From Ramlibacter sp. (GTDB lineage: Bacteria; Pseudomonadota; Gammaproteobacteria; Burkholderiales; Burkholderiaceae_C), in contig DATHWV010000066.1 of the NCBI GenBank assembly GCA_035460205.1, forward strand, positions 33,411-97,410: a stretch of 64,000 bases of DNA. Reading direction: 5' to 3'. Each line of letters begins with the position of its first letter. The stretch's first letter is position 1. Position numbers and translations under genes: made by a program. Below, piece by piece: positions 1-64,000 of the stretch. Under the pieces are notes generated by a model that made no database searches, was not told where the DNA came from, and was given only the letters and a program-made list of their open reading frames with translations.

Positions 1-1647
1 GCGCAGCAGATCAGCAACATCGAATGGTCGCGCCTGATCGCCGCACTGCCGGCGCAGGCCGAGGACCTGGCCAGGACCGAGGGCTACTTCTCGGCCAATG
101 CCGTCGTCACGCGCGAGCCGGAAGCCGCGGGCCAACCCCCCAGGATCACCCTCAACGTGGACACCGGCCCGCGCGCGCGGGTCGGCCGGGTGACGCTGGA
201 AGTGCAAGGCCCGCTGGCAGAGCAGGCCGAAGCCGGCACGGCCGGGGCAGCCGAGGCGCAACAGGTGCGCGACGCGCTCAAGCGCGACTGGGCGCTGGCG
301 ACCGATGCCGAATTCAGCGCAGACGCCTGGACCGATGCCAAGAACAGCACGCTGGCCCAGCTGCGTGCCGCCGGCTATGCCGCGGCCAGCTGGAGCGGCA
401 CGGCGGCGGAAGTCGACGAAGGCGAGCACCGCGTGCGCCTGTTCGTCGTGGCCGACAGCGGCCCGCTTTACCGCGCCGGCGACTTCGAGATCAGCGGCCT
501 GGTCCACCACCAGCCCGAGCAGGTGCGTGGCATGGCGGGCTTCCCGCGCGGCGCCACCTTGACCGAAAACCGGCTGCAGGAATTCCAGGAACGGCTGAGC
601 AAGGCAGGGCTGTTCGACCAGGTCACCGTGACCATGGACCCGGATCCGGCGCAGGCCGACCACGCCACCGTGCAGGTGCACCTGAAGGAAACGCCGCTGC
701 AGTCGGCCGTCACCGCCTTGGGCGTCAGCGCCACCAGCGGGCCGCGCACCACGCTGGAATACACCCACCGCCGCGTGTTCGGCTTTGCCCTCACCTCACG
801 CAACAAGCTCGAATGGGGCCGCAACCGGCAGGCCTACGACGGCGAAGTCTCGACCCATCCGGACGAACGCTTCAGCCGCGACCTGGTGGGCGCTTCGGTC
901 GAGCGCCTGTGGACCGACGACGACATGGTGCTGTCGCAACGGCTGCGCCTGGGCCGCTCGCTGGAAAAGCCGAAGTTCGACCGCTTGAACTATGTCGAAG
1001 CAGAGCGCGCGGTCGAATGCGTGCGCGACAGCGGCGTGCTGATCGACTGCGACAAGCTGGCCGCCCTGTCGGCCAACACCCACAACACCTGGCGCGAGGT
1101 CGACAACGTGCTGCTGCCCACCGAGGGCTACACGCTGGCCACCGAGTTCGGCGGCGGCCTGGCCGATGGCAGCGCCAGCAAGCGCGGCGTGTTCGCCCGC
1201 GCCTACGGCCGTGCCACCGGCTACTGGCCGGTGGGCAGCTGGTACACCCAGGCCAGGCTGGAACTCGGCAAGGTCTTCACGCCGGCCGGCGTGCAGGTGC
1301 CGGACTCGCAACGCTTCCGTGCCGGTGGCGACAATTCGGTGCGCGGCTACCCCTGGCGCACCCTGGCCCCGGCCACGGCAGACGGCGGCGTGACTGGCGG
1401 TCGCCTGCTCTTCACCTCCAGCGTCGAAGCCGCGCATCCCATCGTCGCCTCGCTGCCCTCGGTCTGGGGCGCGGTGTTCATCGACGCAGGCCGCGCCGCC
1501 GACCAGTTGCCCGCGCTCAAACCCGCGCTGGGCTATGGCCTGGGCGTGCGCTGGCGCAGCCCCGTCGGCCCGCTGAGCCTGGACTGGGCCTGGGGCCAGG
1601 AACTGCACCGCGGCCGCATCCACCTGAACGTTGGCGTGGCCTTCTGA
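1..1647 (+). CDS. tamA: Translocation and assembly module outer-membrane subunit TamA (Omp85 family), 5'-truncated by the window
   Basis: Frame 1 is open from base 1. POTRA-like N-terminal part, Omp85 loop motif RFRAGGDNSVRGY, GLGVRWRSPVGP, and terminal aromatic residue (NVGVAF). Directly upstream of a TamB-like gene. Confidence 0.92.
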   Translation, partial: AQQISNIEWSRLIAALPAQAEDLARTEGYFSANAVVTREPEAAGQPPRITLNVDTGPRARVGRVTLEVQGPLAEQAEAGTAGAAEAQQVRDALKRDWALATDAEFSADAWTDAKNSTLAQLRAAGYAAASWSGTAAEVDEGEHRVRLFVVADSGPLYRAGDFEISGLVHHQPEQVRGMAGFPRGATLTENRLQEFQERLSKAGLFDQVTVTMDPDPAQADHATVQVHLKETPLQSAVTALGVSATSGPRTTLEYTHRRVFGFALTSRNKLEWGRNRQAYDGEVSTHPDERFSRDLVGASVERLWTDDDMVLSQRLRLGRSLEKPKFDRLNYVEAERAVECVRDSGVLIDCDKLAALSANTHNTWREVDNVLLPTEGYTLATEFGGGLADGSASKRGVFARAYGRATGYWPVGSWYTQARLELGKVFTPAGVQVPDSQRFRAGGDNSVRGYPWRTLAPATADGGVTGGRLLFTSSVEAAHPIVASLPSVWGAVFIDAGRAADQLPALKPALGYGLGVRWRSPVGPLSLDWAWGQELHRGRIHLNVGVAF

Positions 1648-1660
1648 GCCCCTGCATTGC

Positions 1661-4600
1661 ATGTCCGACTCACCAAGCACTGAAAACGACACCGCGCCCG
1701 CTGCGCCCACGCGTGCGCAGCGGCGCTGGCTGCGGCGCCTGGCCTGGTCGCTGGGCGCGTTGTTGCTGGCGCTGGTCGTGCTGGTGGGTGGCGGCGTGGG
1801 CTGGTTGTGGCGCAGCGAGCCCGGCACCCACTGGCTGCTGACCCAGGTGCCCGGCCTGAAGCTGGACAACTGGCGCGGCGCGCTGGGCGGTGATGCGCTC
1901 ACCGCCGATCGCCTCACGCTGACGCTGGGCGCCGGCGAGCTGGTGATGGAGCAGGTCTCGCTGGACGGCCTGCGCTGGACCTGGCGGCCGGACCCGCAGG
2001 CCTGGGCCGGCATTGCGATGAATCACCTCAGCGCCCGCAGCGCCCGGTGGCACTCGAAAGCCAGCCCCGCGCCGGCCACGCCCAGCGCCCCCCCCCCGCA
2101 CCTGCGGCTGCCAATCCAGCTGCGGGTGGACGAACTGCGCGTGGCCGGCCTGCAGGTCGACTCCCTGCCCCTGATGCGCAACCTGCAGGCCAACCTGCAC
2201 CTGGGCGCCAAGGGCGGCAGCCAGCACCAGATCGCCATCAGCCAGCTCGACACCGACCGTTTCCAGCTCAGCGGCGCCGCCAGCCTGCTGACCGAAGGCA
2301 CGATGGCGCTGCAGTCCCAGCTGGCGCTGCACAGCCCACCCGGCACCAGCCCGGCCTGGCAGGCCAAGCTGACGGCGCGCGGCCCGCTGGCCGACCTGGC
2401 CGCCGAGGCCGAACTGCAAGGCCAACCGGCCGCTGGCAAGCCCGCCCCCAGCGTGCAGCTGCAGACCCGGCTGCAGCCGTTTGCCCCCTGGCCGCTGGGC
2501 GAGCTGAACCTGAAGACCGAGGCACTGGACCTGGCAGCGCTGCTCAGCGACGCGCCGCACACCGCCTTGCGCGGCAGCGCCACCTTGCACAGCAGCGGGC
2601 TGAGCCAGCCGGCCCAGGCCGAATTGAACCTGCACAACGACCAGCCCGGCCGCTGGGACGAACAACGCCTGCCGGTGCGTGAACTGAGCCTGAGCGCCAC
2701 CGGCACGCCTCAACCGCTGAGCGAGCTGCGGCTGACGCAGCTGAACATCGAATGGGCCAGCGGCCCCGGCAGCCAGGCCGGCGCCGGCCGCTGGACCGGC
2801 GATGGCCGGTACCTGGTCGACGCCAAGGCCGGCAGCGCCCGCGCCGAGCTGGCGCTGAAACTGCAGCAATGGCAGCCCGCCGCGCTGGACAAGCGCTTGC
2901 CAGCGCTGCTGCTGAGCGGCCCGATCGAGCTCGCGCTCGCGCCGGTGCCGGCGCCCGGCGCTGCTGCCGAACCAGCCTCGGCCGCGTCGTCGCCAAGCCC
3001 GCTGCCAGCCGCCGATCCTGTGCTGTCGGTGCTCGCCAAGCTGACCGGCCAGTTGCAAGGCCGCCAGGGCCCGCCGGGGCAAGGCCGTGGCAACCCGACG
3101 CCCCCGGTTTCGCTGCAGCTCGACACCCAGCTCTCCACCCACCAGGCACTGATCAACACGCTGGAGCTGAAGGCCGATGCGGCGTCCGCCTCGCTGAAGG
3201 GCCGCATCGAGCGCAGCGCGGACGCCCGTCTGCGCTGGCAGCTCGCCGGCCAGTTGCAGGCGCTGGACCTTCGCGTGTGGTTGCCAGGTGCTGCCGGCAG
3301 CACCTGGCAGCAGGCGCCACAGCAGCTCAATGCCAGCCTGGACAGCGAGGCCAGCCTGCCGGAGAGCGCGTTGCCGGCTGCGGCGCAAGACCCCAGCGTG
3401 CTCTGGCGCACGCTGCGCGGCCAGCTGGCGCTGAAGCTCGCGCCCAGCACCTTCGCCGGCCTGCCACTGCAAGGCAGCCTGCAGCTGAAGAACGACGACA
3501 AGCAACAGCAGGCCGACGCGGAGCTGCTGGCCGACGACGCGAAGCTTCAAGCCAGCTGGCATGACGACCCCGGCAGCGACGGCCGCGGCAGCCTGTCGCT
3601 GAAAGCACCTCACCTGGCCACGCTGGCACCACTGGCCAGGCTGCAGGCCGCCGCCAGTGCATGGGCGCCCAGCGCCGGTGGGCTGGACCTGCAACTGGGC
3701 CTGCAGGAAACCACCGGCAAGCCGGACCACTGGCAATGGCGCGCCGATGGCACGGTGTCCGCCCTGCAGGCCGGCGCGCTGAAGCTGGACAAGGCGCAAC
3801 TGCACGGCAAGGGCGACGTGGGCGGCGACTGGCCGCTGGACCTGCAGCTCGACGGCAGCCAGCTCATCGTCGGCCAGGTCAAGCTGAACCAGCTCAAGGC
3901 CTCGCTGGCCGGCGGCCTCGCGCAACACCAGTTGCAGTTGGCGCTGGACAGCCCCGTGCAGCCGCCCAACTGGCTGCAGCAGCTGGCCGCCACCGGCCAC
4001 AAGCCTGGCGCCAAGCTGCAGTTGCAACTGGCCGGCCACTACGCACGCACTCCGCAAGGCAGCGCCGACTGGACCGGCCAGCTGAGCCAGCTGCAGCTGC
4101 GTGGCGTGCAGAGCAACAGCCAGGACTGGTTCGGCGCACGCGAGCTCAGCGCGCAACTGCACTGGGAGCCGGACGGCCGGCTCAGCCAGGCCGCGCTGTT
4201 GCCCGGCGAGCTCTCGCTGCTGGGCACCGCGCTGCAATGGAGCGAAGCCCGCTTCAGCCAGCCCGCGGCCGACCGGCCTCCACTGCTGGCGCTGCAGGCC
4301 AAGCTGAAGGAGACCAGCGTCGCCCCGCTGCTGCAGCGGCTGCAGCCGGATGCCGTGTGGGCTGGCGACCTGAAGCTGGGCGGCCAGCTGCAGCTGCGCT
4401 ACGACGGCAAGCTGGAGGCTGAAGCCGTGGTCGAGCGCCTGAGCGGCGATCTGGCGTTGGACGAGGACGGGCTGCTGTCCACCGCGCGCCAGTTGCCGCT
4501 GGGCTTGACCGACCTGCGGCTGAGCCTGAAGGCCCACGACGGCAGCTGGCAGTTCACCCAGGCGCTGGCCGGCCAGTACCTCGGTGCGCTGGGCGCGGCG

Positions 4601-5929
4601 CTGTCCATCCAGGCCGCACCGGACCAGCTGTGGCCAGCCACCGGCTCGCCGATGCAGGGCACGCTGACGCTGCAGGTCACCAAGCTCAGCGCCTGGGCAC
4701 CGTGGATGCCGGCCGGGTGGCGCCTGGGCGGCGAGCTGGCCAGCTCGGCCAAGATCGCCGGCACGCTGGGCGCACCGGAAATCGCCGGCGAACTGACCGG
4801 CCAGCGCCTGAGCCTGCAGAACCCGCTGCTGGGCGTGTCGCTCACCAACGGTCAGGCCAGGCTGCTGCTCGAGGGCCAACGCGCCCGGCTGGAGCAGTTG
4901 GCCTTCAAGGGCGGTGACGGCAGCATCAGCGCCACCGGCACCGCGGAACTGGGTGCCAAACCTTCAGCGAAGGTGAGCATTGAGGCCCAGAAGTTCAAGG
5001 CACTGGGCCGCATCGACCGCACCATCGTCGCCAGCGGCCAGGCCCAGCTCGGGCTGGACAAGGACACGCTGAGCCTGAACGGCAACGTCACGCTGGACGA
5101 AGGCCTGATCGACATCAGCCGCGGCGATGGCCCCACGCTGCCCGAAGACGTGGTGATGGCCAGGACCGAAGCCGAGGAAGCCGCACAGGACGACAAGGCC
5201 AACGGCCAGAGTCAGCGTGTCACCCAGCTGGCGCTGCAGCTGGACCTGGGCCAGAAACTGCGGCTGCGCGGCAAGGGCATCGACACCGGGCTGCAAGGCG
5301 CGCTGAAAATCACCAACCCGCGCGGCAAGCTGGCGGTGGTGGGCACCGTGCGCACCGCCGGTGGCAACTACGCCGCCTACGGCCAGAAGCTGTCGATCGA
5401 ACGCGGCAGCATCCTGTTCAACGGCCCGGTCGACGACCCGCGGCTGGACATCTACGCCATCCGTCCGAACCTCGATGTGCAGGTCGGCGTGCTGATCACC
5501 GGCACCGCGCTGAACCCGCGCGTGCGCCTGGCCAGCGACACCGAGATGAGCGACACCGACAAGCTCAGCTGGCTGGTCATGGGCCGCGCTCCGGAAGGGT
5601 TGGGCCAAGCCGACACCGCCATGCTGCAGCGCGCCGCGCTCGCACTGCTGATGGGCAACAGCGGCAGCCCGACCGACAACATCCTCGAAAACATCGGCCT
5701 GAGCGACTTCTCCCTGCGCCAGGCCGCCGACGCCAACAACGTGCAGACCACCGTCGTCACCGTCGGCAAACAACTCACGCGGCGCTGGTACGTCGGCTAC
5801 GAACGCGGCGTCAACGCCGCCGCCGGCACCTGGCAGCTGATCTACCGCATCGCGCAGCGGTTCACGTTGCGTGCGCAGTCAGGTGAAGACAGCGCCCTTG
5901 ATGCCATCTGGACCTGGCGCTGGGACTAG
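1661..5929 (+). CDS. tamB: Translocation and assembly module inner-membrane subunit TamB (AsmA-like, C-terminal DUF490)
   Basis: About 1420 aa with a single N-terminal TM helix, a long beta-rich body and a DUF490-like end (YAAYGQKLSIERG..FNGPVDDPRLDI, LIYRIAQRFTLRAQSG). ATG at 1661. Confidence 0.9.
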   Translation: MSDSPSTENDTAPAAPTRAQRRWLRRLAWSLGALLLALVVLVGGGVGWLWRSEPGTHWLLTQVPGLKLDNWRGALGGDALTADRLTLTLGAGELVMEQVSLDGLRWTWRPDPQAWAGIAMNHLSARSARWHSKASPAPATPSAPPPHLRLPIQLRVDELRVAGLQVDSLPLMRNLQANLHLGAKGGSQHQIAISQLDTDRFQLSGAASLLTEGTMALQSQLALHSPPGTSPAWQAKLTARGPLADLAAEAELQGQPAAGKPAPSVQLQTRLQPFAPWPLGELNLKTEALDLAALLSDAPHTALRGSATLHSSGLSQPAQAELNLHNDQPGRWDEQRLPVRELSLSATGTPQPLSELRLTQLNIEWASGPGSQAGAGRWTGDGRYLVDAKAGSARAELALKLQQWQPAALDKRLPALLLSGPIELALAPVPAPGAAAEPASAASSPSPLPAADPVLSVLAKLTGQLQGRQGPPGQGRGNPTPPVSLQLDTQLSTHQALINTLELKADAASASLKGRIERSADARLRWQLAGQLQALDLRVWLPGAAGSTWQQAPQQLNASLDSEASLPESALPAAAQDPSVLWRTLRGQLALKLAPSTFAGLPLQGSLQLKNDDKQQQADAELLADDAKLQASWHDDPGSDGRGSLSLKAPHLATLAPLARLQAAASAWAPSAGGLDLQLGLQETTGKPDHWQWRADGTVSALQAGALKLDKAQLHGKGDVGGDWPLDLQLDGSQLIVGQVKLNQLKASLAGGLAQHQLQLALDSPVQPPNWLQQLAATGHKPGAKLQLQLAGHYARTPQGSADWTGQLSQLQLRGVQSNSQDWFGARELSAQLHWEPDGRLSQAALLPGELSLLGTALQWSEARFSQPAADRPPLLALQAKLKETSVAPLLQRLQPDAVWAGDLKLGGQLQLRYDGKLEAEAVVERLSGDLALDEDGLLSTARQLPLGLTDLRLSLKAHDGSWQFTQALAGQYLGALGAALSIQAAPDQLWPATGSPMQGTLTLQVTKLSAWAPWMPAGWRLGGELASSAKIAGTLGAPEIAGELTGQRLSLQNPLLGVSLTNGQARLLLEGQRARLEQLAFKGGDGSISATGTAELGAKPSAKVSIEAQKFKALGRIDRTIVASGQAQLGLDKDTLSLNGNVTLDEGLIDISRGDGPTLPEDVVMARTEAEEAAQDDKANGQSQRVTQLALQLDLGQKLRLRGKGIDTGLQGALKITNPRGKLAVVGTVRTAGGNYAAYGQKLSIERGSILFNGPVDDPRLDIYAIRPNLDVQVGVLITGTALNPRVRLASDTEMSDTDKLSWLVMGRAPEGLGQADTAMLQRAALALLMGNSGSPTDNILENIGLSDFSLRQAADANNVQTTVVTVGKQLTRRWYVGYERGVNAAAGTWQLIYRIAQRFTLRAQSGEDSALDAIWTWRWD

Positions 5930-5939
5930 CGGGGACATC

Positions 5940-6602
5940 GTGTCCAAGCCCGAGTCGACACCGTTCAGTGACACGGAAGGCGTGGTCAAGGCGCTGGGCG
6001 AAGACATCATCTTCGGCCACCTGCCGCCGGGCAGCCGGCTGATCGAAGACCCGCTGATGGCGCGCTTCGGCGTGACGCGGCACGGCGTGCGGCAGGCGCT
6101 GGCCGAGCTGGAACGCATCGGCATCGTGGTGCGCGAAAAGAACAAGGGGGCAAGCGTGCGGGCGCTGGCGCCGGCCGAGGTGCGGCAGATCTACGAGGTG
6201 CGCGAGCTGCTGCAACGGCAGGCCGCGCTGCACATTCCGCTGCCCGCGGACGGCGCACTGGTCGAGGCGCTGGAGGCCTTGCATGCGCAGTTCCTGCAGC
6301 ACTTGCAGGCGCGTGACTTCAGCGCGCTGCACCGCGTCAACGACGCCTTCCACCTGACCCTGTTCGGTGGCTGCGGCAACCCGTACCTGGTGGCCTCGAT
6401 CCGCCACTACATGGGCCTGAGCCTGCCGGTGCGGGCCCAGCGCACCGCCGCGGCGGGCCATTCGGAAGCAGCGGCAGACGCGCACCTGGCGATGATCCAG
6501 TTGCTCAAGGGCAGTGACAACGCGGCGCTCGCCGAGCTGTGCGTGGCGCACTTGCAGCTGGCGAAACTCGATTACCTGCAGGGAGCCGATCACCAGAGGT
6601 GA
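5940..6602 (+). CDS. GntR-family (FadR/FCD) transcriptional regulator
   Basis: wHTH segment LPPGSRLIEDPLMARFGVTRHGVRQALAELE and FCD segment IYEVRELL...NDAFH...H. GTG start at 5940 chosen; the ORF is open from 5871. Confidence 0.88.
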   Translation: MSKPESTPFSDTEGVVKALGEDIIFGHLPPGSRLIEDPLMARFGVTRHGVRQALAELERIGIVVREKNKGASVRALAPAEVRQIYEVRELLQRQAALHIPLPADGALVEALEALHAQFLQHLQARDFSALHRVNDAFHLTLFGGCGNPYLVASIRHYMGLSLPVRAQRTAAAGHSEAAADAHLAMIQLLKGSDNAALAELCVAHLQLAKLDYLQGADHQR

Positions 6603-7573
6603 TGCACCTGCGGCTTGGCGTATTTCTCGTAGATGCGGGTGACTGCCTGCATCGCCGCATCCGGCAGCGGCGGCAGATCAGCAGCCCGCACGTTGTCTTC
6701 GACCTGGGATGGCCGGCGGCCACCCGGGATGGCGCAGGTCACCGCCTGCTGCATCAGGATCCAGCGCAACGCGAATTGCGCCAGCGTCTGCCCGGCCGGC
6801 ACCAGCGGCCGCAAGGCTTCGACCGCCGCCAGCCCGCTGTCGAAGTCCAGCCCCGAGAAGGTCTCGCCCTTGTCGAAGGCCGCGCCTTCGCGGTTGAAGC
6901 TGCGGTGGTCGTCGGCCGCGAATTGCGTCTGGCGTGTCACGCCGCCCGACAGCAGGCCGGACGACAGCGGCACCCGCGCCAGGATGCCGACGCGGCGCGC
7001 CAGCGTCTCGCGGAACAGCAGCTCGGCCGGGCGCTGGCGGAAGATGTTGTAGATGATCTGCACCGCCTGCACGCCGGGGAATTCGATGGCCTTCAGCGCC
7101 TCTTCGACCTTCTCGACGCTGACACCGTAGTGGCGCAGTTTGCCCGCGCGCACCAGGTCGTCCAGCACGCCAAAGACCTCGGGCAGGTAGTAGACCGGCG
7201 TTGGCGGGCAGTGCAGCTGCAGCAGGTCGATGGCCTCGGCGTTCAGGTTGCGCAGGCTGCGTTCGACAAACGCCGTCAGGTTCTCCCGGTTGTAGCCCTC
7301 GGTCACATGCGGGCTGAGCCGGCGGCCGGCCTTGGTGGCGACGTAGAAGGGCTCGCTGCGCTCCTGGCGCAGCCGGGCGATCAAACGCTCGCTGTGGCCA
7401 TCGCCGTACACGTCCGCGGTATCGAAGAAGTTGATGCCCAGGTCGAGTGCGCGGTGCAGCGCCGCCATCGATTCGTCGTCGTTCACCTCGCCCCAGGTGC
7501 CGCCAATGGCCCAGGCGCCAAAGCTGATGGTCGACACCTGCCAGCCGGTACGGCCGAGTTCGCGGTATTGCAT
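6590..7573 (-). CDS. Aldo/keto reductase (NADPH-dependent oxidoreductase)
   Basis: MQYRELGRTG..VSTISFG, GINFFDTADVYGDGHSE, ATK, SLRNL..IDLLQLH. GGAG RBS upstream of the ATG at 7573. Confidence 0.93.
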   Translation of the reverse strand: MQYRELGRTGWQVSTISFGAWAIGGTWGEVNDDESMAALHRALDLGINFFDTADVYGDGHSERLIARLRQERSEPFYVATKAGRRLSPHVTEGYNRENLTAFVERSLRNLNAEAIDLLQLHCPPTPVYYLPEVFGVLDDLVRAGKLRHYGVSVEKVEEALKAIEFPGVQAVQIIYNIFRQRPAELLFRETLARRVGILARVPLSSGLLSGGVTRQTQFAADDHRSFNREGAAFDKGETFSGLDFDSGLAAVEALRPLVPAGQTLAQFALRWILMQQAVTCAIPGGRRPSQVEDNVRAADLPPLPDAAMQAVTRIYEKYAKPQVHHLW

Positions 7574-7600
7574 GGGACTGTCTCCAGAGTAGGGGATCTT

Positions 7601-7614
7601 GATTATCGATAATC
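7601..7614. promoter_or_regulatory. Perfect 14-bp palindrome GATTATCGATAATC, probable repressor operator upstream of the aldo/keto reductase
   Basis: AT-rich perfect inverted repeat in a GC-rich background, about 28 bp upstream of the AKR start codon. Confidence 0.6.
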
Positions 7615-7821
7615 TTAACTTGGCAGAGACATGGCCTGCTGATGCCACCGGGGACGCAGCGCAACGCCGCCCAGCTTTGAAGCGGGGATGCAATGAAGAC
7701 GGGGTTGAACGCGAGATGACGCGCTTGGCGGGGCGGAGAGCCCTTGATTTCGGCCGACATGCGCGCAAATGCCGGATGCGGACAGCGCCGGGCCGCATGC
7801 CGACTGGGTCGGCAGCCGAAA

Positions 7822-7896
7822 TGGTGGCCCCACCAGGAATCGAACCTGGATCTGCCCCTTAGGAGGGGGCTGTTCTATCCATTGAACCATGGAGCC
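7822..7896 (-). tRNA. tRNA-Arg (anticodon CCT)
   Basis: Reverse complement is GGCTCCATGGTTCAATGGATAGAACAGCCCCCTCCTAAGGGGCAGATCCAGGTTCGATTCCTGGTGGGGCCACCA. It forms a cloverleaf with anticodon arm GCCCC-CT-CCT-AA-GGGGC, T-loop GTTCGATTC and an encoded CCA. Confidence 0.97.
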
Positions 7897-8148
7897 GACC
7901 GGCGCGCATTGTGCCTCAGCTGCGCCACACTTCAGGACAGCACCGGGGCGCGCAGGCGACCAGCGGACGGCGGGATGGGCACGGCGCGGTGAAGGCAGGC
8001 TTGAAAAGCTGGCGCAGTGAGTGTTGGCTCACGCCAATAGCCTTCAAAAACAAGCAACTTTACGGCCAGTTCAAAGTCTTCCTGTGAGTGGCGAGTCCTA
8101 TACTGACCGCCTGGTCGAATGACTTCTAGTTTGAAAGCGGGACATCAC

Positions 8149-9579
8149 ATGGGTGCCAAATTGAAGGTGGCAGGTCTCCTCACGATGGGGGCGCTGGCTG
8201 GTGCATTGACGACCATTCAATTCCAGGCCGAGGCGCGCAACACCTACGGCCCGCTGCCGCTGGAGGAAATGCAGCAACTCGCCGCGGTGTTTGGCATGGT
8301 CAAGAACGACTACGTCGAACAGGTGGACGAGAAGAAGCTGATCACCGATGCCATCTCCGGCATGGTGGCCGGGCTGGACCCGCATTCCCAGTACTTCGAC
8401 AAGAAGAGCTTCAAGGAATTCCGCGAAGGCACAACCGGCAAGTTCGTCGGCGTGGGCATCGAGATCGGCATGGAAGACGGCCTGGTCAAGGTGGTCTCCC
8501 CGATCGAAGGCTCACCCGCCTTCCGCGCCGGGCTGAAGTCCGGCGACCTGATCACCAAGATCGACGACTCGGCCGTCAAGGGCCTGTCGATGGACCAGGC
8601 GGTCAAGCGCATGCGCGGCGAGCCGGCCACCAAGGTCATGCTGACGATTTTCCGCAAGAGCGAGAACCGCAGCTTCCCGGTCACGATCACCCGCGAGGAG
8701 ATCCGCGTGCAGAGCGTGCGGGCCAAGGAAGTGGAACCCGGCTACGCCTGGATCCGCGTGACCCAGTTCCAGGACCGCACGGTGGAAGACTTCTCGCGCA
8801 AGCTGGAAGACATCTACAAGCAGGACCCGAACATCAAGGGCGTGATCCTGGACCTGCGCAACGACCCGGGCGGCCTGCTCGAAGGCGCCGTGGCCATTGC
8901 CTCGGCCTTCCTGCCGTCTGACTCGGTGGTCGTCAGCACCAATGGCCAGATCGCCGAATCGAAGGCGACCTTCCGCGCCACGCCTGACAACTACCTGCGC
9001 CGCGGCGGCGCAGACCCGCTGAAGAAGCTGCCGGCCTCGCTGAAGACGGTGCCGATGGTCGTGCTGGTCAACGAAGGCTCGGCCTCGGCCAGCGAAATCG
9101 TCGCCGGCGCGCTGCAGGACCACAAGCGCGCCACACTGATGGGTGCGCAGACCTTCGGCAAGGGCTCGGTGCAGACCGTGCGCCCGCTGACCGCCGACAC
9201 CGCGTTGAAGATCACCACTGCGCGCTACTACACGCCCAGTGGCCGCTCGATCCAGGCCAAGGGCATCGTGCCGGACATCTGGCTGGATGAAACGGCCGAA
9301 GGCAATGTCTTCGCCGCGCTGCGCACCCGCGAAGCCGACCTGGAAAAGCACCTGGGCAATGGCGACGAAAAGGACGAAGCGCGCGAGAAGGCCCGCGAGG
9401 AAGCGCGCAAGAAGCTTGAAGAGCAGGTCGCCAAGTCCAAGGAACCGCCCAAGCCGCTGCCCGAGTTCGGCAGCGCCGAAGACTTCCAGCTGGTCCAGGC
9501 CCTGAACCAGCTCAAGGGCAAGCAAGTCATGGTCAGCAAGTCCATGACCGAGCGCAAGGCCGAGGCCGCGACCGAATAA
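8149..9579 (+). CDS. ctpA: Carboxy-terminal processing protease, peptidase S41A with PDZ domain
   Basis: LDPHSQY, GVGIEI (PDZ), ILDLRNDPGGLL, catalytic SASASEIVAGALQD, TFGKGSVQ. N-terminal signal/anchor. Confidence 0.95.
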   Translation: MGAKLKVAGLLTMGALAGALTTIQFQAEARNTYGPLPLEEMQQLAAVFGMVKNDYVEQVDEKKLITDAISGMVAGLDPHSQYFDKKSFKEFREGTTGKFVGVGIEIGMEDGLVKVVSPIEGSPAFRAGLKSGDLITKIDDSAVKGLSMDQAVKRMRGEPATKVMLTIFRKSENRSFPVTITREEIRVQSVRAKEVEPGYAWIRVTQFQDRTVEDFSRKLEDIYKQDPNIKGVILDLRNDPGGLLEGAVAIASAFLPSDSVVVSTNGQIAESKATFRATPDNYLRRGGADPLKKLPASLKTVPMVVLVNEGSASASEIVAGALQDHKRATLMGAQTFGKGSVQTVRPLTADTALKITTARYYTPSGRSIQAKGIVPDIWLDETAEGNVFAALRTREADLEKHLGNGDEKDEAREKAREEARKKLEEQVAKSKEPPKPLPEFGSAEDFQLVQALNQLKGKQVMVSKSMTERKAEAATE

Positions 9580-9598
9580 GCGCGCTGCAAGCCACCCG

Positions 9599-9644
9599 AG
9601 GCGAAGCCGGCGGCCCTTGTGCCACCGCTTCGCCTTTGTTGTTT
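9599..9644 (+). terminator. Intrinsic terminator after ctpA
   Basis: AGGCGAAGC...GCTTCGCCT stem followed by TTGTTGTTT. Confidence 0.65.
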
Positions 9645-9669
9645 CCGACCCTGCCGGTTGGCCTGAAGA

Positions 9670-10473
9670 ATGACGCAAGACCACGGCCTGAATGACGGCG
9701 CAGACGATGGCCTGAGCGACGACGCGCTGCTGCGCTACTCGCGCCACCTGCTGCTCGACGAGATCGGCATCGAAGGCCAGCGCCGGCTGCTGGCCTCGCA
9801 TGCACTGGTGATCGGCGCTGGCGGACTGGGCTCGCCGGTTGCGCTGTACCTGGGCTCGGCCGGCGTCGGGCGTTTGACCCTGGTCGATGCCGACACGGTG
9901 GACACCACCAACCTGCAGCGCCAGATCGCCCACAGCCAGGCCCGCGTCGGCCAGTTGAAAGTTGAATCCGCCCGCGAAGCCGTGCTGGCCTTGAACCCCG
10001 GTGCCCAGGTCACCGCCGTGGCGCTGCGTGCCGATGCCGGGTGGCTGGACGCCGCTGTGGCCGAAGCGGACGTGGTGCTGGACTGCAGCGACAACTTCGC
10101 CACGCGCCATGCGATCAACCTCGCCTGCGTGCACCACGGCAAGCCGCTGGTGTCCGGCGCCGCCATCGGTTTCGACGGCCAGGTCTCGGTCTACGACCCG
10201 CGCCTGCCCGCCTCTTCCTGCTACGCCTGCCTGTTCCCGCCCGACAGCGCGCCCGACGAAGCCCGCTGCGCCACGATGGGCGTGTTTGCACCGCTGGTGG
10301 GCATCATCGGCAGCATGCAGGCCGCGGAAGCCTTGAAGCTGCTGGCCGGCATCGGCACCAGCCTCGCCGGCCGGCTGCAGATGCTGGACGCGCGCCGCAT
10401 GGCCTGGAGCGAGATCCGGCTCGCGCGCCAGGCTGGCTGCCCGGTCTGCAACCCTGGCCCCGCGCCGGGTTAA
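9670..10473 (+). CDS. HesA/MoeB/ThiF-family adenylyltransferase
   Basis: RYSRHLLL, GAGGLG, NLQRQI, DCSDNF, and two CxxC zinc motifs (CYAC, CPVC). Confidence 0.93.
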   Translation: MTQDHGLNDGADDGLSDDALLRYSRHLLLDEIGIEGQRRLLASHALVIGAGGLGSPVALYLGSAGVGRLTLVDADTVDTTNLQRQIAHSQARVGQLKVESAREAVLALNPGAQVTAVALRADAGWLDAAVAEADVVLDCSDNFATRHAINLACVHHGKPLVSGAAIGFDGQVSVYDPRLPASSCYACLFPPDSAPDEARCATMGVFAPLVGIIGSMQAAEALKLLAGIGTSLAGRLQMLDARRMAWSEIRLARQAGCPVCNPGPAPG

Positions 10474-10547
10474 GCTCCCTTCCCCAGGCGATCGAAACCC
10501 CGCTTTTCCGGGGTTCCGGTCACGTCTTCCGATCTAGCCTTGTCTCG

Positions 10548-11486
10548 ATGGACGCCACCACCAAAGCCGACACCGCAAAACCCAAGCTCACGGCCCGCAA
10601 CTTTCCCAGCGCCGAGCAGGAAGCCTCCCAGGAGGCCACCCAGCTTCTGCCGGCCGCGCCGCGCTACGACGGTCCCGAAAGCAGCTACCGCCTGGCTTTC
10701 ACCGACACCGATTTCCTGCTGCGGCCCGAGCTGCGCCCCGTGCGCATGCAACTGGAGCTGCTGAAGCCGGAACTGGTGCAGCAGGAACAGGGCATCGAGA
10801 GCACCATCGTGATCTTTGGCAGCGCCCGCATTCCGGCGGAAGCGCTGGCCAGCGAGCAACTGGCCACCGCGCAGGCCAGCGGCAACGCGGCGGCGGTCAA
10901 GCGCGCCGAGATGCAGCTGCGCATGAGCCGCTTCTACGAAGAAGCGCGCCGCTTCGCGCACCTGGTCACCGCGCGCTCACAGACGCTGGCCACGCCCCTC
11001 TACGTGGTCACCGGTGGCGGCCCGGGCATCATGGAAGCCGGCAACCGCGGCGCCTTCGAGTGCGGTGGCAAAAGCATCGGCCTGAACATCGTGCTGCCGC
11101 ACGAGCAGGCACCGAACCCGTACATCACGCCGGAGCTGTGCTTCCAGTTCCACTACTTCGCGCTGCGGAAGATGCACTTCCTGATGCGCTCGGTCGCACT
11201 GGTCGCCTTCCCCGGTGGCTTCGGCACGCTGGACGAGCTGTTCGAGGCCATGACCTTGATGCAGACCGGCAAGTGCCGGCGCCGGCCCATCCTGCTCTTC
11301 GGCCGCGAATTCTGGACCCGGCTGATCAACTTCGACTGGCTGGTCGAGACCGGCATGATCAGCCCCGGCGACGTGGACCTGTTCCGCTTCGTCGAGACCG
11401 CCGAAGAGGCCTGGCAGATCCTGGCGCAGGACTACGGCCTGCACGCCGGCGACCCGCAAGCACGCGAGTTCGAAGAGGACATTTGA
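10548..11486 (+). CDS. LOG-family protein (nucleotide monophosphate phosphoribohydrolase, Rossmann fold)
   Basis: IFGSAR, VTGGGPGIMEAGNRGA, FALRKMHF, FPGGFGTLDE signature. Confidence 0.9.
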   Translation: MDATTKADTAKPKLTARNFPSAEQEASQEATQLLPAAPRYDGPESSYRLAFTDTDFLLRPELRPVRMQLELLKPELVQQEQGIESTIVIFGSARIPAEALASEQLATAQASGNAAAVKRAEMQLRMSRFYEEARRFAHLVTARSQTLATPLYVVTGGGPGIMEAGNRGAFECGGKSIGLNIVLPHEQAPNPYITPELCFQFHYFALRKMHFLMRSVALVAFPGGFGTLDELFEAMTLMQTGKCRRRPILLFGREFWTRLINFDWLVETGMISPGDVDLFRFVETAEEAWQILAQDYGLHAGDPQAREFEEDI

Positions 11487-11574
11487 AGCCTCTGATGCGG
11501 GCACCGAGCATCCTTCGGCGCAGGCGGGTCAATGGCGCATTGTTCTCGGCCCGTGTCGTCGCACAATCGCGGGC

Positions 11575-12489
11575 ATGCTGAACAAAGTCACCCTCATCGG
11601 CGCGCCGACCGACATCGGCGCCGGCGCTCGCGGCGCGAGCATGGGCCCGGAAGCCTTGCGCGTGGCCAACATCGGCGCGATCCTGCAAAGCCACGGCATC
11701 GAAGTGCAGGACCGCGGCAACCTCAACGGCCCGCCCAACCCCTGGCTGCCGCCGGACCAGGGCTACCGCCACCTGAGCGAAGTGGCGGCCTGGAACCAGC
11801 TGGTGCACGACGCCGTCTACACCGAGCTCAGCGATGGCCGCATGCCCATCCTGCTGGGGGGCGACCATTGCCTGGGCCTGGGCTCCATCAGCGCGGTGGC
11901 CCGCCATTGCCGCGACACCGGCAAGAAGCTGCGCGTGCTGTGGCTGGACGCCCATGCCGACTTCAACACCAGCGACCTGACCCCCAGCGGCAACATCCAC
12001 GGCATGCCTGTGGCCTGCCTGTGCGGCTACGGCCCGACCGAGCTGACCTCCATCGGCGGCCAGGTGCCGGCGATCAGCCCGAAGTGGCTGCGCCAGATCG
12101 GCATCCGCAGCGTGGACGCGGGCGAAAAGAAGTTCGTGCACGAGGTGGGCCTGGAGGTCTACGACATGCGCTACATCGACGAAATGGGCATGCGCCACAC
12201 GATGGAGTTGGCGCTGGCCACGATGGATGCCAACACCCACCTGCACGTCAGCTTCGACGTCGACTTCCTGGACCCGGACCTCGCCCCCGGCGTCGGCACC
12301 ACGATTCCTGGCGGTCCGACCTACCGCGAAGCCCAGCTCTGCATGGAAATGATCGCCGACACCGGCCGCATGGGCAGCCTGGACGTGATGGAGCTGAACC
12401 CGGCACTCGACGTGCGCAACAAGACCGCCGAGATCGCCGTGGACCTCATTGAAAGCCTGTTCGGCAAGAGCACCTTGATGCGCAAGTGA
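11575..12489 (+). CDS. rocF: Arginase
   Basis: GGDHC, WLDAHADFN, PSGNIHGMP, SFDVDFLDP, ELNP Mn-binding motifs. Confidence 0.95.
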   Translation: MLNKVTLIGAPTDIGAGARGASMGPEALRVANIGAILQSHGIEVQDRGNLNGPPNPWLPPDQGYRHLSEVAAWNQLVHDAVYTELSDGRMPILLGGDHCLGLGSISAVARHCRDTGKKLRVLWLDAHADFNTSDLTPSGNIHGMPVACLCGYGPTELTSIGGQVPAISPKWLRQIGIRSVDAGEKKFVHEVGLEVYDMRYIDEMGMRHTMELALATMDANTHLHVSFDVDFLDPDLAPGVGTTIPGGPTYREAQLCMEMIADTGRMGSLDVMELNPALDVRNKTAEIAVDLIESLFGKSTLMRK

Positions 12490-12573
12490 GGCGCTCGGCC
12501 GTCCAGGCCGATGCGTCACCAGCTTCAGCTAGCATCGCCCTCCTTCGAATTTCGTTTTGGCCAGGGAGGGCCC

Positions 12574-13284
12574 ATGAAACGTTTCTGCGGTATTTCGGTG
12601 GTGGCGCTTGCCGCCGCCATCCTGGGCGGCTGCGGCGGTGGCGACGCCGACGAATCCGGCTCCAGCACGGTTTACGCCACCAATGCGGCCTGGGCCAACC
12701 TGTATGCCAGCGCCCACAGCTGGTCGCTGTCGGGCACGGTCAGCGGCTCCGGACAGAACACCGCGGTGCAGTCCACGCTGGACCTGAGCCTGCTCGCCGA
12801 CGGGACCTTTCCCGGCACCGGTGACGCAGCGAAGATCCGCCGGCTGACCACCACCGCGACCGCCAACGGCGGCTCGTCCAGCGACTACGTCACCCACTAC
12901 CTGAACGCCAGCAACGCGTTCATTGGCACCGTGAGCTCAGACGGCAGTTGCGCGCTGCCCAGCAACGTTGGCCTGCCGCCGACCTCGGCGGCCATGGGCA
13001 GCAGCGGACCGCTCGCCTCGTGGACCGAATACAGCAGCTGCTCGGCGGGCTCGCCGCAGATTGGCACCGGTGCCGCCACCTGGTCGGTTGAGAATGCAAG
13101 CAGCACGCCGTACTTCTGCGTCACCAACACCTATACCTCGACGGCAGCCGGCAACAGCTTCAGCTCTACCGAGAAGGACTGCTTCGAGATCAATGCGTCC
13201 GGCACCATTGGCTCCTCGGCCAAGATCTCGGCGGTGTACACGCAAAACGGCGTGAACACGACCGTCTCGATGTCGACGTTCTGA
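12574..13284 (+). CDS. Hypothetical Ser/Thr-rich lipoprotein
   Basis: GGAGGG RBS, lipobox ILGG-C followed by GGG, and a beta-strand-like Ser/Thr-rich body with four further Cys. Confidence 0.75.
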   Translation: MKRFCGISVVALAAAILGGCGGGDADESGSSTVYATNAAWANLYASAHSWSLSGTVSGSGQNTAVQSTLDLSLLADGTFPGTGDAAKIRRLTTTATANGGSSSDYVTHYLNASNAFIGTVSSDGSCALPSNVGLPPTSAAMGSSGPLASWTEYSSCSAGSPQIGTGAATWSVENASSTPYFCVTNTYTSTAAGNSFSSTEKDCFEINASGTIGSSAKISAVYTQNGVNTTVSMSTF

Positions 13285-13296
13285 CCTCCGGAAACC

Positions 13297-14172
13297 TCAA
13301 CCCACCGTCACCGCGCTGGTGATCCAGCCTTCCAGCGGGTCCACGCCCGCTGGAAGGCCCAGGCCAGGTTGCTGCTGGGCCCAGGCGGCCTGCAGCAGGC
13401 ACAGGACGGCGTCCAGCCTGTCGCCGGTGGCGTCGGCCACCAGCGCATCTCGCTGGGCATGGCTGAGGCGCAGGCGCAGGGCCAGGCGCGTGCGGCCTTG
13501 CTCCAGCGCGTCCACCAGGTCCTTGCGGGCAATCAGGCGTTCCGGCGTCTGGCGTGCCTTGTCGTCCGCCTTGTACGAACGGTTGCCCAGCAGCTCGCGC
13601 GCCAGCAGGCCGGGATAGGCTTCCAGTGCGACACGCTGCGGCGCATCCGGCGCCGGCATCAGGCCCGGCAACCAGGCGCCGGCAGCGCGCAGCAGCGGCA
13701 CGCCGGCATGCAGCATGTAGGCCACCGGTGGGTTGACCCACTTCATGCTGGGCGATGACCCTGCCGGCCCGTCACAGGCACGGTGCGCGAACTTGCCGCC
13801 GACCGGGCGGGCGTCGCAGAAGGCCGAGAAATGGCCACGGATCTGTTCCCGCGTCAGCCCGGCGTAGTGGTCCATCAGCGCGGCCCAGTCGCTGGGCCAG
13901 CCGAGCTGGAGCACCAGCTCTCGCGGCAGGCCGAACGGCAGGTCGAAACCGCCGAGCCAGGCAGGCGTGGCGGCGAGCCAGTCGCCAAAACCGCTCAGTG
14001 TTTCGTGCGCGTGCAGCCCGTCCAGCCGCACGACCGCCCCAGCCCGTGTGCCACGCGCCACGATGACGGGCTTGCGCTTGCTGGGCGCACTGGAAAAGTC
14101 CACGCCCAGCAGCAGCGGCAGCTGCGCCCACACAGGCAGCACCGAAGAGACAGGGTTCGCAGCAGAAGACAT
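13297..14172 (-). CDS. DUF429-like protein (predicted RNase H-fold nuclease)
   Basis: LGVDFSSAP, GGFDLPFGLP, LEAYPG, DRLDAVLC, EGWI motifs. Confidence 0.75.
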   Translation of the reverse strand: MSSAANPVSSVLPVWAQLPLLLGVDFSSAPSKRKPVIVARGTRAGAVVRLDGLHAHETLSGFGDWLAATPAWLGGFDLPFGLPRELVLQLGWPSDWAALMDHYAGLTREQIRGHFSAFCDARPVGGKFAHRACDGPAGSSPSMKWVNPPVAYMLHAGVPLLRAAGAWLPGLMPAPDAPQRVALEAYPGLLARELLGNRSYKADDKARQTPERLIARKDLVDALEQGRTRLALRLRLSHAQRDALVADATGDRLDAVLCLLQAAWAQQQPGLGLPAGVDPLEGWITSAVTVG

Positions 14173-14217
14173 CGGCGGATTGTCCGTGGACCCGGGAGTT
14201 GAAACAAAATCGCGGCC

Positions 14218-14682
14218 ATGCATGCATTCCATCGCCTGGCCAGGCGACTCTGTCTGTTGCTGCCACTGCTGCTGGCGGCCTGCGGCACGCCGCCGCGCCT
14301 CACGCGGCTGACACCGGAGCAGTCGTCGAACATCGCGATCCATGCGATGGGCCTGGTTGGCACACCCTACCGCTACGGCGGCAACACGCCGGAAGGCGGC
14401 TTCGACTGCAGCGGCCTTGTCGGCTACGTCTACCGCAACCAGGCAGGGGTGGCGCCGCCGCGCACGGTGGCCGAGCTGAACCAGTTTGGCCAACCCGTCG
14501 AGGCTGGCGAGCTGCGCACTGGCGACCTGGTGATCTTCGGCCGCGGCCGGCCCACGCACGCCGGCATCTACGTGGGCGACATGCGCTTCGTGCACGCCCC
14601 GTCCACCGGCGGCGAGGTGCGGCTGGACCGGTTGGACAGCGGCTACTGGGCAAAGCAGCCGACCGCCTACCGCCGCCCCTGA
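14218..14682 (+). CDS. NlpC/P60 (C40) peptidoglycan endopeptidase lipoprotein
   Basis: Lipobox LAA-C; GTPYRYGG, GFDCSG (catalytic Cys), HAGIY, FVHAPS. Confidence 0.93.
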   Translation: MHAFHRLARRLCLLLPLLLAACGTPPRLTRLTPEQSSNIAIHAMGLVGTPYRYGGNTPEGGFDCSGLVGYVYRNQAGVAPPRTVAELNQFGQPVEAGELRTGDLVIFGRGRPTHAGIYVGDMRFVHAPSTGGEVRLDRLDSGYWAKQPTAYRRP

Positions 14683-14720
14683 TCCAACGCTGGCCTCGCA
14701 GGCTTGGCGACAATCCGTCC

Positions 14721-15869
14721 ATGGTTCGGATGTCGCGACGTGTCAGGTGGTGGTTGGGCGCAGGCATGGTCGCGCTGGTGGCCCTGGGTGGGCTTTACCA
14801 GTTGCTGCTGCACCGGCTGGCCGCCGTGCTGCACGACCATCTCGGCCCGCGCGCCAGCGTTGGCGCCATCTCGGTCGACTGGAACGGGCTGACGGTGCAG
14901 GACCTGCGCCTGGCCGCCGCGCCAGGCTGGCCGGCGCCATCCGAGCTGAGCGCCCGCCGCGTCTTTGTGCAACCGGCGCTGCGCAGCCTGTTCTCCGGGC
15001 CATGGCAAGTGCACAGCATCGTGGTTGACGGCGCCACCTTGAGCCTGCTGCGCGGTCGGGACGGCAAGCTGCGCCTGCTGCCCGGGCTGCTGCCTGCCGA
15101 CAGTGCCGCCGCGCCGCCTGCCGCCCCGGCGCGCGTCCGCCCGGCGGCGGCGGTTTCGGCCGCCGGCGCGCCCACCGAACCTGACCATCCCACGCTGGTG
15201 ATCCGTGAAGTGCAACTGCGCGACCTGCAGATCGATTTCTATGACGATTCGCTGAAGCCGGTCCGCGCCAAGCCCCACCACCTGCAGCTGGACGAACTCG
15301 ATGCCAGCATCGGCAACCTGCAACTGCCCGCGCTGAACCAGCCGTTGACGCTGAAGCTGCGCGGCCTCCTGCGCGGCGCCGGTGGCGGCGCCAACCACGA
15401 CGGCGACCTCAGACTGGACGGCGAGCTGACACCCGCCACGCACGACGCCGACCTCAGCGCCCAGCTGAAAGGCGTGGACCTGCGGGTGCTGCAGCCCTAC
15501 CTGCTGAAGGTCGCCGAAGGCGGCATTCAACGCGGCCAGCTGGACCTGCAGCTCAAGGCCGTGGTCAAGGACGAGCATCTGCACGCCCCAGGCCGCGTGA
15601 CGCTGAACGGCCTCGCGCTGAATCACAGCGGCAACTGGTGGGACGGCCTGGGCACAGCCAGCCGCCAGGCGGTGCTGGACACGATGGCCCACAAAGGCCA
15701 GCTGGACGTGAGCTTCACCTTGGAAGGCCGGCTGGACGACCCGAACTTCTCGATCAACGACAGCCTGGCCAAGCGTTTTGCGTCCGGCATGGCCGAAGCC
15801 GTTGGTGTCAGCGTGGGCGGCGTGGTCGAAGGCGTCGGCCAGATGTTCAAGGGCCTGCTGGGGCGCTGA
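14721..15869 (+). CDS. DUF748/AsmA-like membrane-anchored protein
   Basis: N-terminal TM helix, beta-rich body, and ending [13 protein letters not shown]...GVVEGVG. Confidence 0.65.
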
Positions 15870-15973
15870 ATGGCGCGGGCGGCGGCGGCGTGCGTTCCTG
15901 CGCGGGGCCGCGCCGGGCGCCGCGTGGGGTTATCGCCACAAACGCCGACACCTGGGACAATGCCGGTTCTCGA

Positions 15974-18466
15974 ATGCCGGACGTGCCTGTGGCCCGCCCG
16001 GCTTTGGTCTTTCCGGTCCCCTTCCCTGCCGCTGCCGTGTCCGCCATCCTCGAAGCCCCCCTCCGTTCCGATGCCAAGGCCAATGCCAAGCCAAAGGCAT
16101 TGACGGCTTACCGTCCGTACTGGGCCAAGCGCTTCGGCACGGCACCTTTCCTGCCCATGAGCCGCAAGGAAATGGACAAGCTGGGTTGGGACAGCTGCGA
16201 CATCATCATCGTCAGCGGCGACGCCTATGTGGACCACCCCAGCTTCGGCATGGCGGTCATCGGCCGCACGCTGGAGGCACAGGGCTTTCGCGTGGGCATC
16301 ATCGCGCAGCCGGACTGGCAGTCGGCCGACGCCTTCCGCGCCCTGGGCAAGCCCAACCTGTTCTTCGGCGTGGCCGCCGGGAACATGGATTCGATGATCA
16401 ACCGCTACACGGCCGACCGGAAGATCCGCAGCGACGACGCCTACACGCCCGGCAACGTCGGCGGCAAGCGGCCGGACCGGGCCACGCTGGTCTACACCCA
16501 GCGCTGCAACGAGGCCTTCAAGGACGTGCCGGTGGTCATTGGCGGCATCGAGGCCAGCCTGCGCCGCATTGCCCATTACGACTACTGGAGCGACAAGGTT
16601 CGCCGCTCGGTGCTGGTGGACGCCAAGGCCGACCTGCTGGTCTACGGCAATGCCGAACGCGCCATCGTCGAGATCGCCCACCGGCTGGCGGCAAAGAAGC
16701 CCATCGAGAGCATCACCGACATCCGCGGCACCGCCTTCATGCGCAAGCCCGACGACCTGACGCTGGACGGCTGGTACGAGGTCGACTCCAGCGAGGTCGA
16801 CACGCCCGGCAAGGTCGACAAGCTGCTGAACCCCTACCTGACCATCGAGGAACAGGCCGACGACAACGGTGCCAGCTGTGCCAAGGCCGAAGCCGCGAAG
16901 GCTGGCGACACGCCACCCGCGGCCGACGGCGCCAAACCGATGCTGCTGATCCGCCGCCCGGTCGAGAAGCTGGGCAGCCGCGCGATCACCACGCCGCGCG
17001 AGCGCACGGTGATCCGCCTGCCGGCCTACGAGCAGGTGAAGAGCGATAACGTGCTCTACGCCCACGCCAACCGCGTGCTGCACCTGGAGACCAACCCCGG
17101 CAACGCGCGCGCCATCGTGCAGCGCCACGGCGAAGGCCACACCGCGCGCGACGTGTGGATCAACCCGCCGCCGCTGCCGCTGTCCACCGAGGAGATGGAC
17201 CACGTCTTCGACCTGCCCTACGCGCGCAGCCCGCACCCCAGCTACGCGGACGCCACCGGCAGCCACGACGGCGAGACCAAGATCCCCGCGTGGGAGATGA
17301 TCCGCTTCAGCGTGAACATCATGCGGGGCTGCTTCGGCGGCTGCACCTTCTGCTCCATCACCGAGCACGAAGGCCGCATCATCCAGAGCCGCTCGGAAGA
17401 CTCGGTGATCCGTGAGATCGAAGAGATCCGCGACAAGGTCAAGGGCTTCACCGGCATCATTTCCGACCTCGGCGGGCCGACCGCCAACATGTACCGCATC
17501 GGCTGCAAAAGCCCGGAGATCGAGGCCGCCTGCCGCAAGCCCAGCTGCGTCTACCCCGGCATCTGCTCCAACCTGAACACCGACCACGGCCCGCTGGTGA
17601 AGATGTACCGCCGCGCCCGTGCGCTGCGCGGCGTGAAGAAGATCCTGATCGGCTCCGGGCTGCGCTACGACCTGGCGGTGCAGTCACCCGAGTATGTGAA
17701 GGAACTGGTGACGCACCACGTGGGCGGCTACCTGAAGATCGCGCCGGAGCACACCGAAGGCGGCCCGCTGTCGAAGATGATGAAGCCGGGCATCGGCACG
17801 TACGACCGCTTCAAGGCGATGTTCGAGAAGTTCAGCGCCGAGGCCGGCAAGAAGCAGTTCCTCATCCCGTACTTCATCGCCGCCCACCCGGGCACCAGCG
17901 ACGAGGACATGATGAACCTGGCGATCTGGCTCAAGCACAACGGCTTCCGCGCGGACCAGGTGCAGACCTTCTACCCTTCGCCAATGGCCACCGCCACTGC
18001 GATGTACCACTCGGGCCACAACCCGCTCAAAGGCATCAGCCGCGACGCGCGCAAGGGCGAGCGTGTGGACATCGTCAAGGGCGACAAGCGCCGCCGCCTG
18101 CACAAGGCCTTCCTGCGCTACCACGACTCGAACAACTGGCCGCTTCTGCGTGAGGCCTTGAAGGACATGGGCCGCGCCGACCTGATCGGCAACGGCAAGC
18201 ACCATCTCATTCCAACCTGGCAGCCAACCACCGATGGCAGCTACCAGAGCGCGCGCCGCAGCAATTCCACACCGGTGGCCAAGACCACCACCGCCAAGCC
18301 GGCGCCGGGCCGCATCCTGACCCAGCACACCGGCCTGCCGCCGCGTGACAACGGCAGCCGCCCGGTGCGTCCTGGCGTGGCCAAGCCAGCGGCCCGGCCT
18401 GTGGCCGCGAAGCCGGCGGGGCGCCCCGCCTCGGCGGCCAAGCCCGGCGGCCGCAAGCCGCGCTGA
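15974..18466 (+). CDS. ygiQ: YgiQ-family (UPF0313) radical SAM protein
   Basis: [29 protein letters not shown] (CxxxCxxC), [29 protein letters not shown]. Start uncertain (ATG 15974 or GTG 16037). Confidence 0.93.
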
Positions 18467-18600
18467 GTCAGCAGGCGCCCACAGGCGTCTGCCAGCAGTG
18501 CACACTCGCTTTTGCGCTGGCCGGCGCCCATGGGCCGCGATAGGATGGCAGCGCAGCTGGCGCCTCGCCCGCCGGCCTCTGAATCCCTCAGGAGAACCCC

Positions 18601-18897
18601 ATGTCCACCGCTTCCCGCCTGCGCCACCTGACCCCTTTGCTGCTGTCGTTTGCCATGGCGTTTGGTGCCGTCGGCGCCGCCCAGGCGCAAGCCGCAGCCC
18701 CGACCGAGCAGGCCGCCCCGGCCAAGGCCAAGAAGACCAAGAGCGCGCACAAGGCGCACAAGAGCTCGCACAAGGCCAAGAAGAGCAGCAGCAAGAAGGC
18801 CAAGACGGCCAGCGCCGCGAAGAGCAGCCATCACGCGAAGAAGAACCACAAGGGCGCGCATACCGCGTCGCTGGCCGCTGTCGGCACTTTCGCCTGA
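18601..18897 (+). CDS. Small exported Lys/His/Ser/Ala-rich basic protein (Asr-like)
   Basis: Strong AGGAG RBS, Sec signal ending AQA, and low-complexity mature part KAKKTKSAHKAHKSSHKAKKSSSKK with biased AAG codons. Confidence 0.78.
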   Translation: MSTASRLRHLTPLLLSFAMAFGAVGAAQAQAAAPTEQAAPAKAKKTKSAHKAHKSSHKAKKSSSKKAKTASAAKSSHHAKKNHKGAHTASLAAVGTFA

Positions 18898-18957
18898 ACC
18901 TCCTGAACCGATGCCCGGCTGCGCACCGACAGGCCCGGCCGCTTCCTTCGGGCTGAA

Positions 18958-20550
18958 TCAAGCCCGATGCGGCAGCAGCGTCGTCTGCCACAGTGACTCG
19001 CCGCGCATGTCGCGCAGGTGCACCGTCAGCGCCGCACTCTTGCCGTCAATCTGCACCTCGCCGAAGAACTGCAGGCCGGCGCTGGGCGGCAGGTTGCTCT
19101 GGCCGGGCGCCGGGGCCTTGATGTAGCGCAGCTCGGGGCCGAAGGTGTTGTCCAGCGGGTTCGGCCCAAAGGTACCTGCATTCAGTGGGCCGCTGACGAA
19201 TTCCCAGAACGGGTCGAAGTCCTGGAACTGCGCGCGGTTCGGGTGGTAATGGTGGGCCGCGGTGTAGTGCACGTCGGCCGTCAGCCACACGGTGTTGCGG
19301 ATGCGCTGGTGCTTGATGAAGGACAGCAGCTGGGCGATCTCCAGCTCGCGGCCCAGCGCCGGGCCGTCGCCATTGGCCACGGCCTCAAACTTGTCGCGGC
19401 CCTGGGTGTCCTTGCCGTCGGGCACCAGCAGGCCGATGGGCATGTCGGCCGCAATCACCTTCCAGGTCGCGCGGCTGGCTTTCAGGCCGTCGCGCAGCCA
19501 GGCCATCTGCTGCGGGCCGAGGAAGGCGGAGGACGCGTCCAGCGTGGGCTGCAGGTTGAAGCTGTTGGGCCCGCGGTAGCTGCGCATGTCGATCACGAAC
19601 ACGTCCAGCAGCGGGCCGTACGGAATGCGGCGGTACACGCGCTGCTCTTCCTCCTGCGCGAACCAGCGCATCGGCGCGTTTTCCAGGAAGGCCCGCGCGC
19701 CGCGCGAGGTCAGCAGCGCGACGTTTTTCTCGGTGTAGCGCGCGTCGCCTGAAACGTCCTTCGAGTCGGACCAGTTGTTGGTCACCTCGTGGTCGTCCCA
19801 CTGCCAGAGCTGCATGACCTCGGCGGCGAAACGGCGCTGGTGGTCGTCGAGCTGGTTGTAGCGGTGCGCGCCGCGGTACTCCTTCAGCGTCTCGGCGACC
19901 TTGCTCTTTTCTTCGGTCAGCACGGTGTTGCGCCAGGTGCTGCCATCGGACGCTTTCAGCTCGGCCTGCAGCGGGCCGTCGGCGTAGATCGTGTCGCCGC
20001 TGTGGATGAAGAAGTCCGGCTCGCGCTGGCGCATGGCTTCGTAAATCGTCATGCCGCCCAGGTCACCGTTGATGCCGAAACCCTGGCCGACGGCGTCGCC
20101 GGACCACAGGAAGCGCACATCGCGGCGCGTTGCCGGCGCGGTGCGGAAGCGACCGGTCACCGGCTCGGAGCGCACGCCACCAGCCAGGTCTTCCCACTGC
20201 ACGCGGTAGAAGATCTCCTGCCCGGCCGGCAAGCCTGTCAGGTCCACGCGCGCGGTGAAGTCGGTGGTTTCCAGCGCATACGGGCCGCGCAGCTTGCGCG
20301 CATGGGCAAAGGCCGGCGTGGTGTCCCATTCGACCCACAAACGCGCCGCCCGGTCCGAGCGCGCCCAGACGATGCCCCGGTCGGCCAGCACGTCCCCGCT
20401 CTGCACGCCGGACGGAAAACTCGGCCGCGCCGCGTCCCGCGTGATTGCCGCCGGCGCCTGGGCATGCGCGAAGATGCCGCTCAGGCCGCCGCCACTCAGT
20501 GCAGCGGAAGCGATCAGCAGGCGACGGCGAGGCAGGATGAGGCTGGACAT
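18958..20550 (-). CDS. phoD: Alkaline phosphatase D, Tat-exported
   Basis: Twin-arginine PRRRLL; GVQSGD, IHSGDTIYAD, WDDHEVTNNW, DMRSYR, WLTADVH motifs. AGGAG RBS. Confidence 0.95.
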   Translation of the reverse strand: MSSLILPRRRLLIASAALSGGGLSGIFAHAQAPAAITRDAARPSFPSGVQSGDVLADRGIVWARSDRAARLWVEWDTTPAFAHARKLRGPYALETTDFTARVDLTGLPAGQEIFYRVQWEDLAGGVRSEPVTGRFRTAPATRRDVRFLWSGDAVGQGFGINGDLGGMTIYEAMRQREPDFFIHSGDTIYADGPLQAELKASDGSTWRNTVLTEEKSKVAETLKEYRGAHRYNQLDDHQRRFAAEVMQLWQWDDHEVTNNWSDSKDVSGDARYTEKNVALLTSRGARAFLENAPMRWFAQEEEQRVYRRIPYGPLLDVFVIDMRSYRGPNSFNLQPTLDASSAFLGPQQMAWLRDGLKASRATWKVIAADMPIGLLVPDGKDTQGRDKFEAVANGDGPALGRELEIAQLLSFIKHQRIRNTVWLTADVHYTAAHHYHPNRAQFQDFDPFWEFVSGPLNAGTFGPNPLDNTFGPELRYIKAPAPGQSNLPPSAGLQFFGEVQIDGKSAALTVHLRDMRGESLWQTTLLPHRA

Positions 20551-20701
20551 GGCGGGCGCTCCTGAAAGGACAACCCGCCATGCTTGCCGCGAGTTGCGGC
20601 AGCTTGATGACGACCACCCACCGTCGCGGCCACCTCGGTAGCCGTGAAGCACGACAATAGCCCATGGCTAATATCGCGCGCCTGCGCCTGGGAGATCTGG
20701 C

Positions 20702-21919
20702 ATGACGCCGCTGACTGACAAGGAACTGTTGCAGCTCGTACATGACGTGGAGAGTGACCGAGCCGAACGCAAGGAGAGTTGGAAGGGTAGCGCCCCGGAA
20801 AAGGCGCGGGAAGCCGTGTGCGCCTTCGCCAACGATCTGCCGAATCATGCAAAGCCCGGTGTCTTGTTCGTTGGCGTGAAGGACGATGGAAGACCCGCGG
20901 GCCCCGACTTTGTCGTCACGGACCAATTGCTCCAGACCCTGGCTGACATCAAGACCGATGGCAAGCTGACGCCGCCCCCCACCATGACCGTGGCTCGCCG
21001 CACACTCCAGGGGCAGGATGTGGCTGTGATCACTGTCTGGCCGGCGGACGCTCCGCCAGTGCGACTGGACGGCCGGATCTGGATCCGCACCGGACCTCGT
21101 CGTGGACAGGCCACGGCACAGGACGAACGCGTGTTGAACGAGAAACGCCGTTACCGCGACCGAAGTTTCGACGCTCATCCCATTCACGGCTGCTCGCTGG
21201 AAGAGTTGAGTCGGCCGTATTTCGAGAACGAATATTTGCCACAGGCTGTGGCGAGAGACGTTCTGGAAGCCAATGGTCGCAGCTACGAAGAGCGCCTGGC
21301 CTCCCTGGGCATGATCTCCACCGTGGACGATGCCACGCCCACCGTCGCTGGCCTGCTGACATTGGGCAAGAGCCCTCGCACCTGGATTCCTTCGGCCTAC
21401 ATTCAGTTCCTGCGCATTCGTGGCACCGAATGGGGCGACCCAGTGGTGGACGAACAGGAAGTAGATGGCAATCTGGACACCATGCTGCGACGGCTGGATG
21501 AAAAGCTGAAAGCCACCCTTGCCGTGGCGGTGGACTTCACGTCCGGCACGACCACAGAGGTTCGGACCGCACCTTATCCGCTTTCCGCCCTGCAACAACT
21601 GGCACGCAATGCCGTGATGCATCGGACTTACGAAGGCACCAACGCACCGGTGCGAATCTACTGGTTCGATGACCGCATCGAGATCAGCAACCCGGGCGGC
21701 CCCTACGGCGCCGTGACCCAGGAGAACTTCGGCCGTCCCGGCATCAGCGACTACCGCAGCCCGGTGCTGGCCGGCGTGCTCAAGACATTGGGCTTTGTGC
21801 AGCGCTTCGGCTTCGGGATCGCCGAAGCCCGACGTGCGCTGCAAGCCAATGGCAACCCGCCGCCTGAGTTCCAGGTGGAAGCCACCAATGTGCTGGCCAC
21901 GCTTCGGAGGGCGGCATGA
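20702..21919 (+). CDS. Schlafen/AlbA_2 domain fused to an HATPase_c_4 (RecG-C-terminal-like GHKL) domain
   Basis: N-terminal ESDRAERKES..AVCAFAN..GVLFVGVKDDG (AlbA_2); C-terminal ARNAVMHRTY, FDDRIEISNPGG, YRSPVLA, FGFGI. No C-terminal HTH is visible. Confidence 0.85.
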   Translation: MTPLTDKELLQLVHDVESDRAERKESWKGSAPEKAREAVCAFANDLPNHAKPGVLFVGVKDDGRPAGPDFVVTDQLLQTLADIKTDGKLTPPPTMTVARRTLQGQDVAVITVWPADAPPVRLDGRIWIRTGPRRGQATAQDERVLNEKRRYRDRSFDAHPIHGCSLEELSRPYFENEYLPQAVARDVLEANGRSYEERLASLGMISTVDDATPTVAGLLTLGKSPRTWIPSAYIQFLRIRGTEWGDPVVDEQEVDGNLDTMLRRLDEKLKATLAVAVDFTSGTTTEVRTAPYPLSALQQLARNAVMHRTYEGTNAPVRIYWFDDRIEISNPGGPYGAVTQENFGRPGISDYRSPVLAGVLKTLGFVQRFGFGIAEARRALQANGNPPPEFQVEATNVLATLRRAA

Positions 21920-22962
21920 GCGACGGCTCGAATGCTGGCCTGGCCCCTGAGATGCCAACACCGGTCCTCACCTTTTTCAACAACAAAGGGGGAGTCGGCA
22001 AGACTTCACTGGTCTTCCATCTCGCCTGGATGCTGTCTGAGATGGGGAAACGGGTGGTCACCATAGACTTGGATCACCAGGCCAACCTGACCTCGGCTTT
22101 CCTGCCAGAGGAGACATTGGAAGAGCTGTGGGGCGCACAGGAGCCGTTTCCCCAGGCGGACACGATCTTTCGCTGCGTACAGCCACTCACCAAGGCAGGG
22201 GACATTCTCCCGCCCGTCACCCGGCAGATCACGCCACGGCTATTCCTGGTGCCAGGCGACCCATCGCTGGCGGGCTTTGAGGACGATCTGGCCAGCGCCT
22301 GGCATGCAGCCATGTCCAGCAACTTGTATCGGCCATTCCGTTTTCTGACGGCCTTCTGGCAGATCGCACAACTTGCGGCCCAAGCCCATCAAGCCGATCT
22401 CATCCTGGCCGACGTCGGCCCCAACTTGGGCGCGATCAACCGATCTGCCTTGATTGGCAGCGACCACGTCGTGATTCCGCTGGATGCCAGTCTCTTCTCA
22501 CTCCAAGGGCTGCGCAAATTGGGCCCCACATTGACGACCTGGCGAGAGGAATGGCGCAAGCGCGCCGACAACTGGGAAGCTCCGGAGTTCCCTTTGCCTT
22601 CTGGAAGCATGTCCCCTACAGGCTATGTCGTGATGCGCCACACCACGCTGCTTTCCCGCCCAGTCTCGCCCTACAAGAAATGGGCAGACCAAATTCCCGC
22701 GATCTATCGCGAAAGCGTGTTGGGACAACCCGGTATGGCCCCCACCTTGGACCAGGACACCCATTGCCTGGCCCAGCTGAAGCACTACCGCAGCCTCATC
22801 CCCATGTCCCAGGAGGTACGCAAGCCGATCTTTCACCTGAACTCGGCGGACGGCGCCATCGGCAGCCATTCGCAAGCAGTGCAAGACGCCTGGCAAGACT
22901 TCAAGGCGCTGGCGACGACGATCGCCGACCGCATCCATCTGGACACAGTCGGCGATTCCTGA
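21916..22962 (+). CDS. Orphan ParA/MinD-family ATPase
   Basis: Deviant Walker A FFNNKGGVGKT, A' motif IDLDHQANLT, Walker B LILADVGPNLGAINR. ATGA overlap with the upstream gene. Confidence 0.9.
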   Translation: MSDGSNAGLAPEMPTPVLTFFNNKGGVGKTSLVFHLAWMLSEMGKRVVTIDLDHQANLTSAFLPEETLEELWGAQEPFPQADTIFRCVQPLTKAGDILPPVTRQITPRLFLVPGDPSLAGFEDDLASAWHAAMSSNLYRPFRFLTAFWQIAQLAAQAHQADLILADVGPNLGAINRSALIGSDHVVIPLDASLFSLQGLRKLGPTLTTWREEWRKRADNWEAPEFPLPSGSMSPTGYVVMRHTTLLSRPVSPYKKWADQIPAIYRESVLGQPGMAPTLDQDTHCLAQLKHYRSLIPMSQEVRKPIFHLNSADGAIGSHSQAVQDAWQDFKALATTIADRIHLDTVGDS

Positions 22963-22966
22963 AGAC

Positions 22967-24517
22967 TCAAGCGGGCACCCACAACGCTGGCAGGCCCGGC
23001 AGCGTGCGCAGCACGCTGCCCACTTCGCCGCTGCGCACCAGCGTGGTCGCGCGTTCAATTTCGGGTGCGAGGTAGCGGTCGGTGGGCATGGCGGCGCTGT
23101 GCTGGCGCAGCAGTGCGTGCACCCATTCCAGCACCACCGAGCTTTGCAGCGGGCGCAGGAATTCGATGGCCTGGGCCGAGGCCAGCAGCTCGATGCCCAG
23201 GATGTGCGAGACGTTGGACACCATCGGCTGCAGCCGCCGCGCGGCGAAGGTGGCCATCGAGACGTGGTCCTCCTGGTTCGCGCTGGTGGGCAGGCTGTCC
23301 ACGCTGGCCGGGTGGGCCAGCGACTTGTTCTCGCTGGCCAGCGCTGCGGCGGTGACGTGGGCGATCATGAAGCCGCTGTTCAGGCCGGCATCGGCGCTGA
23401 GGAAGGCCGGCAGGCGCGAGACGCTGGCGTCGATCAGCATCGCGATGCGGCGCTCGGCGATGGCGCCGACTTCGGCAATCGCCACGGCCATTGCGTCAGC
23501 CGCGAGAGCGACGGGCTCAGCGTGGAAGTTGCCTCCGCTGATCATCGCCCCGTCTTCAGGGAACACCAACGGGTTGTCGGTCACGGCGTTCGCTTCGCGC
23601 ACCAGCACCAGCGAGGCATGGCGCAACTGGTCCAGGCAGGCGCCGACGACTTGCGGCTGGCAGCGCAGGCAGTACGGGTCCTGCACCCGGTCGTCGCCTT
23701 CTTCGTGCGACGCGCGGATCGCGCTTCCGGCCAGCAAGGCGCGGTAGTACTGGGCGACGTCGATCTGACCAGGCTGGCCGCGCAGCGCGTGGATGCGCGG
23801 GTCGAACGGACCGTCCGAGCCGCGCGCGGCGTCCACCGTCAAAGCGCCAATCACCAGCGCGGCTTCCAGCACCGGTTCGAAGGCGAACAGGCCGTGCAGC
23901 GCCAGCGCGGTGGAGGTCTGCGTGCCGTTGATCAGCGCCAGGCCTTCCTTGGCTTGCAGCACCAGCGGCTCGATGCCGGCATCGGTCAACACGCCGGCCG
24001 CGTGCACACGCTTGCCGTCCACCAGGAACTCGCCCTCGCCCAGCAACGCCAGCGTCATGTGCGACAGCGGGGCGAGGTCGCCCGAAGCGCCGACCGAACC
24101 CTGGCTGGGCACATAAGGGACGAGGCCGGCGTTGAGCACGGCCAGCAGCGTGTCGATCACGACTTCGCGCACACCCGAGTGCGCACGCGCGAGGCTGGCG
24201 GCCTTGGTCGCCAGCATCAGCCGCAGCACTGCTGGCTGCAGCGGCTCGCCCACGCCCACCGAGTGCGAGCGGATCAGGTTCAGTTGCAGCAGCGCCAGGT
24301 CTTCGTTGCTGATGCGCTTGTTGGCCAGTTTGCCGAAGCCGGTGTTCACGCCGTAGACCGGCGCGTCGCCCGCGGCGGCGGCCTGCACGACTGCAGCGCT
24401 GGCGCGGATGGCCGGGCGCGCGGCGTCGTCCAGCTTCAGGGTCACGCCGCCAGCGTGCAGCGCTTGCAGTTGTTCCAGCGTCAGCGCGCCGGGGGTCAGG
24501 GTCAGTTCGGTCGTCAT
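22967..24517 (-). CDS. hutH: Histidine ammonia-lyase
   Basis: [12 protein letters not shown] motif [40 protein letters not shown]. Confidence 0.97.
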
Positions 24518-24523
24518 GTCGGT

Positions 24524-26230
<1,707 letters not shown>

Positions 26231-26289
26231 GGCAGCTCCAGCAAAGGGCGGATGAAGTCAAACAAGGATGAACGAACGAGCGCATCCTA

Positions 26290-26303
26290 CTTGTCTAGAC
26301 AAG
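26290..26303. promoter_or_regulatory. HutC operator palindrome CTTGTCTAGACAAG
   Basis: Perfect 14-bp inverted repeat in the divergent hutU-hutC spacer; resembles the known HutC site CTTGTNTAGACAAG. Confidence 0.85.
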
Positions 26304-26325
26304 GCGGCGCAAGTAGCATGCAGCC

Positions 26326-27045
26326 ATGTCCACTTTGCCCCGAACCGGCTTGGCGCCTTATGCCCAGGTCAAGCAGTACCTGAAGGACCGTCTGGCCGCG
26401 GGCGACTGGGCACCGGGCGTGCTGATGCCTTCGGAGGCCGAGCTGGTGGCGCGTTTCGGCGTGAGCCGCATGACGGTGAACCGGGCGCTGAAGGAGTTGC
26501 AGAACGAAGGCCTGATCGAGCGGGTGCAGGGCGTAGGCACGTTTGCCGCGCAGCTGCACAAAGTCTCGGCCACGCTGACGCTGCGCAACCTGCAGGACGA
26601 GATTGCCGAGCGCGGCCACCGGCACGAGGCTGTCGTGCACCTGCAGGAGCCCGAACCCGCTGGCGCGGCACTGGCGGCGCAGCTGGGCTTGAACGAGGGC
26701 GACACGGTGTTCCACAGCCTGATCGTGCACCTGGAAAACGGCGTGCCGCTGCAGTGCGAGGACCGCTACGTGAATCCGGCCTGCGCGCCGCACTACCTGG
26801 CGCAGGACTTCCAGCACAGCACGCCCACGCAGTACCTGTTCGAGGTCACGGCCCTCTGGCGCGCCCAATATTCGATCGAGGCCGGCCATGCCACCGCGCA
26901 GGAAGCCGGCCTGCTGAACCTGGCCGCCACCGACGCCTGCCTGATCATGGTGCGCCGCACCTTCACGCGCGACGCAGCCATCACGCTGGCGCGCCTCGTG
27001 CACCCCGGCCGGCTCTACCAGCTCACCGGCCAGTTCGCACCGTGA
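26326..27045 (+). CDS. hutC: Histidine utilisation repressor (GntR wHTH + UTRA)
   Basis: PSEAELVARFGVSRMTVNRALKEL, RVQGVGTF, QCEDRYVNP; hut context. Confidence 0.95.
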   Translation: MSTLPRTGLAPYAQVKQYLKDRLAAGDWAPGVLMPSEAELVARFGVSRMTVNRALKELQNEGLIERVQGVGTFAAQLHKVSATLTLRNLQDEIAERGHRHEAVVHLQEPEPAGAALAAQLGLNEGDTVFHSLIVHLENGVPLQCEDRYVNPACAPHYLAQDFQHSTPTQYLFEVTALWRAQYSIEAGHATAQEAGLLNLAATDACLIMVRRTFTRDAAITLARLVHPGRLYQLTGQFAP

Positions 27046-27656
27046 TCACGACCTCCCCCCGCTTGCAACTGGTGCGCTTCGACGAAGTGCCAGCTCAGCC
27101 GTGGCGCAACGGCGGTGGCGTGACGCGCGAGTTCGCCGCATGGCCGGGCGCAGCGGACTGGCAGCTGCGCCTCAGCGTGGCCGACATCGAACGCGACGGC
27201 CCGTTCTCGGCCTTCCCTGGCATTGCACGCTGGTTCCTGGTGCTGAGTGGCGACGGCGTGCGCCTGGACCACGGCGGCCAGCCAATCGACCTGCGGCCTG
27301 GCGACGCGCCCCATGCCTTTGACGGCGGCCAGCCGCCCGGCTGCACGCTGCTGGGCAGCGCCACGCGTGACCTGAACCTGATGCTGAAAACACCCGCCAG
27401 TGGACGCCTGTGGCCAGCAGAAGGTCCGTGGCAAGCCGAAGCGGGTCAGCGCACACTGCGCTGGCGCGGCCTGTTCTGCGCCGAGGCCTGCACCCTGCTC
27501 ACACCTGCTGACACCCTCGCGCTGCCGGCCATGAGCCTGGCATGGCAAGCTGCCGGATGGGTCGATGGCCAGGATCCCGCAGCGCTGACCGAACGCTGGC
27601 AACTCAAGCCTGCCGCACGCCTGCCACGCGCCTGGTGGATCGCCCTGGAGAATTGA
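27042..27656 (+). CDS. hutD: HutD/Ves-family protein
   Basis: [38 protein letters not shown] overlap with the hutC stop. Confidence 0.9.
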
Positions 27657-27660
27657 CCCC

Positions 27661-28938
27661 ATGCCCGCCGATTTCCTGCCCTCCCGAGCCGACGCCCCCC
27701 GCACCCTGTGGCGGGGTGCCAGTCTGGCCACGATGGCCCCGGGCAAGCCCTGGGGCTGGATCGAAGACGGCGCGCTGCTGACCGAAGGCGCGCGCATCGC
27801 GTGGGTCGGATCGGCAACCGAATTGCCCGCAGGCCTGCGCACCGACGACGAGATCGAACTCCCAGGCGGCGTGCTGACGCCGGGGCTGATCGACGCGCAC
27901 ACCCATCTCGTCTACGGCGGCCACCGGGCGCGCGAATTCGAGTTGCGCTTGCAAGGCGCGACCTACGAAGAGATCGCGCGAGCCGGCGGCGGCATCCGCT
28001 CAACCGTCGCCGCCACCCGCGCGGCGACCGACGACGAGCTGCTGCGCTGCGCACTCCAACGGGCCAGCGTGCTGATGGCCGAAGGCGTGACAACGCTGGA
28101 GATCAAGAGCGGCTACGGCCTGAGCGAACACCACGAGGCGCGTTGCCTGCGCGTGGCCCGGCGCGTGGGCCAGCGCCTGCCGCTGACGGTGCGCACCAGC
28201 GCGCTGGCCGCGCACGCGCTGCCGCCCGAGTTCGAGGGCCGGCCGGACGCCTACATCGCCGCCATCATCGACTGGCTGCCGCGCTGGCATGCCGAGGGCC
28301 TGGTCGACGCGGTCGACGGCTTTTGCGAAAACATCGCCTTCTCGGCCAGCCAGATGCAGCGCGTGTTCGACGCGGCGCGCGCGCTGGACCTGCCGGTCAA
28401 GCTGCATGCCGAGCAGCTCAGCGACTGCGGCGGCAGCGTGATGGCCGCGCAGTACCGCGCGCTGAGCTGCGACCACCTCGAATACCTCAGCCCGGCCGGC
28501 GTGCAGGCCCTGGCCGCCAGCGGCACGGTGGCGATGCTGCTGCCCGGCGCCTTCTATTTCCTGCGCGAGAAGCAGCTGCCGCCAGTGGGCGCCTTGCGCG
28601 AGGCCGGCGTGCCGATGGCGATTGCCACCGACCACAACCCCGGCTCGTCGCCCACGCTGTCGCCGCTCTTGATGCTGAACATGGCCTGCACGCTGTTCCG
28701 CCTCACACCCGAGGAAGCCCTGGCCGGCATGACGCGCCATGCCGCGCAGGCGCTGGGCCTGGGCCACAGCCATGGCCAGCTGAGTGCCGGCCGGCAGGCC
28801 GACTTCGTGCACTGGGCCGTGGACCACCCGAACGAGCTGGCCTACCCGTTCGGGCACAGGCCTTGCCAGTTGCGGGTCCATGCGGGCGTGCCCGATGCCG
28901 CCGACCTGGCGCGGATCGCCCCCGCCCCCGAGTTTTGA
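27661..28938 (+). CDS. hutI: Imidazolonepropionase
   Basis: [48 protein letters not shown]. Confidence 0.96.
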
Positions 28939-29000
28939 AAAAAGTGCCGAGCACTGCCCCACGCCTTGCAGCGGCAGCCCGGTCCGATGTCGGAGACCTG

Positions 29001-29813
29001 ATGGACGAGATTTACACCCTGCACCGCGGCACGCGCCCCTTGCTGGTCAGCGTGCCGCATGCAGGCCAGCACATTCCCGCCGACCTGCTGGCCCGCATGC
29101 ACCCGCACGCGGCCACCGTCGAAGACACCGACTGGCACCTCGACAAGCTCTACGACTTCGTGCGCGAACTCGGCGCCAGCCTCATCGTGCCGCGCCACTC
29201 ACGCTACGTGATCGACCTGAACCGGCCGCCCGACAACACGCCGATGTACCCCGGCGCCAACAATACCGAGCTGTGCCCCACGCGCTTTTTCACCGGCGAA
29301 GCGCTGTACCTCGAAGGGCAGGCGCCTGACGCCATCGAAGTCCAGCAGCGCCGCGCCACCTACTGGCAGCCGTACCACGACGCGCTCTCGGCCGAACTCG
29401 CGCGGCTGCGGGCCGAGCATGGCCACGCCGTGCTGTTCGATGGCCACAGCATCCGCTCGCAGCTGCCCTGGCTGTTTGAGGGCCGGTTGCCGGACCTGAA
29501 CCTGGGCACCGCCAACGGCGCGAGCTGCGCCCCGTCGATGCGCGACACGTTGGGCCAGTTGCTGGCCGCGCAGCAAGACTTCACGCAGGTGGTCGACGGC
29601 CGCTTCAAGGGCGGCTACATCACCCGCCACTACGGCCAGCCCGCGCGCGGCTGGCATGCGGTGCAGCTGGAAATGTGCTGGTGCTGCTACATGGACGAAC
29701 AGCCGCCCTTCAACTGGTCGCCCGAGCGAGCCGCGGGCGCCATGCCGCTGCTGCGCCAGATGATGGACACGCTGTTGGCCTGGCAGCCGCAAGCCGGAGA
29801 AAGCCAGGCATGA
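29001..29813 (+). CDS. hutG: N-formylglutamate deformylase
   Basis: LVSVPHAG, DTDWH, SRYVIDLNRP, YWQPYH, DGHSIRS, GRFKGGYITRHY, AVQLEM. Confidence 0.95.
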   Translation: MDEIYTLHRGTRPLLVSVPHAGQHIPADLLARMHPHAATVEDTDWHLDKLYDFVRELGASLIVPRHSRYVIDLNRPPDNTPMYPGANNTELCPTRFFTGEALYLEGQAPDAIEVQQRRATYWQPYHDALSAELARLRAEHGHAVLFDGHSIRSQLPWLFEGRLPDLNLGTANGASCAPSMRDTLGQLLAAQQDFTQVVDGRFKGGYITRHYGQPARGWHAVQLEMCWCCYMDEQPPFNWSPERAAGAMPLLRQMMDTLLAWQPQAGESQA

Positions 29814-31207
29814 GCGGCGGCACAACAAGCCCCTCCGCTCGCCGCTTCTGGGCGCCACGCGCCTGGCTCCCCGAAGGCTGGCGCGAGGAAGTGCTGCTGG
29901 AGGTGGACGCGCACGGCCGCTGGTCCCGCGTGGTCCCTGGCCAGCCTTGCCCGGCAGACGCCGAGCGCCTGGCCGGCCTCACGCTGCCCGGCCTGGTCAA
30001 CGGCCACAGCCATGCCTTCCAGCGTGCCTTCGCAGGCCTGGCGGAGCGCCGCGAGGCCGCGGCCGACAACTTCTGGAGCTGGCGCGACCGCATGTACCGC
30101 GTGGCCGGCAAGATCACGCCGGACCAGCTGCGCGCGGTCGCCACCCAGCTCTATGCCGAGTTGCTGCGCGGCGGCTACACGCAGGTCTGCGAGTTCCACT
30201 ACCTGCACCACGCGCCTGGCGGCAAGCCCTATGGCGCGCCGATGGCGATGACCCAGTCGCTGATCGAAGCGGCCGCCGAGGTCGGCATCGGCCTGACGGT
30301 GCTGCCGGTGCTGTACGAGCGCGCCGGCTTCGACCAGCCCATGCTGCGACCCGACCAGCAGCGCTTCCGCCTGCATGCCGAAGGCGTGCTGGCCGCGCAC
30401 CAGTCGGTGCAGGAGCGCACCCATGCCTGCCTGAACGCAGGCCTGGCCATCCACTCGCTGCGCGCCGCTCGCCCGGCCTCGCTGCACACGCTGGCCAAGA
30501 TGGCCGAGCAGACTGTCGGCCCGGTGCACATCCATGTCGCCGAACAGACCGCCGAGGTCCAGGACTGTCTCCAGGCCACCGGCCGCCGCCCGGTCGAATA
30601 CCTGGCCAGCGAAGGCCTGCTGGACGCGCGCTGGCAGCTGGTGCATGCCACGCACATCAACCAGGCCGAGATCATGACCGTGGCCTACAGCGGCTCGGCC
30701 GTGGTGATCTGCCCCAGCACCGAAGGCAACCTGGGCGACGGCCTGACCGACCTGGCCGGCTGGCTGCAGGCCGAGGTGCCGATCTCGCTGGGCTCGGACA
30801 GCCATGTCAGCCGCTGCTGGCGTGAAGAGCTGCGCTGGCTGGAATACGGGCAGCGCCTGGGCCTGCGCCAGCGCAACGTGGCGGCCGCCCCCGAACGCGG
30901 CCAGCCGTCGACGGCAGAGCGGCTGTGGCGCGGCGTGCTCGACGGTGGCCGCCTGGCGGCAGGCTTTCCCCTCTGGGGCTTCACGCCCGGCGCCCGGGCC
31001 GACCTGCTGGTCGCCGACCCACGCGACACCAGCCTCGCCGGCATCCCCGCCGCCCGCAGCCTGGACGCCCTGATCTTCTCCAGCCCCACCCTGCCCTGGC
31101 GCGACGTGATGGTCGCCGGCCAATGGAAGCTGCGCGAGCACCAGATGCCCGGCAGCGATGCGATCACCTCCGGCTTTGTCAGCGCGATGGAGGAGCTGTG
31201 GAACTGA
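29810..31207 (+). CDS. hutF: Formimidoylglutamate deiminase
   Basis: HSHAFQR, FWSWRDRMY, EFHYLH, HSLRA, HIHVAEQ, CPSTEGNLGDG, GSDSH. ATGA overlap with hutG. Confidence 0.95.
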   Translation: MSGGTTSPSARRFWAPRAWLPEGWREEVLLEVDAHGRWSRVVPGQPCPADAERLAGLTLPGLVNGHSHAFQRAFAGLAERREAAADNFWSWRDRMYRVAGKITPDQLRAVATQLYAELLRGGYTQVCEFHYLHHAPGGKPYGAPMAMTQSLIEAAAEVGIGLTVLPVLYERAGFDQPMLRPDQQRFRLHAEGVLAAHQSVQERTHACLNAGLAIHSLRAARPASLHTLAKMAEQTVGPVHIHVAEQTAEVQDCLQATGRRPVEYLASEGLLDARWQLVHATHINQAEIMTVAYSGSAVVICPSTEGNLGDGLTDLAGWLQAEVPISLGSDSHVSRCWREELRWLEYGQRLGLRQRNVAAAPERGQPSTAERLWRGVLDGGRLAAGFPLWGFTPGARADLLVADPRDTSLAGIPAARSLDALIFSSPTLPWRDVMVAGQWKLREHQMPGSDAITSGFVSAMEELWN

Positions 31208-31238
31208 GGCCGGCGGCGGGTGGGCGACGCTGCTGCGA

Positions 31239-31700
31239 TCAGCTCATGAGTTCGACCAGCTTGCCGCTCACGGCGTCCCCGCTGATCTGCAGTTCGCCCA
31301 CCGAGACAGGCAGCTTGAAGCGCCGCGGCCCGGCGCTGCCGGGGTTCAGGTAGAGCACGCCGTCGCGCTCAGCCATCGTCGGCTGGTGCGAGTGGCCGGA
31401 GATGACTGCGCGCAGCCCGGCGGCTTGCGGGTCCACGTCGAGGTCGGGCAGGTCGTGCACCACGGCCATCGTCACGCCGCCGAGCGTGAGGTACTCGACG
31501 GTGCGCAAGGCCTCGGCCCAGGCACCGCGGTCGTTGTTGCCGCGCACGGCCGTGACCGGTGCGATGGTGGCGAGCCGGTCCAGCACCGACGGGTCGCAGA
31601 TGTCGCCGGCGTGCACGATGTGGTCGCTGCCGCGCAGGAAGGACAGCGCCTCGGGGCGCAGCAAACCGTGGGTGTCGGAGATCAGGCCAATGCGGAGCAT
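31239..31700 (-). CDS. Calcineurin-like metallophosphoesterase (YfcE/MJ0936 type)
   Basis: ISDTHG, HAGD, VRGNND, SGHSH, NPGS motifs. Confidence 0.92.
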   Translation of the reverse strand: MLRIGLISDTHGLLRPEALSFLRGSDHIVHAGDICDPSVLDRLATIAPVTAVRGNNDRGAWAEALRTVEYLTLGGVTMAVVHDLPDLDVDPQAAGLRAVISGHSHQPTMAERDGVLYLNPGSAGPRRFKLPVSVGELQISGDAVSGKLVELMS

Positions 31701-31761
31701 GGCCGATTGGAGCACCGCCAGCGCGATTGGTTCGTCCGCATGGGATGACGGTCTCGAACCT

Positions 31762-34293
31762 TCAAAGGGATGCGGGTTCCGTGGCAGCCGGGTCGTCTGC
31801 AGCCGCGTGGTTGGCCGCATGGCCGGCCAGCCAGGCCATCATGGCTTCGGCGGGCATCGGCCGGGCCAGCAGGTAGCCCTGGATGCCATCGCAGCCGAGC
31901 GATTGCAGCCGGGCCTGCTGCTCGGCGTTCTCGACGCCCTCGGCGACCACGCGCAGGTTCATCTTGCGCGACATGGCGATGATGGCTTCGGCAATCGCGG
32001 CGTCGTCGCCACCGGCCTGCGAGATGCCCTGGATGAAGCTGCGGTCGATCTTCAGGGCCTGCAGCGGCAGCTGCTTCAGGTAGGCGAAGTTGGTGTAGCC
32101 GGTGCCGAAGTCGTCGATGGCGAACAGCACGCCCATCTGGTGCAGCCGGCGCAACAGCGCCAGCGCCTGCTCAGGGTCCTGCATCACGCTGGACTCGGTG
32201 ATCTCCAGCTCCAGGCGGTTCGCCGGCACGCCGCTGGCAGCCAAGGCGCGGGCCACGCTGAGGTCCAGCCCGGGGCGCTGCAGCTGGCGGGCCGAGAGGT
32301 TGACGGCCAGCAGCAGACCCAGCTGTCCTTGCTCGCGCCAGCGGCGCAGCTGCTGGCAGGCTTCGTTGAGCACCCAGTCGCCAATGTCCAGGATCAAGCC
32401 GGTTTCCTCGGCCAGCGGGATGAAGTCGTTCGGCGGGATCAGGCCTTCGCGCGGGTGCAGCCAGCGCACCAGCGCTTCGACGCCGCGCACCCTGCCCGTC
32501 AACAGGTCCATCTGCGGCTGGTAGTGCAGCAGCAGTTCGTGGCGCTCGATGGCGCGGCGCAGGTCGTTTTCCAGGCGCAGCTTGTCGTGCGCGCGGGCGT
32601 CCATCTCGGGGCTGAAGAAGCGGTAGTCGTTGCGGCCAGCGCCCTTGGCCTTGTAAAGCGCGGTGTCGGCGAACTTCAGCAACGTCTCGGCATCGTCGCC
32701 ATCGCGCGGGAACAGGCTCACGCCCAGGCTGCAGGTGACGTGCAGCTCGTGGCCGTCGATCTGGAACGGGCGCGACAGCGAGGCCATCAGCTTCTCGGCG
32801 ACGTGCGCCGGATCGGCCAGGTCCTCGATGTCCGGCAGCACGATGACAAATTCGTCGCCACCGAGGCGGGCGACGGTGTCGTCCTCGCGCAGCACCGCGC
32901 GCAGCCGTTCGGCCACGCACTTGAGCATCTCGTCGCCGACCAGGTGGCCCAGCGTGTCGTTGATGGTCTTGAACCGATCCAGGTCCAGGAACAGCAGCGC
33001 CATCTGGCCGCGCTGGCGTTGCGCATGGGCCAGCGCCAGCGCGAGGCGGTCCATCAGCAGGCTGCGGTTGGGCAGGCCGGTCAATGCATCGTGATACGCC
33101 AGATGCTGGATGCGCGCTTCCTGCTGCTTGCGCTCGGTGATGTCCTGCACCACGCCGGCACGGCGGAAGGGCTGGCCCGACTCGTCGTTGGCCGGGTAGC
33201 CGCGCATGGCGATGTGGCGCAGCTGGCCGTCGGGCCGCAGGATGCGGCATTCAAGCGAGAAATGGCCGTCCACCGCGGCGGCCAGCGCCTTCGTCACCAT
33301 GCCCAGGTCGTCCGGATGCACCACGCGCTGCCAAGCCATCCAGTCTTGCTGCAGCGCGGTGGGCGGCTCGCCCCAGATGCGCTCGAAACCGGGGCTGACG
33401 TAGAGCACGCTGCGGCGCTGTGGGTCGGCCAGCCAGAAGGTGTCGCCAATGGCGCTGGCCATCTGCTGGAAGCGGGCCTCGCTGTCGCGCAGCGCGCCGC
33501 GCTCGCGCTCCAGCTGCACCCGGAAATGCGCGCTCTCGATGGCCATCGGCAGCCGGCGCAACATGTCGTCTTGCTTGACCAGGTAGTCGGTGGCGCCGAG
33601 CTTCAGGGTCTGGATCGCACTGTCCTCGTCGCCATGGCCGGTGATGATGAGGATGGGCAGGTCCAGGTCGCGCTCCTGGCGCAGCAGCTTGACCAGTTCC
33701 AACGCGTTCATGCCCGGCAGCTGGAAGTCCAGCAGCAGCACTTGCGGCATCTCGGGGCCGCCCGCATCCAGGCGCGCAATGACCTGCTCGCCGGTGCTGA
33801 CGGCCGAAACCAGGATGTGCGGCGCGAAGCGCATCAGGTGGCGGGCCAGCAGGTCCACGTCGGTGGCGCTGCGCTCGGCGTAGAGCACGCGGATGGGCTT
33901 GGCGCGCTGGTCGCTGGCAAAGCGGAACCGGGTCCAGGCGACCTGCAGCAGCAGCGGCAGGCGGTCCAGGTAGGCACCCTGCTTGACGATGTAGTCATCG
34001 GCCCCGCCGCGCAAGGCGGCGACCACGGTGGCCTCGTCGCCCGAGCCGGTCAGCATCACGACAGCCAGCGGCAGGTTGCGCTCGCGCACGCGCTGCAGCA
34101 GCTCCAGGCCGTTGCCATCGGGCAAGCGCATGTCGAGCAGCAGCATGTCCGGCAGCTCGCCTTCGTCCAGCAGGCGGCGGGCGCTGGCCAGGTCACCCGC
34201 GGTGGTGAGCTGCAGATGCGGCGCGCTGCGGGCCAGGCTGCGGCGCGTCAGGTCGGCGTCCTGCGCGTTGTCTTCGACATAAAGCACCTTCAT
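31762..34293 (-). CDS. REC-REC-PAS-GGDEF-EAL c-di-GMP cyclase/phosphodiesterase
   Basis: Two receiver domains, a PAS/PAC domain (YVSPGFERIWG, VHPDD), DALTGLPNR, RLGGDEF, EALVRW, DDFGTGY, VVAEGVE. Confidence 0.95.
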   Translation of the reverse strand: MKVLYVEDNAQDADLTRRSLARSAPHLQLTTAGDLASARRLLDEGELPDMLLLDMRLPDGNGLELLQRVRERNLPLAVVMLTGSGDEATVVAALRGGADDYIVKQGAYLDRLPLLLQVAWTRFRFASDQRAKPIRVLYAERSATDVDLLARHLMRFAPHILVSAVSTGEQVIARLDAGGPEMPQVLLLDFQLPGMNALELVKLLRQERDLDLPILIITGHGDEDSAIQTLKLGATDYLVKQDDMLRRLPMAIESAHFRVQLERERGALRDSEARFQQMASAIGDTFWLADPQRRSVLYVSPGFERIWGEPPTALQQDWMAWQRVVHPDDLGMVTKALAAAVDGHFSLECRILRPDGQLRHIAMRGYPANDESGQPFRRAGVVQDITERKQQEARIQHLAYHDALTGLPNRSLLMDRLALALAHAQRQRGQMALLFLDLDRFKTINDTLGHLVGDEMLKCVAERLRAVLREDDTVARLGGDEFVIVLPDIEDLADPAHVAEKLMASLSRPFQIDGHELHVTCSLGVSLFPRDGDDAETLLKFADTALYKAKGAGRNDYRFFSPEMDARAHDKLRLENDLRRAIERHELLLHYQPQMDLLTGRVRGVEALVRWLHPREGLIPPNDFIPLAEETGLILDIGDWVLNEACQQLRRWREQGQLGLLLAVNLSARQLQRPGLDLSVARALAASGVPANRLELEITESSVMQDPEQALALLRRLHQMGVLFAIDDFGTGYTNFAYLKQLPLQALKIDRSFIQGISQAGGDDAAIAEAIIAMSRKMNLRVVAEGVENAEQQARLQSLGCDGIQGYLLARPMPAEAMMAWLAGHAANHAAADDPAATEPASL

Positions 34294-34313
34294 GCGCGAC
34301 CGGACTTCCTGGC

Positions 34314-34730
34314 TCAGTTTTGATTCAGCACGCACCAGTACAGGTCGATCTGCGCGGCGACTTCGATGAACTTCTCGAACTCGACCGGCTTGACGATGTA
34401 CGAGTTGACGCCCAGGCCGTAGGCGGTGGCCACGTCGGCATCCTCGCGCGAGGTGGTCAGCACGACGACCGGGATGCGCGAACAAAGCGGGTGGGCCTTG
34501 AACTGGCGCAGCACCTCCAGCCCCGAGACGCGCGGCAGCTTCAGGTCCAGCAGGATGACCACCGGCAGCGGCTCGCCGGCTTCCCAGCGGGGCAGCCAAT
34601 CCAGTGCCTCTTCGCCATCGCGGGCAACGGCAAGCGGGTTGGCAATGTGCCGCTTGGCAAAGGCCCGGCGCGTCAGGTCGACGTCCATCGGGTTGTCCTC
34701 GACCAGCAGGATAGGCCGGTTACCGCTCAT
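34314..34730 (-). CDS. Single-domain response regulator (Rcp1-like)
   Basis: ILLVEDNPMD, LLDLKLP, PVVVLTTS, YGLGVNSYIVKP. Confidence 0.93.
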   Translation of the reverse strand: MSGNRPILLVEDNPMDVDLTRRAFAKRHIANPLAVARDGEEALDWLPRWEAGEPLPVVILLDLKLPRVSGLEVLRQFKAHPLCSRIPVVVLTTSREDADVATAYGLGVNSYIVKPVEFEKFIEVAAQIDLYWCVLNQN

Positions 34731-34814
34731 TGCCCATGCTCCGGCCCCAGGGCCCAGGTTGGAAAACCTGAGAATACAGCCAAGCCCTGGCTGGCAGCAG
34801 GGTGGGCACCGGCA

Positions 34815-36731
34815 TCAGAGCGGCAGCTCGATGAAAAAGTGCGCACCTTGACCAGTCACGCTCTCGGCCCAGACCCGGCCCTGCATGCGCTCGACCGCCT
34901 TGCGCACGATGGCCAGGCCCACGCCGGTGCCGGGGTAGTCCTCGGCGCGGTGCAGGCGCTGGAAGATCTCGAAGATGCGCTCGGCATAGCGCATGTCGAA
35001 GCCCGAGCCGTTGTCCCGCACCTCGATGCGGCAGCGGCCTTCATGTTCGGCGCAGCGCAGCCGGATGCGGCGCTCCGCCTGCCCTTGCGTGAACTTCAGC
35101 GCGTTGTCCAGCAGGTTGCGCACGGCCATCGTCAGGCCCTCGCGCTCGCCGGTGGCCCGGGTGCAGCTCAAGTCCTGTTCCAGCGTGACTTGGCCCTGGT
35201 CCAGCTCGCGTTGGTATTCGCCCACCAGGCGGTTGATGACCGCGGCCGGGTCGATGCTGCTCAGCGTGGGCCGGCTGCGTTCGACACGTGAGTAGGCCAG
35301 CAGGTCGTCGATCAACTGGCCCATGTGCACGGTGGCCTTGCGGATGGTGTCGACGAAAAACCGGCCCTCCTCGTCCAGCTTGTCGGCATGGTCGGTCAGC
35401 AGCAGCCGGCTGTAGCCGTCGATGCCGCGCAGCGGGGCCTTCAGGTCGTGCGAGACGGAATACGAAAACGCCTCCATCTCCCGGTGCCGCGCCTCCAGCT
35501 CGGCAGTCCGCTCGGCCACGCGGGCTTCCAGTTCGGCGTTGGTGCGCAGGACTTGCTCCTCGACCTGCTTGCGCGCCGTGACCTCGTGCAGGAAACCGTG
35601 CCAGGCGATCGCGCCGTCTGCCTCGGTGACCGGCGTGACATGCATCTCGACCCACAGCAGGCCGCGCTGCGGATGCCGCACCCGGAACTCCTCCCGGCAA
35701 CGCGCCATGCTTTGCGCCGAGGCCTCCATGGACTGGCGCAATCGCTCGCGATCCTCCGGCACGATGACGTCGCGCGGGTCGTGCGCGCCCGCGCTCGTGC
35801 CAGCACTCAGGCCGTAGGCCTCTGCCACCTTGGGGTTGGCCAATTGCACGCTGACCATGCCGTCCGCGGCGCGGCGGTAGGTCATCAGCACACCCGGCGC
35901 GGTGGCCACCAGGCGCAGCAACTGGGCCTCGGCCGCCAGCCGCTGGCGCTGCTGCTGCTGGGCTTCGTGCGCCGCGGTGATGTCTTCGATCAGGCCCGCC
36001 ATGTGGGTCATCTGGCCGGTCGCGTCGCGCACCGGGTAGGCGTGGTCGCGCACCCAGATCATCGAGCCGTCCGGCCGCAGCACCCGGTACTCTGTCTCGT
36101 ATTGGCCCGTCGTCGCAGCGGCCACAAAGTCGGCCGCGACCTGGTCCCGGTCCTCGGCGTGGATGCCGGCCAGCCACACGGCATGGCAGTCCGCCAGGTC
36201 CGGCCGGCATTCCTGGCCCCACATGCGCCAGAAGGCCGGGCTGACATACAGCGTGCGCCGCTCACCCGGCCGGCTGAGCCAGATGGCATCGCCTGTCGCC
36301 TGGGTGAACAACCGGAAGTGCTGTTCGCTTTGCCGCAGCACCGCCCAGTCGGCCGCGGCACTGCCGCCGGGCCAGCTGAGGCAACGCATCCAGCCGCCTT
36401 CGCGGATCGCCCAGGGGCCGGCCTGCAAAGGGCCGGTCAGCACCGGGCCCGAGGGACCGCGCAGCGGCAAGGCCGGCACCGCCAACGGCAAGGCCGCGCC
36501 GCCCGGCATGGCCAGCAGCGGGTCCAAAGACTGCCCAGGTTGCGCCAGCCAATCGGCCAGCGCCTGGCCAGCCAGCGCTTCAACCGGCCTGTCCAGCGCC
36601 TGCGCCAGTGCCAGGTTCACCTGCAGCAGCTTGCCATGCTCGTCAACCACCGCCATCGGCTCGGTGGCGGCTTGCCAGCAGGCGGCGGCCACGGCATCGA
36701 CATCGGCCTGGTTCGGCGCTCCGGATCTCAT
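34815..36731 (-). CDS. Cytoplasmic multi-PAS sensor histidine kinase
   Basis: Three PAS-like segments, H-box FSYSVSHDLKAPLR, NLLDNALKF, DNGSGF, FQRLH...GTGVGL. No TM helix. Start uncertain. Confidence 0.92.
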   Translation of the reverse strand: MRSGAPNQADVDAVAAACWQAATEPMAVVDEHGKLLQVNLALAQALDRPVEALAGQALADWLAQPGQSLDPLLAMPGGAALPLAVPALPLRGPSGPVLTGPLQAGPWAIREGGWMRCLSWPGGSAAADWAVLRQSEQHFRLFTQATGDAIWLSRPGERRTLYVSPAFWRMWGQECRPDLADCHAVWLAGIHAEDRDQVAADFVAAATTGQYETEYRVLRPDGSMIWVRDHAYPVRDATGQMTHMAGLIEDITAAHEAQQQQRQRLAAEAQLLRLVATAPGVLMTYRRAADGMVSVQLANPKVAEAYGLSAGTSAGAHDPRDVIVPEDRERLRQSMEASAQSMARCREEFRVRHPQRGLLWVEMHVTPVTEADGAIAWHGFLHEVTARKQVEEQVLRTNAELEARVAERTAELEARHREMEAFSYSVSHDLKAPLRGIDGYSRLLLTDHADKLDEEGRFFVDTIRKATVHMGQLIDDLLAYSRVERSRPTLSSIDPAAVINRLVGEYQRELDQGQVTLEQDLSCTRATGEREGLTMAVRNLLDNALKFTQGQAERRIRLRCAEHEGRCRIEVRDNGSGFDMRYAERIFEIFQRLHRAEDYPGTGVGLAIVRKAVERMQGRVWAESVTGQGAHFFIELPL

Positions 36732-36877
36732 GCAAACCTCCCACCGATTCGCTGCGACTGCTCGCGCCGCGAAGAGCGCAAGGGACCGCTGGATTCTGCG
36801 ATGCCGCCGCGCGCCGCACCATCCGCAATGCCACGCAGCAGCCCTCGCGCCGCCGGCAAGCGTGGAATACTTGCAGC

Positions 36878-37369
36878 ATGTCCAGCAGCTCCGCCCCCTA
36901 CGCCTCGCCGCTCGGCGCCCATGGCCTGCCCGAAAGCCGCGGCGCAGTCTCGCCAAGCGGCAAGCAAATCCGGCAGGACCTGCTCGCCGCCGAGGCCGTG
37001 CCGCCGATTGCCGAGGCCATGCCGCCAGGCCAGCTGTTCTTCAGTGCAAAAGGCCGCATCTCGCGCCGCGGCTTCTGGGGCGGCATGCTGGGACTGGCGG
37101 CGCTGGGCGTCGTGCTGGCCGCACTGTTGAACATCGCTGGCTTCCGCGGCGAACGGGTCGAGGGCCTGGTCAATCTGCTGCTGGCCTGGCCGGCCTTCGC
37201 CGTGTCCGCCAAGCGCTGGCACGACCGCGACCGCAGCGCCTGGTGGGTGCTCGTGGCCCTGGTCCCCGTGGTCGGCTTCCTGTGGCTGCTGGTGGTCAAC
37301 GGCCTGCTGCCCGGCATGAAGGGCGACAACCGGTTCGGGCCACAGCCGCAGCACATCCGCCTGGGCTGA
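36878..37369 (+). CDS. DUF805-family inner-membrane protein
   Basis: FFSAKGRISR..FW, AKRWHDRDRSAWW, LPG..GDNRFGP. Confidence 0.85.
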   Translation: MSSSSAPYASPLGAHGLPESRGAVSPSGKQIRQDLLAAEAVPPIAEAMPPGQLFFSAKGRISRRGFWGGMLGLAALGVVLAALLNIAGFRGERVEGLVNLLLAWPAFAVSAKRWHDRDRSAWWVLVALVPVVGFLWLLVVNGLLPGMKGDNRFGPQPQHIRLG

Positions 37370-37384
37370 CCCGCGGCGCCAGAG

Positions 37385-38698
37385 TCAGTACCGCTCGCTG
37401 GACCCCGCCAGCCGCAGGTACCAATGCGCCAGCCAGGCCACCAGGCCGCGGCCCAGCATCGCGCTGAGGCCGGTGCGCAGCGGGGCGACGAGGATGCGGC
37501 TGGACACGGCCATGGCCTGGTCCAGTTCCTCGCTGAGGGCGGCGGCAAAGCCGGTGTCGCGCACAACGATGTTGGCTTCCAGGTTCAGCAGCAGGGACAG
37601 CGGGTCGACGTTGGAACTGCCGACCGTGGCCCATTCATCGTCGGCCACTGCCGCCTTGGCATGCAGGAAAGCGGGGGTGTATTCGTAGACCTCGACGCCC
37701 GCGGTCAGCAACTCGTCGTACATGACACGCGCCGCCAGTCCGGCCAACCGGTAGTCCAGCTTGCCCTGCAACAGCAGGCGGACCTGAACGCCACGCCGCG
37801 CGGCCTTGATCAGTGCGCGCCTGAAACTGCGGCCGGGATAGAAGTACGGCGTCACCAGCTGGACGCGGGCATTCGCCATGCGGATCGCATCGATCATGCA
37901 GCGCTCGATGGTGCGGCGCTGGCGCAGGTTGTCGCGCACCACGAAGGCTGCGACCACCGGCGTGTCGTCGGCCAAGGGTGGCGGCGTGGCCGGCAGCAGG
38001 TGCATGCGCCGCAGCAGCTTGCGCGCGGCCCGCACCGGCTCGGCGCTGCGGGCGAGCTGCAGCGTTTCCTTGCGCCAATCGCGGCCGAAGGTGGCGCGGG
38101 TCCACACCGCGCGCACGGTCTGCTCGATGGGCGCGACCACCGGGCCGTGCAGCGCCACCGCGAAGTCCAGCCGCGGCGCATCGCTGAAGCCATGGTGCAG
38201 GTCGTTGCGATCGTCGATCACATTGATGCCACCGACAAATGCGCGCGTGCCGTCCACCACGCACAGCTTCTGGTGCAGCCGCCGCAGCTGGCCCGGCTGC
38301 AGCCAGTTCCACCAGCGCGTCAGCGGCCGGAAGACCGCCAGGTCCACAGCGTTGTCGCTGAACCAGCGCTTGACCGTCGTCAGGCTGTGGCTGCTGCCAA
38401 AGCCGTCCACCACCACCCTGACCCGCACACCGCGCCGGGCAGCCGCGATCAACGCCTTGGCCACGGCCTCGGAGGCGGGGTCGTCATGGAAGATGTAGGT
38501 CGCCAGCCAGACCTCGTGCAGCGCCTGCTCGATGGCGCGCACCATCGCGGGAAACAACTCGTCGCCGCCGCGCAGCAGCGCCACCTCGTTGCCACTGAGG
38601 AAAACGGGCTTGGACTGGGTGTACCAGGCACCGGGAAACTGGAAGCCGTCGGATGCGGGCGCTTCATCGGGGACCGACGCGGCCGGCTGCACGGCCAT
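37385..38698 (-). CDS. clsB: Cardiolipin synthase B (phospholipase D family)
   Basis: Two HKD motifs (LHQKLCVVDG, LHAKAAVADD), GGIN, GSSNVD, TPYFYP. Follows a YbhP-like EEP gene. Confidence 0.9.
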   Translation of the reverse strand: MAVQPAASVPDEAPASDGFQFPGAWYTQSKPVFLSGNEVALLRGGDELFPAMVRAIEQALHEVWLATYIFHDDPASEAVAKALIAAARRGVRVRVVVDGFGSSHSLTTVKRWFSDNAVDLAVFRPLTRWWNWLQPGQLRRLHQKLCVVDGTRAFVGGINVIDDRNDLHHGFSDAPRLDFAVALHGPVVAPIEQTVRAVWTRATFGRDWRKETLQLARSAEPVRAARKLLRRMHLLPATPPPLADDTPVVAAFVVRDNLRQRRTIERCMIDAIRMANARVQLVTPYFYPGRSFRRALIKAARRGVQVRLLLQGKLDYRLAGLAARVMYDELLTAGVEVYEYTPAFLHAKAAVADDEWATVGSSNVDPLSLLLNLEANIVVRDTGFAAALSEELDQAMAVSSRILVAPLRTGLSAMLGRGLVAWLAHWYLRLAGSSERY

Positions 38699-39525
38699 CA
38701 GGCAGGCTCCAGTTCCGCCAGCAACGGCAGGTGATCGGACATGCGGGCCCAGGCACTGCCGCGCGGCACGGTGGTGCGCACGCAGCGAAAGCCGCGCATG
38801 TAGACCCGGTCCAGCGCGAACACCGGCACGCGTGACGGGAAGGTCGGCGTGTTCGTGGCCTGCGGCGGCGTCGCGCGCTGCAGGCCCATGGCCTGCATGG
38901 GCCCGTCCAGCCGCTCGCCCCAGTCGTTGAAGTCACCGGCGACCAGCAGCGGCGCACCGGCCGGCACGGTCTGCTCGATGAAGGCCGCCAGCCGCTGCAC
39001 CTGGCGCAGCCGGCTGGAATGGATCAGCCCGAAGTGCGCGACGACTGCGTGCACCTCCATGCCCTGCCACTTCACCGGCACGTGCAGCAGGCCGCGTTGT
39101 TCGAAACGGTGGTCCGACACATCGTGGTGGCCAATGTTGCCCATGGGCCAGCGCGACAGCAGCGCGTTGCCATGCTCGCCGTGGCGAGTCACGCAGTTGG
39201 TGTGATACGCCGCACCGTAACCGTCAGGTGCCAGGAATTCGGCCTGCCCCTGCTCCGGCCAGCCGCCATGGGTGCGCTGGAACTGCCGCGACTCGCGGGC
39301 GTGGAACAGGCGCACCTCCTGCAGGAACACCAGGTCCGCGTCCAGCGACTCGATGCCCAGCCCGAGGTTGTGGATCTCCAGCCGCTTCGTCGGCCCCATG
39401 CCGCGCACACCCTTGTGGATGTTGTAGGTCGCCACGCGCAGCGGCCCGCCCAGCGTGCTGCCCGGTGCGTAGCTGCTGGCGAATGCGGACGAGCGGAACG
39501 AATGGGCTTGCACCGGTGGTGTCAT
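38698..39525 (-). CDS. Endonuclease/exonuclease/phosphatase family protein (YbhP-like)
   Basis: ATYNIHKG, LQEV, HGNALLS, AGDFNDW, LDRVY, SDHLP. Confidence 0.92.
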   Translation of the reverse strand: MTPPVQAHSFRSSAFASSYAPGSTLGGPLRVATYNIHKGVRGMGPTKRLEIHNLGLGIESLDADLVFLQEVRLFHARESRQFQRTHGGWPEQGQAEFLAPDGYGAAYHTNCVTRHGEHGNALLSRWPMGNIGHHDVSDHRFEQRGLLHVPVKWQGMEVHAVVAHFGLIHSSRLRQVQRLAAFIEQTVPAGAPLLVAGDFNDWGERLDGPMQAMGLQRATPPQATNTPTFPSRVPVFALDRVYMRGFRCVRTTVPRGSAWARMSDHLPLLAELEPA

Positions 39526-40019
39526 CGGATCTCGGGGAAGTTGGGGAGTTGCAGGATGGCTTCGGCGTTTGACGGCGAGAAGCAGCGGTCTGCCGCCTCG
39601 CGCCAAGGCAGCCAAGCGTAAGCCGTGTGCTCACGGGGCGCCAGTCGCACCGCGGTCCCGGCCGGCACGCAAAGCCCGAACACATGCTCGGTGTTGTGCG
39701 TCACGCCTTCGGCATAGCGATGGCGCCAGCGCGGGTAGATCTCGTAGACATTGGCCAGGTCCCAGTCGTGCAGCGCACTGGCCGGCACGCCGCCAGCGCC
39801 GATCACGATGCCGGTCTCCTCCGCCACTTCGCGGGCACAGGTCACGTCCAGCGGTTCGTCCAGGCCGTCCTTGGAGCCGGTCACGCTCTGCCAAAAGCCG
39901 GGCGCATCTGCACGCTCCATCAGCAAAACGTCCAGCGCCGCAGTGTGGATCACCACCAGCACCGACTCCGGGATCTTGGCGGGCCGAGGCGCCACCGCTT
40001 CATGGACTGCTTCGGTCAT
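39522..40019 (-). CDS. nudB: Dihydroneopterin triphosphate diphosphatase (Nudix)
   Basis: KIPESVLVVIH, FWQSVTGS, Nudix REVAEETG, YEIYP.WRHRY, NTEH. Confidence 0.92.
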   Translation of the reverse strand: MTEAVHEAVAPRPAKIPESVLVVIHTAALDVLLMERADAPGFWQSVTGSKDGLDEPLDVTCAREVAEETGIVIGAGGVPASALHDWDLANVYEIYPRWRHRYAEGVTHNTEHVFGLCVPAGTAVRLAPREHTAYAWLPWREAADRCFSPSNAEAILQLPNFPEIR

Positions 40020-40163
40020 GGGGCGATGCTAGCGCGACCAGCGCCCGCCGCGTGCCGGACGGGGCCTACACGGCGCACAGGAGAAGGGTGACTCGTGCAG
40101 CGAAATGACACGAACGACGACTAGGATCAAAGCGGTCCCGCCCGCCTGAACCGCCGTCATCCC

Positions 40164-40853
40164 ATGAGACTTTCCTTCCTCGCCGCGCTGACGGCATCCA
40201 TCTGCCTCGCAGCCTGCGGCATTGCGCCGACCTCTCCCCTGTTCACCCCAACGGGCAGCTTCACCGCCACGCCTGGCACCAAGATTGGCATCGTGATGGT
40301 GGTGCTGCCCAAGATCACCACCGAATTCCCCGGCGCTGCATGCACGGACTGCATGGCCGCCGCCGCGACGACGCATCTGAGCCTCACGAACCACATGCAG
40401 CCCTTGACGGCCGAGGACCTCACCCAGGCCAAGGTCGAGATCGCGCGACTGTTGGAGGCCAAAGGCATGCAGGTGCGCGTGATGGACGCGGCGCTGGACC
40501 TCGGGCAGCTGCCTGCATTCACCGGCCGCCAGCCCGCAAGCGCATTGCGCGACTTCCGCGGCCTCAAAGCAAGCCACGGCGTGGACAAGCTGGCGGTGAT
40601 CGAGGTGACGTCGCTTGGTGTGCGCCGTGCTTACGCTGACTACAGGCCCCTGCGAGACCCGGAGGGCGTGCTGACCGGCGCCGCGTATGTCGTCAACCTC
40701 AGCGACAACACACTGGAGAGCTATCAGCCAGTCGAGGCGGTGGTGCAGGTGGAACGTGATTGGGACGACTCGCCGCACTTCCCGGCCCTCACTCGCAGCT
40801 ACTTCGACGCCTTGGCCTTGGGCAAGACTGCGCTGATCAAGCCGTTCCAGTGA
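40164..40853 (+). CDS. Hypothetical lipoprotein
   Basis: Lipobox LAA-C, 229-aa ORF, followed by a terminator. Confidence 0.72.
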   Translation: MRLSFLAALTASICLAACGIAPTSPLFTPTGSFTATPGTKIGIVMVVLPKITTEFPGAACTDCMAAAATTHLSLTNHMQPLTAEDLTQAKVEIARLLEAKGMQVRVMDAALDLGQLPAFTGRQPASALRDFRGLKASHGVDKLAVIEVTSLGVRRAYADYRPLRDPEGVLTGAAYVVNLSDNTLESYQPVEAVVQVERDWDDSPHFPALTRSYFDALALGKTALIKPFQ

Positions 40854-40875
40854 TCAGGCCACGCATCTGAAATTG

Positions 40876-40903
40876 AAAAAGGGCCCGAGGGCCCTTTTCC
40901 TTT
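40876..40903. terminator. Bidirectional intrinsic terminator between the lipoprotein gene and aspS
   Basis: AAAAAGGGCC-CGAG-GGCCCTTTT hairpin with A and T tracts on the two sides, between convergent genes. Confidence 0.85.
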
Positions 40904-40922
40904 GGTCAACGCGACGGCGGTC

Positions 40923-42713
<1,791 letters not shown>

Positions 42714-42820
42714 GGAAGAAGGCTCCGGAACTCTTGGATCGAAGGCCGCCGTGGCGGCGCAATGTTGGGCGCTGGCGGGCTGTGTCGCAAGCCCTCGGGG
42801 TTGAACGCGGGCCGCGGCGT

Positions 42821-43471
42821 TCAACCCGCCAGATTTCGCACCGGCTGCGACGGCAGGTGCAACGGGGGCGCGACGACGCCCATCGAGATGATGTACTTCA
42901 GCGCTTCGTCAACGCTCATCGCCAACGCGACGACATCGGCGCGCGGCACCATCAGGAAGAAGCCCGAGGTCGGGTTGGGCGTGGTCGGCACGTAGAGGCT
43001 GAGGTAGTCGCCGCTCAGGTGCTCGCCCGCCTCACCGCCCGGCCGACCGGTGACGAAGGCGATGGTCCACGAGCCCTGGCGCGGGTACTGCACCAGCACC
43101 GCCTCGCGGAAAGCGTTGCCGCTGCTGGAGAACAGCGTGTCCGAGACCTGCTTCACCGAGCTGTAGATCGACTTGACGATCGGAATCTGGTTCAGCAAGC
43201 GGCTGCCCTGGCGGAGCCACCATTGCCCGACGATGTTGGTCGCGAACATGCCGGTCAGCAACAAGCCGACCACCATCACGATGACGCCCAGGCCGGGGAT
43301 CTGCTTGAGCATCTCCAGCGGCGAATGCGCGGCCGCCGGCAGCAGCGCCTGCGAGGCGCTGAGCAGCCAGGCGAACACGCCGTCGAGCAGACCGAGCACC
43401 GCATGCAGGACCCAGATGGTGATGGCCAGCGGCAGCCAGACCAGCAGGCCGGCGATCAGGTACTTTTTCAA
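42821..43471 (-). CDS. DUF502-family membrane protein
   Basis: [32 protein letters not shown]; typical position upstream of aspS. TTG start. Confidence 0.9.
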
Positions 43472-43514
43472 TCAGGGCTTTCGGACGGGGCGAAACGCGA
43501 TGCGCGGGGGCAGA

Positions 43515-43901
43515 TCAATGGCAGGCACAGGAGGAACCGCAGCCGCCCGCGGCGGCCGATGGCGTCGAGGTCGGGGCCGCGCCGCCGCCGGCATCACCGC
43601 CCGAGCTGCCGCCGCCGGAGTTCCCACCACCGCTGTCGGCGGCGGGCGCCGCTGCCGGCGTCGCGGCGGCAGTGCCATCCGTCTTGGGCGCCGTTGCAGC
43701 CGCGGCTGCGGGCTGGGCGCCATTGCGGAAGTCGGTGACGTACCACCCCGAGCCCTTGAGCTGGAACCCGGCAGCCGTGAGCTGCTTCTTGTAGGCGCTG
43801 GCGCCGCAGGAAGGACAGACCGTGAGCAGCGGATCGGAGATCTTCTGGAGCACGTCCTGCGCATGGCCGCAGGACTCGCAGCGATAAGCGTAGATCGGCA
43901 T
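43515..43901 (-). CDS. FmdB-family zinc-ribbon protein
   Basis: MPIYAYRCESCG, CPSCG, FQLKGSGWYVTDF; low-complexity tail ending GCGSSCACH. Confidence 0.92.
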   Translation of the reverse strand: MPIYAYRCESCGHAQDVLQKISDPLLTVCPSCGASAYKKQLTAAGFQLKGSGWYVTDFRNGAQPAAAAATAPKTDGTAAATPAAAPAADSGGGNSGGGSSGGDAGGGAAPTSTPSAAAGGCGSSCACH

Positions 43902-43998
43902 GGCTAAGCCCTTGATTCGAAAAGCGGAATTGTAAGGGTGCGGCCACCGCCGGCGGCGGCTCCGGGGCCTTCGCAGGGCCCGCACGCGCGTCGGCGCG

Positions 43999-45576
43999 TC
44001 AACCCGGCCAGCGCTGCCAGATCTCCACCGCGAGCAGTCCCAGCAGGAAGCCGACGCCGGCATAGAGCACCGCCTGCAGCAGGCGGTTGGTGCGCCGCTG
44101 CTCGGACAGCACCGCGGCGAGCAGCGCTTCCGTCGGGCTGTCGCCGTGCGTTGCCGGGCGCACCCGGGCCTGGGCCGCGAGGGCGTCATGCAGGAGCCGC
44201 GGCAGCTCGGGCAGCATCTTCGCGTAGCGCGGGGCTTCGTCCTTGAATCGCTCGAGCAGGCCGCGCCAGCCGATCTGCGCGTCCATCCAGCGCTCGAGGA
44301 AGGGTTTGGCGGTGCTCCACAGGTCGAGTTCGGGGTCGAGTTGGCGCCCCAGCCCCTCGACGTTGAGCAGCGTCTTCTGGAGCAGCACCAGCTGCGGCTG
44401 GATCTCGACGTTGAAGCGCCGCGAGGTCTGGAAGAGCCGCAACAGCACCTGGCCGAGCGAGATCTCCTTCAGCGGCCGGTCGAAGTAGGGTTCGCAGCAG
44501 GCCCGGATCGCGCCTTCGAGCTCGTCGATGCGCGTCCCGGCTGGCACCCAGCCCGACTCGAGGTGCAACTCGGCCACGCGCTTGTAGTCGCGGCGGAAGA
44601 AGGCGATGAAATTCTGAGCGAGATAGTCCTTGTCGGACTCCGTCAGCGTGCCGATGATGCCGAAGTCGAGCGCCACGTAGCGCCCGAAGGTCCGCGGCGC
44701 CAGGCTGACCTGGATGTTGCCCGGGTGCATGTCGGCGTGGAAGAAGCCGTCGCGGAACACCTGCGTGAAGAAGATCGTCACGCCGTCACGCGCCAGCTTC
44801 TTGAAATCGACGCCCGCCTCGCGCAGCCGAGCCACCTGGCTGATCGGCACGCCGTTCATGCGCTCCATGACGATGACGCCGGGCGTGCAGAGATCCCACA
44901 TCATCTCCGGCACCAGCACGAGGTCCAGGCCCTCCATGTTGCGGCGCAGCTGCGCGGCATTGGCGGCCTCGCGCACCAGGTCCAACTCGTCATGCAGGTA
45001 CTTGTCGAACTCCGCCACCACCTCGCGCGGCTTGAGCCGCTTGCCGTCGGCCGAGTAGCGATCGGCCCAGCCGGCCAGCACGCGCAGCAGCGCGAGGTCG
45101 GAGTCGATGATCTGCAGCACGCCCGGGCGCAGCACCTTCACGGCCACCTCGCGGCCGTCGTTCAGCACCGCGAAATGCACCTGCGCGATCGACGCGCTGG
45201 CCACCGGCTCGCGCTCGAAGCTGGCGAACAGCTGGTCCAGCGGCCGACCGAAAGCCGCCTCCACCAGCGCCACCGCCTGCTCGGCGGGGAACGGCGGAAC
45301 GTCGTCCTGCAGCTTCGCCAATTCGTCGGCCACGTCGACGGGCAGCAGATCGCGCCGGGTCGACAGGACCTGTCCGAACTTGACGAAGATGGGGCCGAGA
45401 CGCTCCAGCGCCATGCGCAAGCGCGCGCCGCGCGGCGCATCGAGGCGCCGACCCACCCCGACCGCACGGGCCAGCCCGCGCACCCAGCGCTGGCGGAAAC
45501 TCGACAGCGCCAGTTCGTCGAGCCCGTACCGAAGAACGATGAAGACGATATAGACCAGGCGCGCGAGATCCCTCAT
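43999..45576 (-). CDS. ubiB: Ubiquinone biosynthesis kinase-like protein UbiB
   Basis: [44 protein letters not shown]-terminal TM helix. Confidence 0.97.
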
Positions 45577-46136
45577 CGCGACGGCGATCCGTTCGCGCCC
45601 GCAGCGAGCGTGGCGGCGGCGTGCGCGGCCGCCCGCAATGCGGCAGCAGCGCCCCGCCCTGCGCGCGCCAGCCCCTCGGCTGCCACCGGGCCGAACAGCC
45701 GGGAGAGATCGGCCTGAACGTCCCACCGCAGGTTCTCGACCACCCAATGCAGGTCGGCAGCGAAGGCCGCATCGCCCTGGATCGTCACGTTCGGCCGGCG
45801 CCCGTTCAACCAATCCAGCGCTGATTGGGCTGGGTTCGAGGCTTCGAAGCTCATCTGCAGCTCATCGATCGCCTCGGAGCCACCCTCCTGCGGCGCCCAT
45901 TCCAGCAATCCGGCGGGCGTCACGCGAAATCGCAATACAGGTGGCCGCGGCAGCCAGGAGGGCAAGGCATCGGCTCGCAAGGCCACACACCGACCAGCGT
46001 GTCGGATCAGATGCTCCGCCGCAGCAGGCTCGGCAGCCAGGAGATGGTTGAGCCACAGCGTGAGCCGCTCGCCCATGGCGGGCCCAACCGCCGCCGAGGC
46101 AGCGCCGAGAAATGGCGAGTCGAAAGCGTGAAGCAT
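45573..46136 (-). CDS. ubiJ: Ubiquinone biosynthesis accessory factor UbiJ-like protein
   Basis: [41 protein letters not shown] overlap with ubiB. Confidence 0.75.
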
Positions 46137-46354
46137 TTGCGAATTGTAGGCAAGCGCCCGCATCGCGCCCCCGGGGATAGGGGCCCGGTGCCGTGGGGAC
46201 ATGCGCGAGAATTCTTGGTGGCGGGTTCGGGTGGCGCGGGTCTGGTCGATCGCAATGACTGCTCGCATGCCACCGGCTGCCGAGTTGTGCTGGCAAGACG
46301 AGGGACGGTGGCGAACCACGGCGATGCCTGAAGCGAAAGCCCTGATCAACATCC

Positions 46355-47749
46355 ATGTTCGAAGACCGCAGCTACAAGAGAACGTTCTACAGCGCACCGC
46401 AATCGGTGACCTCGCTCGTTGCGGCGTTTCTCGAGCCGACGGTGTCGGTGGTGACCTATGTCGCGGTCAGTCACTGGTTCGATGATCCCATCCTGCGTGC
46501 GTCGCTCACGCTGTGCCTGCTGGTCTTCGTGCTCACGTTCCCGGGACGCAATCGGTTCCGAGACAACATGGTCGCGGCCGGCATTGAAATCGTGTCGTCT
46601 TGGCTGGTTTTGCTGGCCATCCTGGCCTTGTGCGGCTATGCGACGCGGAGCTTGCAGTTCTTTAGCCGCGATGTCCTGATCACCTGGGCCTTGCTCGTTC
46701 CCTTCTTACAGTGGATCGCAGTCTGGATCGGCAAGGTCGTCATCCGGCGCCGCTCCGCACTGCCTGAAGCTCGACGTACTGCAGTGGTGATCGGCGCAAG
46801 CCCACTCGGCGTCAAGGTCGCTCGAGCCCTCACAACGGGCGGCGACGCCGGCATCGATTTCGTCGGCTACTTTGACGACCGAACCGACGAGCGTGTTCAT
46901 GTCGACGGAATGGCCAAACGCTTGGGCGGGCTGGCCGAAGTGGCGTCGTACGTTTCGACTCACGGCATCCGGGAGGTCTACATCACGTTGCCGCTAGGTT
47001 CACAGCCTCGTATCGTCGAACTCCTCGAGTCGGTGCAGGGGACGACGGCTTCGCTCTATTTCGTGCCGGACGTCTTTGGCATCAGCATCATTCAAGGGCG
47101 GTTCGAGGACGTCAACGGCGTTCCGGTCGTCGGCATTTGCGAGACGCCCTTCACCGGCACAAACGATCTGGTCAAGCGGGTCAGCGACATGATGATCGCG
47201 TCGATCATTCTGGTGCTGATCTCGCCGGTTCTGATCGCCGTCGCCGTCGGCGTCAAGCTCAGTTCGCCGGGCCCGATCATCTTCCGGCAAAAGCGCAACG
47301 GTCTCGACGGAGACGAGATCACTGTCTACAAGTTCCGCTCGATGACCACTCAAGACAACGGTGCCGTCATCAAGCAGGCTACCAAAGGCGACAGCCGTAT
47401 CACGAAGTTCGGCGCCTTCATCCGACGCACTTCGCTGGACGAGTTGCCGCAGTTCTTCAACGTGCTCCAGGGCCGCATGAGTATTGTCGGTCCGCGCCCT
47501 CACGCGGTCGCCCACAATCAGATGTACCGCGAGTTGATCAAGGCCTACATGGTTCGACACAAGGTCAAGCCCGGCATCACGGGTTGGGCCCAAGTCAACG
47601 GCTTCCGTGGCGAAACGGACACGGTCGAAAAAATGCAAGCCCGTGTCGAATACGATCTGGAGTACCTGCGCAACTGGTCGCTCGCTCTTGATCTGCAGAT
47701 CATCATCCGGACGGTCCGCATGATGTTCTTCGACAGGAACGCTTACTGA
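46355..47749 (+). CDS. Undecaprenyl-phosphate glucose phosphotransferase (WcaJ-type priming transferase)
   Basis: Four N-terminal TM helices; KRVSD, YKFRSM, RRTSLDELPQFFNVLQGRMSIVGPRP, VKPGITGWAQVNG. Confidence 0.95.
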   Translation: MFEDRSYKRTFYSAPQSVTSLVAAFLEPTVSVVTYVAVSHWFDDPILRASLTLCLLVFVLTFPGRNRFRDNMVAAGIEIVSSWLVLLAILALCGYATRSLQFFSRDVLITWALLVPFLQWIAVWIGKVVIRRRSALPEARRTAVVIGASPLGVKVARALTTGGDAGIDFVGYFDDRTDERVHVDGMAKRLGGLAEVASYVSTHGIREVYITLPLGSQPRIVELLESVQGTTASLYFVPDVFGISIIQGRFEDVNGVPVVGICETPFTGTNDLVKRVSDMMIASIILVLISPVLIAVAVGVKLSSPGPIIFRQKRNGLDGDEITVYKFRSMTTQDNGAVIKQATKGDSRITKFGAFIRRTSLDELPQFFNVLQGRMSIVGPRPHAVAHNQMYRELIKAYMVRHKVKPGITGWAQVNGFRGETDTVEKMQARVEYDLEYLRNWSLALDLQIIIRTVRMMFFDRNAY

Positions 47750-47934
47750 CTTGCCGCGTGTGCCCTCGGTGGCCGCTGCGCAACGTTCCGATGGTCGAAC
47801 GCCCGGCCACGCATACCCTGGCACAAGGCGATAAAGCAGAATAGCCCCGTTGCGCTTGAGCCAGGCCCTGCGCGCTTGCTGAACCCGGGTGCCCGATCTG
47901 CCCGAATCCGCCACGTTACCGGAGAACCACTGAA

Positions 47935-49191
47935 ATGCCTGCTTCATCGCTCCACGTGCTCGCCACCCCTGCACACGCTCGCCGCTCCGCACTCGTTGCC
48001 GCAGTGACGCTGTGCCTTGCATCCGGCGCGTTTGCAGAACGCAGCCCGCTGTATTTCGGTGCCGGCGTCTCCGCTGGGCATGACTCCAACGTGTTCCGTG
48101 CGCCAGAAGGCAGCCCGCAAGACCAAAGCGACTCGTACACGAACGCCTTTGTGCTGGCCGGTATCGACAAGCCCTTCGGCCGCCAACGCTACTTCGCAGA
48201 TGCAACAGTGCGACGGATCGAGTTCCGCGACCTGGACACGCTCAGCAACACGGGCTACGACCTCAACGCCGGCGTGGATTGGTCGGCATTGGATCGCTTG
48301 TCCGGCACGTTGCGCTACGGCACGAGCCGCGCCCGCTCACAACAAAATCTCGATGCAACGGTTGTGACTGAACGGAACCTGGAGACGGCCCGAGAATTCC
48401 TCGCACGAGCACAGTATGGTGGCGAGGCGATCCTGGCGATCGAAGGCGAGTATGTCCACCGCTCGCTGGACTACAGTGCTTCAGCCTTCACCGCGCAAGA
48501 GAATTCCTCGGATTCGGTTCGCGCCGGCTTGCTTTACCGCTTGAGCGGCGCCCTCCGCCTAGGCGCGGGCTTGCGCTACACCGATGGCAAGTACCCACAA
48601 GGCGTACTCATCTCGCCAGGCGTCTACGAGGAAGATAAGTACACGCGGCGCGATCTGGACCTGACGGCCCAATGGATTCCGTCGGGGGCCAGCACGTTGA
48701 ACGCCCGTATTAGCTTGAGCAAGCAGGAGAACGACGCACAAACAAGTCGTGACTTCAGCGGCACTACAGGCAGCATCCGATGGGAATGGCAACCCACGGG
48801 CAAACTGCGTTTCGATACTCGACTGAGCAGGGATACCGGCTTCGAATCGTCGTTCCTGTCGTTCGGCACCAGCAACGGTGCGGCGGTCGGCGACACGAGT
48901 CGGTTGACCACGGCACTCCAGATCGGTGCGATCTGGGACATCACGTCGAAGATCGCGCTCGACGCCGACGGCCGCTATGCGAGACGCTCGCTCGTTAACA
49001 CAGGCGGCGTCACCGTCGACGAGAGCGACCGCACCCACCTCTTCGGCCTTGGCATTACCTACAAGCCGACCCGGATTGCGGAGCTGTCCTGCAAGGTGAG
49101 CCGTGAAGAACGCAACACGTCCGGCACCATCCTCACCTATCCATACAGCGCCACGGTCGCCATGTGCGGCGCTCAGATCGTGCTTCGCTGA
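47935..49191 (+). CDS. Outer-membrane beta-barrel associated with polysaccharide export (EpsL-like)
   Basis: Signal peptide ending AFA, HDSNVFR, DKPFGRQR, amphipathic strands, WQPTGK; second gene of the EPS locus. Confidence 0.78.
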   Translation: MPASSLHVLATPAHARRSALVAAVTLCLASGAFAERSPLYFGAGVSAGHDSNVFRAPEGSPQDQSDSYTNAFVLAGIDKPFGRQRYFADATVRRIEFRDLDTLSNTGYDLNAGVDWSALDRLSGTLRYGTSRARSQQNLDATVVTERNLETAREFLARAQYGGEAILAIEGEYVHRSLDYSASAFTAQENSSDSVRAGLLYRLSGALRLGAGLRYTDGKYPQGVLISPGVYEEDKYTRRDLDLTAQWIPSGASTLNARISLSKQENDAQTSRDFSGTTGSIRWEWQPTGKLRFDTRLSRDTGFESSFLSFGTSNGAAVGDTSRLTTALQIGAIWDITSKIALDADGRYARRSLVNTGGVTVDESDRTHLFGLGITYKPTRIAELSCKVSREERNTSGTILTYPYSATVAMCGAQIVLR

Positions 49192-49351
49192 GAATTCCTC
49201 GCGGCGAGGCCCCTGCGTTCTCGCTGCGGCGCAGGCGCAGAGACCTGCGCCGCCTTTCGGCCGATCCCCGGCGACTGCCGGTCAAAACCCGGGCACTCGC
49301 ACCCTGTTTGGCGTGGGTCTATGGGAGAGGCGTCGCGGCCAAAGTGGAAAC

Positions 49352-50704
49352 ATGAAACCCGAAATACTTCTGGATCCGCAGCCCGCACCTCATGCCTCCA
49401 AGCTGGCAGACGCGCTTCGATCGGAGTGGAACGCATCGGACGCGGCTTCAGTAGCGATCAACCTTTCTTCTGCCAGCCAGCAGCGCCACTGCATTGAATT
49501 CTTGATCGATGACGGCCTCGAGCAGTTCCGACTGGGCGGGCATCGCACCGGGCTGGACAGTGCGATCGCTGGATGCAATCGGGTGCGGGTGCTCGTGGTC
49601 CGAGCAGAGCCGGGCAATTCTGTCGGTGAGTTGCTGGGCGAAGCGGAGATTCGCATCAGCACGACGCGCCCCTGGAGCAACGGCGATGAGATTTCCAGAG
49701 CCGCCATCGCGCTCACGCGACAAGGTGTGGCGAGCCGTGCAGCCGGCCAACCGATCAACTTGAGGCTGACGACCCGTTCCCGTCCGGGAGTGCGAAGGAC
49801 GCTTTCGTGGTTGCTCGATCCGTTCGCGCGCAGCCTCTGGACGTCGATCAAATGGCGGCTCGGCCGTCAGGAGCGCCAGCAATGGATGATCGGTGCACTG
49901 CCGCGGTCGAGCATTCGCGCGGATGGCCCGTTCCCTTGGCAAGACGTACAGTGGATCACGCCGCCGGCAGACGGGATCATGGCAGACCCCTGCCTGGTGG
50001 AAGACGGGGACGAGCACTGGCTTTTCTATGAGCACATGCTGTTCACCGACACCAAGGCGACGCTTTACGCCGCGCGGCTTGAGCCTCGCACCGGCGAATT
50101 GATGGCGCCGCAGCAAGTGCTCAGCGAGCCCCACCACCTGTCATTCCCCAACGTGTTCAGACGGGATGGAGACTGGTTCATGCTGCCCGAACAAGGTGAG
50201 TGCGGAGCCGTGCGCCTTTATCGCGCCACCGCCTTCCCGCATGCGTGGACCCACTATCGCGACTTGCTGCCAAGTTTTCCGGGCCTTGATCCCGTGCTTT
50301 TTTGGCATGACGGCAAATGGTGGCTCTTCGTCACGCGCAGCGCTGTTCCATGCGTCGACGATAATCTCCATCTGTTTTGGTCAGATTCAATTTCAGGCGA
50401 ATTTGTTTCGCACCCCCTTAATCCCATCAAAACGGGTTTGTTCGGCTCTAGAATGGCCGGAATGATTTTCGAGCAAGATGGTCAAATAATTCGCCCTGCG
50501 CAAGACGGGAGAAACGGTTATGGACATGGCCTGGTACTTTATTCGATCGAAAACCTGACCGCGACAGAATACCAAGAAAAGCTATTGTGCGATTGGACGC
50601 CGCAAACCGAAGGGCCGTTTCAATATGGTTTGCACGCGCTCGATGTTTGCGGAGATTACGCGGTGGTGGATGCGCAAAGAATGATCACCCACCACTCAAA
50701 ATGA
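49352..50704 (+). CDS. Protein with a GINT1-N-terminal-like beta-propeller (glycoside hydrolase-like) domain
   Basis: ADPCLVE..WLFYE, HHLSFPNVF, FMLPE, LYRA..FP..W, LHLFWSD..HPLNP, SRMAG, RPAQD..GYG. Confidence 0.7.
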   Translation: MKPEILLDPQPAPHASKLADALRSEWNASDAASVAINLSSASQQRHCIEFLIDDGLEQFRLGGHRTGLDSAIAGCNRVRVLVVRAEPGNSVGELLGEAEIRISTTRPWSNGDEISRAAIALTRQGVASRAAGQPINLRLTTRSRPGVRRTLSWLLDPFARSLWTSIKWRLGRQERQQWMIGALPRSSIRADGPFPWQDVQWITPPADGIMADPCLVEDGDEHWLFYEHMLFTDTKATLYAARLEPRTGELMAPQQVLSEPHHLSFPNVFRRDGDWFMLPEQGECGAVRLYRATAFPHAWTHYRDLLPSFPGLDPVLFWHDGKWWLFVTRSAVPCVDDNLHLFWSDSISGEFVSHPLNPIKTGLFGSRMAGMIFEQDGQIIRPAQDGRNGYGHGLVLYSIENLTATEYQEKLLCDWTPQTEGPFQYGLHALDVCGDYAVVDAQRMITHHSK

Positions 50705-50762
50705 CCCCCGATCGACTCCTTAGTTGTCGATTGTCTATGTAGTCAAATCTAACTGGCATTTT

Positions 50763-51569
50763 ATGAATCGCATCGTCAATGCCATCAAGGGGCGCTTACC
50801 GGCTCATTTCGCGGATCGGATGGAGGAGCGAATTGCCGGTCTGCGGGACTTCGAGCGCCTCGAATCTCTTGATTTGTCCGCATTGACGATCACGTGCGAC
50901 GACGGCGCCCTGCGCGACCAAGATATCGTTTCAGTGCTCGACTCTCAGAATCTCAAGGGCGTAATCTCGGTCTCCCCCGATCTTATCGGCACCGACGGGT
51001 TTCTTGATTACGCTGCGCTGCGCGATATCCAGGCCCGCGGTCACGAGCTTGCCTTTCACGGCAATGATCATTCGCCGTTCACGGATATCCGCCCGCTCAG
51101 CAAGCTGACGGATAAGGTTGCAGACGGGCTGACAAGGCTGCGAGACCACGGTTTGTCGACGCAGACCGTCGTCTATCCCTGCGGCAACAACAATCGACGG
51201 ATTCGCCAGGCCTTGGCGCCGTTCTTCCGCGCTGGCGTGTCGACGTGGTTCGGTGTGAATTCGGGGAAACGTATCAATCGATACGCCATTCGTCGCGTTC
51301 CATTCGGCGCCTATGCCAGCCAGCATGCCCCTTCCGAGCACTGGTACCGAGACATGATCGATGCCGCGCTCAGCGAACCGCGCTGGATCATTCTGATGCT
51401 GCACCCAAGCTCGACGGAACATACGCCCGATCACACGGCCATGCTCCAGCGCCTGACGCAGTACGCGCGGGAGCAAGGATTGCCGGTCCGCAGCGTGTCT
51501 GCACATCTTGATGCCCTTCAACCCGCGTCGCCGCGGGACAACGGCCATTTCCAAGCGGGCGTGTCATGA
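50763..51569 (+). CDS. Polysaccharide deacetylase (CE4/NodB-like)
   Basis: ITCDDG (TFDDG variant), HELAFHGNDH, VYPCG, ILMLH. Confidence 0.8.
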   Translation: MNRIVNAIKGRLPAHFADRMEERIAGLRDFERLESLDLSALTITCDDGALRDQDIVSVLDSQNLKGVISVSPDLIGTDGFLDYAALRDIQARGHELAFHGNDHSPFTDIRPLSKLTDKVADGLTRLRDHGLSTQTVVYPCGNNNRRIRQALAPFFRAGVSTWFGVNSGKRINRYAIRRVPFGAYASQHAPSEHWYRDMIDAALSEPRWIILMLHPSSTEHTPDHTAMLQRLTQYAREQGLPVRSVSAHLDALQPASPRDNGHFQAGVS

Positions 51570-53104
51570 GCGAAGCTTCCAGCATTACGGGGCGCGCCTT
51601 CCGCGCCCTCAAATGGAACTACATCGGCACGATCGGGCGCATCGTCGCCACGTTTGCCAGTCAGATCATCTTGGCGCGACTGCTAGGCCCGGAACCGTTC
51701 GGGACGTTCGGTTATGCGTTCCTGACGGTGTCGCTGGTATCGCTGATTGTGGAAATGGGACTGCAGCATGCCCTGATTCAAACGCAGGACTTGACGGACG
51801 AGATGATCGCCGTTTCGTGTGGGCGCTTGATGCTGGTGGGTGCACTGGCTTCTTTGATCATTTTCGTGTTGGCCGATCAGATCGCATTGCATGCCTTCGC
51901 CAATCCTGCTGCGGCGCCCGTCATACGCGCCATGGCACCGTCGTTGATCGTGAGCGCAGGCATCTCGGCCGCCACGGCGATATTGAGCCGTGATATCGAG
52001 TTCAAGGTCGTGCAGTTGTCTGCGCTGGGCGCCTACATCATCGGCTACATGATCATTGGCGTCGCCGCTGCCGCGTTGGGCCTCGGCGTGTGGAGCTTGG
52101 TGCTGGCGTGGTACGGGTGCACGGTGATCACACTGATCGTGATGATCTATTACTCACCGCGCGCCGTGCGCATCGGTAACCCGTTCAGAAAGCTTTCGAT
52201 CACTCGCTTCGGCAACGTGATCATGCTGACCAACGTGGTCAATTGGGCGATCGACAGCACGGCTCACGTTATCGTGGGCAGAACATTCGGGGCCGGCGCC
52301 CTGGGCCAGTTCACGGTCGCCAACAATCTGGTGAAGACGCCGTCCGACCATCTGATACGCAATCTGCAGACTGTGCTGCTGCCGTTGGCTTCCCGCGCGC
52401 AGGACAACGATGCGGGCCTTCGGCGCGCCTATCTGACGGTCATCGCCGGCGTGGCCGCCATCGTGTTCCCGACGTTTCTGTTCATCGGCGTGATGGCGGA
52501 GCCCACTGTCACGCTGCTGCTGGGCTCGAAGTGGACCAGTGCTGCGCCGCTGCTGCTGCCGCTGGCGCTGGGCGCCATCGCGCACTCCATCGAGGCGCTC
52601 TGTGGCCCGGTCCTGACCGGGCGAGGAGATCCTGGCGTGGAGTTGAACGTCAAGGCGTTCACGCTCATCCTCATGGTCCCGGTGCTTTTGGTCACATCCC
52701 AGTGGTCCATCGTGGCGGTAGCATGGGGATTGGCGTTCGTTTTCGTCGTGCGCTGGTTCTGGATGAACGCTGCGCTCATGAAGCGAATCGATCTTTCTTA
52801 CGCCGAAGTGGGCCAAGCGCTGCGCGGACCGGTCTTCCTCGCCGCCATTGCGGGAGGCGTGGGCGCGTTAGTGAATGTGGCCCACGCCGCCTACCTGCCT
52901 GGCGGACCTGCACTGGTCCATCTGTTATTGGGAGTCGCGGTCGCCTCTGCCGTGATCATCGGAGCACTCGCGTTGGCGCCCACGATGGTTCTGGGCAAGC
53001 AACTCTTGCAGTTGCTGGAGCAACTCTGCGCGACCCATCCCGGACTCATTCGCGTGCCCGGCGTACGCCATCTTGCTGAATCGGCACGCCGGTTCGCCGT
53101 ATGA
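51566..53104 (+). CDS. wzx: Wzx-type oligosaccharide flippase
   Basis: ILARLLGPEPFG, EMGL..ALIQ, LGVWSLV, LLGSKW; many TM helices. Confidence 0.9.
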   Translation: MSEASSITGRAFRALKWNYIGTIGRIVATFASQIILARLLGPEPFGTFGYAFLTVSLVSLIVEMGLQHALIQTQDLTDEMIAVSCGRLMLVGALASLIIFVLADQIALHAFANPAAAPVIRAMAPSLIVSAGISAATAILSRDIEFKVVQLSALGAYIIGYMIIGVAAAALGLGVWSLVLAWYGCTVITLIVMIYYSPRAVRIGNPFRKLSITRFGNVIMLTNVVNWAIDSTAHVIVGRTFGAGALGQFTVANNLVKTPSDHLIRNLQTVLLPLASRAQDNDAGLRRAYLTVIAGVAAIVFPTFLFIGVMAEPTVTLLLGSKWTSAAPLLLPLALGAIAHSIEALCGPVLTGRGDPGVELNVKAFTLILMVPVLLVTSQWSIVAVAWGLAFVFVVRWFWMNAALMKRIDLSYAEVGQALRGPVFLAAIAGGVGALVNVAHAAYLPGGPALVHLLLGVAVASAVIIGALALAPTMVLGKQLLQLLEQLCATHPGLIRVPGVRHLAESARRFAV

Positions 53105-54378
53105 GTGCTTCGGCCTTCAGTGACCTGACGTCCAAGCGCAAGGGCTTGCCCCTCGCGAAGGGCGAAGATCATACTGGCGCCCGGCCCGACGGAATGGAAT
53201 TGCGCCAAGGCGCTCGCAGGTCGGTCCTCGTGGTCCAACGCCGGCTGCCGCACTACCGCGTCCCCTATTTCGAAGCACTGCGCGTGGAGTTGAACCGCCG
53301 AGGCTGGGATCTGCGCTTGGCCCACGGCGTGGGCACTGCTGCAGAGCAGATCAAGAACGACAGCGGATCGATCGCCTGGGCCGAATCCCTGGAGACGCGC
53401 TACCTGTTCGGTGGGCGGCTCTGCTGGCAACCTTTCAGCCATCTGATCCGCGACGCGGCGATGGTCGTCGTCACCCCGGAAAACAAGCTCGTCAACAACA
53501 TTCCGCTGCAGTTCTTCCGATCGGACGACGTGCGCGTGGGCCTGTGGGGCCACGGCGCCAACCTGCAAGGCACGACGGACAGTTGGCGGGAGCGATTCAA
53601 GCGCATCAGCGCCAAGCGCGCGGACTGGTGGTTCGGCTACACCGACATGAGCGTGCCGCTCATCCTGCGAAGCGGCTTCCCCGCCGACCGGATCACCACG
53701 CTCAACAACTCCGTCGATACGGTGGAGCTCCAGACGCTGAAAGCCAGAACGAGCCGCGAGTCGCTCGATTCGCTGCGCGCCCGCATTGGCGTGAAGGGCG
53801 ATGCCGTCGGCATCTACGTTGGCTCTCTCTACGAAGAGAAGCGAATCGAGTTCATGCTGGCCACTGCGCAACAGATCCACGACAAGGTCCCGGGGTTCGA
53901 GTTCCTCGTGGTCGGCGACGGCCCACAACGCTCGATCGTCGAGTCGTTCTGCGCCGCCCACCCCTGGGCCACCTACCTCGGCATCCGAAAGGGCCAGGAG
54001 AAGGTCGATCTGATCGGCCTGGCCAAGGTCATGATCAATCCGGGCCTGGTCGGCCTGAGCATCCTCGATGCCTTCGTGCTCGGCACGCCGATGATCACCA
54101 CGGACTGCGGCCTCCACAGCCCCGAGATCGCGTACCTGCAGGACGGCGTGAACGGCATCATGACCGCGAACTCGGCCGAGGCTTACGCGTCCACGGTCGC
54201 CACGATCCTCACCGACACTGCGGCGCTGGATCGGCTGCGGGCCGGCTGCGAGCGCAGCGCCGCCCAGTACACCATCCAGAACATGGCCGTCAACTTTGCG
54301 AACGGCGTCGAGGCCTGCGCGTCTCAACCGATCTTTCGCCGCCATCAAGCCAATGCCGTCGTTGGCAAAGACCAATAA
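53101..54378 (+). CDS. Glycosyltransferase family 4
   Basis: LPHYRVPYF, WGHG, IYVGSLYEEKR, VVGDGP, GLSILDAF..GTP, DGVNG. Confidence 0.9.
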   Translation: MSASAFSDLTSKRKGLPLAKGEDHTGARPDGMELRQGARRSVLVVQRRLPHYRVPYFEALRVELNRRGWDLRLAHGVGTAAEQIKNDSGSIAWAESLETRYLFGGRLCWQPFSHLIRDAAMVVVTPENKLVNNIPLQFFRSDDVRVGLWGHGANLQGTTDSWRERFKRISAKRADWWFGYTDMSVPLILRSGFPADRITTLNNSVDTVELQTLKARTSRESLDSLRARIGVKGDAVGIYVGSLYEEKRIEFMLATAQQIHDKVPGFEFLVVGDGPQRSIVESFCAAHPWATYLGIRKGQEKVDLIGLAKVMINPGLVGLSILDAFVLGTPMITTDCGLHSPEIAYLQDGVNGIMTANSAEAYASTVATILTDTAALDRLRAGCERSAAQYTIQNMAVNFANGVEACASQPIFRRHQANAVVGKDQ

Positions 54379-54400
54379 ATAGAAAACCGCTGGAGTCGAC

Positions 54401-56044
54401 TTGGAAAGCACGAACAGGATCAATTCAACCGCCAGCCTCTTGATGCTGACCATGGGTGTTCTTTCGGGATGCGGCGGCGGCGGCGGCGACGGCGCACCGG
54501 CTCCTGCACCCGCACCGGCTCCTGCACCCGCTCCGGCTCCTGCACCCGCACCGGCTCCTGCACCCGCACCGGCTCCTGCACCCGCTCCGGCTCCTGCACC
54601 CGCTCCGGCTCCGGCTCCTGCACCCGCTCCGGCTCCTGCACCCGCTCCGGCTCCTGCACCCGCTCCGGCTCCTGCGCCCGCTCCGGCTCCTGCACCCGCT
54701 CCGGCTCCTGCACCCGCTCCGGCTCCTGCACCCGCTCCGGCTCCTGCACCCGCTCCGGCCCCTGCACCCGCTCCGGCCCCTGCGCCTGCTCCAACTCCGC
54801 TGACGATGAGCTGCGTGGAAGGCGTGAGCTATCAGTGCAGCGGCGCCGACATCCTCAGAACCAACAACGGTGTGGCGCTGACCCGCTCGGGCGTTCAGGT
54901 CTACGGCCGCTCGACGGGCGATGTCCTCAATCCGACGAACGCGAACATTGCAACCGGGTTGGCATTGGCCACGGGCGGTACGGCCGAGATCCGTTCGCAC
55001 CGGACCGGCGGCAATCCGGACAAGGTGGCGCTGCTGCTGAAGAACATGGGGATCCGATGGGACGCCACCAGCGAGCGGCCGCAGATCATCGAGTTGTTCG
55101 ACCCCACGGGGCCGCTCGATTCGCTGTCGACCAGCCGGGTCGAACTCGGCGGCAGTGGCGCGCTCGTCTACAGCACGTTGCCGCCGACCAGCGATCTGGG
55201 GTTCTACGATTTTGGAACGCTCGGGGCGAACGGCACGCAGGCCCATTACGCCAACAACCGCTACTTCCCGCGTACCGACCCGGCGCGTTGCGACACGCCG
55301 CCGTGCGCGACGGAGCTGGAAACAACCGGACTGAACTTCACTGCAGGCAGTTGGCCCGGCGGAGTCCGCCCTGACGTCCTGGGCGGCCAACGCTTACACG
55401 AAGACGGAGACATCCATGCTGGCGACGCGCCCGGCGGCGGCTTCTTGCCCGGCGGCAATGGTGTGGGCGTGCCCTTCCCCGGCTCCAAGGGCGTGCGCGA
55501 GATCGTCCAGTGGAGCTACCAGTACAGCAACATCGGCTACTGGGCCACTCGCGACACCGTCGATCTGGCGGAGTGGTCGGTCCCGGGCAGCTTCGAGCAC
55601 AACACGGCCCGCTCTGGCGTCGTCACCTACGGCCAGGTCACCGATCCGGCCACCGTACCCGCGTCGGGCACCTTCAGCTACGACGGATTCGTGTACGGAT
55701 CGTACGCACCGGACGGCGTCCAGGACCAAGAAAACTTCACGGGTGACGCAACGGTCATGGTGGATTACGCGGCGCGCACGGTCACGGTCACGGTTTTCAA
55801 TTGCGTGGTGTCGGGAACCGCGACTCCGGTGCCTGTCAGCTTCGTTTCCGTCATCAACATCAGCGGAACCGCCGGCGAAGAGAACTACGCGACCGGAACC
55901 ATTGCCGGCGGCCTGAGCGGCGGCATCAGCAACCGTTTCTTCGGCCCGGTGAGCGGTGGCACGACGCCCGAGGTAGGCGGCGCCTTCTCGCTCACCGGTG
56001 CAGGTGGCGCGGCGGTCGTGGCCGGGTATATCGCCTATCGCTGA
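54401..56044 (+). CDS. Lipoprotein with an (Ala-Pro)50 stalk and a C-terminal TbpB-like beta-barrel
   Basis: Lipobox LSG-C-GGGGG, 100-aa AP repeat, and C-terminus VPASGTFSYDG..VDY..TV..RFFGP..PEVGGAFSL. Start uncertain (TTG at 54401). Confidence 0.75.
   Translation: MESTNRINSTASLLMLTMGVLSGCGGGGGDGAPAPAPAPAPAPAPAPAPAPAPAPAPAPAPAPAPAPAPAPAPAPAPAPAPAPAPAPAPAPAPAPAPAPAPAPAPAPAPAPAPAPAPAPAPAPAPAPAPAPTPLTMSCVEGVSYQCSGADILRTNNGVALTRSGVQVYGRSTGDVLNPTNANIATGLALATGGTAEIRSHRTGGNPDKVALLLKNMGIRWDATSERPQIIELFDPTGPLDSLSTSRVELGGSGALVYSTLPPTSDLGFYDFGTLGANGTQAHYANNRYFPRTDPARCDTPPCATELETTGLNFTAGSWPGGVRPDVLGGQRLHEDGDIHAGDAPGGGFLPGGNGVGVPFPGSKGVREIVQWSYQYSNIGYWATRDTVDLAEWSVPGSFEHNTARSGVVTYGQVTDPATVPASGTFSYDGFVYGSYAPDGVQDQENFTGDATVMVDYAARTVTVTVFNCVVSGTATPVPVSFVSVINISGTAGEENYATGTIAGGLSGGISNRFFGPVSGGTTPEVGGAFSLTGAGGAAVVAGYIAYR
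54494..54793 (+). repeat. In-frame tandem repeat, 18-bp unit GCTCCTGCACCCGC(T/A)CCG, 300 bp, encoding 50 Ala-Pro dipeptides
   Basis: Read directly from the sequence; one extra 6-bp GCTCCG near 54608 and a few synonymous variants at the 3' end. Confidence 0.97.
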
Positions 56045-56129
56045 AACGGTCTTCGGCAGAGACGAAACGCGGCGCGGCGGTTCGTTGCAGCCGACTTCGC
56101 AACGATCAAATGTTCGGCGTGGACACAGA

Positions 56130-56948
56130 ATGAAAAATGCATTGATCGCAGGCCTTCCCATCAGCACGGCCACCGAGGCGGAGGTGCTGGAGGCCATGGC
56201 GCGTGAGATCGCTGAGAAATCCGCCGGCCACATCGTGTCCATCACGAACACCGAAACGCTCTACCACGGCCTCCACAACCCGGTGATCGAACGCCACATC
56301 CGGACGGCCGATTTCTCTTTGTGCGACGGGGTCGGCGTGGTCGTTGCGGGCTGGGCGTGGGGGCACAGCGTCAAGCGCGTCACGGGCCCGCACCTGCAAC
56401 TGGCGGCCTCACACTACGGGCAGGCTAGGAAATGGCGGCACTTCTTCTACGGTGGCAAAGACGGCGTCGCGGAGCAAATGGCGGCACGTTTGACAGCTCG
56501 ATATCCTGAACTGATCGTCTGCGGCACGTATTCACCGCCGTTCAAGGCGCTGAGCGTCGAAGAAGATCAATCCATCGTCGATCGGATCAACGCCACGCAA
56601 CCGGACATCGTCTGGGTCGGCCTCGGATTGCCAAAACAGGAAACCTGGATCCAAGAGCATGTGGGGCGGGTCAACGCTCCATGGATGATCGGAGTCGGCG
56701 CCGCCTTCGACTATCACGCAGGAACGGTTCCCTGGGCACCACCCATTTTCCGGGCGATCGGCCTCGAGTGGGTGTTCCGGTTGGTTCGGGAGCCGCGGCT
56801 GCGCGCCCCCCGCTACGCACGCTCCTTGGTGTTCGTGATTCGCGCGGGTCTCGAAGGCCTGTTCAAGTTCCGCTTTTTGCGCCCAACGTTCGCAGCTGGA
56901 GCAGGAGCCTCTCGCGCCAGCGGCTCCTCTTCAACCGCGTCACGCTGA
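56130..56948 (+). CDS. WecB/TagA/CpsF-family glycosyltransferase (GT26)
   Basis: CDGVGV, RVTGP, FFYGG, SPPF, VWVGLGLPKQE, GVGAAFD, GLEWVFRL..EPR. Confidence 0.93.
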   Translation: MKNALIAGLPISTATEAEVLEAMAREIAEKSAGHIVSITNTETLYHGLHNPVIERHIRTADFSLCDGVGVVVAGWAWGHSVKRVTGPHLQLAASHYGQARKWRHFFYGGKDGVAEQMAARLTARYPELIVCGTYSPPFKALSVEEDQSIVDRINATQPDIVWVGLGLPKQETWIQEHVGRVNAPWMIGVGAAFDYHAGTVPWAPPIFRAIGLEWVFRLVREPRLRAPRYARSLVFVIRAGLEGLFKFRFLRPTFAAGAGASRASGSSSTASR

Positions 56949-58145
56949 TCGGCCGCCCGTCAACGCGGAGAGCGTTCGCGGCGCATAACGCTCAGCAAGA
57001 TAGTAAGCCCCCAGGATCAGCAAGACCGTGCACGCCACCGCGCCGAAATAAATCGACAGCGCCGCCGCGCTGGAATTCGGCACGAACAGGACGTACATCG
57101 TCTTGCGCACGATCGTGAGCAGAGGCTCATGCGCAACGAAAAGCAAGAAGCTAGGCGCTGAAAGCCGTATCAACAGCGAACTTGTTTTCGGCATGCGGAG
57201 CAGGTACTGAGAAATCGTCAGCACGACGATCACACCCGCTAGATGCTTCAGGTGGGTCAAGGTTGAGGCGACCGGCCCGTCGGCAGGCACAAGTGCACCG
57301 GCGATCACCAACACCGATAGCACAGCACAGACCCACTTCAGATACGGGTCCATCACGAACAGATTCTTCTTGGCCATCGCCGCAGAAGCGCCAAAAGCAA
57401 AGAAGAAACAAGCCTGCACAGTGGGAACCTCATAAGGCCACGCATCAAGCAGCCAGAGTACCCCAAACATCGCGATCAGACTGTACTGGACGAAGCGCGG
57501 CAGCACGAAGTACAGCGGCGCGAGCAAGCACATCAAAAAGAGATCGCGCAAAAACCAGAGCGGATAAAGGATTGGGTCCCTGCTGATGCCGAGCAAAGCA
57601 TTGAGGTAATCAAACCATCCGAATTCGATGATCGGCTGACTCCACGCTCCCGACCCCGAAAAAAATACCCGCGTCGGACCGACGTTCTGCGCTGCAAGCA
57701 GCAAAAGAATTGCAATCGCATTCCAGACAATGAGCGGAGCCAAAACACTCCGCGCTCGACTGGACATCTTCTTGAATAACCAATCACCTCCACGATCGAA
57801 CCCCGTGAAGAACAGGTAACCGCTGATCAGAAAGAATGTTGGCATCCGGATGCCACCCAATCCATACGAAATAAAACCCTGTATGAATTGCGCCCAAACC
57901 GAAAGCGGGCCCGCCGACATATTAATGCCGTCGGCCAAGCGGACCGTTCCCATGCCGTTGTGGTGAAAAATGACGCTCACCACAAGCGGAAACCTGATGA
58001 CTTGAAGTCGTCGAATCAAGCTCGCCGCCGGGGTTTCAATTGCGACCCGCATGGCGGCGACCTTCCCAGGTTCTGGGAACGCGACATCGGCCGAGCTCAA
58101 TCTGCCGGCATCGCATTCTTCTACCGCAATACGACTTGAGGTCAC
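56940..58145 (-). CDS. Acyltransferase-3 family membrane O-acyltransferase
   Basis: IRFPLVVSVIFHH, PTFFLISGYLF, LWFLRDL, SFLLFVAH; about 10 TM helices. Start may be the ATG at 58052. Confidence 0.88.
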   Translation of the reverse strand: MTSSRIAVEECDAGRLSSADVAFPEPGKVAAMRVAIETPAASLIRRLQVIRFPLVVSVIFHHNGMGTVRLADGINMSAGPLSVWAQFIQGFISYGLGGIRMPTFFLISGYLFFTGFDRGGDWLFKKMSSRARSVLAPLIVWNAIAILLLLAAQNVGPTRVFFSGSGAWSQPIIEFGWFDYLNALLGISRDPILYPLWFLRDLFLMCLLAPLYFVLPRFVQYSLIAMFGVLWLLDAWPYEVPTVQACFFFAFGASAAMAKKNLFVMDPYLKWVCAVLSVLVIAGALVPADGPVASTLTHLKHLAGVIVVLTISQYLLRMPKTSSLLIRLSAPSFLLFVAHEPLLTIVRKTMYVLFVPNSSAAALSIYFGAVACTVLLILGAYYLAERYAPRTLSALTGGRSA

Positions 58146-58386
58146 GTTGTTGAACCTTCGGGAGCTCGCTTACACGTTGACATAGGCCTGCACATCTCGC
58201 CCATGATCTGCCGGCAAGCGAATCCGGCAAAGCGCCCGGCACCACACAGTACAAGGCAATTGACGAAGCCATTATGCACGGCGGTCCGGTGCGCGGCGCC
58301 CCTGAACCGAGGGGGACGACGCCCCGTCAGACTCTCGCCCTCGTGGTTTTCGCAACGCCATCCCTAGTTTTGGTCAACTAAAACTC

Positions 58387-59541
58387 CTACTCAGATCGAG
58401 CAGCAGCAATTGCCTCCTCATATATCGAGATCAATTGCTCGTAGTTTCTCGTCGCTGTGAAGTTATTCTCGTAATGCGCCCGCGCACGACACCCCATTTC
58501 TGCCATTGCAGTGGCGTTCGAGTGCGCCCATCGAATCTTGCTCGCCAGATCGTCAGCATTGCCTGGTTCGAATAGCAGGCCCGTCACACCGTCCTCGATC
58601 AGCTCCTCCAATGCGCCCAACCGACTGCCGATCACGGGCAGCCCGGCGGCATAGGCCTCGACGAGCGTCCGCGGAAAATTCTCGTACCAGATGCTCGGCA
58701 AGACGAGCGCCGTGGCCGTCTCCATCTGCTGGCGGACATCGTCACCTCCCAGCGCGCCCAACATATTTGCGTTGGGCACATCCTGGAGCTGGTGAGCTTC
58801 CGGGCCGGTCCCCGCAATGCGTAGGCATACCTCAGGCACCTGGCGCGCAGCTTCGGCCAGAACACCCGTCCCCTTTTCTGCCGAAAGACGGCCCACGAAC
58901 AGAAAACCGTCACGTTCAGTGCCCTGCGGGGCAGCGTAATCCACGAAATTCGGCTTGATGACAACTTTGTCCGCCGGCAGTCCTCCTTCGACGAACTTCC
59001 GGCGGCAAAAATCGTTCAACGCAATATATCGAGTGACCTTGTTTTTGTATGTGCCGATCGATCGATGCAGGCTGAGCATCCCCGTCAGTACGGCACTTTG
59101 CAGCTTGGACTTCCGATAGCACCCGCGTGTGACGGATCTCCACGTGGAATGCCCGACGCAATCTTCGCAGATCCGTCCTTCAAGCAAAAACATCGCCTGC
59201 GGGCAAATCAACCGGAAGTTATGCAAGGTCTGAACAACAGGTATGCCTTTCCTTGCTACCGCCCAATATATCGATGGCGAAATGAGAGGAAATGTATTGT
59301 GGACATGCACGATATCCGGGTGCCAGCCTGACATCGATTGATCGATTCGTTCGACGGACTCCCGAGACCACCAGGTCTGCTGCGCCAATGCGCCTTTGCC
59401 CATGCCTTCGATCTCGTTGTTATGACGGACGAATGCTCGGACGTCATGGCCTCGAGAACGCAACAACTGGGTCTCCGACTCGACGACCGCATCCTCCCCT
59501 CCGCGCTGCTGATAGGCGTTGTGAACTATGAGGATGCGCAT
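58387..59541 (-). CDS. Glycosyltransferase family 4
   Basis: MRILIVHNAYQQRGGED, HVHNTFP, TLHNFRLICP, FVGRLSAEKG, PSIWYENFP..EAYAAGLPV. Confidence 0.93.
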   Translation of the reverse strand: MRILIVHNAYQQRGGEDAVVESETQLLRSRGHDVRAFVRHNNEIEGMGKGALAQQTWWSRESVERIDQSMSGWHPDIVHVHNTFPLISPSIYWAVARKGIPVVQTLHNFRLICPQAMFLLEGRICEDCVGHSTWRSVTRGCYRKSKLQSAVLTGMLSLHRSIGTYKNKVTRYIALNDFCRRKFVEGGLPADKVVIKPNFVDYAAPQGTERDGFLFVGRLSAEKGTGVLAEAARQVPEVCLRIAGTGPEAHQLQDVPNANMLGALGGDDVRQQMETATALVLPSIWYENFPRTLVEAYAAGLPVIGSRLGALEELIEDGVTGLLFEPGNADDLASKIRWAHSNATAMAEMGCRARAHYENNFTATRNYEQLISIYEEAIAAARSE

Positions 59542-60165
59542 GGCCTTGAGTCGGTTGTCTTCGATTGGAATTTTGTCAGACGAATTCGAGCGGCCGTCCG
59601 GCGAGCCGCCGCTCCGCCGCACGGAGACAGGAACCCGGGGCACCCATCACGAAACAGAACGTGGAGAGTTGTAACAATTCCACACCGCGCCCCGGCGGGG
59701 GGACTCGTAACGAAGGCCACGCTTTCGTTCTCAACTGTGAGGGCGACCCGCGCCGCAAAGCGCCCGAGCCCACCCACCCCCTGACCTAGGGGGAGTCGTC
59801 AGCAGCTCGCCAGCTTTGGCGCGAGCGCAGCGCCAGTGCGCGCCGCCGACGGACCTGCATGCCTGCCGTTCTTCGGCATGTCGACATCGCAGGTCGCAAC
59901 CGATCCGCCGTCCCGCAGCGAACCCGAGTGTTCGCCTTGTTACCTCCACGCGGATCTCGATACAGCCCCTCCGCCGATCGATGCGAAAGTTCAATCATCG
60001 GTTGTGCCTTAGGTGCTTCACAAGGTGCATTAACTAGTGATCCAACGTGTACGGCATCAATTGTCTGCGTGTATTTCGAGATTAATTCGCATGAAACTCA
60101 TTTCCGCCGCCTCTGTTATCCACGCACAATTTGACAAGCAGCCTTACCAATATAATTATTCTCAC

Positions 60166-61824
60166 ATGCATTCCAGCGGCAACGACCGCTGGTTTTCACG
60201 TGCGGCCTCAATCCTGGCTCTGACCTCGGCCGCCGTTCTGCTGAGCGCTTGCGGCGGTGGCGGTGGTGGCGGTTCCGCAGACACAGCAACGGCACTGGAC
60301 GCCCCGGCCGACAGCAGCACAGCGGCCTTGGACGCCGACAGCAAGGTGAGCACGGCGGCGGCGACCGACTCGACCACCTGGACCGTCTGCGCCGCCGAAC
60401 GTCAGACCTGTTCGTTCACCGGGACACGCTCGGTCCGCTACGGCACCGCGACGAACTACGTCACACGCTCGTTCACGGGCGGCGTCGCCTGCGGCAACGC
60501 GGCCTTCGGTGATCCCGCCTACGGCTTGACCAAGACGTGCTGGGTCGGCCAGACGACGACGGCTGCCGTAACCCCCACGCCGTCGCCGACCCCGACCACC
60601 TCCGGCACCGCGACCTGGACCGAGTGCGCCGACGAGAACCAGCGCTGCGCCTTCACCGGCACCCGCTCGGTTCGCTACGGCACCACGAGCCAGTACGTCA
60701 CCAGAACCTATACCGGCGGTGTCGCCTGCAACAACAGCACCTTCGGCGACCCTGCCGTCGGACAGGACAAGAGTTGCTGGTACAACGGCGCGACGACGAC
60801 CACCACAACGGCGCCCGCCGTCACGGCACCCACCGTCTCCAAGCCCGCGGTCGAAACACCTGCGGTCACCACGCCGACGACCCCTTCGACGGCCTCGCCG
60901 GTGTCCGGTGGAGCCGGCCCGAGCGTCACATCGTTCACCGCCTCGGGCCCGATCACGGCGCGCACGGGCCAGGTGATCGAACGAGTGCGCGTGACCTCGT
61001 CGAGCGGCTCCTGCATCACCATTCCGACCGGCGTGACCAACGTGACGATCCGCGACTCCGAAATCGGACCTTGCGGACAACCGGGTGACACCAGCGCCAA
61101 GGGCATCGACATCCAGAGCGGCGCGTCGAACATCACCGTGCAGCGCAACTACATCCACGACATGGCCACCGCTCTGTACGCTGCCGGGGCTCGCCATCCC
61201 ATCATCTTCGATCGCAACCGCGTCACCAACATCCGCGGCCCCTTCCCCCGCGGCCAGATGGTGCAATTCAACGGCGTGAAGTCGGGAACGAGCGGCAGCA
61301 AGGTCACGTGCAACGTGTCCGACGTCCAAGGCGCCACGTACAGCAATGTCGAGGACCACATCAACATGTACGACTCCGGCGGCCTGTCGACTGACCGCAC
61401 CGAGATCGCGTACAACCGTCTGCGAGGTGGTTCCCCCACCAGCAACTCCGGCACGGCAATCATGGTCGGCGATGGAGCTTCGGGCGGCAACGCCTGGGTG
61501 CACCACAACACCATCGTCAACGTGCGCAACGTCGGGATCGGCGTGGCGGGCGGAACGAACATCGACGTCGAATCCAATCGGATCTACATGGACCGGGCGG
61601 CGACCTACACCAATGTCGGCCTGTACGTGTGGAGCCAAGGCGGCGGTTCGTGCAGCGGGCACTCAGTCACCGGCAACCGTGCTTGGGTGAACAGTTCCAA
61701 CGGTGCCCAGAATCCGTGGTGGAACGGCGGCAACTGCGGTGCGGTGGAACTGGTGAGCAACGTGTGGGGCGACACCTCGCTCTCCACCTCGATGTTCAAT
61801 GAGGTTCCCTCGCAATGCCAGTGA
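60166..61824 (+). CDS. Lipoprotein with two Cys-rich lectin-like repeats and a right-handed parallel beta-helix (pectate-lyase-like) domain
   Basis: Lipobox LSA-C-GGGGGG, two 55-aa repeats, a Thr/Pro linker, and beta-helix coils (NVTIRDSEI, NITVQRNYIHD, EIAYNRL, WVHHNTI, VESNRI). Confidence 0.82.
   Translation: MHSSGNDRWFSRAASILALTSAAVLLSACGGGGGGGSADTATALDAPADSSTAALDADSKVSTAAATDSTTWTVCAAERQTCSFTGTRSVRYGTATNYVTRSFTGGVACGNAAFGDPAYGLTKTCWVGQTTTAAVTPTPSPTPTTSGTATWTECADENQRCAFTGTRSVRYGTTSQYVTRTYTGGVACNNSTFGDPAVGQDKSCWYNGATTTTTTAPAVTAPTVSKPAVETPAVTTPTTPSTASPVSGGAGPSVTSFTASGPITARTGQVIERVRVTSSSGSCITIPTGVTNVTIRDSEIGPCGQPGDTSAKGIDIQSGASNITVQRNYIHDMATALYAAGARHPIIFDRNRVTNIRGPFPRGQMVQFNGVKSGTSGSKVTCNVSDVQGATYSNVEDHINMYDSGGLSTDRTEIAYNRLRGGSPTSNSGTAIMVGDGASGGNAWVHHNTIVNVRNVGIGVAGGTNIDVESNRIYMDRAATYTNVGLYVWSQGGGSCSGHSVTGNRAWVNSSNGAQNPWWNGGNCGAVELVSNVWGDTSLSTSMFNEVPSQCQ
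60379..60780 (+). repeat. Two intragenic 165-bp repeats (60379-60543 and 60616-60780)
   Basis: WTxCAxExQxCxFTGTRSVRYGT..YVTR..TGGVACxN..FGDPA.G..KxCW occurs twice. Confidence 0.93.
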
Positions 61825-61883
61825 TCCGTTCGTCTCAACACGAACGAGTGCGCCGGATCGACTGAGTCTGGAATTTTGAGCTG

Positions 61884-61917
61884 TGACGAAGGGCGGACGA
61901 AAGTCCGCCCTTCGTCA
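61884..61917. terminator. Perfect 15-bp hairpin with GAAA loop between convergent genes (probable terminator)
   Basis: TGACGAAGGGCGGAC-GAAA-GTCCGCCCTTCGTCA; no long U tract. Confidence 0.7.
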
Positions 61918-62016
61918 TGGGGAACGGGTCGCGGCCATCCTGCTCAGGTTCAACGCCAGGCACGCGCAGAGCCCCGGCCTCTCGTCCGTCAGCCAGGCTC
62001 TCAGGGCCTCTTCACG

Positions 62017-62205
62017 CTAACGAGGCGCCCGCGCCAATGCCGGGATCTCCGAGCGGCCGACAGCGAGATCCTTCAGTTCGTGCTCGGACAGGGCCTGCAG
62101 TTCACGCTCGGCGGCGAGGCGCCGGCGGCGCGTCGACAACGCCGCGCGCAGCCGGAGCAGCAGAGACGGCCGCAGGCCGGGTCCGGTGTCGGAATTCGGT
62201 GTCAT
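62017..62205 (-). CDS. Small DUF1127-family protein
   Basis: RRRRLAAERELQALSEHELKDLAVGRSEI matches the DUF1127 pattern; GAGGAG RBS. Confidence 0.8.
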   Translation of the reverse strand: MTPNSDTGPGLRPSLLLRLRAALSTRRRRLAAERELQALSEHELKDLAVGRSEIPALARAPR

Positions 62206-62235
62206 GGCAAGCACTCCTCGAAAGTTCATGCCGAC

Positions 62236-62811
62236 ATGGCGCAACCCACGGTCAGCCTGCACGTCAGCGAGCTGGAGTCCCGGCTCGGAACGCCGCTGGT
62301 CGTGCGCGGCAGCCGGCGGGTCTCGCCCACCGCCGCCGGCACGCTGGACATCGGCCTGATCGCCCTACCGCAGCCGCCGGTGCGCGACCTGGTGGTGACG
62401 CACTGGCGCAACGACCCGATGATGGCGTTCGTGCCGCCGCGCTGGCAGGTACCGAAGGCGGCCACGCCGAAGTGGCTGGCCGCGCAGCCGCTGATCTTCA
62501 ACGACGCGACGACGCGGATGTACCGGATGACGATGGAGTGGTTCGCCGCCGCCGGCCACGCGCCACGTGCACGCATCGAGCTCAACTACACCGAGGCGAT
62601 CAAGAGCCTGGTGGCCGCCGGCTACGGCGCCGCGATCCTGCCGATGGAGAGCTCGGCGGTCGCGGTGGCCGCGGGCACCGATCCCTTGCAGCTGATCCCG
62701 CTGCGGCCGGCGCTGACCCGCAGCCTCGGCGTGGCGCACCGTGTGCCGTCGTCGCTGGACGGCGCAACGCGGATCGTGCTCGCCACGCTGGAGCGCTTCA
62801 GGCAGCGCTGA
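62236..62811 (+). pseudogene. LysR-family regulator with N-terminal and internal in-frame deletions
   Basis: Starts mid-HTH (AQPTVSLHVSELESRLG..R..V.PTAAG) and jumps directly to TLDIGLI of the substrate-binding domain; ends with EAIKSLVAAGYG. Only 191 aa. Confidence 0.82.
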
Positions 62812-62824
62812 GCGCGGCCCTCTC

Positions 62825-63682
62825 TCAGTCCTTCCAGTCGACCCAGCCGCCCCAGGCGCTCAGCAGCACCAGGCCGCCGAAGGCGATGCGGTACCAGGCG
62901 AACACGGTGAAGTCGTGCGTCGACACGTAGCGGATCAGCCAGCGGATGCAGACCAGCGCGCTGAGGAAGGCGAACACCACGCCGACCGCGAACACCGGCA
63001 GGTCGCCCCAGCTCAGCAGGTCGCGCTGCTTGATCAGCGAGTAGGCGCCGGCGCCCATCAGCGTCGGGATGCCGAGGAAGAAGCTGAATTCGGTGGCCGC
63101 CTTGCGCGAAAAGCCGAACAGCATCGCGCCGATGATGGTGGCGCCCGAGCGACTGGTGCCCGGGATCAGCGCCGCGCACTGGACCAGGCCGACCTTCAGC
63201 GCGTCGAGGGCGCTCATGTCGTCGATCGTCTCGACACGCGCCACGCGCCCGCCCTCGAGGTCGCGCCCGCCGAACAGCGCCCGGTGGCGACGCTCGACCC
63301 ACAGGATGATCAGGCCGCCGACCACGAAGGCCGTCGCCACCGGCACCGGATGGAACAGGTGCTCCTTGATCAGCCCGCCCAGCGCGAGGCCGAACACCAC
63401 TGCCGGCACGAAGGCGATCAGCAGGTTGCGCACGAAGCGCTGCGCCACCGACTGGTGTGTGATGCCGGCCACCGTGGCCCTCAGGCGCACCCGGTACTCC
63501 CAGATCACGGCGAACATCGCACCGGTCTGGATCGCGATGTCGAACACCTTCACCATCTCGCCGGTGAAGTTGAGCAGCGACGCGGTCAGGATCAGGTGCC
63601 CGGTGCTCGAGATCGGCAGGAACTCGGTCAGTCCCTCGACGATGCCCATGATCGCGGCCTTGACGAGCAGCAGGATGTCCAA
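62825..63682 (-). CDS. uppP: Undecaprenyl-diphosphate phosphatase (BacA)
   Basis: [43 protein letters not shown]. Confidence 0.97.
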
Positions 63683-63883
63683 GAAAACGTCTCCGGTGCG
63701 GCAAAGCGATCGATGTTAGCCGCCGACCCTGCCGGGCTTCTGAGCTCGGCGCCCCCGGCTCACGCGATTGCAGGGATGCGTGAAGGCTTCATCGATCTTT
63801 ACCGGATCGCCACCGGCGAGGCACAGTCGCGGCGGCGCACACCGGCATCCTGGGCGCTGCGCTCAGGATCTGCAGCGCCTGGT

Positions 63884-63933
63884 TTGACCCTCCCCCCGGG
63901 CCGGCGCTACATTAATGACCGATCAGTCAGTAA
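63884..63933 (+). promoter_or_regulatory. Sigma70-type promoter (TTGACC-18 nt-TACATT) with an overlapping imperfect inverted repeat, probable TetR autoregulatory operator
   Basis: TTAATGACCGATCAGTCAGTAA (63912-63933) lies between the -10 box and the ATG at 63938. Confidence 0.6.
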
Positions 63934-63937
63934 AACC

Positions 63938-64000
63938 ATGTCACGAGCCGCCGATCCCCTCCCCTCCACGCGCCAGCGGCGCAAGGAAGCACGCCCGCAG
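63938..64000 (+). CDS. TetR/AcrR-family regulator, N-terminal fragment cut by the window
   Basis: MSRAADPLPSTRQRRKEARPQ; RRKEARP is a common TetR N-terminal lead-in. Only 21 codons are visible. Confidence 0.6.
   Translation, partial: MSRAADPLPSTRQRRKEARPQ

Follow-up and report, generated by a model that had tools for sequence, protein, structure and literature searches.

The locus and its two genes

In the 64,000-nucleotide stretch of Ramlibacter sp. DNA analysed here (hereafter the window), two ORFs lie on the forward strand at exactly 20702–21919 (gene 1, 405 amino acids) and 21916–22962 (gene 2, 348 amino acids), and this pair is carried by a 2.3-kb insert bracketed by two metabolic genes, phoD and hutH. 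On the left, phoD (18958–20652, reverse strand) encodes a PhoD-like phosphatase identified by Pfam; the sequence, read directly, makes the ATG at 20550 its probable true start, giving a twin-arginine signal (MSSLILPRRRLL). On the right, hutH (22967–24517, reverse strand), identified by Pfam and by a DNA match in genomes of the same genus, encodes histidine ammonia-lyase and is followed by hutU. Gene 2 and hutH are convergent, and the 4-nt spacer between their stop codons (22963–22966) forms the right end of the insert. The leader of the insert (20612–20701, forward strand) is unique sequence with a ribosome-binding site, GGGAGA, about 8 nt before the start codon of gene 1; no consensus promoter or sigma-70 consensus was found in this leader, and no convincing terminator was found. 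The two genes are joined by an ATGA start/stop overlap (21916–21919, forward strand), which suggests translational coupling, and GGAGGG lies 4 nt upstream of the start of gene 2 (21916). Of 71 orthologous loci, 70 share this 4-nt overlap. Most orthologues of gene 2 start at the equivalent of M13 of the second ORF; the ATGA start at 21916 is credible because the overlapping start codon (4 nt) is available in those 70 loci.

This arrangement, two overlapping genes between the upstream region of phoD and a hutH stop codon 4 bp away, had been described in the original prediction, which was made from the letters of the DNA, and is confirmed here, as is its observation that the codon usage is less GC3-biased than in the flanks. 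The GC3 values are 0.73 and 0.745 for the pair versus 0.88–0.90 for phoD, hutH and hutU, and the GC content is about 0.61 for the pair versus 0.68–0.70 for the flanks. The neighbours in the window encode arginase, a radical SAM protein, PhoD, HutH/U/C and amidohydrolases. As had also been claimed, there is no ParB, parS or replication gene: a scan of ten GC3-supported ORFs (10041–34599) and of the genes flanking the pair gave no ParB or replication domain, and the parS consensus is absent from the 64-kb window. An ORF-calling artefact in GC-rich DNA was considered and rejected, since both ORFs have strong orthologues and confident folds.

Gene 1 (20702–21919, forward strand) encodes a stand-alone Schlafen-GHKL protein ('Schlatpase'), as identified by Pfam, AlphaFold2, Foldseek and orthologues with 57–84% identity. 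According to Pfam, an SLFN_AlbA_2 domain (PF04326) spans residues 17–134 (8.6e-14) and HATPase_c_4 (PF13749) spans residues 315–401 (5.9e-18); no domain follows HATPase_c_4, so gene 1 lacks an HTH, and its identification as a transcription regulator was rejected on this ground. The AlphaFold2 model (pLDDT 85.7) was matched by Foldseek to 3LMM, to histidine-kinase CA domains and PDK, and to SLFN13, SLFN11 and SLFN14. The Schlafen catalytic motif E17-x4-E22-x-K24 (ESDRAERK, 20750–20773, forward strand) has E17, E22, R23 and K24 invariant in 68/68 sequences, and Ex4(E/D)xK is the motif named as catalytic for prokaryotic Schlafens (PMC13056530). Moreover, the GVKDDG loop (residues 58–63, 20873–20890, forward strand) offers D61 or D62 as a candidate third acidic residue. 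The glycines G58 and G63 of the loop do not vary; 58/68 sequences have D61, 48/68 have D62, and 65/68 have at least one Asp at 61 or 62. Conservation of the third acidic residue is thus not strict, which is a point against the conflict module proposed below. The correspondence of the active site is deduced from where the Pfam model starts, from the published motif and from the match in fold, rather than from residue-level superposition, and a profile of the Schlafen protein run against PDB sequences reached only 3LMM and no mammalian SLFN entries. The GHKL ATP-binding domain (21572–21916, forward strand), recognized by HATPase_c_4 and by a fold like that of kinase CA domains, has intact motifs, i.e. 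N303 and H307 of the N-box, D324, the GG-P-G loop (332–336) and G364/G370/G372, all invariant in 68/68. Thus the Schlafen/AlbA_2-GHKL architecture with ESDRAERK and GVKDDG and without a C-terminal HTH, as originally proposed, is supported by both Pfam and the sequence.

Gene 2 (21916–22962, forward strand) encodes a ParA-like SIMIBI ATPase of the DIP2308/3PG5 subfamily, according to Pfam, AlphaFold2, and fold and profile matches. The ParA-type NTPase models AAA_31/CbiA/MipZ match residues 17–212, in agreement with the proposed ParA identity, and with this match all of the Pfam families suggested for checking the pair (PF04326, PF13749 and AAA_31/CbiA) have been found; residues 213–340 form a conserved, family-specific C-terminal region. 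In the alignment, a deviant Walker A motif KGGVGKT (K24–T30, 21985–22005, forward strand) is preceded by N22/N23 and followed downstream by the sensor D51-L-D53-H-Q55 and the Walker B residue D166. No substitution occurs at K24, K29, T30, D51, D53, Q55 or D166 among 63 sequences, and at least 90% retain N22/N23 and V27. The AlphaFold2 model (pLDDT 85.8, pTM 0.88) has 3PG5 as its best fold match, and the profile matches 3PG5 over the full length with an E value of 2.4e-39, versus 1e-15 for Soj. Column identity is 0.72 in residues 213–340 versus 0.79 in the core, and 0.80 in residues 284–340. None of the Pfam and NCBIfam matches of gene 2 reaches an equivalog cut-off, and the NCBIfam partition models NF041546 and TIGR03453 score 60.5 bits (cut-off 180) and 56 (cut-off 348), respectively. 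With scores so far below the cut-offs, and with neither ParB nor parS, a true partition system was rejected.

Linkage, distribution and insertion of the pair

The conservation of the two genes together, put forward as a check of the original prediction, holds in both search directions. The Schlafen gene is directly upstream in 79 of 80 loci retrieved with ParA, and ParA is directly downstream of all 12 intact Schlafen orthologues retrieved with the Schlafen query (11/11 if the unpublished genome G225 is left out; G046 agrees). ParA is absent near the distant Schlatpase-HTH paralogues, which have 25–32% identity. Furthermore, the pairwise identities of the Schlafen and ParA proteins correlate (Mantel r 0.76, with 0 of 999 permutations as high). 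A weak search among longer proteins matching the ParA C-terminal region found no Schlafen-ParA fusion. The Schlafen and ParA genes are a real, fixed unit.

Judging by record titles, this unit is distributed over at least eight phyla, with 57–84% identity. Of 399 genomes sampled from the same class, 15 contain it, but none of 60 genomes of the same genus do, and in 44 of these 60 hutH was matched with 72–80% DNA identity; its distribution is thus patchy and not that of a vertically inherited core, as had been expected. The contig of a close relative (run X6) presents an empty site that joins the phoD side (20611) straight to the end of hutH, with 9 nt, read by hand, in place of 20612–22966. In three complete or large genomes of the same genus, synteny with the window is lost right after hutH, so that they give no insertion boundary. 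Nucleotide homology between cassettes is limited to the two ORFs and the ribosome-binding site, beginning no earlier than 20691. The cassette has no recombinase, repeats or conserved flanks, and inspection of the insert ends revealed neither repeats, direct or inverted, nor att-like sites or target duplications. In 2.9 million viral contigs there is a single locus, also carrying the whole pair, so phage carriage of the pair is rare. Judged from these sequence comparisons and from the lower GC3, the stretch 20612–22966 is horizontally acquired and the pair moves across phyla as a fixed unit.

These data also bear on the idea that the pair has nothing to do with conflict and serves in DNA or RNA housekeeping or regulation, or in a partition-like process in which the Schlafen/AlbA protein would act as the adaptor of ParA. 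The usual task of ParA proteins is the positioning of cargo, nucleic-acid binding is a property of AlbA-type domains, annotation as a regulator is routine for proteins of this sort, and the very high conservation would suit a role of this kind. However, the distribution is patchy even within the genus, there is no ParB, parS or replicon nearby, gene 1 is devoid of an HTH, its nuclease motif does not vary, alignment A2 reveals no conserved basic peptide at the N-terminus such as those that stimulate ParA ATPases, and the cassette is chromosomal in hundreds of species. Considering all these points, we regard such a role as very improbable.

Genomic context and comparison with known systems

About one quarter of the orthologous loci lie within operons for type III restriction-modification or for Hma. 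Of 80 loci, 19 contain a type III Mod gene and about ten contain Res genes, with the pair often between res and mod, and in one locus (L061) a TIR-like gene is downstream of the pair. In about three quarters of the loci, the neighbours are housekeeping or metabolic genes without restriction-modification or Hma. The suggestion of a conserved pair near defence islands thus holds for about a quarter of the loci but not for the copy in the window, which is not in a defence island, its neighbours being metabolic genes. It has been reported that 69.6% of pSlfns are within 10 kb of known defence genes (PMC13056530), a feature that the window does not share.

The position of the pair in these operons raises the question of whether it could be a PrrC-like guardian of methylation-based defences, i.e. 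an accessory of type III restriction-modification or Hma systems that they would keep latent and that would fire on their inhibition by phage; solitary copies, including that in the window, would then be relics or cooperate with a system encoded elsewhere. The pair has the same direction as res and mod and is located between them in four loci (L026, L043, L060 and L064), it is between HmaA and HmaB in two others (L099 and L103), and Schlafen-HisK-wHTH RNases have been reported from at least 1017 taxa as auxiliary effectors of BREX and BREX-related loci (PMC12839542). On the other hand, about three quarters of the loci, the window included, have no such neighbour, the differing types of partner system suggest common hotspots rather than a specific interaction, and the HmaA-HmaB gap is a general insertion hotspot in which Septu and PARIS are known (PMC11232893). 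A guardian function is consequently improbable in our view.

PADLOC v2.0.0 has no system with a full-length match to both proteins: gene 1 is matched only by pAgo-associated models (residues 146–384), and gene 2 only by PDC-M28B, in the N-terminal P-loop only. The original prediction had not recognised the pairing as a named system, and this stands insofar as PADLOC and NCBIfam contain no full-length named family for it, but not with regard to the recent literature, as the available passages of an October 2026 preprint by Li, Burroughs and Aravind (bioRxiv 10.64898/2026.10.19.760177) list a "histidine kinase fused to Schlafen" variant among the computationally defined 'ParA-effector systems'. 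Like these, our pair is a two-gene unit of a ParA-clade NTPase and one enzymatic effector gene with the same effector domain content, in operonic coupling to a gene for a histidine-kinase-type ATPase-Schlafen RNase, and has a wide, patchy distribution. Moreover, gene 2 has the ParA-clade core (KGGxGK[ST] with the extra lysine, the DxD sensor and the Walker B aspartate) and the PriB1/ConB1 signatures given in those passages (an Asn ahead of Walker A, the Val within KGGVGKT and a Gln at the second position past DxD). The main difference is that the passages speak of 'rapidly evolving C-terminal extensions', a descriptive statement with no criterion stated there, while the C-terminal region here is about as conserved as the core. 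In addition, the fixed 4-nt overlap, the nesting in res/mod and HmaA/HmaB and the structures 3PG5 and 3LMM do not occur in those passages. By its domain content, gene coupling and signature residues, the pair is predicted to be a member of the ParA-effector kind, in its Schlafen-HisK variant.

As for the Schlafen partner, prokaryotic Schlafens defend via tRNA cleavage and abortive infection (Perez Taboada et al., PMC13056530), and in the SLFN-pAgo RzAgo a GHKL-driven, ATP-dependent tetramerisation activates the Schlafen nuclease (bioRxiv 10.64898/2026.05.29.728809). Gene 1 resembles the Slfn-HisKinase or 'Schlatpase' proteins in that an Ex4ExK Schlafen domain is joined to a Bergerat-fold ATPase, whose N- and G-boxes are intact here. 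The pSlfn systems consist of a single gene with a fused sensor (Ig-like, DUF262 or Argonaute), whereas gene 1 has no fused sensor or HTH and a separate, obligatory ParA. In structure, gene 1 and gene 2 are matched best by DIP2311 (3LMM) and DIP2308 (3PG5) of Corynebacterium diphtheriae, respectively, both structural-genomics entries without known function. Judging by locus-tag numbers, these two are in one genome, three genes apart and non-adjacent; they differ from our proteins in that the identity is only about 21% and DIP2311 is longer (583 amino acids in the deposited chain). Gene 2 shares the NTPase fold and the deviant Walker A motif with ParABS/Soj/MinD proteins, but its C-terminal region is distinct and common only to 3PG5. 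In PARIS, the AriA ATPase holds the tRNA-cutting AriB nuclease latent and frees it on a phage cue. This ATPase-nuclease logic is similar, and PARIS serves as a comparison in PMC13056530, but its folds (ABC-type ATPase and Toprim nuclease) are unrelated and PADLOC gave no match.

The dyad of a HEPN protein (MAE_18760 family) and a ParA/Soj-like ATPase, proposed to be a toxin and its regulator (Anantharaman et al. 2013, PMC3710099), likewise joins an RNase gene to a ParA/Soj-like ATPase gene, and its HEPN family is also found fused to Schlafen; the difference is that the effector fold is HEPN, not Schlafen-GHKL. By the same logic, the present pair could be a toxin-antitoxin-like addiction module with the Schlafen RNase as toxin and the ParA-like ATPase as protein antitoxin, neutralising it via nucleotide-dependent conformational change or phosphorylation; phage sensing would not be primary, and the module would persist and spread since its loss is costly. 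This would agree with the tight, translationally coupled two-gene architecture, with the solitary position among housekeeping genes at most loci, and with the high conservation, which suits a host-universal target. Furthermore, decay hits the Schlafen gene while ParA is intact: the former is decayed in L045, L046, L072 and L082 and missing in L079, but this asymmetry is biased as the loci were retrieved via ParA. In L135 an IS element interrupts the Schlafen gene. The toxin-first order and the large ATPase antitoxin are atypical of type II systems, there is no autoregulatory DNA-binding domain, the nesting in restriction-modification and Hma operons suits defence equally, and toxin-antitoxin and abortive infection are not mutually exclusive. 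We therefore consider an addiction module rather unlikely as the primary role.

Proposed mode of action and significance

From the domains and intact motifs observed, the linkage and co-variation of the pair, its mobility across phyla, its repeated occurrence within defence operons and the insertion itself, we assume, with a probability of about 0.6, that 20612–22966 was acquired horizontally and constitutes a two-gene conflict module of the ParA-effector kind. By analogy with relatives in the literature, from which the RNase activity, the ATP-driven assembly and the immune role of the pair are taken, gene 1 would be a latent toxic effector, a Schlafen-type RNase with a GHKL ATPase, and gene 2 its dedicated ParA-like ATPase, made in fixed proportion through the 4-nt overlap. 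[quoted passage not shown] The ParA-like ATPase may form an ATP-dependent dimer, probably DNA-bound. As to which protein senses and what triggers the response, we infer that ParA would act as sensor or switch, holding the nuclease inactive as long as the cell is healthy, and that invading DNA or a product of the invader could perturb ParA, whereupon the nuclease would be released or licensed. The original prediction of a candidate anti-phage or toxin-antitoxin pair, in which the ParA and/or GHKL ATPase gates a Schlafen RNase, is supported as a prediction by the linkage, the patchiness, the nesting in defence operons, the invariant Ex4ExK and the literature, and the pair is a predicted immunity module.

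Some observations point the other way. Both proteins are unusually conserved for immune sensors, which counts against a conflict module; with 57–84% identity across phyla and a ParA C-terminal region about as conserved as the core, the pair is a poor fit to an arms-race sensor. The metabolic neighbours here and at most loci, the lack of any fusion found and the single locus in 2.9 million viral contigs also count against it, as does the report that two Schlafen-HisKinase proteins gave no defence in E. coli, their partners being unstated (PMC13056530). On a more tentative and rather doubtful reading, ParA may be an obligatory partner of the HTH-less Slfn-GHKL clade that reads a universal host-side cue rather than a phage protein. 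The cue could be nucleoid or DNA occupancy or nucleotide state, and the ATP cycle of ParA would gate the GHKL-driven assembly of the nuclease directly. If true, this could account for the cross-phylum conservation of 57–84%, could explain how a bare two-ORF unit settles in at least eight phyla and in restriction-modification and Hma operons, and would possibly explain the failure of lone HisKinase-class Schlafens in defence, if they were partner-less.

Schlafen nucleases are common to human antiviral immunity and bacterial phage defence, and the Schlafen-GHKL proteins are the most abundant bacterial Schlafen class, with 34–59% in two surveys. To our knowledge, no stand-alone member of this class has a demonstrated function. 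The window contributes a further instance, its insertion site and the comparison with an empty site, but no new kind of system. The cassette is compact, highly conserved and easily cloned, its active sites are intact, and distant relatives of both partners have solved structures. It is thus a good entry point to how a ParA-type switch controls an RNase, and to the question of whether ATPases of the ParA family do function in immunity, as has lately been predicted.

Gene pair and its insertion site

Two plus-strand genes, one for a Schlafen/AlbA_2-GHKL protein (gene 1, 20702-21919, 405 aa) and one for a ParA-like ATPase (gene 2, 21916-22962, 348 aa), lie between phoD on one side and hutH-hutU on the other, these neighbours all being on the minus strand. 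The end of gene 1 and the start of gene 2 have an ATGA in common, and the hutH stop is 4 bp from the ParA stop, an arrangement described in the original prediction and confirmed from the sequence; a GGAGGG precedes the gene 2 start by 4 nt. The Pfam domains expected there were all recovered, namely SLFN_AlbA_2 (residues 17-134) and HATPase_c_4 (residues 315-401) in gene 1 and AAA_31/CbiA/MipZ (residues 17-212) in gene 2; no domain follows HATPase_c_4, hence gene 1 has no HTH, as had been proposed. The weaker GC3 bias claimed for the pair also holds (0.73 and 0.745 versus 0.88-0.90 in phoD, hutH and hutU), and the GC content is ~0.61 versus 0.68-0.70 around. In agreement with the claim that partition genes are missing, no ParB or replication domain is present in the genes scanned between ~10 kb and 34.6 kb, the others of which are metabolic (arginase, radical SAM protein, HutC, amidohydrolases), and there is no parS consensus anywhere in the window. 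Among these genes, the radical SAM protein (Radical_SAM_N + DUF3362, GC3 0.87) appears to be the real gene at 15638-18466 on the plus strand; the long minus-strand ORFs 15623-17587 and 17684-18991, the latter with a GC3 of only 0.62, have no Pfam match.

The pair is mobile and patchily distributed, the latter as suspected earlier. Searches of same-genus genomes, 36 of them at the protein level and 60 at the DNA level, recovered neither gene, and the DNA search matched hutH in 44 of its 60. The pair occurs, at 72% and 68% identity, in G046, a genome from a different family within the same order. A 217-nt contig of the public sequencing run X6, from a relative ~92% identical, connects window position 20611 to 22974 via 16 other letters. 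Read by hand, seven of the 16 encode the same last two hutH codons and a stop, with synonymous differences, so that only 9 nt lie between hutH and the phoD upstream region in this relative. The insert in the window is thus 20612-22966, as read from this single contig of low depth; near-identical pieces spanning the left junction occur in run X2, which belongs to a separate study. The insert comes with no repeats, att sites or recombinase.

Two further features adjoin the pair. The longest phoD ORF starts with GTG at 20652, probably upstream of the true start. The ATG at 20550, in the same frame, yields MSSLILPRRRLL, a twin-arginine (Tat) signal of the kind typically seen in PhoD, and with this start the intergenic region to the cassette would be ~151 bp instead of 49 bp. 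Moreover, a 17-nt inverted repeat (22921-22956, 82% complementary, 2-nt loop) within the final ParA codons, before the convergent hutH stop, could form a terminator hairpin shared by ParA and hutH, with no T-run after the repeat.

Linkage and neighbours in other genomes

Relatives close to the ParA-like protein number in the thousands, and at least 563 loci were found in a scan of one genome per species. In the best 80 of these, which span eight phyla according to record titles (Pseudomonadota, Verrucomicrobiota, Planctomycetota, Desulfobacterota, Nitrospirota, Elusimicrobiota, Bacteroidota and Acidobacteriota), tblastn placed a Schlafen gene directly upstream of ParA in 79 (57-84% identity), the sole exception, L079, having unrelated small ORFs there. 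A second search, with the Schlafen protein as query and therefore unbiased with respect to ParA, found orthologues in 15 of the 399 genomes that were sampled from the same class, with ParA directly downstream of all 12 intact ones (44-62% identity); one of the 12 (L127), like the fragment L138, comes from the unpublished genome G225, whose omission leaves a tally of 11/11. No ParA adjoins the distant Schlafen-GHKL-HTH paralogues (25-32% identity), which indicates that the linkage is specific to the HTH-less clade of ~400 aa. In 70 of 71 loci the Schlafen stop and a start codon in the ParA frame share 4 nt, and nucleotide homology between cassettes is one stretch from the ribosome-binding site to just short of the ParA stop, with none beyond either end. 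The two proteins co-vary, their pairwise identities over 61 loci being correlated (Mantel r 0.76, 0/999 permutations), which, given the common history of related genomes, shows joint inheritance and transfer and no more.

The proposed proximity to defence genes holds for part of the loci only, since most immediate neighbours in the best 80, as in the window, are housekeeping genes. After clustering of neighbour genes, a Mod-type methylase (~730-790 aa, MTase_III in PADLOC) was found in 19/80 loci and a ResIII helicase (~910 aa, REase_III) in ~10/80. The pair is co-directional with res and mod and lies between both in L026, L043, L060 and L064, and it lies between HmaA and HmaB in L099 and L103 (E 9e-183 and 2e-129); HmaA-type helicases also occur at L046 and L091. 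For Septu and PARIS, the gap between hmaA and hmaB is already known as a hotspot of insertion (PMC11232893).

Some loci differ in detail. In Candidatus Accumulibacter a ThsB-like TIR-domain protein (L061:9093-10580) is directly downstream of the pair, followed by three more co-directional ORFs, of which the one scanned (11620-14418) has no PADLOC match. Overlapping 675-aa and 1400-aa ORFs directly downstream on the same strand at L033:5479-11674 have no Pfam or PADLOC match. In G400, from the same family as the window genome, an IS5-like transposase gene (DUF772 + DDE_Tnp_1, L135:2636-3595) in the Schlafen 3' end breaks the GHKL domain at profile position 58/89 and parts the Schlafen gene from its ParA by ~1.3 kb; this cassette has been inactivated. 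The Schlafen gene at L072:3565-4776 has an in-frame stop, and L045, L046 and L082 have Schlafen fragments, while the adjoining ParA aligns near full length in all four (alignment extent only); this asymmetry is biased, because the loci were retrieved with ParA.

Structure and subfamily of the two proteins

The structure model of gene 1 is confident (pLDDT 85.7), and its best fold match is 3LMM (DIP2311). Its N-terminal domain matches SLFN13, SLFN11 and SLFN14; for the C-terminal half, the matches are CA domains of histidine kinases and PDK-type kinases. In all 68 orthologues E17, E22, R23 and K24 are unchanged, bearing out the E-x4-E-x-K segment noted earlier, and E17/E22/K24 correspond to the Ex4(E/D)xK motif named catalytic by Perez Taboada et al. 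(PMC13056530). The candidate third acidic residue is looser (D61 in 58/68; Asp at 61, 62 or both in 65/68), and the GHKL N-box and G-boxes are invariant.

The gene 2 model is also confident (pLDDT 85.8, pTM 0.88), with 3PG5 (DIP2308) as best fold match. Its profile matches 3PG5 over the full length (E 2.4e-39) versus Soj over the P-loop part only (1e-15), which points to a ParA subfamily of its own, whose C-terminal region is conserved (0.72 versus 0.79 in the core); the NTPase motifs are all invariant. DIP2308 and DIP2311 belong to one Corynebacterium diphtheriae genome, three genes apart judging by tags alone, which suggests that these structural-genomics entries are a distant version of the same partnership whose solved structures have gone unnoticed.

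More distant full-length subfamily members (25-35% identity) occupy accessory spots, including Vibrio and Pantoea plasmids, beside a small serine recombinase, type I restriction-modification genes and an Abi gene. In the P22-like Salmonella phage ST160 (L120:3054-4607; likewise SE1 and ST-32), a DUF3024 gene and a full-length member (26% identity) lie between the c2 repressor and gp24, the position of rexAB in lambda; they are possibly a prophage-encoded exclusion pair with a different partner. Orf317 of Pseudomonas prophage Pf1 (L121:3067-4020, 27% identity, 90% coverage) stands alone at the att-proximal end of this filamentous prophage.

Novelty and proposed mechanism

The view that the pairing falls outside named systems stands in so far as PADLOC gives gene 1 only Argonaute-associated models, which it matches because the Schlatpase supradomain (a Schlafen domain fused to a GHKL ATPase) is common to SLFN-pAgo (bioRxiv 10.64898/2026.05.29.728809). 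The pairing is absent from that preprint and from PMC13056530, the BREX survey (PMC12839542) and the serine-recombinase paper (PMC13552941), but a preprint of October 2026 that deals with immune roles of ParA NTPases lists a Schlafen/histidine-kinase ParA pairing as effector type (iii) of ParA-effector systems (bioRxiv 10.64898/2026.10.19.760177). Given this listing and the PriB1/ConB1 signature residues named there, which gene 2 carries, the window pair is, judged by sequence, an instance of that predicted kind. Not found in the texts consulted are the near-universal 4-nt overlap, the nesting between res/mod and between HmaA/HmaB, the 3PG5/3LMM link, the conserved ParA C-terminal region and the empty site as evidence that two bare ORFs were inserted.

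In the best-supported reading, the pair would be a latent RNase effector under two nucleotide switches, its two proteins presumably made in coupled amounts. In the model proposed by Li, Burroughs and Aravind, ParA binds DNA of the invader and the effector is freed once this binding is overcome (bioRxiv 10.64898/2026.10.19.760177); for a HEPN RNase encoded with a ParA/Soj partner, Anantharaman et al. suggested that the partner acts as antitoxin (PMC3710099). Both proteins, the ParA C-terminal region included, show much stronger conservation than is typical of arms-race sensors, which favours a conserved cue or partner interface rather than recognition of phage proteins that vary; the sensing protein and its cue can only be inferred. 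Two HisKinase-class Schlafens gave no defence in E. coli (PMC13056530), and either a missing partner or unsuitable phages could explain this failure.
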